27,619 nt of DNA from NCBI GenBank assembly GCA_046757025.1, contig JBHHXN010000057.1, positions 1 to 27,619 of the forward strand, written 5' to 3'. Source of the stretch: a bacterium (lineage in GTDB: Bacteria; Zhuqueibacterota; Zhuqueibacteria; Oceanimicrobiales; Oceanimicrobiaceae). The notes under the pieces were generated by a model. It worked only from the letters and a program-made list of their open reading frames with translations, was not told the origin of the DNA and did no database searches. Shown here in pieces: positions 1 to 27,619 of the stretch (position 1 is the first letter of the stretch; each line of letters opens with the position of its first letter). A program made the translations under genes and the position numbers.

Positions 1-17
1 GCTTTCGCGGGAATGAC
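1..17. repeat. Truncated end of a REP/MITE-like palindromic element (GTCATTCCCGCGAAAGC type)
   Basis: Window begins gctttcgcgggaatgac, the reverse complement of GTCATTCCCGCGAAAGC. It shares the GAATGAC terminus with the element at 14711-14817. The rest is cut off by the window edge. Confidence 0.55.
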
Positions 18-143
18 GGCCCAAAAAGCTTTTAGACAACCCCGATGAACCATCTCTCGTGAATAATGCAGGCTAAGTGCGAAACTTGAGTGAGGTAAGA
101 TTTACTGAATTCAAAGTGAGTGTAAATTTATCCGGTGGGGAAG

Positions 144-2996
144 TTACTTCTTTTCTAAGTTGATCAAAATAGATTTTTCTGCGATCTGGCCGGCGTTTCT
201 ATCTTTGACTTTCACGATGAGATCGTATTCACCAGCCTTTAATTTGCTCACATCGAAACTGATCTGTTCATAAGCGGTGGCATCCTTTCCCTGTCGCCGT
301 TCTTTGATGGCCACGGCTTTTTTCTTACCTCCCCCGAACAGACCCAAAAAGCCGCCTTTTTTTTGTGAATCGGATTCCTGCAGTTGCACTTCGATTTCAA
401 AATCCGTGGCTTGTTCAGCGTCTTTCTTCAAATTATAAATTTCGTAATACAAAAAAATGGGCTCGGTCAATTTGTATCTTCGGGTGGGATTGGGCACGAT
501 GGCGAAATCGCCCTGTTTAAATTTCGAAAACCCCTGTCCGTTCGGACTAAGATACGCCGGCACCAGATCGCTCAAAGCCAGCCTTTCCGCTTCAAAGCGC
601 GGCGTGGCCGACCGCTGATTGACGGCGCCGATTTTGGGAGTGGAAAGACCCTTAACATAACAGGATAGTCCATGCGTCATGGGCTCCAGCTCAAAACTGT
701 GCTGCAGAAAAACGTACTTTTTTATGACCTGCGAGGAATCAAAAGTCGATTTCGTGTTGAATTTGGCTTTTTCTTTCAACAAGGAATCGTACACAACCGC
801 CCCAAATTCCAATTCGCAGGCGCGGTTTCCGTCGGTGGATTTGAACGCGTCCCAGGGAATGGCCAGATAGAGGTCCTTGCGGGTTTGGTTGTGGGCGGCC
901 CGAAAATTGGCCGCCATGAACGGGATGTCGATTTTTTGCTGCTGGTCCCAGGTATGGGTGTCGGTGGACATGGCCAACTGCACGGTTTGTTTGCTCTGGT
1001 CGCCGATCTCATACAGCGGTCCCTGAACGTTCACATCCATGCCAGCCAGCCGGCTCATGATGTCTTCGCCGGTCTGGTCAAACTGTTTGCGGGTGACCTC
1101 GGTGTACAAAACATCGAGACGGGAATCCCAGCCCAATCTGTCCGCAAGGATGTCAGGGTACAGCGGCGGCGCCGGCGTCAGGCGCCAGTTGTTTCTGGCG
1201 CCCGATTCCGGAACGATAAAATGAAAAATGAGTCGGGGTCGATCTGTGCGCGCTTCGTACAGCCACGATTCGTTGAAAGGCAAATTTTTACCGCTGGTGG
1301 CGGCAATTTTGTCCGGCGCGCCATGACGAATGTAAATCAATCCCTTGTCGTTAAACTCATCGTTGAGATAATAGGCTTCGGGAAATTTTAGATAGCCCGC
1401 GTCTTCGGTTTTATTCATAAAAAAATGCACATCATCCTGCCAGAAATATTTTTCAGCGTAGATCAGTCGCCGATAATGTTCCAGCATACGGTAATTGATG
1501 TTCGACGCCGGCGTGGGATCGCGCACCAGCCAGAAAATCTTGAAAAAATGTTTTTTATCCTGTACCCGCTGCCGGTTTCGAAAATGCTGCAGCTCAGCGT
1601 CGGTGAGGAGATATTTGATATCTTCGAACAAAAACTCCGCATCGAGGTTGATGTGAATGGAATTGAGTGCACGCTGATAGAAGACGTTTGCCAGGGAATC
1701 GTTCTGCTGCTGCACGTGCAGCTTTACCAGCGACAGCAAAATGCGCGTCTTATTGATAAACGATTTTTGCTGCAGCATATTTTGAAAAACGGAATCGGCC
1801 AAGGCAAATCGTTGGTGACGGCGGTGCAGCTCGCCCCAGATAAACATCGCCCAGTTGCCAGCGGAATTCCTCAAAAATGTAATGGAGGAGTCGGGTTGCA
1901 CGTTGCGCAAAAAAGAGCGTGTGAAATTAAAAAACTCCAGGTGCGGGCGGTCGAGCTCCGGTTTGCAATCGATCTGGCGCACCACCCATTTGATGGCCTC
2001 GAAATAGTGTTTTTTGCGGCGCTCCAGCAGCGCTCGCTGGTACAGCACATCGCGGTAGGTGGAGTCCGCCGCGATGACCGCATTCAGGTATTTTGTCGAC
2101 TGCCGGAATTGCAGAAGTTTTTCCAGCGTATTGCGATTTTTGCCGTCCTCCCGATAAGCCACTCCCAGACAATATTTTGCTTCCAGGTCCTGCGGCTGCG
2201 CATCCAGCACTTTTTTGTACCACTCTTTTACCTCACCCCAATCGTTTTCGGCAAATTTAATTCGTCCAAGACCGCGGAAAGCCTCAAATGCCCCCTGGTA
2301 AATTCCCAGCGCCTGACGGAAGCGGGTTTCGGCTTGTTGATATTTTTTTTGTACACGCAATCTCTCGGCCTCGGCCGCCAGCTCGCGCACTTTAGGGTCA
2401 GGACTGTGGGTTAAATAATAATTGGCGTCCGCATCCTGAATATCCCCCTCCAGAATTTTTTTAAACCATTTTTTTGTGAGACCCCAATTCCGGCTTTCAT
2501 ATCCAATCAGTCCCAATCCCATCAGGGCGGTTTTGGATGCCGGATCTATTTCCAAAGCCTTCTTGTAAACTTCTTCCGCGGCTTTGAAAGCCTGTGCTTT
2601 TCGCAAGCTGTCTCCGGCCGAAAAATATCTGCGCACTTTGGGATTGTTTTTCAGGTAGGCAATCGCTTCTTGATTCGAAGGGTCGATTTCGAGAATCTGG
2701 TGGAACCAGTCGCGAAATTTCTTCCACTCCTCCAGTTCGTATGCTACTTCCCCCAGACGCTTTAGAACATAACGGGAGGTGTCGTTGAAAACCAGCGCCT
2801 GGTGAAAGGCGAATTCCGCCTGGTCGAATTTTTTCAGAGCAAACAAGCTGTCCGCCGTTCGAACGAAGCGTGCATGAAGCTGTGCTCTGGATTGCCCCAG
2901 CAACGGTATGGGCGAATTACAAACAAAAATCAAGGTCAAAAGCAGAGCCATCGACTGCCACCGGGAAACGGAGGTACCTTGACCGAAATTCTTCAT
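144..2996 (-). CDS. Secreted TPR-repeat protein with a GWxTD-family domain
   Basis: ORF of about 950 aa. The ATG at 2996 is preceded by AGGAG (3002-3006); the track start at 3002 is a GTG. Hydrophobic N-terminal signal-like segment and many TPR-like helical pairs. Domain pattern FW..RDPTPAS..N....EHYRRL.YAEKYF...DKGLIYIRHGAPD...ESWLY. C-terminal beta-rich domain (LSDL, PNPTR, LYYEIYNL, GEYDLIVKVKD). Confidence 0.85.
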   Translation of the reverse strand: MKNFGQGTSVSRWQSMALLLTLIFVCNSPIPLLGQSRAQLHARFVRTADSLFALKKFDQAEFAFHQALVFNDTSRYVLKRLGEVAYELEEWKKFRDWFHQILEIDPSNQEAIAYLKNNPKVRRYFSAGDSLRKAQAFKAAEEVYKKALEIDPASKTALMGLGLIGYESRNWGLTKKWFKKILEGDIQDADANYYLTHSPDPKVRELAAEAERLRVQKKYQQAETRFRQALGIYQGAFEAFRGLGRIKFAENDWGEVKEWYKKVLDAQPQDLEAKYCLGVAYREDGKNRNTLEKLLQFRQSTKYLNAVIAADSTYRDVLYQRALLERRKKHYFEAIKWVVRQIDCKPELDRPHLEFFNFTRSFLRNVQPDSSITFLRNSAGNWAMFIWGELHRRHQRFALADSVFQNMLQQKSFINKTRILLSLVKLHVQQQNDSLANVFYQRALNSIHINLDAEFLFEDIKYLLTDAELQHFRNRQRVQDKKHFFKIFWLVRDPTPASNINYRMLEHYRRLIYAEKYFWQDDVHFFMNKTEDAGYLKFPEAYYLNDEFNDKGLIYIRHGAPDKIAATSGKNLPFNESWLYEARTDRPRLIFHFIVPESGARNNWRLTPAPPLYPDILADRLGWDSRLDVLYTEVTRKQFDQTGEDIMSRLAGMDVNVQGPLYEIGDQSKQTVQLAMSTDTHTWDQQQKIDIPFMAANFRAAHNQTRKDLYLAIPWDAFKSTDGNRACELEFGAVVYDSLLKEKAKFNTKSTFDSSQVIKKYVFLQHSFELEPMTHGLSCYVKGLSTPKIGAVNQRSATPRFEAERLALSDLVPAYLSPNGQGFSKFKQGDFAIVPNPTRRYKLTEPIFLYYEIYNLKKDAEQATDFEIEVQLQESDSQKKGGFLGLFGGGKKKAVAIKERRQGKDATAYEQISFDVSKLKAGEYDLIVKVKDRNAGQIAEKSILINLEKK

Positions 2997-3038
2997 CGAC
3001 ACTCCTGAAACAATTTTAATCTGTAAACCGCGGTTGGA

Positions 3039-3068
3039 AATTTACTAAATTTTATACAAAAATGACAA
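3039..3068 (-). promoter_or_regulatory. Possible sigma-70-type promoter for the GWxTD gene
   Basis: Minus strand reads TTGTCA-18 nt-TAAATT, just downstream of the terminator and about 45 nt upstream of the start codon. The region is AT-rich, so a chance match is possible. Confidence 0.35.
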
Positions 3069-3083
3069 CTTAAAAATTCCCTC

Positions 3084-3125
3084 AAAAAAAAACCAGACAC
3101 CGACGTTTGATTTTTCAGTATCTGG
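3084..3125 (-). terminator. Rho-independent terminator after the phosphatase gene
   Basis: Minus strand reads CCAGATACTGA-11 nt loop-TCGGTGTCTGG (11 pairs including two G-U), followed by T9, about 40 nt after the stop at 3168. Confidence 0.8.
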
Positions 3126-3167
3126 CCTTGTTACTAATAAGCAGCCTCGAGTTAGGTGAATTAAATT

Positions 3168-6095
3168 CTATTTTTGCAAAATCATTCTCCGCACAATCTT
3201 TCTACCCTGCGCTTCCAAACGTACATAATACGTTCCGGAAACCGCAGTCTGGCCTGTGCGAATTGTGCCATTCCAGACGACTTTTTTCACGCCGGCCGAT
3301 TGAGATTCATCTACCAGCACGCGAATCAACTGTCCCAGATTATTGTAAACAGTTAGCCGCACTTCTGTGGCTTCCGGAAGCGCATATTCGATGATGGTTT
3401 CCGCGTTGAAAGGATTCGGATAATTGGCACTCAATCTGAGCTGCGCGGGGATTGCGTCAGACGGACGCGGATTCACTGACACCGTATTTTTTGTTTTGGC
3501 AGTACCCGACAACGGTACCTCTATTGGATTGTCGTCCGCATCGTTGCTCTCTATTCGGAGAACCGCTGATTTCAACCCTTCGGTTTTTGGCATGAAGCTG
3601 ACAGCTACTTGTTGCGAGTCGCCTGGAAGGAGACTGAACGGGCTGGAACCATCTTCAATTTTAAATGCATCGCGGTTTTCTCCTGATAGAGTGATGCCAG
3701 TCACCGACAGTTCTGCGGTTCCGGTATTGAAAACCACAAACGCCTGCGCGGCGCTGCTATCGATGACCACTTCTCCATAATTAAATGAAGACGGTTCCAC
3801 AGCAATTTGAGGAAGTTGGGAAAGGACTGCTTCACCCGTTAAGTCTAATTCCAGGGGGTTATTCTGGGCATCGTTGCTGGTGAAACGTAAAACAGCAGAT
3901 TTGTTACCCACTGACGTCGGATGAAAGCTCACTACAATTTGTTGAGTGTCATCCGACGCCAGTGTAAAAGGAACGCTCCCACTGTCGAGTTTAAAGGCAT
4001 CCGCATCGCCACCGGTGAGCGAGATGCCTGTGACATAGAGCTCCGATGACCCGGTATTCATTACTACAAATTTTTGAGCGCGACTGCTGTCCACGGTCAC
4101 TTCACCGTAATCATAGGCAGGCGGTTGCACCGCAATCTGCGGTTGCGGCATCATAACTCCTTCACCAGTCAAGCTGACATCGAGGGGATTGTTTTGCGGG
4201 TCGTTGCTGGCTAAACGCAAAGTGGTGCTTTTCATGCCCGGAGACGCCGGCTGAAAACGCACCACCCATTCTACGGAGTCCCCCGGTAGCACAGTAAAAG
4301 GCGTCGCGCCGTTCTCAATGCTAAAGGCCGCTGAATCGCTGCCGGTTAAAGTTATGTCAGTTACCTGCAAATCTGCCGTTCCGCGGTTAGAAACTACAAA
4401 CGATTGTAAAGCGCTGCTGTCCACAAACACTTGGCCAAAATCGTGCTGTGCAGGATTGACCGCTATTTCGGGAGCGGGAGGAAGAATCGCAATTCCAGTA
4501 AAAATTATGGGTGAATTGGCCAACCCATCTGAAGTGGCGGAAACCAGAGTGGTATCAGCCGTCATGCCCAGCGTCAGGGTGCTGGCCGCGCGGCCATCGG
4601 CGCCAGTGAGCTGCGGTTGCGAATCTGACAGGCTGCCCGTCCCGGCGACGACCTCAAAAGTCACCGTCACCCCGGCAACCGGATTATCGTTGATATCGCG
4701 GGTTTCCACCACAAATGGAAAGGGTACATTCGAGCCGATGACGCCAACATACTGGATTTGAGAAGCTAACACCAACTTTGTGGCCGGGGCACTTCCGCTT
4801 CCTTTTATTATAGTAAAGTAATCACGAATAGCTCCAAACTTATCGATGAATGTGGCATCCAATCGGTTGTCGTCCACATCCAGCGCCACCGAGCCATGCT
4901 CTTTGAGGGAGGTGACCATGACGGGATGATCTAATCTTCCACTGCCGAGCTTCCCCGAGCTGCCCGCCACCACGTAAACCGCGCCTTCATGCGGGGTTGG
5001 ATTCAAATGGCTTTTATTGTACGCACCGTCGCCGTCCGTTCGCCCGTTACCGCCGTCGATGATCATGCTGTCAGCTAAGGTGGAGGAAACATCATAATGC
5101 CGGTCCAGAAGAAACGAACGTTCGTAAGAATGACTGTGACCGGCCAGCACCAGATCCACGCCGTAGTCTTCCAGAATGGGCAGAGCAACTTCGCGCATGG
5201 TCACCAGCTCATTCTCGCGGTCTGAGTTGTGAGAGCCTTTGCTGTACGGCGGATGGTGCCAGAAAGCGATGATCCAATTTTTGTCGTTGGCCGCCAGGTC
5301 TTCTTCCAGCCAGACCCACATGGGGCTTCCCGGCTGGCGCAAATTTGCTGTGGTTGAATTCAGGCAAATAAAATGAATGCTGCCATAATCAAACGAGTAG
5401 TAAGCTTCGGTGCCGGAAGCGATACCCCCTGCTTCGCCGTTGGTGGGCAGGGTAAAGATATCATAATAAGGATACGGACCGGGCGTGGACGCGGTGTTAT
5501 CATCGTGATTTCCAAGAGTCGGCCAGAGCACGGATTTGCGCAGCATTTCTTCGTACATTCTTTCAAATACCGCATCCTGATATTGCTGATCCGCACCGCT
5601 GCTGTAAGCGTTATCCCCCAGCATCAGCCATAAATCGGTGTGGCGCGTGCCGGTAAAATTGTAGTAAGCATCGCGCACAGCGCGCGCCCGCGAGTTGCGC
5701 GTGCCCGAATCACCCAGCACCCAGATGCGTGTGGCTTTGTTGCTACCGGGACCGGGCGAGGTGATAAAAAAGTGACTGCTGTCTCCCCCGGCCAGATTGG
5801 TGGTGCGGGTTCCGATGGCATAATAATATTTGGTGTCCGGCTGCAAACCTGAAAGTTTGATTTCATGCTCGGTGGTCACAAGCGCGCTCTGCATGTTCAT
5901 ATTGAGCTGGCCAATGGTGGTGCCGTAAACTACACGGCTGTCTGTGGCGGTATCCGTACGCCAGCGCACGATGATGCTGTTGGGGGTACCCACCTGCAAA
6001 TATGGTCCTCGAGTCACGGTTTGAGCTGAACTTGTTTGATAAAAAAACAACAGGTGGATGACGGGTAACAACTGGAATATTTTCTTAATCACCAC
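3168..6095 (-). CDS. Secreted purple-acid-phosphatase-like metallophosphoesterase with a Big-1-like domain, three choice-of-anchor-D/Ig-like repeats and a T9SS-type-A/FlgD-like C-terminal domain
   Basis: Motifs GDSG, GDNAY, GNHD, HHPPY and GHSHSYERS. FN3-like N-domain (RGPYLQ...EHEIKLSGLQPDTKYYY). Signal peptide ending TSSA|Q. Tail NYPNPFN...YNNLGQLIRVLV...VSGTYYVRL...RRMILQK. The start is probably GTG at 6095 or 6092 (GGAG at 6101-6104) rather than the TTG at 6128. Confidence 0.9.
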   Translation of the reverse strand: MVIKKIFQLLPVIHLLFFYQTSSAQTVTRGPYLQVGTPNSIIVRWRTDTATDSRVVYGTTIGQLNMNMQSALVTTEHEIKLSGLQPDTKYYYAIGTRTTNLAGGDSSHFFITSPGPGSNKATRIWVLGDSGTRNSRARAVRDAYYNFTGTRHTDLWLMLGDNAYSSGADQQYQDAVFERMYEEMLRKSVLWPTLGNHDDNTASTPGPYPYYDIFTLPTNGEAGGIASGTEAYYSFDYGSIHFICLNSTTANLRQPGSPMWVWLEEDLAANDKNWIIAFWHHPPYSKGSHNSDRENELVTMREVALPILEDYGVDLVLAGHSHSYERSFLLDRHYDVSSTLADSMIIDGGNGRTDGDGAYNKSHLNPTPHEGAVYVVAGSSGKLGSGRLDHPVMVTSLKEHGSVALDVDDNRLDATFIDKFGAIRDYFTIIKGSGSAPATKLVLASQIQYVGVIGSNVPFPFVVETRDINDNPVAGVTVTFEVVAGTGSLSDSQPQLTGADGRAASTLTLGMTADTTLVSATSDGLANSPIIFTGIAILPPAPEIAVNPAQHDFGQVFVDSSALQSFVVSNRGTADLQVTDITLTGSDSAAFSIENGATPFTVLPGDSVEWVVRFQPASPGMKSTTLRLASNDPQNNPLDVSLTGEGVMMPQPQIAVQPPAYDYGEVTVDSSRAQKFVVMNTGSSELYVTGISLTGGDADAFKLDSGSVPFTLASDDTQQIVVSFHPTSVGNKSAVLRFTSNDAQNNPLELDLTGEAVLSQLPQIAVEPSSFNYGEVVIDSSAAQAFVVFNTGTAELSVTGITLSGENRDAFKIEDGSSPFSLLPGDSQQVAVSFMPKTEGLKSAVLRIESNDADDNPIEVPLSGTAKTKNTVSVNPRPSDAIPAQLRLSANYPNPFNAETIIEYALPEATEVRLTVYNNLGQLIRVLVDESQSAGVKKVVWNGTIRTGQTAVSGTYYVRLEAQGRKIVRRMILQK
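3490..4472 (-). repeat. Three intragenic 330-bp (110-aa) Ig-like domain repeats
   Basis: The P(E/Q)IAV.P...(D/N)(F/Y)G.V..DSS..Q.FVV.N.G...L.VT.I.L.G...AF...G..PF....SND..NP....L.G unit begins at 4472, 4142 and 3812, an exact 330-bp period. Confidence 0.9.
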
Positions 6096-6377
6096 AAAAA
6101 CTCCAAAATTAAATTTACTTCGAATCAAACTTCTATCCGAAGTCTTGCCCTGAAAAAATAATAAATTGATTTAGATGTTGTTTGTCGATCAATTTAAATA
6201 TCACGACAAACAACTACAAACGCTGTGAAGGACAAAAGTCAATTTTAAGAAAACGGGGATCGTCAAATTCGATTTGCTGGTCAGTGCGCCCCCATGCCGG
6301 TCAACTGCGGCATTTGAAGAGAATTTGCATACAACCTCAACAACCTATCTGTATGCCTTCTCGATTTGCTCTTATAA

Positions 6378-6394
6378 AGCAATTTTAATGCCAG
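6378..6394 (-). promoter_or_regulatory. Sigma-54 (RpoN) -24/-12 promoter candidate
   Basis: Minus strand reads CTGGCATTAAAATTGCT, matching YTGGCAC-N5-TTGCW with exact GG-N10-GC spacing. It is intergenic and points toward the phosphatase gene. Confidence 0.65.
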
Positions 6395-6518
6395 GGATCG
6401 TATACACAAATCCGACCAAATTTAACAAAGATTTGACTAATTTTTGTTTCGCTTGTGCAAAAAATGCGCTTTGTAAAAACGCTACGCCAAGTTATGATTT
6501 CACCGTTTCCGTAATATG

Positions 6519-7823
6519 TCAGTTTCCGACATTTCGATTTAAATTCGCCAGAAACAAGTGCGCGAGTTTTCTGGCATTTTTGTGTAAATTAAATTTGCGT
6601 ACCACGCGTTCTCTAGCGGCCTCTCCCATCTTTTTTCGCAGTATGGGATCCATTGACAGCCATTTCAGCGCGTCGGCCAGCGCGGGCACGTCGCCTGGAG
6701 CCACCAGCAAGCCGGTCTCGCCGTTTTCAACCAGCTCCGGTATGCCGGACAATTTGCTTGATACCACCGCCAGTCCGCTGGCCATGGCCTCCATGAGCAC
6801 AACCGGAATGCCTTCGCGTTTTCCTTGCCTGGTTGGCACGCTGGGCAGCACTTTCACATCGGCCAGGGCGTGCATTTTTAAGATCTCGGGCCGCGGCAGC
6901 GCCGAGTAGATCAATATTTTATCCTGCAATCCCGCTTCCTTTACCTGCCTCCGCACTTTGTTTTTGAGTGGCCCGTAACCGACTAAATGACATTGAAACG
7001 AAATGCCGTCTTTGACCAGCAGCTTGCAAGCTTCCACCAGGTACTGGTGGCCTTTCACTTCTTCAAAAGAAGCCACGCACAAAATTTGAAACGGTCGGCC
7101 GTTTTTAATCTTCTGGGAGGGGGTAAATTCATCCACATCCACACCGCAGTGTACCACGTGAATTTTGCCATGCATTTTTTCGCCACATTCTCTTAGCATC
7201 ACTTTTTTGTTGTACTGTGAAATAGCTACGGCAAACGCCGATGCCGCCACCTTGCGGTCGAGCATGCGGCGTTCTACGTGCAGATCCGAACCGTGCGCGG
7301 TGAAACTGTACGGAATGCCGGTCAACCGATGGACGATGAGCGCAGCCAGCGCCGGATGGTTGGAAAAATGCGCGTGCAAATGCATGATACCCAACCGCTC
7401 CATGGCGAGCGCCATGCACACGGTTTTCGGGAAAAGCCCCAGAGCGCCCAGAAAAAAATTCAGGCTGCCGAAAGTACCTGTTAGCACTTCGAATAACACT
7501 TTTAAATAGGCTTTGGGCTTATGAAAAAGATAATGAAAATGCGCGGCCAGAATCGACAGCGAAATTATGGGCAGAAACCAGGCGCGCCGCACCATTTTTT
7601 GGGCTTCCGGATGCATCACCGATTGTTTTTCATGAATCAACGGGAAAATCTCCACCTGCACGCCCATCTTCTCCAGGGCTAAGATTTCGTAGAGAATAAA
7701 CGTTTCGGTGAGCTTGGGAAAACGCGACATTGTGTAAGCGATTTTTAATTTGCGTCGGCCATTGGATGCATGGCTCGGCGATTTTGCAACGGTTCTGATT
7801 TTTTCAGTTTGCAGCGTGGTCAT
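6519..7823 (-). CDS. Glycosyltransferase family 4 (WcaL-like)
   Basis: Motifs IAY..SRFPKLTETFIL.EI, HLHAHF, PYSFTAHGSD, KG, and EGIPVVLMEAMASG (EX7E). The ATG at 7823 has AAGGAG upstream (track start 7844) and overlaps the deacetylase stop. Confidence 0.92.
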   Translation of the reverse strand: MTTLQTEKIRTVAKSPSHASNGRRKLKIAYTMSRFPKLTETFILYEILALEKMGVQVEIFPLIHEKQSVMHPEAQKMVRRAWFLPIISLSILAAHFHYLFHKPKAYLKVLFEVLTGTFGSLNFFLGALGLFPKTVCMALAMERLGIMHLHAHFSNHPALAALIVHRLTGIPYSFTAHGSDLHVERRMLDRKVAASAFAVAISQYNKKVMLRECGEKMHGKIHVVHCGVDVDEFTPSQKIKNGRPFQILCVASFEEVKGHQYLVEACKLLVKDGISFQCHLVGYGPLKNKVRRQVKEAGLQDKILIYSALPRPEILKMHALADVKVLPSVPTRQGKREGIPVVLMEAMASGLAVVSSKLSGIPELVENGETGLLVAPGDVPALADALKWLSMDPILRKKMGEAARERVVRKFNLHKNARKLAHLFLANLNRNVGN

Positions 7824-8826
7824 GTGACTCCTTTTCGAATTCAATGGTCGAGGTAATCTCCTGTATGCGCTTCCGCATACGAAAGCGCTCGACGCTGGAA
7901 AACCAGCGTGTCAGCCGCAGCCGAAACACCAGCTCAGTGGAACGCGGCGTGATATTGATCCGCCGAATTCGAAACAGGTCAGCCGTGCTCAGATCATTGT
8001 GCCCGGCAGGCCCATTGAATCCCAGCAAAAATCCTTCTTCTTTGAGAATGTTGACGATCCCATCATGGTGACCGCCATCAGGATAGGAAAATATCGGCAA
8101 CACCGAACCGATTTCCTTCTTCAAATCATTTTGTGACTGGATGATTTCTTCCCGCGCAGCCTGCAGCGGCAGACGCGTGAGAATGGGATGCGTGCGAGTG
8201 TGAGCGCCCAGAGTCACACCGTCTGAGGCCAGCTTCCTGAGTTCTTCCCATCTGTGTACCGGGCTGGCGGGATTCTTAGCTATTTCCGCTTGTTGGTAGA
8301 TTTCATCCACCAGCGCCATTGCCGCAGTGTGAGGTTTATTTTTTATCCAGGTCTGTACGCATTTCAACCCTTGCCGTCGCTGTTCGGATGAAGCCAGAGG
8401 AATGTCTCCCAGTTCGGCTAACTGCAGGCACTGGCGCTGCGAGTGCATGATCGCTTGATGCAGTTGGTCCCACCAGAAGCGGTTTTCTGGACGATCCGGA
8501 TACGCTGTCGGAACAAACACGGTGACGGGCAGCCGCCATTTTTTGAGCACTGGCCAGGCGTTTTCGCCGAAATCGCGGTAGGCGTCGTCAAAGGTGATGA
8601 GTACGGCGCGCTTTGGCAGCGGGCAGCCGTTTCTTACAGACTGCAGCAAATCGGCCATGGCGATGACTTGAAAGTTTTCTTTTAGAAACATCATCTGCTG
8701 GGCAAACAGGGCGGGCGTAGCGCTGATCAATCCCGGATTCAGATGCGGCCCGGCTTGTAATTCCGCCACCCGGTGATAGGTTAATACATGAAAAGTATTT
8801 GCACTTTTTCCATTTGAATTAAACAT
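7804..8826 (-). CDS. Polysaccharide deacetylase (CE4/NodB-like)
   Basis: Motifs VLTYHRV, VLITFDDAYRD, GAHTRTHPIL and FSYPDG. Confidence 0.92.
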   Translation of the reverse strand: MFNSNGKSANTFHVLTYHRVAELQAGPHLNPGLISATPALFAQQMMFLKENFQVIAMADLLQSVRNGCPLPKRAVLITFDDAYRDFGENAWPVLKKWRLPVTVFVPTAYPDRPENRFWWDQLHQAIMHSQRQCLQLAELGDIPLASSEQRRQGLKCVQTWIKNKPHTAAMALVDEIYQQAEIAKNPASPVHRWEELRKLASDGVTLGAHTRTHPILTRLPLQAAREEIIQSQNDLKKEIGSVLPIFSYPDGGHHDGIVNILKEEGFLLGFNGPAGHNDLSTADLFRIRRINITPRSTELVFRLRLTRWFSSVERFRMRKRIQEITSTIEFEKESHDHAAN

Positions 8827-8860
8827 AATTAAAAATTCATTTATGATTTGAATCTTAATA

Positions 8861-10120
8861 TCATGACAGTTGTTGCCTCTTTACACGAAACTTCTGGTAG
8901 ATACGCGGCAGCTCAGCGAGACCGGGTCGGGGGTCATCGAAACAAAGCAGATCAAATTTGTTGCGCGGATCGAACAGGCTCAGAAACGCACTCAACGCTT
9001 GCACACGGTTGGGCATGGGTAAAAAGGAAACCTTTTGCCGGCGGATGAGCACCGAAACCATCCACATCAAATCGCGGCCGAGATCCCGGCATTTCAAGCC
9101 GATTTTATATTCGGAATTGAGTTGTGGTTTTACCGCGTCGGCGCCGTTCAGATACAGCTCGACCAGCATTGCGGGAAAATCCACACCGCTGGCAATCGCC
9201 AGGGGGAGCGAGCCCCAAACCCGGCCGTTGATTTCCATCAGCTCTGCGCGCTCATTACCGACTTTGAATTCCACCATGGCCAGGCCGGTCCAGCGCAGCT
9301 CTTTTAAAATACGGACGGAATATTGGTAAAGCTCCGGATGCAGCCGCACGCTTTCGCGGTAGGCGCTGGGGCCGCCGGTGAGCGGTACTTCCCGCAGCCG
9401 TTTGTGTTCGAATGCCGCCAGCGGCCGGCCTTCGTGCATCAGCAGCTCCACGCCGTAGCCAATGCCTTCAAGATAGCGCTGCAACAGCACCGAGCACTTG
9501 CCTTCCAGCTCCGACATCTGGCGCTGTAAATCTTCTGCATCGTTGGCGTAGGAGACTGAGTATTTTTCGATGCGTTCGCCTTGCCGTAAAAGCCGCGAAA
9601 TCTGCGGTTTTAACACCACCGGCCATCCGAGCTCCTTGGCTTTGGCCAGAGCTTCCGCAGCCGTTCTCACGGTAAAAGTGGCCGGGGTGGGCACCCCCAG
9701 TTTTTGCGCGATTTGCACGGTTTGGTCTTTATCGGTCACGGCCTGCAACAGCTCATTTTCGGGAATGGCCAATTTGGTTTTACCGGAAAAATCTTCTCGG
9801 CGACTGGCAAGCGGTTGAATGACTAAATCGGTCACGGGCAGCACCAGGTCAATCCCCTGCTTCTGCACCGTATCTAAAATAAAATCACAAAATTCCTGCG
9901 GCTGGGATTCCGGATTGGGGTACACTACTTTCTCCCGGGCGTAGCGCGACTGAAACCCGAGACTGCGCGGGTTCGAATCCGCTGCCACCACCCGGTAACC
10001 CTTTCGCCCCAGAGATCGAATAATAGCGATGGCGCTGCCGCGATGGCTGTCCGTGACGAGAATTTTGGGCATGGCGCCGTTTTTATCAGACATTCGTTTT
10101 TTTTTGAAATTCATTTGCAT
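8861..10120 (-). CDS. ATP-grasp carboxylate-amine ligase family protein
   Basis: Motifs IRSLGRKG, DK...GVPTPAT, PVVLKP, LLQRYLEG, MVEFK and LMEINGRVWGSLPLAIASGVDFP. The true start may be 10093 or 10072. Confidence 0.9.
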   Translation of the reverse strand: MQMNFKKKRMSDKNGAMPKILVTDSHRGSAIAIIRSLGRKGYRVVAADSNPRSLGFQSRYAREKVVYPNPESQPQEFCDFILDTVQKQGIDLVLPVTDLVIQPLASRREDFSGKTKLAIPENELLQAVTDKDQTVQIAQKLGVPTPATFTVRTAAEALAKAKELGWPVVLKPQISRLLRQGERIEKYSVSYANDAEDLQRQMSELEGKCSVLLQRYLEGIGYGVELLMHEGRPLAAFEHKRLREVPLTGGPSAYRESVRLHPELYQYSVRILKELRWTGLAMVEFKVGNERAELMEINGRVWGSLPLAIASGVDFPAMLVELYLNGADAVKPQLNSEYKIGLKCRDLGRDLMWMVSVLIRRQKVSFLPMPNRVQALSAFLSLFDPRNKFDLLCFDDPRPGLAELPRIYQKFRVKRQQLS

Positions 10121-10179
10121 TCACTTAACTATTTGTAATTGCAGCAAGTAGCCCCCATTTATCTCCCCTCAAAGATTCC

Positions 10180-10971
10180 CTAAACCGCTCCCTTCTGATT
10201 GAAATTACAAATCAATTCCCTTACCTCTTTCACTACCTGGTTCAAGCTGCGATTGGCGTCTACCAGAGCAAAATTTTTTGCTACGTTTTTCAAACTTTGA
10301 TATTGCTGGCGACGGCTTTCGATATATTCCACTGAAAATTCTTTTTTTCGTTTAAAAATGATTTCGGCGGGTGCGTCTAAACAGATCACTAAATCGGGAT
10401 CCGGAATGGTATGTTTCAGTAGAAATCCGTGCAGCCGGCGTTTCAAGGTTCGATGACCGTTTTGCGCTGCGATATCAAAGTGGTAGTAATCGTAAACAAA
10501 ATGCCGATCCATCAGCACCACAAATCCCCGGCGCTTAAAATAAGCCACCATAAAATAACGATACCATTCGTCCAAAATGCGGTTTACAAATCCGATGGCC
10601 TTTTTGACCAGTTTCATAATCCGCTGTCCGCCGGAGCGCGGCGATTCTGACTGCGCAGCCCGTCGTTTAAAATCGGCCGGCGATGGCGCCCTCGTGAGTT
10701 TCTGGCCCGTGCCTCTGCGCTGCTGGCGTTTTTTCCACCAACGTGTGGTGGGTAAAATGTAGTTGCACGATTCGATGTTATCTCCCATGTAGATGTATTT
10801 CACCGCCATGGGCAAAAGCTCCTTCACCTTTGCCGTAACCGTGGTTTTGCCCACGCCATCCGGACCGATCAAGCACACCGTAAACCGACTACGACCGTGT
10901 GTACGAACGACTGTCACCTCCGATTTCACTAGACCTGCGCTTTTACAATTTTTTTCGGAATTCCTGGACAT
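10180..10971 (-). CDS. Thymidylate-kinase-like P-loop kinase (substrate unknown)
   Basis: P-loop GPDGVGKTT, DR motif (LMDRHFVYD), PDPDLVICLDAP...KRK.E and VDANRS. Paralogous to the C-terminal half of 19671-21041. Confidence 0.8.
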   Translation of the reverse strand: MSRNSEKNCKSAGLVKSEVTVVRTHGRSRFTVCLIGPDGVGKTTVTAKVKELLPMAVKYIYMGDNIESCNYILPTTRWWKKRQQRRGTGQKLTRAPSPADFKRRAAQSESPRSGGQRIMKLVKKAIGFVNRILDEWYRYFMVAYFKRRGFVVLMDRHFVYDYYHFDIAAQNGHRTLKRRLHGFLLKHTIPDPDLVICLDAPAEIIFKRKKEFSVEYIESRRQQYQSLKNVAKNFALVDANRSLNQVVKEVRELICNFNQKGAV

Positions 10972-11045
10972 TTATTAACTTGATTTCCAATCGTTCATCT
11001 ACTTTAACCATTAAATATTACCCTCGAATGCCTTGCTTCGAAGAA

Positions 11046-12092
11046 TTATCGCGCCTCCCTAAAATCCAGTTCCTCAAAATACTCCACGGCGTGCTGCCAC
11101 AGGGCAAAATACCGGTTGTGGCGGAGCCAGTCGGCTGTGGTCGCCGACATCCTGGTCGGATCGCTTTCCTGCTGGTGCAGCCGCATGGCCAGGCCGGCGA
11201 CGTAACGGCACCAGCACAGCACAAACAGCGGCTTTAATTGTTTGGCAGAAATTTGCAGGGCATGGCCGTATTTTTGAATGTGGGGTTTAGCCCAGGCATT
11301 TGCACCCCAGAAAGCGTTGTGGAAAGCCGCGAGGTAGTGCGTGCGTTTGCGCGCGGTTTTTCTGGCAAAAGCGAGGTAAGTCAAAAAGAAAAATAAATCG
11401 GCGGCCGGCAATCCTCGAGGTTCGGCAAGCTCCCAATCCACCACCGCAATTTGATCAGGCGCGGCAAACAGAATATTGGGTGCGCTGAAATCGCCGTGCT
11501 CAAACACCAGAGGCAGCGTGTCATTCCACAAGGTATTCGTGATTGTGCGAGTTTTTTGCAGCAAAGTTTTTTCTGCAGCCGATAGCGGTACGGCAGCGTT
11601 CAGATTCTGCAGTGGTCGTTGAATCAACCTCTCGAACCAGGTGCGGTCTGCTTCGGTTTTTGTCCTCGAAATCAAATGCAAGTCAAGCAGCCAACCCAAG
11701 CCGGTCTGCAAGCAGCTCTCAGGCATTTTCCGTACCGTTGACTGGCGCATGGTATCGAACGGCAGGGCGGTTTCCACCAGCAACCGGTGCTCCAAATAAT
11801 CTTCATAAGCGATGACACTCGGAATGGATTCAAATCCGCTTGGCTTTAGTGTGTGTACCCGGCGCAGGTTCTCCACTTCCCGATCCAGACGCCGGTGGTC
11901 TCCCGGCAGTCGCGGTACTTTCACCACCAGAAACGGCTGCGAGCGATTTTCCGATAGGATGAACAGGATCAAATGGCTGGAAGCTTTGAAGCGCGGCGTC
12001 ATCCACACGCAGGACCAGCGCGACGGCGCGCCATACGCTTGCAGCTGCAAACGCCGTCGGTTTTCGGTCAAAAAAGTCAGAACCGTATTCAT
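11046..12092 (-). CDS. Aminoglycoside phosphotransferase/choline kinase-like protein
   Basis: VVK lysine, Brenner motif HGDFSAPNIL and VVDWE. Likely start is the ATG at 12092 (MNTVL), 8 nt after the upstream stop; the track start at 12134 is a TTG. Confidence 0.85.
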   Translation of the reverse strand: MNTVLTFLTENRRRLQLQAYGAPSRWSCVWMTPRFKASSHLILFILSENRSQPFLVVKVPRLPGDHRRLDREVENLRRVHTLKPSGFESIPSVIAYEDYLEHRLLVETALPFDTMRQSTVRKMPESCLQTGLGWLLDLHLISRTKTEADRTWFERLIQRPLQNLNAAVPLSAAEKTLLQKTRTITNTLWNDTLPLVFEHGDFSAPNILFAAPDQIAVVDWELAEPRGLPAADLFFFLTYLAFARKTARKRTHYLAAFHNAFWGANAWAKPHIQKYGHALQISAKQLKPLFVLCWCRYVAGLAMRLHQQESDPTRMSATTADWLRHNRYFALWQHAVEYFEELDFREAR

Positions 12093-12100
12093 AAATTCAA

Positions 12101-12811
12101 TCAAACGCGCTTGCAAGCCACCAGGCTCAGACAAGGCGCCAGGTATTTCAGCAAGTTTAATTTATTCAAAAAACCACCGCCCGCTATTTTGAGCTTGCCA
12201 ATTAAATCGGCCCGTTCACGTGAGAAAAAATAATTCAACGCGGTTTCGTCATTCAGTGAAACGATATCGAGACAATTTTCAAAATTGGGTCGATGCCAGT
12301 AAAATTCAATTTCCCGAAATCCGGCCAGCTCGCACAGATTGGCTGCCTCATTTAAATGGCTGGCCGCAAAACCTGAGCGCTTCTTTTCAGACACGAAATC
12401 TTTTAGCCATTGCCACAACGACCTAAGCTGAAATTGGCGATCGATCTCCCAGTACAAAAAGCCGTCGGGTTTCACCAGCGCAGCGGCTCGCTGCAATTCA
12501 GAACCATCCGAAGAGCAGACCACCAGCAAATCAAGCGCTTTATCGGGTGAGCTGCGGTGCGGGTCCGAACAGCTTTTATTCAGCAAGCACACGCTTTCGC
12601 TAAAATAGCGCAAGGCTGAAATCAGGATCGGTTTTTCAGCGCCGATGTAAGCCACACGCCGCAGCTGCGGATCCGGCAAAAGAAAGCGCCAATCTAGTCT
12701 GCGAATCAATTCACTTTCTGCCAAGCTCTCCTCCACCCGAGCGGTCCGATTTGGAGACAAGTCAACTCCCGTTGTCTGTGTTGCAGTGGAAATCATTTCG
12801 GTTTGTTTCAT
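12101..12811 (-). CDS. Hypothetical protein with a degenerate class I SAM-methyltransferase-like fold
   Basis: Motifs DLLVV...LVKPDGFLYWEI and LAGFREIEFYWHRP, with no GxGxG loop (VAYIG instead). DWRFLLP is shared with the N-terminus of 16369-18081. Confidence 0.6.
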   Translation of the reverse strand: MKQTEMISTATQTTGVDLSPNRTARVEESLAESELIRRLDWRFLLPDPQLRRVAYIGAEKPILISALRYFSESVCLLNKSCSDPHRSSPDKALDLLVVCSSDGSELQRAAALVKPDGFLYWEIDRQFQLRSLWQWLKDFVSEKKRSGFAASHLNEAANLCELAGFREIEFYWHRPNFENCLDIVSLNDETALNYFFSRERADLIGKLKIAGGGFLNKLNLLKYLAPCLSLVACKRV

Positions 12812-12836
12812 GCCAACGGTACCCTCAGTTCAACAC

Positions 12837-14462
12837 TCAAGGCGTTTGCAAGGGAGTAGAATTAAAGGGTACGCTTTCCACCGTTCTCACCTTTGGGGTG
12901 GTTTGCTCCTCTTTCTGCTCGGTTTCGGCCGCCATTTCGCGATAAATATGCACAAAAGCGCCAGAGATGGCCAGGAGAAACCACAAATATCTCTGATACG
13001 AAAGATGGAGAAAAATCGCGGTTCCGAGGTATGCCAAAATCGCAAACCACAACGACATGGCGAGGTACGCCATGTCCGGTTTCAATTTCACACTTGCACG
13101 TCGGATATGCCAGAGCCGGTACATCATCAGAAAAATGATGCTCATGAACACTCCGAATCCTAACAGGCCGAATTCCGCCATAAATTCAAAATACAGCGTA
13201 TGCGCTCTTCTATTTCTACCGAGAAAGCGGAAGGCGATATCCGGGTCGCTTTGGTACTCGTTGGAGTAAAATTCAGTATATTGCGCCGGTCCCACGCCGA
13301 GCACCGGATAATCGAGAAAAGCCATGAAAGCCGCCAGCATTTCCGTGAGCCGGCCGCGGGTGGTGCCGTCCGGGCGCACTTCGGCTGATTTTGAAAACAA
13401 TCCTTCGATGCCGCGTAACGTGTCCACTCGGGCAAAATAACCCGGCGCCGCCACGATCATCATCAGAATCACCACCAGCACCGTAGCCACAATTTGCCCG
13501 GGACGAATGTACTTAAAAAGTGCCAGCAGAAAAAACAGCATCACCATAGTTAAAAAAGTGCCGCGGGAATATGTGAGCAAAACCCCGCCTAAAATGATCA
13601 GGGTGGAAAACAGGGCAAAATATTTCAAAAACTTTTTACGCTCCCCCCAAAACCGGAACAGCGCCAGGGGCAACAGCACTACCATGATCTGGGCATAACG
13701 GTTGGGCTTGCCGATGGGGCCGCCGGAGCGATTTTTACCGCCTACTTTTTCACGCGATTTGATGATGCCGCCCTGACCGTAAACATCGCCGTAGAATTCA
13801 TCCTCAAACTCGATCTCTTTGCTTCTCTGAGCCAGACCCCAAAATGTGGATTTGTAATCGCTAAATAGCTCCTGATACAAACTCATGCTGCCAAGAAGCG
13901 TGCCCACAAACAACAGCATCCAGACTACCTTTTTAAAGATGGTGAGGTTGCGTATGACATTCACAAACAAAAAGTACAGAGCCACGCCCTCTAACAAATA
14001 TTCCAGAATCCAGGCTAAAGAGCGATCTATATCGATGGACATCAGCAAAGTGGAAGCCGTGGCCAGGGCTAAAAACAATATCATCAACAAAAATGGGTAA
14101 TCGATGATAATTTTCTGCCGACGGATGAACAGGTAATTGGCCAGCGGCAGACAGAGCAGAAGACTGAAAGAGCCGGCCACAACGCCCGGTACACCATGCA
14201 GAGTTTTTGCCACCACCGCCAGGTTGGTGTAAAATACAAATACTACTGCCAGGGTAGCGGATTCGGGTTTGGTGATGGACAGCACCACGATGAGGACCCC
14301 GAAAACCGCGCCCAACAGCAGAGTTTTATCGGCGTTGAAAATAGTGTACCCGATGGCAGGCAGTGCCAGTAATAAAGCGCCGAACAATAAAAATGGCAGC
14401 CATTTCGATCGGGCGGAAGATAAATGGCGGATTCCGGAGGCGTTCCGTTTTTTACTCAACAT
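12837..14462 (-). CDS. O-antigen ligase/Wzy polymerase family membrane protein
   Basis: About 12 or more hydrophobic segments. Motifs GPIGKPNRYAQ, LTYSRG, R......A...F.DYPVLGVGP..Y and AHTLY.EF.AEFGLLG (Wzy_C pattern). Confidence 0.88.
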   Translation of the reverse strand: MLSKKRNASGIRHLSSARSKWLPFLLFGALLLALPAIGYTIFNADKTLLLGAVFGVLIVVLSITKPESATLAVVFVFYTNLAVVAKTLHGVPGVVAGSFSLLLCLPLANYLFIRRQKIIIDYPFLLMILFLALATASTLLMSIDIDRSLAWILEYLLEGVALYFLFVNVIRNLTIFKKVVWMLLFVGTLLGSMSLYQELFSDYKSTFWGLAQRSKEIEFEDEFYGDVYGQGGIIKSREKVGGKNRSGGPIGKPNRYAQIMVVLLPLALFRFWGERKKFLKYFALFSTLIILGGVLLTYSRGTFLTMVMLFFLLALFKYIRPGQIVATVLVVILMMIVAAPGYFARVDTLRGIEGLFSKSAEVRPDGTTRGRLTEMLAAFMAFLDYPVLGVGPAQYTEFYSNEYQSDPDIAFRFLGRNRRAHTLYFEFMAEFGLLGFGVFMSIIFLMMYRLWHIRRASVKLKPDMAYLAMSLWFAILAYLGTAIFLHLSYQRYLWFLLAISGAFVHIYREMAAETEQKEEQTTPKVRTVESVPFNSTPLQTP

Positions 14463-14499
14463 GGATATATCCCTGAAAGTTTTTCATAAATAATCTGTA

Positions 14500-14880
14500 C
14501 CCTTTCAGCTTTTGGTCTTTTGCTGTCAGCTTTTGGTAGTTGGCAATTCGCATTTGTCTTCTCGCTACCAGACTTCAGTCTGTAGATTGGGTTGTTTATC
14601 CGCTTTTTCTCTCTGGTTAACGGATTCCGCTGTTTCCAAATTTTCGTAGCTCTAAAAAATCTCATAATTTGCTATCAGATTATTACTCCCACGACACTTT
14701 CGTTTACCACGTCATTCTGAGCGATCCCGCTCAGCGGGAGAGCGAAAAATCTCTTTTTTAGGCCCTGCCTGTAGTGCATTCGCAGAGATTCTTCGTCGCT
14801 TCGCTCCTCCGAATGACAAAGTGACGTTGTAGAATTATTATCCATGACTCAAAAGCCCACAGCCAATTGCCAAAAGCAGA
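14500..14880 (-). pseudogene. Probable decayed four-helix-bundle (23S rRNA IVP-like) gene relic with flanking heptamer-like inverted repeats
   Basis: The ORF from 14665 starts MRFFRATKIWKQ...IYRL, resembling the family N-terminus M..F..L.(V/I)W.K....IY, and contains KADS, resembling a common family C-terminus. The middle is missing. It is flanked by oppositely oriented degenerate repeats (tcagcttttggt x2 at about 14505-14537; aaaagcccacagccaattgccaaaagc at 14851-14877). Family assignment is from recall only. Confidence 0.4.
14711..14817. repeat. REP/MITE-like palindromic element (GTCATTCTGAGCG...AGATTCTTCG...GAATGAC type)
   Basis: Terminal inverted repeat gtcattc/gaatgac. Inner inverted repeat cgaaaaatctct (14743-14754)/agagattcttcg (14784-14795), 11 of 12 pairs. 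Internal hairpin tcccgct-c-agcggga (14725-14739). Confidence 0.75.
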
Positions 14881-14939
14881 ATGGGCATCCTTAAAATAAG
14901 TGTCCTAAAAATAACGTTTCCCCTGCCACATCTTTCGCT

Positions 14940-16367
14940 CTAATTCACATACCCCAGAGCCCGCAGCCGTTCCGAAAGTGCTTCATCGAACACCGCTTCC
15001 CTTTTTTCTAACTGATGGTTTTCGTGCTCCCGCATCCAGTTTTCCAATTGAGCTTGCAGTTGGGCTGCAATATCGGTTTCTTTATTAATCAGATTTTGAT
15101 TCTCCTGCGGATCGGTTTGTAAATCGTAAAGCTCGTGCTCGCCTGTGGATTTCCAGATGAATTTGTATCGTTTATTTTTCAATGACTTGATCTGTATGCT
15201 GTTCAAACTTTTAGGAGCCGTGTTTTCTGAAATGGTGAATTCGCGCAACGGCTCAGCCTTCAGTTTGCACAGGCATTGAAATCCATTGCAGTTAATTTTC
15301 GCAGAAGCCACCCCAGCCAACTCCAGAATGGTCGGGAACAGGTCGCTCAATTGCACCAATTCGCTGTTGCGCACGCCGGCTTTAAAACGCTCGGGATAGC
15401 GCACGATCAAAGGCACGTGGGTTAGCTGCTCAAACAGCACTTTACGATGACCCAGCTCTTCATGCTCGCCCAGGCTGTCCCCATGATCCGACGTGATGAT
15501 GACCACGGTGTTATCCAGAAGGTTGAGGGATTTTAAAAATTCCAGCAGCTCGCCAATTTTGTGGTCGAGATAATTGAGCTCTCCGTCATAAAGCGCGGTC
15601 ATGATTTCTAAATCTTCCTTTTTCTTCCGAGGATCTCCGTTGAGCACCCGGGCTTTGTCCGGCGGCACCTGCAACACCCGCCAGGGGGAGTATTTTGACG
15701 GCATGAATTTTCGGTCGTACGGATGCGGCGGATGGTATTTTTCATGGCATTCCATGTAATTGACGAACAGGTAAAACGGCTTTTCCGCATCGCGCGAAGT
15801 CGATAGCCATCGTTTTATCATATCATTGGTCAAGCTGGCGCCGTTGTCTTTTTTCACCTTCTGGCCTTTGAAAATCTTTTTCACACGGCTGGCCATTTGC
15901 AGGAAGGCAATGAGCGGCTCGCCTGCTTTTCCAAATTTACGCAATTGAATTTTGATGTGCGACAGGCGGGTGCGTTTAATGCCGCGAGGATTGATTTTGC
16001 GCCAAACGTCTTCCAACAAATCAAAACCCTGTCCCAATCCTGTGTTTTGACTGATGTAGGCGTTGTTTGAAAAGCAGCAAGTTTGATAACCCTCTTCCTT
16101 CAAAATCTGCGCCAGCGTCGGATAATCTTCCGGCAAAGCGTCCTTAGAAATCGTCACGCCGTGGTTGAGCGGATACAAGCCGGTAAACAGCGAGGTATGG
16201 ACTGGCAGAGTCCAGCAGCCCTCTGAAGTGGTTCGCTCAAACAGCGTCCCTTCTTCGGCAAATTTATCGATATTTGGTGTGGTGGCTCGCGCATAGCCAT
16301 AACACGATAAATTGGCCGCTCGTACAGAATCCATGACAATTAAGAGGATATTCGGCTTTGGTTGCAT
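14940..16367 (-). CDS. Sulfatase-like hydrolase/transferase (alkaline phosphatase superfamily), cytoplasmic, with Thr at the nucleophile position
   Basis: Motifs PNILLIVMDSVRA, WTLPVHTSLFTG.YP..HG, TSDHGDSLGEH, HVPLIV and ELYDLQTDPQE, ending LRALGY. The ATG at 16367 has GGAG 6 nt upstream (track start 16382). No signal peptide. Confidence 0.88.
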   Translation of the reverse strand: MQPKPNILLIVMDSVRAANLSCYGYARATTPNIDKFAEEGTLFERTTSEGCWTLPVHTSLFTGLYPLNHGVTISKDALPEDYPTLAQILKEEGYQTCCFSNNAYISQNTGLGQGFDLLEDVWRKINPRGIKRTRLSHIKIQLRKFGKAGEPLIAFLQMASRVKKIFKGQKVKKDNGASLTNDMIKRWLSTSRDAEKPFYLFVNYMECHEKYHPPHPYDRKFMPSKYSPWRVLQVPPDKARVLNGDPRKKKEDLEIMTALYDGELNYLDHKIGELLEFLKSLNLLDNTVVIITSDHGDSLGEHEELGHRKVLFEQLTHVPLIVRYPERFKAGVRNSELVQLSDLFPTILELAGVASAKINCNGFQCLCKLKAEPLREFTISENTAPKSLNSIQIKSLKNKRYKFIWKSTGEHELYDLQTDPQENQNLINKETDIAAQLQAQLENWMREHENHQLEKREAVFDEALSERLRALGYVN

Positions 16368-16368
16368 T

Positions 16369-18081
16369 TTATACTCCATCATTTTGACTTAATGAAAACA
16401 ATCGTTGTAAAACAGGTGTGTTTTTATGCTCGATGGCCACCCGCAGTAAATTGACGTAGTGACCGGAATCCAGGGTTTGCGCCGACAGACGGGTGGCTTC
16501 CTTCAAGGCTCGATGTACCCAGCAGGTGTAAAACAACGGTTCAAGCAGGTTTTTGTTTATCTGCAAAGTTTCGCAATAATGTTCACAGACTTCGATTAGC
16601 AGCGTGCCCAGTTCCGAAGGCATTAAAATATTTTGCTCAAAAGCCAGCAGCGAATTGTGCACGCCGGATTTTCGAAACATAATGGTGCCAAAAGTTTTGA
16701 CAAAATAGAACAGATCCCAGAGCGGCATACCCAGCGGTTCGGCGGCTTCCCAGTCCACATACGCAATTTTCCGATTGTCGGTAATGATGACATTCCAGCA
16801 GCCGGCGTCGCCATGTTGAAACACCAACGGAAACGACGAATCGGCCAGAGCCAGGCGGTCGATCTGTTCGGAAAGAAAACTCAAATGGCTTTCGTGCATC
16901 TTATAAATTCGTGCAAAACGGCTCAACAGCTCACGCAGGGAATTGACCATTTTGGGCAGCTCGTCTTCATCGATGCGCTGTACTGTTTTTTGGGCAAAAT
17001 CCGTAAGCCAGGCGATGGTTGCCCGGGCAAACGGGCAGCCCGCAGAAGCTACTGTGCACTCGCTCAATGATTCCCCGCTGATGACTTTCTGGCCTACCAC
17101 CGCCAGATTGCCGTGATAATCCAGAAACAGCGGTTCCGGATAAGAGTCGCATTCAACGATATTTTGATCCCGTAGTTTATTCAAAGCAGTGTATTCGTTT
17201 TCCAATCGGTAGTTAAATTCCGGGCTGCGGGTCAATTTGATCACCATCACCGGTTTATCCGCTTCCCGGGAAAACAGGTAAAACACGATCTTTTTGGCAT
17301 TGTAACGCCCGCCGGCAGAAACACACCAGCTATATGCCGACAGATCCAAGCCCGCTTTCTGACCGATGGTGAGCAGATAGTCGGGCGGGGCGTCCAGAAT
17401 TTCCGGCGCGGTCATCCCCCTGATAATGGCCCGGGGATACGACCCGAGCAACTTTCCGTACGAACGCAACAGCTTATTTTTCAGCGAACGCCCGTTGAGC
17501 ATTTTTTCGGTAAAGAACTTACCTGTCTCTCGGTCATTCAGCGGAACAGCCAGCCGCATCCGTCCCAACGCGGGCGCCAGCCAGTACTCCTGAGTGTAAC
17601 CGGCGCCATCTTCAACCAAATTGCTTTTTAACAGGCGAATGAGCCGGCGGCCCAATAAGCCATCGACTTTCAAAAAGACCACACCAGTCGGTTTGAGTAT
17701 CTGAGACAATTGCATCAAATCTTGTTTACCTTTGATGATTTTGCTGAAGTGTTTGCGGGTGGTGGCGAAAACCAAATCCACGCTTTTTTCCGATAAAACC
17801 GGTTTGTACGAATCTTTGATCAGCAGCATGCGGAGGTTTTTGACATTGCGGTTGTTCAGAGCATTATAGTAGAGATCGATTTTTAATTGATGGTTAGCGA
17901 AGATGAACAGCTCCCGGCACATTTTGGACAGCACCACCGTGGTGGAAATGGGGGGCATGCCCACGCAGACAATGGTATCCATTTCCAGATTTGGCAGCAG
18001 AAACCGCCAGTCTGCCGACACCATGTCACCCTTGCGATTGGTGCCCGGTGTAAAATCCGTATTTAAAGTCGTACTCAACAT
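16369..18081 (-). CDS. Fusion of a degenerate methyltransferase-like N-domain and an APH/choline-kinase-like C-domain
   Basis: N-domain: ADWRFLLP and VDLVF...ILKPTGVVFL. C-domain: VIK, HGDAGCWNVI and VDWEAAEPLGMPLWDLFYF. ATG at 18081 (TTG at 18084). Confidence 0.8.
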   Translation of the reverse strand: MLSTTLNTDFTPGTNRKGDMVSADWRFLLPNLEMDTIVCVGMPPISTTVVLSKMCRELFIFANHQLKIDLYYNALNNRNVKNLRMLLIKDSYKPVLSEKSVDLVFATTRKHFSKIIKGKQDLMQLSQILKPTGVVFLKVDGLLGRRLIRLLKSNLVEDGAGYTQEYWLAPALGRMRLAVPLNDRETGKFFTEKMLNGRSLKNKLLRSYGKLLGSYPRAIIRGMTAPEILDAPPDYLLTIGQKAGLDLSAYSWCVSAGGRYNAKKIVFYLFSREADKPVMVIKLTRSPEFNYRLENEYTALNKLRDQNIVECDSYPEPLFLDYHGNLAVVGQKVISGESLSECTVASAGCPFARATIAWLTDFAQKTVQRIDEDELPKMVNSLRELLSRFARIYKMHESHLSFLSEQIDRLALADSSFPLVFQHGDAGCWNVIITDNRKIAYVDWEAAEPLGMPLWDLFYFVKTFGTIMFRKSGVHNSLLAFEQNILMPSELGTLLIEVCEHYCETLQINKNLLEPLFYTCWVHRALKEATRLSAQTLDSGHYVNLLRVAIEHKNTPVLQRLFSLSQNDGV

Positions 18082-18092
18082 CAAAACCGCCG

Positions 18093-19667
18093 CTACTTCA
18101 TTTTGGGGAATTTTAATTTAAAAATAGTTCCGATCACGGGAATCTTAAGCAATTCCGGAAACGTCTCCTCCACATTGAGCTTGTCCCGAGAAAGCATGAA
18201 CAAAACCATCGAAAAAATCGCTGCCACCGGAATGAGTACGTACACGCTTTTCGTCAAGAAAAATTGGATCAGGAAAAGAATCGTGGCTGCTGCAATGACC
18301 AGCACATAAAAAGAGAAATATTTCCATTCAAAAATGTGGATATCTGTCGCCAACTTTAAACCCGCTTGTTTGAAAATATTGTGTATAAACAAAGCGCCCG
18401 TGGTGGCAATGGCTGCGCCCAGAGCGCCATATTTCGGTATTAACACGAAAGCCAGAACCAGGTTGAGAAACGCGGCTGCAAAATTCAATATGACAACATA
18501 ACGAATTTTTCCCAGCACTTTTAAAGTCAGACCATTAAAACCCAGCGCGACATTGAAATAATATCCCAGTGCAAACAAGTGCATGTACACCCAGGAGGAC
18601 TCGTAGCGTGCGCCATAGAGAAAAAGCGTCAGCGGTTTGGCCAGCGAAAAAGTCAGGGCGAAAATCGGAAAAGACAGCACCGACATCCAGATGGCAGTAC
18701 GCCAGTAGAGATCGTTGATGGCTTTAAAATCGTTTTTTGCAAACAAGCGCGCTGCTAACGGCGTGTAAAGAATCGCGAAACTCATCATAGGAATTTTATT
18801 AAAATGCGCTGCGGGTAAAATCGCCCGAAACGCCGCTACCTGTGTGGTATCATGAAAATAACCCAGGAGCAAGGTGTCGGCTGAATGCATGACAATCGTC
18901 ACCAGATCCGAAGTGAGCAAAGGGATGGTAAAGGCAAAAATTTCCTTTGCGGGAATTTTCATGGCTTTGAGTTTCAAACGCTGCAAAATGCCATTCCGGT
19001 GCCAGGTACGCAGCAGCAGCCATATAAAAAACAACATGCCCGCTGCGCTGCCGGTAAGATAACCGTACGCCAAAAACACCACACTGCTTTTCAAAAAAAT
19101 AAGCAGCATCACTACAGTCAATTTCAGCCCCGGCGCCACCACAAACTTGCGAAAGAAGATCGCTTTGGGACTACCAAAACTGGCGAACAGCGCCACCAGC
19201 AAACCGTCAAACGCTTCCACCGGCACCATGAAAATCAAAATCAACAGCAGGTTCACCGGCTGTTCTTTGTCCTTGATCAAGCGGGCAATGAGCTCCGGTG
19301 AATAATGCATGGCCCCGACGATCAGGATGGCAGTGAGAATAATCGTGCCGACGGTGAGTACCAGCGTGCCGGTCAACTTGTCGTATTCATCCCGTTCATG
19401 GTAGATGGGAATAAACCGCGTGATTCCGCGTCGTAAACCCAGCGAAGAAAGACCGTGAAAAAAAGCCACCACCGACAGTCCATAGGCAAACGCGCCGTAA
19501 TCCGTGGTGGTGAGATACCGAACCATGAGTACCTGGGAAGCAAAGTTCAACCCGGTGGACACAAACCGACCCATCAGCAGTAAACTGGAGCCGCGTATTT
19601 GTTTCCTGGTCGTATCCTGCTTTTTGGATTTTTTAGGATGAATTTCTGTTTGGACTTCCGCTTCCAT
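18093..19667 (-). CDS. wzx: Wzx-type oligosaccharide flippase (MOP superfamily)
   Basis: About 14 hydrophobic segments. Motifs R.L...DYG.F, LGL...ITRFIP, D.LLLGYF and LIPKYGALGAAIAT. The start directly follows TAA-TAG of the upstream gene. Confidence 0.92.
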   Translation of the reverse strand: MEAEVQTEIHPKKSKKQDTTRKQIRGSSLLLMGRFVSTGLNFASQVLMVRYLTTTDYGAFAYGLSVVAFFHGLSSLGLRRGITRFIPIYHERDEYDKLTGTLVLTVGTIILTAILIVGAMHYSPELIARLIKDKEQPVNLLLILIFMVPVEAFDGLLVALFASFGSPKAIFFRKFVVAPGLKLTVVMLLIFLKSSVVFLAYGYLTGSAAGMLFFIWLLLRTWHRNGILQRLKLKAMKIPAKEIFAFTIPLLTSDLVTIVMHSADTLLLGYFHDTTQVAAFRAILPAAHFNKIPMMSFAILYTPLAARLFAKNDFKAINDLYWRTAIWMSVLSFPIFALTFSLAKPLTLFLYGARYESSWVYMHLFALGYYFNVALGFNGLTLKVLGKIRYVVILNFAAAFLNLVLAFVLIPKYGALGAAIATTGALFIHNIFKQAGLKLATDIHIFEWKYFSFYVLVIAAATILFLIQFFLTKSVYVLIPVAAIFSMVLFMLSRDKLNVEETFPELLKIPVIGTIFKLKFPKMK

Positions 19668-19670
19668 CTA

Positions 19671-21041
19671 TTATCTTTTATGACTTTCCCGGTATTGCTG
19701 CCAGATCAAGGCAGTCACTTCACTTTTCACGCTTTCCGTTGATTGGGTCGCATCCACCACGCGCATATTCGATATTTTATCGACCAATTTGAGATAGCTC
19801 TGCCGCTGCTGTTCCAGCCAGGCCGGTGAATGCTCGCCTTTACGCTGAAACAAAACGTCTCCGGGCGCATCTAATAAAACCACCAATTCCGGTTGCGGCA
19901 GTCCGCCTTCAAACAACCCTCTGCGAATCCGCTTCCAAACCGAGTCGGATTTTTTGTGGAGCCATGAATCATAGATGTATCGATCGAATACAACTATCCT
20001 TCCCCGCAGGATGTGGTAGTGCGCAACCAAAGCACATAACCAGCGTTCCAGCAGTTTGTTGCAAAAATTCAGCCCTTTTAACCAAATTTGAAATGGATTT
20101 TTGGAAGCAGCCCGTCCATTCCGCGATTTTATGTGCTGGTGCAGCCACGCGCTGCCGGGCAGCTTAACGGTTCGGGCCTGGACGTTGCCGCCCAGGTAAA
20201 CGCGTCGGGCTTTCAACCGGAGGTCATTTGTCAACGCCACAGCCAGCGAGGACTTGCCGGCGCCGTCGGGAGCTAGCAGCGCCACCGCCAGTCCGCGCTG
20301 GTGCAGGGCAAACAACAGCGGCCGCAACCGCTGGAGTAACCGATTGTACAACGCATGCCAGGTGCTGCTCCACGGATCCCGTTTGCGAAATTGAATCGTC
20401 AACTCCCGGCGCTTCGCTTCGATGGCAGACCAATCTTTCGTAGCCAAAACCTGCTCAAGAAACGCCATGGAAATGGCCGGCGCTAAAAAGCGCTGGCTGA
20501 AAGATTCGACCTTTCGCTCAAAAGCCTCGTCTCTTTGGCGCCACAGTTGAATTAAGCGCCGTCGGTGAGCCGCCCGAATTTGATTTTTATCCAGCAATCC
20601 GTGCAGCAGCAGGGCGATAAATTCATGAGCCGGCGACAGCATCGAAATGTCTCTCTGAACTCTTTCCCGTAAAAAGGTCTCAGCCAGATTTACACGGAAT
20701 TTACGGATGGGCGCGCCAAAAAAGATATCGGTCACCACATCGAGTTTAACCCAGTTGTTTCGTGATTTCTCGAATGCCAAAAAAAAGCGATGCGGCGCGT
20801 GCCCCCAGGCAGGCCATGGCACAAAGCCCAGCTCAGCCACACAATCAGCCAGCTTGCACAACTGACTTTTTGGCACCAGCAAATCAATTTCCAGAAAATC
20901 GCTGGTGTTTTGCAGCTCATCGGCTCCTCGGAGCAAACAGTACGCAATGCCCGCTGCTTGTAACCGCTTGAATATATTTTGTACCAACAAGTTCGAAGGG
21001 ACGCTTTTTATTTCGCTGTCAATAGTTAATTCTGAATTCAT
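19671..21041 (-). CDS. Fusion of a nucleotidyltransferase-like N-domain and a thymidylate-kinase-like C-domain
   Basis: N-domain: YCLLRG...LEIDLLV...KLDVV (Pol-beta-like acidic triad, first Asp replaced by Glu). C-domain: APDGAGKSS, VFDRYIYD, PQPELVVLLDAP...QRKGE and VVDATQS. Confidence 0.7.
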   Translation of the reverse strand: MNSELTIDSEIKSVPSNLLVQNIFKRLQAAGIAYCLLRGADELQNTSDFLEIDLLVPKSQLCKLADCVAELGFVPWPAWGHAPHRFFLAFEKSRNNWVKLDVVTDIFFGAPIRKFRVNLAETFLRERVQRDISMLSPAHEFIALLLHGLLDKNQIRAAHRRRLIQLWRQRDEAFERKVESFSQRFLAPAISMAFLEQVLATKDWSAIEAKRRELTIQFRKRDPWSSTWHALYNRLLQRLRPLLFALHQRGLAVALLAPDGAGKSSLAVALTNDLRLKARRVYLGGNVQARTVKLPGSAWLHQHIKSRNGRAASKNPFQIWLKGLNFCNKLLERWLCALVAHYHILRGRIVVFDRYIYDSWLHKKSDSVWKRIRRGLFEGGLPQPELVVLLDAPGDVLFQRKGEHSPAWLEQQRQSYLKLVDKISNMRVVDATQSTESVKSEVTALIWQQYRESHKR

Positions 21042-21176
21042 TTTTTTTTATTAGAATTTTGATCTTGTTTGTGAATATTTGGTTTACTTATCAACTTTCA
21101 CGCAGAATGAAAATTTCAATCTAAGATTTACCACTCGTCATTTTTGATGGCTCAATCACCGCACGAGGATGTTAGT

Positions 21177-21926
21177 TCAGAACAGAAAATTCTGGCCGAT
21201 CAAAATCACACCGTACGTAAAAATGAATGCCGTGATCAGGTGTTGGTAAACCGCGTTGGTTGATTTGAGATAGACGAGGTTGCCCACTGTTCGCGACGTC
21301 AGCAGCGCCAGCCCGGCAAATAGCAAACTTTTTAAGCTCAACACTTCAGGATTAAGTACACTCAAAACCGCGATCTGCGAAATCGCAAACACCAGGTAAC
21401 CATAAGCAATGTTGGCACGGATTGTTTGCTTTTCCTCATAAACGGCCGTGATGAACACCGTTAAAAATCCACCGCCCATGTTGGACAGCCCGTGGATCAA
21501 TCCCATCAACATCAAGTACAGTTTTGTGTATTTTGTTAAAAAACGGCTGAGCAAAGACTGAAGGCCGCGGGTGGTTCGTATCATAGCGCTCACCACCAGC
21601 ATCCCTCCCACCAGCACTTTTATCTCCAGTTCTACGATGTTGGTTAAAATCGCCGCTAATCCCAAAACAATAAACGGAACCGAATACACCAGAAAATGGC
21701 TTTTGAATTTTTGTAGATGCTTTTTTCCTGCATGCACCTGCATCAGGCTGATGAGCATGGATGACGGCAGTAAAAAAGCAATGGTGCTTTGAAAATCGTA
21801 TCCCGCCAACAGCATGGTGGGGGTTCCAAACACCAGCAGCCCCACACCGAAAATAGATTGCACTGTAGAATAAACGATGATCAAAATGGTCAGAAAATAG
21901 ATGTTGTCCATAAGGTTAAACTCCAT
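21177..21926 (-). CDS. TauE/SafE (TSUP) family sulfite/organosulfur transporter
   Basis: About 8 hydrophobic segments with two glycine-rich repeats (QSIFGVGLLVFGTP and GLIHGLSNMGGG). Alternative start at 21911 with GGAG upstream. Confidence 0.8.
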   Translation of the reverse strand: MEFNLMDNIYFLTILIIVYSTVQSIFGVGLLVFGTPTMLLAGYDFQSTIAFLLPSSMLISLMQVHAGKKHLQKFKSHFLVYSVPFIVLGLAAILTNIVELEIKVLVGGMLVVSAMIRTTRGLQSLLSRFLTKYTKLYLMLMGLIHGLSNMGGGFLTVFITAVYEEKQTIRANIAYGYLVFAISQIAVLSVLNPEVLSLKSLLFAGLALLTSRTVGNLVYLKSTNAVYQHLITAFIFTYGVILIGQNFLF

Positions 21927-21973
21927 ACACTTGCTTTTGAGGTAACGGTTGCTCCAGTTCGCTTAGATGTAAC

Positions 21974-22024
21974 AAACCCACTGAATTGAAGCTGCCGACG
22001 CGAAGAAATCCAATCAGTGGGTTT
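21974..22024. other. Intergenic stem-loop
   Basis: Perfect 11-bp inverted repeat aaacccactga (21974-21984)/tcagtgggttt (22014-22024), extendable by attg/caat with a bulge. Confidence 0.6.
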
Positions 22025-22084
22025 TTGAATGGGTGAACTACCGCCGAATTTTAAGACATAAAAAACCTTTGATTTTTTTCGATA

Positions 22085-22975
22085 TCAGGCAAATTCTGAT
22101 ACTTCGCTGTCGCTGTTCACACGATCATAAAACTGCATCAAAAGTTTTCCTTCCTCCTCAGTGAGATACTTTTTCCATTTGTCGGACAGATTCAGTATTT
22201 TAGTGGAATCGATCACTTTTTCAAATTCATCGTACCACTCGAGCTCACAGAAATCCAGAATTTCCCGCAGATATTTTTTCGGCTGGGTTGTAAAAACTTC
22301 GTAATCGATTTCATAGCAGCGGTCGGGAAACCGGGCGATGTTGTTGCGAATATCGTCGATATCCAGTTGGGTTTTTATGGCTGCGGAAAGCAGGGGACCG
22401 CCGCCCAGCTCTTTCCAGATTTGTCGATAGCGCGGCGGCACCTCTCCCCATTCCCACTCCTCGCTGTCGATAGCACCGGTGACATTCAACCAGCCTGCGT
22501 TTACCCACGATGTCACCACCGACACCGGATTCCTGCGAATGTAGATGAAGCGGATGCCTGGGAAAATGCGCTCGAAAAGCGCCATGCGCGCCCAGCCGGT
22601 CACTTTGAAAAGCAGGCGCGGCTTATTCTGATATTTCAGGATTTTTGCGACGGCCCGCCTCAGTGGCTCGATGGATTCCGGTGGTACATCCTCGGCGTAA
22701 AGAGGACGATCATGCCGACGAATTCCGGGAACATACTGCTCCCAGAATTTGTAGGGACTGAACGGTTTGGGAAAATATCTTTCCTCTTTTATCTTGTCAA
22801 AAATGGGCCAGTGGTACAAATTTGAAAACAACGCCAACCACGTGAGCTTCGGAAAAACCTGTTGGTAGGTAGAGAGCCAGCCCAAATCTTTGTGCTGGGC
22901 TAAAATCCGATAAAACATAGTGGAACCGCTGCGTCCGGTGCACACGATCATCACCGGTTTTTCAATTCTATTCAT
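22085..22975 (-). CDS. PAPS-dependent sulfotransferase family protein
   Basis: 5'-PSB loop IVCTGRSGSTM, 3'-PB motif FIYIRRNPVSVVTSW, and YE.F...P...LREILDFCELEW. No signal peptide. Confidence 0.88.
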   Translation of the reverse strand: MNRIEKPVMIVCTGRSGSTMFYRILAQHKDLGWLSTYQQVFPKLTWLALFSNLYHWPIFDKIKEERYFPKPFSPYKFWEQYVPGIRRHDRPLYAEDVPPESIEPLRRAVAKILKYQNKPRLLFKVTGWARMALFERIFPGIRFIYIRRNPVSVVTSWVNAGWLNVTGAIDSEEWEWGEVPPRYRQIWKELGGGPLLSAAIKTQLDIDDIRNNIARFPDRCYEIDYEVFTTQPKKYLREILDFCELEWYDEFEKVIDSTKILNLSDKWKKYLTEEEGKLLMQFYDRVNSDSEVSEFA

Positions 22976-23215
22976 CAACCTAAACCTTTAAATTCAACGT
23001 TCTGGATTTCTGTCTTGACTATGTTGTTCTCATTCTAAAACTAAAATTTTGGAACGCAATTGTACTCCGACAGGAAACAAGTCTGGCCTTAATTTGAACA
23101 TCCAACCATGCCTATCTGCAGGTTCCTGTGGTGGAAACATTCCAATCAGCATGGGCAATCTGTTGCCTCATGACTAATACAATATAATTCGACACGAACG
23201 GGCTGCAAATTTAAC

Positions 23216-25378
23216 TCAATCATAAAATACCGGACGGTTCTGAGATATTTCTGTGCGTAGCAGATCCTGCACGCTTTCACGAATCAACCATGCCGGCAGG
23301 CGCTCGTTTTTCTGCAGCGCCTGCCGGATGCGTCCGCCGCTGATGGGCAATGTGGACGGTGTCTTCTTTTCGCCGTACGTTTTCGTCTGAGGGTCATAAC
23401 CCACCTGGTCGAAAAAGATCGGCACGATCTCAATGTCATGCAGCTTCTCGAAAAGCCGACGAGTGTCAGCATCGTTGTAGTAACTGTCCACGCCGGTGTG
23501 ATCGCGGCCCACCACAAAATGACTGCAGCCCATGTTTTTACGACAGAGCGCTGTGAAAACCGCTTCTCTTGGACCGCAGTAACGTGAATAGGTCGAGAAC
23601 GCCCCCAGCACGACCTTTCCGGGCGGATACACGCATTCGTCCAGCAGCAGTTTATAGCTTTTGAGGATGGGTTCCGCTAAAAAATCACCCGACTTTTTCG
23701 GACCGATGACCGGACTGATATAAAGCCCGTCCGCATGCACCAAATCCAGGGCGTTGATTTGAATATATTCATGTGCTTTGTGCGGCACGTTGCGGGTGTG
23801 AAATCCAACTACTTTGCTCCAACCTTTTTGGGTGAAAATCATGCGGGTCTGTGCCGGCGTCAATTCATAATGCTGGTACGGCGAAGCCATCTTCTCCATC
23901 AGAATAATTTCTCCGGCCAAAAAACGATCTCCGCCTTCAAATAAACGAGCCACGCCGGGATGTTTTCGGGAACTTGTACCGAACCATTTTTTTGCCACCC
24001 CGGCGAAGTCCACCGTGAAGATTTCACTGATTTTCAGGGTGGCGTAGATTTTCCCGCTATCATCCGTCAAGGCAATGCGTTCGCCCACCACCATGCTGTT
24101 AATGCGGCTTTTTTCGGTCTGCAGCACAATGGGCATGGTCCAAGCCAGTCCGTTCGGCAGCCGATGGTTTTCGAGCACACTATCCATTTCTGCTTTGTTC
24201 ATGAATCCCATCAGTGGCGAGTAGGTGCCGTTGGCAATTTGCACACAATCCAGCAGATCGGTGTATTTCACTTTCAGGGTTTTTAAATTTTGCAATTTCT
24301 GACGCTCATCGTATTGCACCTCGCGATTAACCAGCTCGCCACCGTGTGGTTCAATCAAAAGCGAAATCGGTGCGGAAGTGTAGTGCATTCGCTGCCAGCG
24401 GTGATTGTTCTCAAATTCCCCGATGATTTTCTTTACCATGCTCGCGGCAGAGACTGGAAAATCACCGATGGCGGTTTCCGCTGCCAGAACCAAACCGTCG
24501 GCTCCGTCCATGAGCGTGTTGTAAACATCGTTGACTTCCGCCCGTGTGGGATTGGGCGACGTGACCATGGACTCCATGAGATTGGTCGCCACATATACGT
24601 TGACCCCCGCAACTTTACCATAACGAATGATGTCTTTTTGCATCGCCGGTATTTTTTCGATGTTCACCTGCCGCGACAGATCCCCCCTGTCTATCAACAG
24701 TGCATCGGATTTTTCAGCAATCTCGGCCAGATTTTGCAGGCCGTTCAAGCACTCGATTTTGGAGATTACGGTGGCCTGTGGGTGAGCTGCCGCTCGAATC
24801 TCTTCTACATCCTGTGCGCGGTTGGCAAAAGAGAGCGCCACATGCCGAATGCCCATTTTTTTACCGATGGCAAGGGCTTTTTCATCTTTTTCCGAGAGCG
24901 CCGACATTTCGATCTCTCGCTCCAGAATGGTGATGGCTTTGTTCTGACCAATTTCACCGCCGTTTAGCACCCACAGCACCGCGCCCTCTTCATCCACAGC
25001 GATGACCTGCGCCAGCACTTCGGCGTCGATCTTCAACAAATCGCCCACGCGTAGTTTCTGCACGATTTCAACGGGGTTGAGATGAAAAAACTTTTCATCC
25101 CCTGCCATCTCATACCGACTAATGCGGAAAGAGCGGTTCTCACGAACCGTGACTTTACCAACCGCAAACTCTCCGGTACGGATTTGCGCACCTTCGGTAT
25201 CTAAACAAATTGGCACGGAAGTTCGACTCTGAATATATTTTAATATTTGAGCGACATCTTCTGTTTTTGTGTGAGACAAATTCAGTCTGAATAAACTCAC
25301 GCCAGCCTCTTCCAGTCGACCGATGACCCGGTCGTTTAAAGACGAAGGACCCAGCGTACACCAGATTTCTTTTTTCAT
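23216..25378 (-). CDS. sat: Pyruvate kinase (barrel + B domain, no C domain) fused to ATP sulfurylase (Sat/Met3 type)
   Basis: Residues 1 to about 325: CTLGPSS, RLNLSH, LDTEGAQIRTG, SKIE, RGDL, ATNLMESM, PTRAEVND and ETAIG. Residues about 340 to 720: PHGGELVNR, YSPLMGFM, WTMPIVL, HTRN.PHKAHEY, GPREAV and RKNMGCSHFVVGRDH. One uninterrupted ORF. Confidence 0.93.
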   Translation of the reverse strand: MKKEIWCTLGPSSLNDRVIGRLEEAGVSLFRLNLSHTKTEDVAQILKYIQSRTSVPICLDTEGAQIRTGEFAVGKVTVRENRSFRISRYEMAGDEKFFHLNPVEIVQKLRVGDLLKIDAEVLAQVIAVDEEGAVLWVLNGGEIGQNKAITILEREIEMSALSEKDEKALAIGKKMGIRHVALSFANRAQDVEEIRAAAHPQATVISKIECLNGLQNLAEIAEKSDALLIDRGDLSRQVNIEKIPAMQKDIIRYGKVAGVNVYVATNLMESMVTSPNPTRAEVNDVYNTLMDGADGLVLAAETAIGDFPVSAASMVKKIIGEFENNHRWQRMHYTSAPISLLIEPHGGELVNREVQYDERQKLQNLKTLKVKYTDLLDCVQIANGTYSPLMGFMNKAEMDSVLENHRLPNGLAWTMPIVLQTEKSRINSMVVGERIALTDDSGKIYATLKISEIFTVDFAGVAKKWFGTSSRKHPGVARLFEGGDRFLAGEIILMEKMASPYQHYELTPAQTRMIFTQKGWSKVVGFHTRNVPHKAHEYIQINALDLVHADGLYISPVIGPKKSGDFLAEPILKSYKLLLDECVYPPGKVVLGAFSTYSRYCGPREAVFTALCRKNMGCSHFVVGRDHTGVDSYYNDADTRRLFEKLHDIEIVPIFFDQVGYDPQTKTYGEKKTPSTLPISGGRIRQALQKNERLPAWLIRESVQDLLRTEISQNRPVFYD

Positions 25379-25480
25379 TATGACTAAACGACTCCTTTAA
25401 CAATTCACTCTATTTTCGTTGATGTGGATTCTGAGCTGCTGCAATGTTTGGCGAACTGTTATACACTACCAAAGCTCCGC

Positions 25481-26302
25481 TTAGCGCAGTCTTTTCTTCC
25501 CATTGAAATCACCGCTCTGCGTCAACCGCAGTTTGATTTGTTTTAATTGAAAAATCAGAAAAAACACAAACGCCAATGCAATCACGATTTCCACCACTTC
25601 AGAAAATTCAGAAATGGCAAAATAATAATCTTTCGGTGCCTCAAAGAAATTTCTGTAAACCCGCCACACAAAAGGCACCACAAAAAACGGTATCAGGGAA
25701 TAATGCGGCACCAGCATGGAAACCATCCTGGAGAAGCGTTTGCGGAGGCTGCTGAAATAGGCCACCACCGGCAGAATCGTACCGTAGGCACCCAGCACCA
25801 GATGCAGCCACTTGATGGTATGGCCAATGCCGTGAATGTTATGGATATTGGTTTCATCTTGCTTGTTGATGACTTTCATGGAATCCGGCGTGGCCCAGCC
25901 AAAGATTCTTTGTCCCCAGCTAACCTCTTCCCCGATGATAAAAAAGATCCCCAGGCAAAGTAGGCCATACAACACGGCGTACAAATTGTCTCCTTCTCGC
26001 CATTGGCTTTGAACGATTATTAGACCGAGTACAAATGAAATCGCCCAGAACAGCACCTGCAGATTCTCAGCCACCCGGTCTTCTCCCGTGAACCATTTGT
26101 AAACATCTTTTCCCAGCAAGCCCGTAATCACGCCCACCATGAGAACGAAAACCGGAATGGTAACAAGCGCGATCAATTTATGACGAGAAATATTCCAGGC
26201 ATGGGCACTGTCTTCAATTAAAAATTGAAGGGAGTTAGCGAGAGATTTACTATTAATTTTTTCATCGCTATTCTTTGTAGCCGAAAGCGTCATTTGTTTC
26301 AT
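25481..26302 (-). CDS. Uncharacterised multi-pass membrane protein (EExSWGQR...NxQxETNxHN motif), paralog 2
   Basis: About 6 hydrophobic segments. Motifs GEDRVAENLQ and GEEVSWGQRIFGWATP...NKQDETNIHN. GGAG ribosome-binding site. Confidence 0.85.
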   Translation of the reverse strand: MKQMTLSATKNSDEKINSKSLANSLQFLIEDSAHAWNISRHKLIALVTIPVFVLMVGVITGLLGKDVYKWFTGEDRVAENLQVLFWAISFVLGLIIVQSQWREGDNLYAVLYGLLCLGIFFIIGEEVSWGQRIFGWATPDSMKVINKQDETNIHNIHGIGHTIKWLHLVLGAYGTILPVVAYFSSLRKRFSRMVSMLVPHYSLIPFFVVPFVWRVYRNFFEAPKDYYFAISEFSEVVEIVIALAFVFFLIFQLKQIKLRLTQSGDFNGKKRLR

Positions 26303-26600
26303 TTAACTTCTCCAAATTGACCTTCCCTGGAAACGATATCAAAAAGGTTCTCATACAAGTTTTGACATTTCCTGGTATTATTTTTTCTTAACTTCTCAAC
26401 TGTCGGCTGTTAGCTTTTCGCCTTGAGTTGGCTGACAGAGTTATTTATCATCTTTTGTTTGTTGTTTGTTTAACAGCTCCAAAATTCCTTTAATAGCTTT
26501 AACTGAGACGATAGAGATTTCTTCAATGATAATGGTACTTGAACGAAACCTCCCCAAATACTGAATAGTTACATTTTTTTCTTTTCATAATATCTGCAAT

Positions 26601-27398
26601 TCATTGTTTTTGCAGAATTTTCCTCATTTTAATCCTCCGCAATTGAAAGACCATGAAAAAGACAAATGCGATGGATAAAATCAACTCAATCACTTCGGCA
26701 TATTCGGCAATGGCAAAATAGTATTTCGCCGGCGCGGTGAAAAAATTCCGGTAAATCCGCCAGATAAACGGGATGAAGAAAAAGGGAATCAAGGTGTAAT
26801 GCGGTACCAGCATCGAAAGCGGTGCCTGATATTTTTTGAGACTCTTTGACCGCATGACCAGTAACGGCAGAAACGTGCCATAAGCACCGATAATGAGATG
26901 CATCCACTTGAACATGGTATCGACGCCGTAAATCGTGTGAATGTTGGTTTCCTCTTGCTTGTTGATGATGCGCATGGAATCCGGCGTAACCCACCCGAAG
27001 ATTCTTTGCCCCCAGCTCAGCTCTTCCCCGATGAGAAAAAAGATGCCGACGCTCAATATCAAGTAAAGTGAGGCGATGATTTTATCGCCCTCATGGTATT
27101 TATATTTGACCACCAGCAGGTTCAAGACAAAAGCAACACCCCAAAAGAGCACCTGCAAATTTTCTGCAAAGCGATCTTCGCCGGTAAACCATTTATAGGC
27201 ATCTTTACCGATGAGCGCAGTGGCAAACCCGGTGAAGGCGATGATAAATGGGACGGCACAGAGCAGCAACAAGCTCGTTTGCGAGATGTTCCAGGCCCGG
27301 GCGCCCTCTTGCAATAATCCATTCAGGGTCATCCGGATTGAATTAGATTTGGTCGATTCCCCCTTAGTTTTGGTCGTGGTTAGAGTGACATTATCCAT
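26601..27398 (-). CDS. Uncharacterised multi-pass membrane protein (EExSWGQR motif), paralog 1
   Basis: Colinear with 25481-26302. Motifs GEDRFAENLQ and GEELSWGQRIFGWVTP...NKQEETNIHT. GGAGGAG ribosome-binding site. Confidence 0.85.
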   Translation of the reverse strand: MDNVTLTTTKTKGESTKSNSIRMTLNGLLQEGARAWNISQTSLLLLCAVPFIIAFTGFATALIGKDAYKWFTGEDRFAENLQVLFWGVAFVLNLLVVKYKYHEGDKIIASLYLILSVGIFFLIGEELSWGQRIFGWVTPDSMRIINKQEETNIHTIYGVDTMFKWMHLIIGAYGTFLPLLVMRSKSLKKYQAPLSMLVPHYTLIPFFFIPFIWRIYRNFFTAPAKYYFAIAEYAEVIELILSIAFVFFMVFQLRRIKMRKILQKQ

Positions 27399-27581
27399 TA
27401 AACTCCTCCAAAAAAGTGATCAAAACCACTTTAGTGTTCATGTAATTCGTTTCAGTTTTTCCGAAAACCTGCTTAAAGCACCCACCCGTTTATTTTTTCT
27501 TAAAATTTGGAATCGGGATTCACATCGGCTTGCCAAAATACGATTTTAATGGTACTTAATTTAGCCTGAATAATTCATAGC

Positions 27582-27605
27582 CACGAAGTCACAAAGACAC
27601 AAAGT
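27582..27605. repeat. Three degenerate 8-bp tandem repeats
   Basis: cacgaagt / cacaaaga / cacaaagt. Confidence 0.55.
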
Positions 27606-27619
27606 ATTGTAAATATTGA

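Follow-up and report, generated by a model that had tools for sequence, protein, structure and literature searches.

A pyruvate kinase-like family fused to ATP sulfurylase, with a predicted role in bacterial PAPS supply

Sulfate activation is known to proceed through two ATP sulfurylase folds, with the reaction pulled forward by pyrophosphatase, by GTP or by APS kinase. Enzymes of the Sat type (M. thermolithotrophicus, 8a8d; T. thermophilus, 1v47; PRK04149 and TIGR00339) combine a PUA domain with a nucleotidyltransferase fold carrying the HXXH, RN, RKN and GRDH motifs. The GTP-coupled ATP sulfurylase CysD-CysN(C) joins sulfate activation to an extra energy module, and we know of no case in which the CysN GTPase substitutes for CysD. 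In Sat-APS kinase and PAPS synthase (2gks, PAPSS) the supply of PAPS is achieved by fusion. According to the available part of PMC2275785, Sat is also fused to inorganic pyrophosphatase (PPase) in stramenopiles and haptophytes, including diatoms. Such a helper could make the unfavourable equilibrium of Sat less of a burden. The pulls on Sat named in the available part of PMC3734648 are cleavage of pyrophosphate (PPi), APS kinase and reduction.

The window analysed here, a stretch of 27,619 nucleotides of bacterial DNA, encodes a fusion in which the helper attached to Sat has the fold of pyruvate kinase (PK); this half and its relatives are hereafter termed PKL. Unlike the partner in the Sat-PPase fusions, PKL persists where Sat is absent. 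The folds are unrelated to those of CysD-CysN(C), and PKL occurs without any sulfurylase; related alphaproteobacteria carry CysD-CysNC beside an HTH regulator at a glycan locus, and PKL-Sat with APS kinase is placed likewise in locus L020. In contrast to PAPS synthase, the window fusion has no APS kinase domain, two APS kinases being encoded elsewhere in the genome, although PK-Sat-APS kinase triples do exist. We tentatively propose that the PKL half may itself make activated sulfate (APS or PAPS), probably driven by phosphoenolpyruvate (PEP), for the sulfation of surface glycans. The features of the locus are collected in Table 1.

Table 1. Features of the fusion gene and its surroundings in the window.
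Feature	Position	Strand	Remarks
PKL-Sat fusion gene	23216..25378	(-)	720 aa, stop-free ORF
PK-like barrel + B (lid) domain	24446..25375	(-)	residues 2-311
Low-confidence linker	24362..24403	(-)	residues 326-339, AlphaFold model
Sat N-terminal PUA-like domain	23894..24355	(-)	residues 342-495, Pfam
ATP sulfurylase catalytic domain	23252..23872	(-)	residues 503-709, Pfam
Shine-Dalgarno-like AAGGAG	25392..25397	(-)	13 nt upstream of fusion ATG
Two paralogous ORFs upstream of fusion, 273 and 265 aa	25481..27398	(-)	without Pfam match
Sulfotransferase (Sulfotransfer_3), likely PAPS consumer	22085..22978	(-)	Pfam; 237-bp gap after fusion
TauE/SafE transporter, recurrent beside PKL genes	21177..21926	(-)	Pfam
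Wzx-type flippase (Polysacc_synt)	18093..19667	(-)	Pfam
Sulfatase-family protein	14940..16382	(-)	Pfam + NCBIfam
O-antigen ligase/Wzy-like protein	12837..14462	(-)	Pfam
GT4 glycosyltransferase + polysaccharide deacetylase	6519..8826	(-)	Pfam

The first-pass annotation had read the gene as a single frame in which a Sat-type sulfurylase stands in place of the C-terminal allosteric domain of an unregulated PK, and the domain analysis agrees. Pfam matched PK (E 7e-72), PUA_2 and ATP-sulfurylase in the fusion protein (P0001), the latter two above cut-off at 146 and 213 bits, and returned no match for PK_C or for the APS kinase domain PF01583. According to the available part of PMC10176505, some PK isozymes also lack the C-terminal allosteric domain. 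The AlphaFold model of the fusion, computed from 32 homologues, has a mean pLDDT of 87.5 and falls below 50 only in the linker. Its Sat half superimposes on 8a8d with a TM-score by target of 0.94 and 1.8 Å rmsd, and its PK half resembles solved PK structures, with the folds of both the A barrel and the B domain present. The same three Pfam domains recur in 120 of 120 homologues among the matches listed (120 listed of 2290 matches among 8000 scored candidates), which share 55–71% identity with the fusion. Contigs from four runs of one study, three of which may be the source itself, cross the junction with two listed differences, both synonymous. Together these homologues and contigs exclude an assembly artefact at the junction. 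No description of an enzyme with this architecture was found in full-text literature, a scope that leaves out most subscription journals, in keeping with what the annotation had supposed; no sequence among the best 60 from the PDB covers both halves, and the available parts of PMC10117803 and PMC13291958 mention no pyruvate kinase.

Directly after the fusion comes the sulfotransferase gene, as first described, and then TauE. The presence of this sulfotransferase and of glycan genes on the same strand supports the earlier proposal that the fusion is tied to PAPS supply for glycan sulfation. The two upstream paralogous ORFs recur in four related loci (L012, L022, L209 and L211). These loci further match the window in genes of the glycan locus at 10180-12134 and 16369-21041, two of which resemble thymidylate kinase and two APH phosphotransferase. 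The source genome is 94.8% complete and holds a normal Pyk, two further Sat genes and two APS kinases; at that completeness it gave no match for CysD or for family I PPase. The separate Pyk, whose presence the annotation had wished to see checked, rules out that the PK half is the housekeeping enzyme of this genome. Elsewhere in the same genome (contig C1, L083:994-3630), an 878-residue protein joins Sat to a domain of the type I phosphodiesterase/nucleotide pyrophosphatase kind, and an APS kinase gene lies just downstream; this architecture is common to an ESM Atlas cluster of 61, and one protein (P0189) has phosphodiesterase, PK and Sat in one chain.

The claim of a complete PK barrel stands for the barrel itself, but the active site is non-canonical. 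Like pyruvate kinase (PF00224; P. aeruginosa 7oo1, E. coli PykF), PKL has the A barrel, the B lid and the R-N-S-H, D, R, K-x-E, RGD, T and E residues of phosphoryl transfer and metal binding, all present in the window protein (R31, N33, S35, H36, D60, R67, K147, K207, E209, R231, G232, D233, T265, R279 and E301). It differs from pyruvate kinase in the missing C domain, in the motifs DRGDLSR, ATNL, VLAAE and D[TS]EGAQ, and in a lid without DDG; the substituted positions in the window protein are T37, E62, A64, Q65, D230, S235, R236, N266, L267, V297 and A299. These were compared across 186 fused and 119 short PKL proteins (some of them pieces cut by contig ends) and 26 housekeeping PKs, namely 25 from fusion-carrying genomes and the window genome's own Pyk. 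D230, which turns ARGD into DRGD, is found in 305 of 305 PKL proteins, where all 26 controls have Ala. The change from TQM to TNL is equally strict (N266 in 305/305 versus Gln in 25/26; L267 in 305/305 versus Met in 26/26), as is nearly that from MLS to VLA (V297 in 303/305 versus Met in 26/26; A299 in 304/305 versus Ser in 26/26). SHG becomes SHT in 295 PKL proteins, with Gly in 21 controls, and the lid reads DF[NHD] or DA[ED]. K207, E209 and G232, like the other residues of the RGD-T-E core, are preserved in 304–305 of 305, and the TxGP adenine-pocket motif is invariant. The swapped positions would belong to the pocket for C3 of pyruvate, to the proton relay, to the adenine pocket and to the second Mg site.

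PKL is 33% identical to the source genome's own Pyk and scores below every PK equivalog cut-off. A quick IQ-TREE analysis covered 91 rows, some subsampled and some selected by hand, and separated PKL, whether fused or stand-alone, from housekeeping PKs by a branch with SH-aLRT 99; since the tree is quick and rooted at the midpoint, it yields no order of events. Judged by its residues, the PK half is a distinct subfamily whose substrate pocket appears rebuilt. Exchange of positions fixed in housekeeping PKs around a conserved transfer core points towards sulfate activation by PKL, as does its retention in genomes of which 39 of 44 also hold a full, normal housekeeping PK. Two long-branch fusions (P0185, with a C domain, and P0197, in Sat-PK order) have a near-canonical PK that already carries DRGD. 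Another PK-like protein without a C domain (L205:2409-3392; 327 aa, with FCRGDLGTF and AGQV) falls outside the PKL signature and lies near LPS heptosyltransferase-like genes.

The Sat half of the window protein keeps FHTRNVPHKAH, RYCGPREA, RKNMG and GRDH, and its residues R529, N530, H533, H536, R613 and G624-H627 align with those of 8a8d and 1v47. Compared with these enzymes it has the N-terminal PKL, lacks zinc-binding cysteines and has His527 for the Gln of FQTRN, which is presumably a sulfate ligand; His is found in 181 of 196 rows. The NCBIfam whole-protein scores lie just under the cut-offs (372 against 387 for PRK04149; 303 against 323 for TIGR00339). The half looks intact and is predicted, from knowledge of the family, to convert ATP and sulfate to APS and PPi. 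Intact Sat motifs in 163 of 196 fusions, that of the window included, are the main weakness of the proposal that PKL makes activated sulfate, as they would be odd if PKL made APS. The remaining 33 of 196, a count of rows before any removal of redundancy and mostly from related lineages, have retained the PK motifs but no longer have at least three of the six Sat motif residues. Among these 33 the PK half is 83% identical and the Sat half 69%, and one of the copies belongs to a relative in the window's own family (L209). That PKL outlives Sat favours its having a sulfate-activating role, although all seven of the dead-Sat genomes searched hold another Sat.

That other Sat could be served in trans if PKL were to remove the PPi formed by the sulfurylase, as a PPase or a PEP- or ATP-linked PPi consumer, and so pull Sat forward; Asp230 would then replace the substrate carboxylate or serve as a base. 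The known Sat-PPase fusions (PMC2275785, in its available part) are a precedent, and the source genome gave no family I PPase match. The invariant adenine-pocket motif and the direct fusion of PKL to APS kinase in one protein (P0223) argue against PPi removal, as does a family I PPase in 24 of 45 carrier genomes. We regard this reading as unlikely.

PKL persists without Sat, and among the sequences compared its lasting partner appears to be APS kinase or sulfotransferase. Representatives include PK-Sat-APS kinase, PK-APS kinase, PK-CBS, Sat-PK, full PK-Sat, PK with shrunken Sat remnants and PK alone. APS kinase is fused to PKL in P0223, P0151, P0157 and P0159, the last three with a PF01583 match. 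Units of TauE-PKL-APS kinase or PKL-APS kinase occur in eight metagenome loci (L155-158, L160, L162, L164 and L167), with no Sat in their fetched flanks and with a sulfotransferase also in L157 and L158. These units are a weak point in favour of sulfate activation by PKL, since an APS kinase that stands by itself in its cluster can depend on housekeeping CysDN (PMC13291958, in its available part). Stand-alone PKL genes follow sulfotransferases in Terriglobales-like loci; some lie near a Sat-APS kinase gene (L099), which counts against the proposal.

Phage contigs carry PKL as well; matches among GenBank phages are 29–35% identical. In L169 (4581-5513) the PKL gene overlaps one for a sulfotransferase, and what may be a remnant of Sat (E 0.024) comes after PKL; L168 (5995-6969) and L254 (7509-8462) have no recognised sulfur genes. 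Neighbours of the phage PKL genes of L168, L254 and L169 are, in turn, a preceding nuclease/SMC-like pair (89-kb contig), Clp protease-like and FkbM methyltransferase genes, and 2OG-Fe(II) oxygenases. Lidless barrels of 219–277 residues bear the PKL signature (L243, P0388-P0410, P0422 and P0431). One of them, a 245-residue protein on a phage contig (L243:501-1235), is encoded near a sulfotransferase-like gene, with transketolase-like, SDR and methyltransferase genes also nearby. The 23 aligned lidless sequences keep TxGP, R-N-S, K-x-E and DRGD/ATNL/LAAE and have lost R67 and K147; retention of the barrel site with loss of nucleotide-phosphate residues would suit a PPi-consuming enzyme. Because the PKL barrel persists where Sat has decayed or is missing, new chemistry seems likely, rather than ATP recycling alone, and overall the function of PKL is probably non-canonical.

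The fusion is widespread as a family, yet rare and patchy among genomes: it was found in 9 of 167 genomes of the window's phylum, and two further samples of 401 genomes each yielded 3 and 2, all counts taking in the centres. Of 112 genome loci, 80 were kept; they represent many phyla and come mostly from metagenome-assembled genomes (MAGs), plus rhizobial isolates. Plasmid matches comprise two rhizobial fusions, one of which (H1) has no annotation, ESM Atlas matches carry automatic PK names only, and the RNA data sets list no carrier of the fusion. With neighbours called by tblastn to labelled reference proteins, an APS kinase, sulfotransferase or TauE gene was found in 64 of the 80 loci from genomes and in 55 of 80 from metagenomes, and glycan genes in 55 of the 80 from genomes. 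Within 300 bp of the PKL gene, an APS kinase or sulfotransferase lies in 97 of the 155 loci with a called gene. In 31 of 40 adjacent APS kinases, the Arg that follows LGFxxxx in three solved APS kinases, and which we take to be a sulfate ligand, is missing. Sulfation loci repeatedly encode a membrane protein of the Na/H exchanger family (18 of 80 genome loci; for example L047:12211-13584 and L235:4309-5538). This protein, which may transport sulfate or PAPS, is also found next to an ordinary pair of Sat and APS kinase. In five loci (L060, L061, L045, L149 and L218) PPDK-like, glutamine amidotransferase and nucleotidyltransferase genes accompany the fusion, some with a second APS-kinase-like gene, a set that resembles the Campylobacter phosphoramidate pathway. 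One fusion (L115:7995-10167) is split into two overlapping frames within the PUA domain, by a frameshift or a sequencing error.

Sulfotransferase lies within 300 bp in 51 of the 155 loci, and sulfotransferase-PKL pairs without APS kinase occur in the Terriglobales-like loci and in phage contig L169. Such pairs would be expected if PKL took over from CysQ in dealing with PAP, which sulfotransferases release and which inhibits, either by removing a phosphate from it or by adding one; CysQ-like genes are found in none of the 80 genome loci. Metagenome loci do have them (5 of 80), a CysQ-like match exists in 28 of 45 genomes, and in L156 a DHH/DHHA1 phosphoesterase follows APS kinase; a role in PAP handling appears improbable. 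The presence of family I PPase (24/45) or of CysQ-like genes (28/45) failed as a discriminator between readings, there being no control group and the genomes being incomplete.

APS kinase is the second commonest gene adjacent to PKL, and this frequency, together with the two APS kinases of the source genome, rules out that the PK half replaces that enzyme. The first-pass annotation had proposed that PK regenerates ATP locally to drive the formation of APS and PAPS; as a direct pull on Sat, this fails on chemistry. ADP is a product of APS kinase, and Sat neither uses nor forms it, which leaves APS kinase as the one step where recycling of ATP can help. An unregulated pyruvate kinase might in this way return the ADP of APS kinase to ATP and limit the enzyme-ADP-APS dead-end complex documented in the available part of PMC3734648. 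All metal, K+ and phosphate ligands are kept, in line with such recycling, and APS kinase lies within 300 bp of PKL in 49 of 155 loci and is fused to it in the four proteins named above. Moreover, P0185 combines Sat with a complete PK that has DRGD and the C domain, and lidless E. coli PK is reportedly still catalytic. Crenarchaeal PKs have Gln at the K+ position (PMC4374775, in its available part). Recycling leaves unexplained, however, the five swaps at positions fixed in housekeeping PKs, the upkeep of PKL beside a housekeeping PK in those 39 genomes, and a lidless branch that lost R67 and K147 and kept the signature. We consider it somewhat unlikely, though nearly as probable as sulfate activation by PKL and more probable than removal of PPi.

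The strongest lead comes from one alphaproteobacterial order, represented by 45 genomes at least 70% complete. APS kinase is present in 41, and in 35 of these it lies in a frame of at least 572 residues, the size of CysNC or Sat-APS kinase; six fetched long-frame examples have the CysN start motif and two are Sat-APS kinase. In a further two, APS kinase and Sat are neighbours, and in one more the contig ends within the APS kinase. CysN or Sat thus accompanies APS kinase in 37 of the 41. In the remaining three (G335, G1039 and G1040), PKL lies directly upstream of APS kinase in a two-gene unit (336 and 185 aa) outside glycan clusters, the PKL of G1040 and G1039 being 89% and 65% identical to that of G335. 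These MAGs, drawn at at least 85% and at least 70% completeness, gave no match to Sat or to CysD/CysH (PF01507).

Such complementarity with CysN and Sat argues for sulfate activation by PKL. Recycling of ADP leaves unexplained an APS kinase with no source of APS, and removal of PPi sits poorly with PKL and APS kinase in genomes without Sat or CysD. Against the proposal, the three MAGs represent only two lineages, and AprA may still be present, as a search for it found none in five genomes but its control was silent too. The three genomes also gave no sulfotransferase match by PF13469, PF00685 or PF19798, which speaks against PAP handling as well; PF19798 matched in only 1 of 45 genomes, so its absence says little. 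Between G335 and G1040, dN/dS is 0.14 for PKL and 0.18 for APS kinase, and 0.05–0.10 for four neighbours. Both genes are under purifying selection, and the pair may be a relic, given ratios above those of the neighbours and no sulfotransferase found.

Our preferred reading, that PKL makes activated sulfate, can be set out as a mechanism. In the window fusion the Sat half would convert ATP and sulfate to APS and PPi, APS kinase encoded elsewhere in the genome would form PAPS, and the next-door sulfotransferase would consume it. In PKL, the conserved adenine pocket would bind AMP (or PAP), and sulfate would sit where the beta phosphate normally does; PEP would phosphorylate sulfate, and the sulfuryl group would then pass to the nucleotide, giving the net reaction AMP + SO4 + PEP -> APS + Pi + pyruvate. 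This would cost about +18 kJ/mol, compared with about +46 for Sat alone. PK may also transfer the sulfuryl group of sulfoenolpyruvate, although no account of this was found in the full-text literature. We know of no enzyme with the proposed chemistry. In a PK crystal sulfate fills the beta and gamma phosphate sites (PMC3467265, in its available part), a further point in favour. Against it stands the statement, in the available part of the review PMC10176505, that no known PK homologue lacks canonical PK activity; its supplement holds no substitution data on PK positions. In its stronger form, the PK fold would have given rise to a new enzyme of sulfate activation, which uses PEP and needs no ATP sulfurylase, produces APS or turns PAP back into PAPS, and can replace CysD/CysN or Sat, as in the three genomes; this form is possible, if rather doubtful. 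It is quite unlikely that PKL does some chemistry other than those considered here.

What is new is that the PK half of the fusion is, by the comparisons above, a distinct subfamily that outlives Sat; the parts are known. This subfamily tied to PAPS supply takes in hundreds of genes from bacteria, and some from phages, whose annotation reads pyruvate kinase and which may for that reason be miscounted as glycolytic. There is a fair chance of new enzymology in PKL. If it only recycles ADP, the fusion would be a natural PAPS synthase with built-in recycling. If it makes APS or PAPS, it would be a PK homologue without canonical PK function, would supply activated sulfate without recourse to any known sulfurylase, and could become a tool for cheap PAPS regeneration in glycan sulfation.
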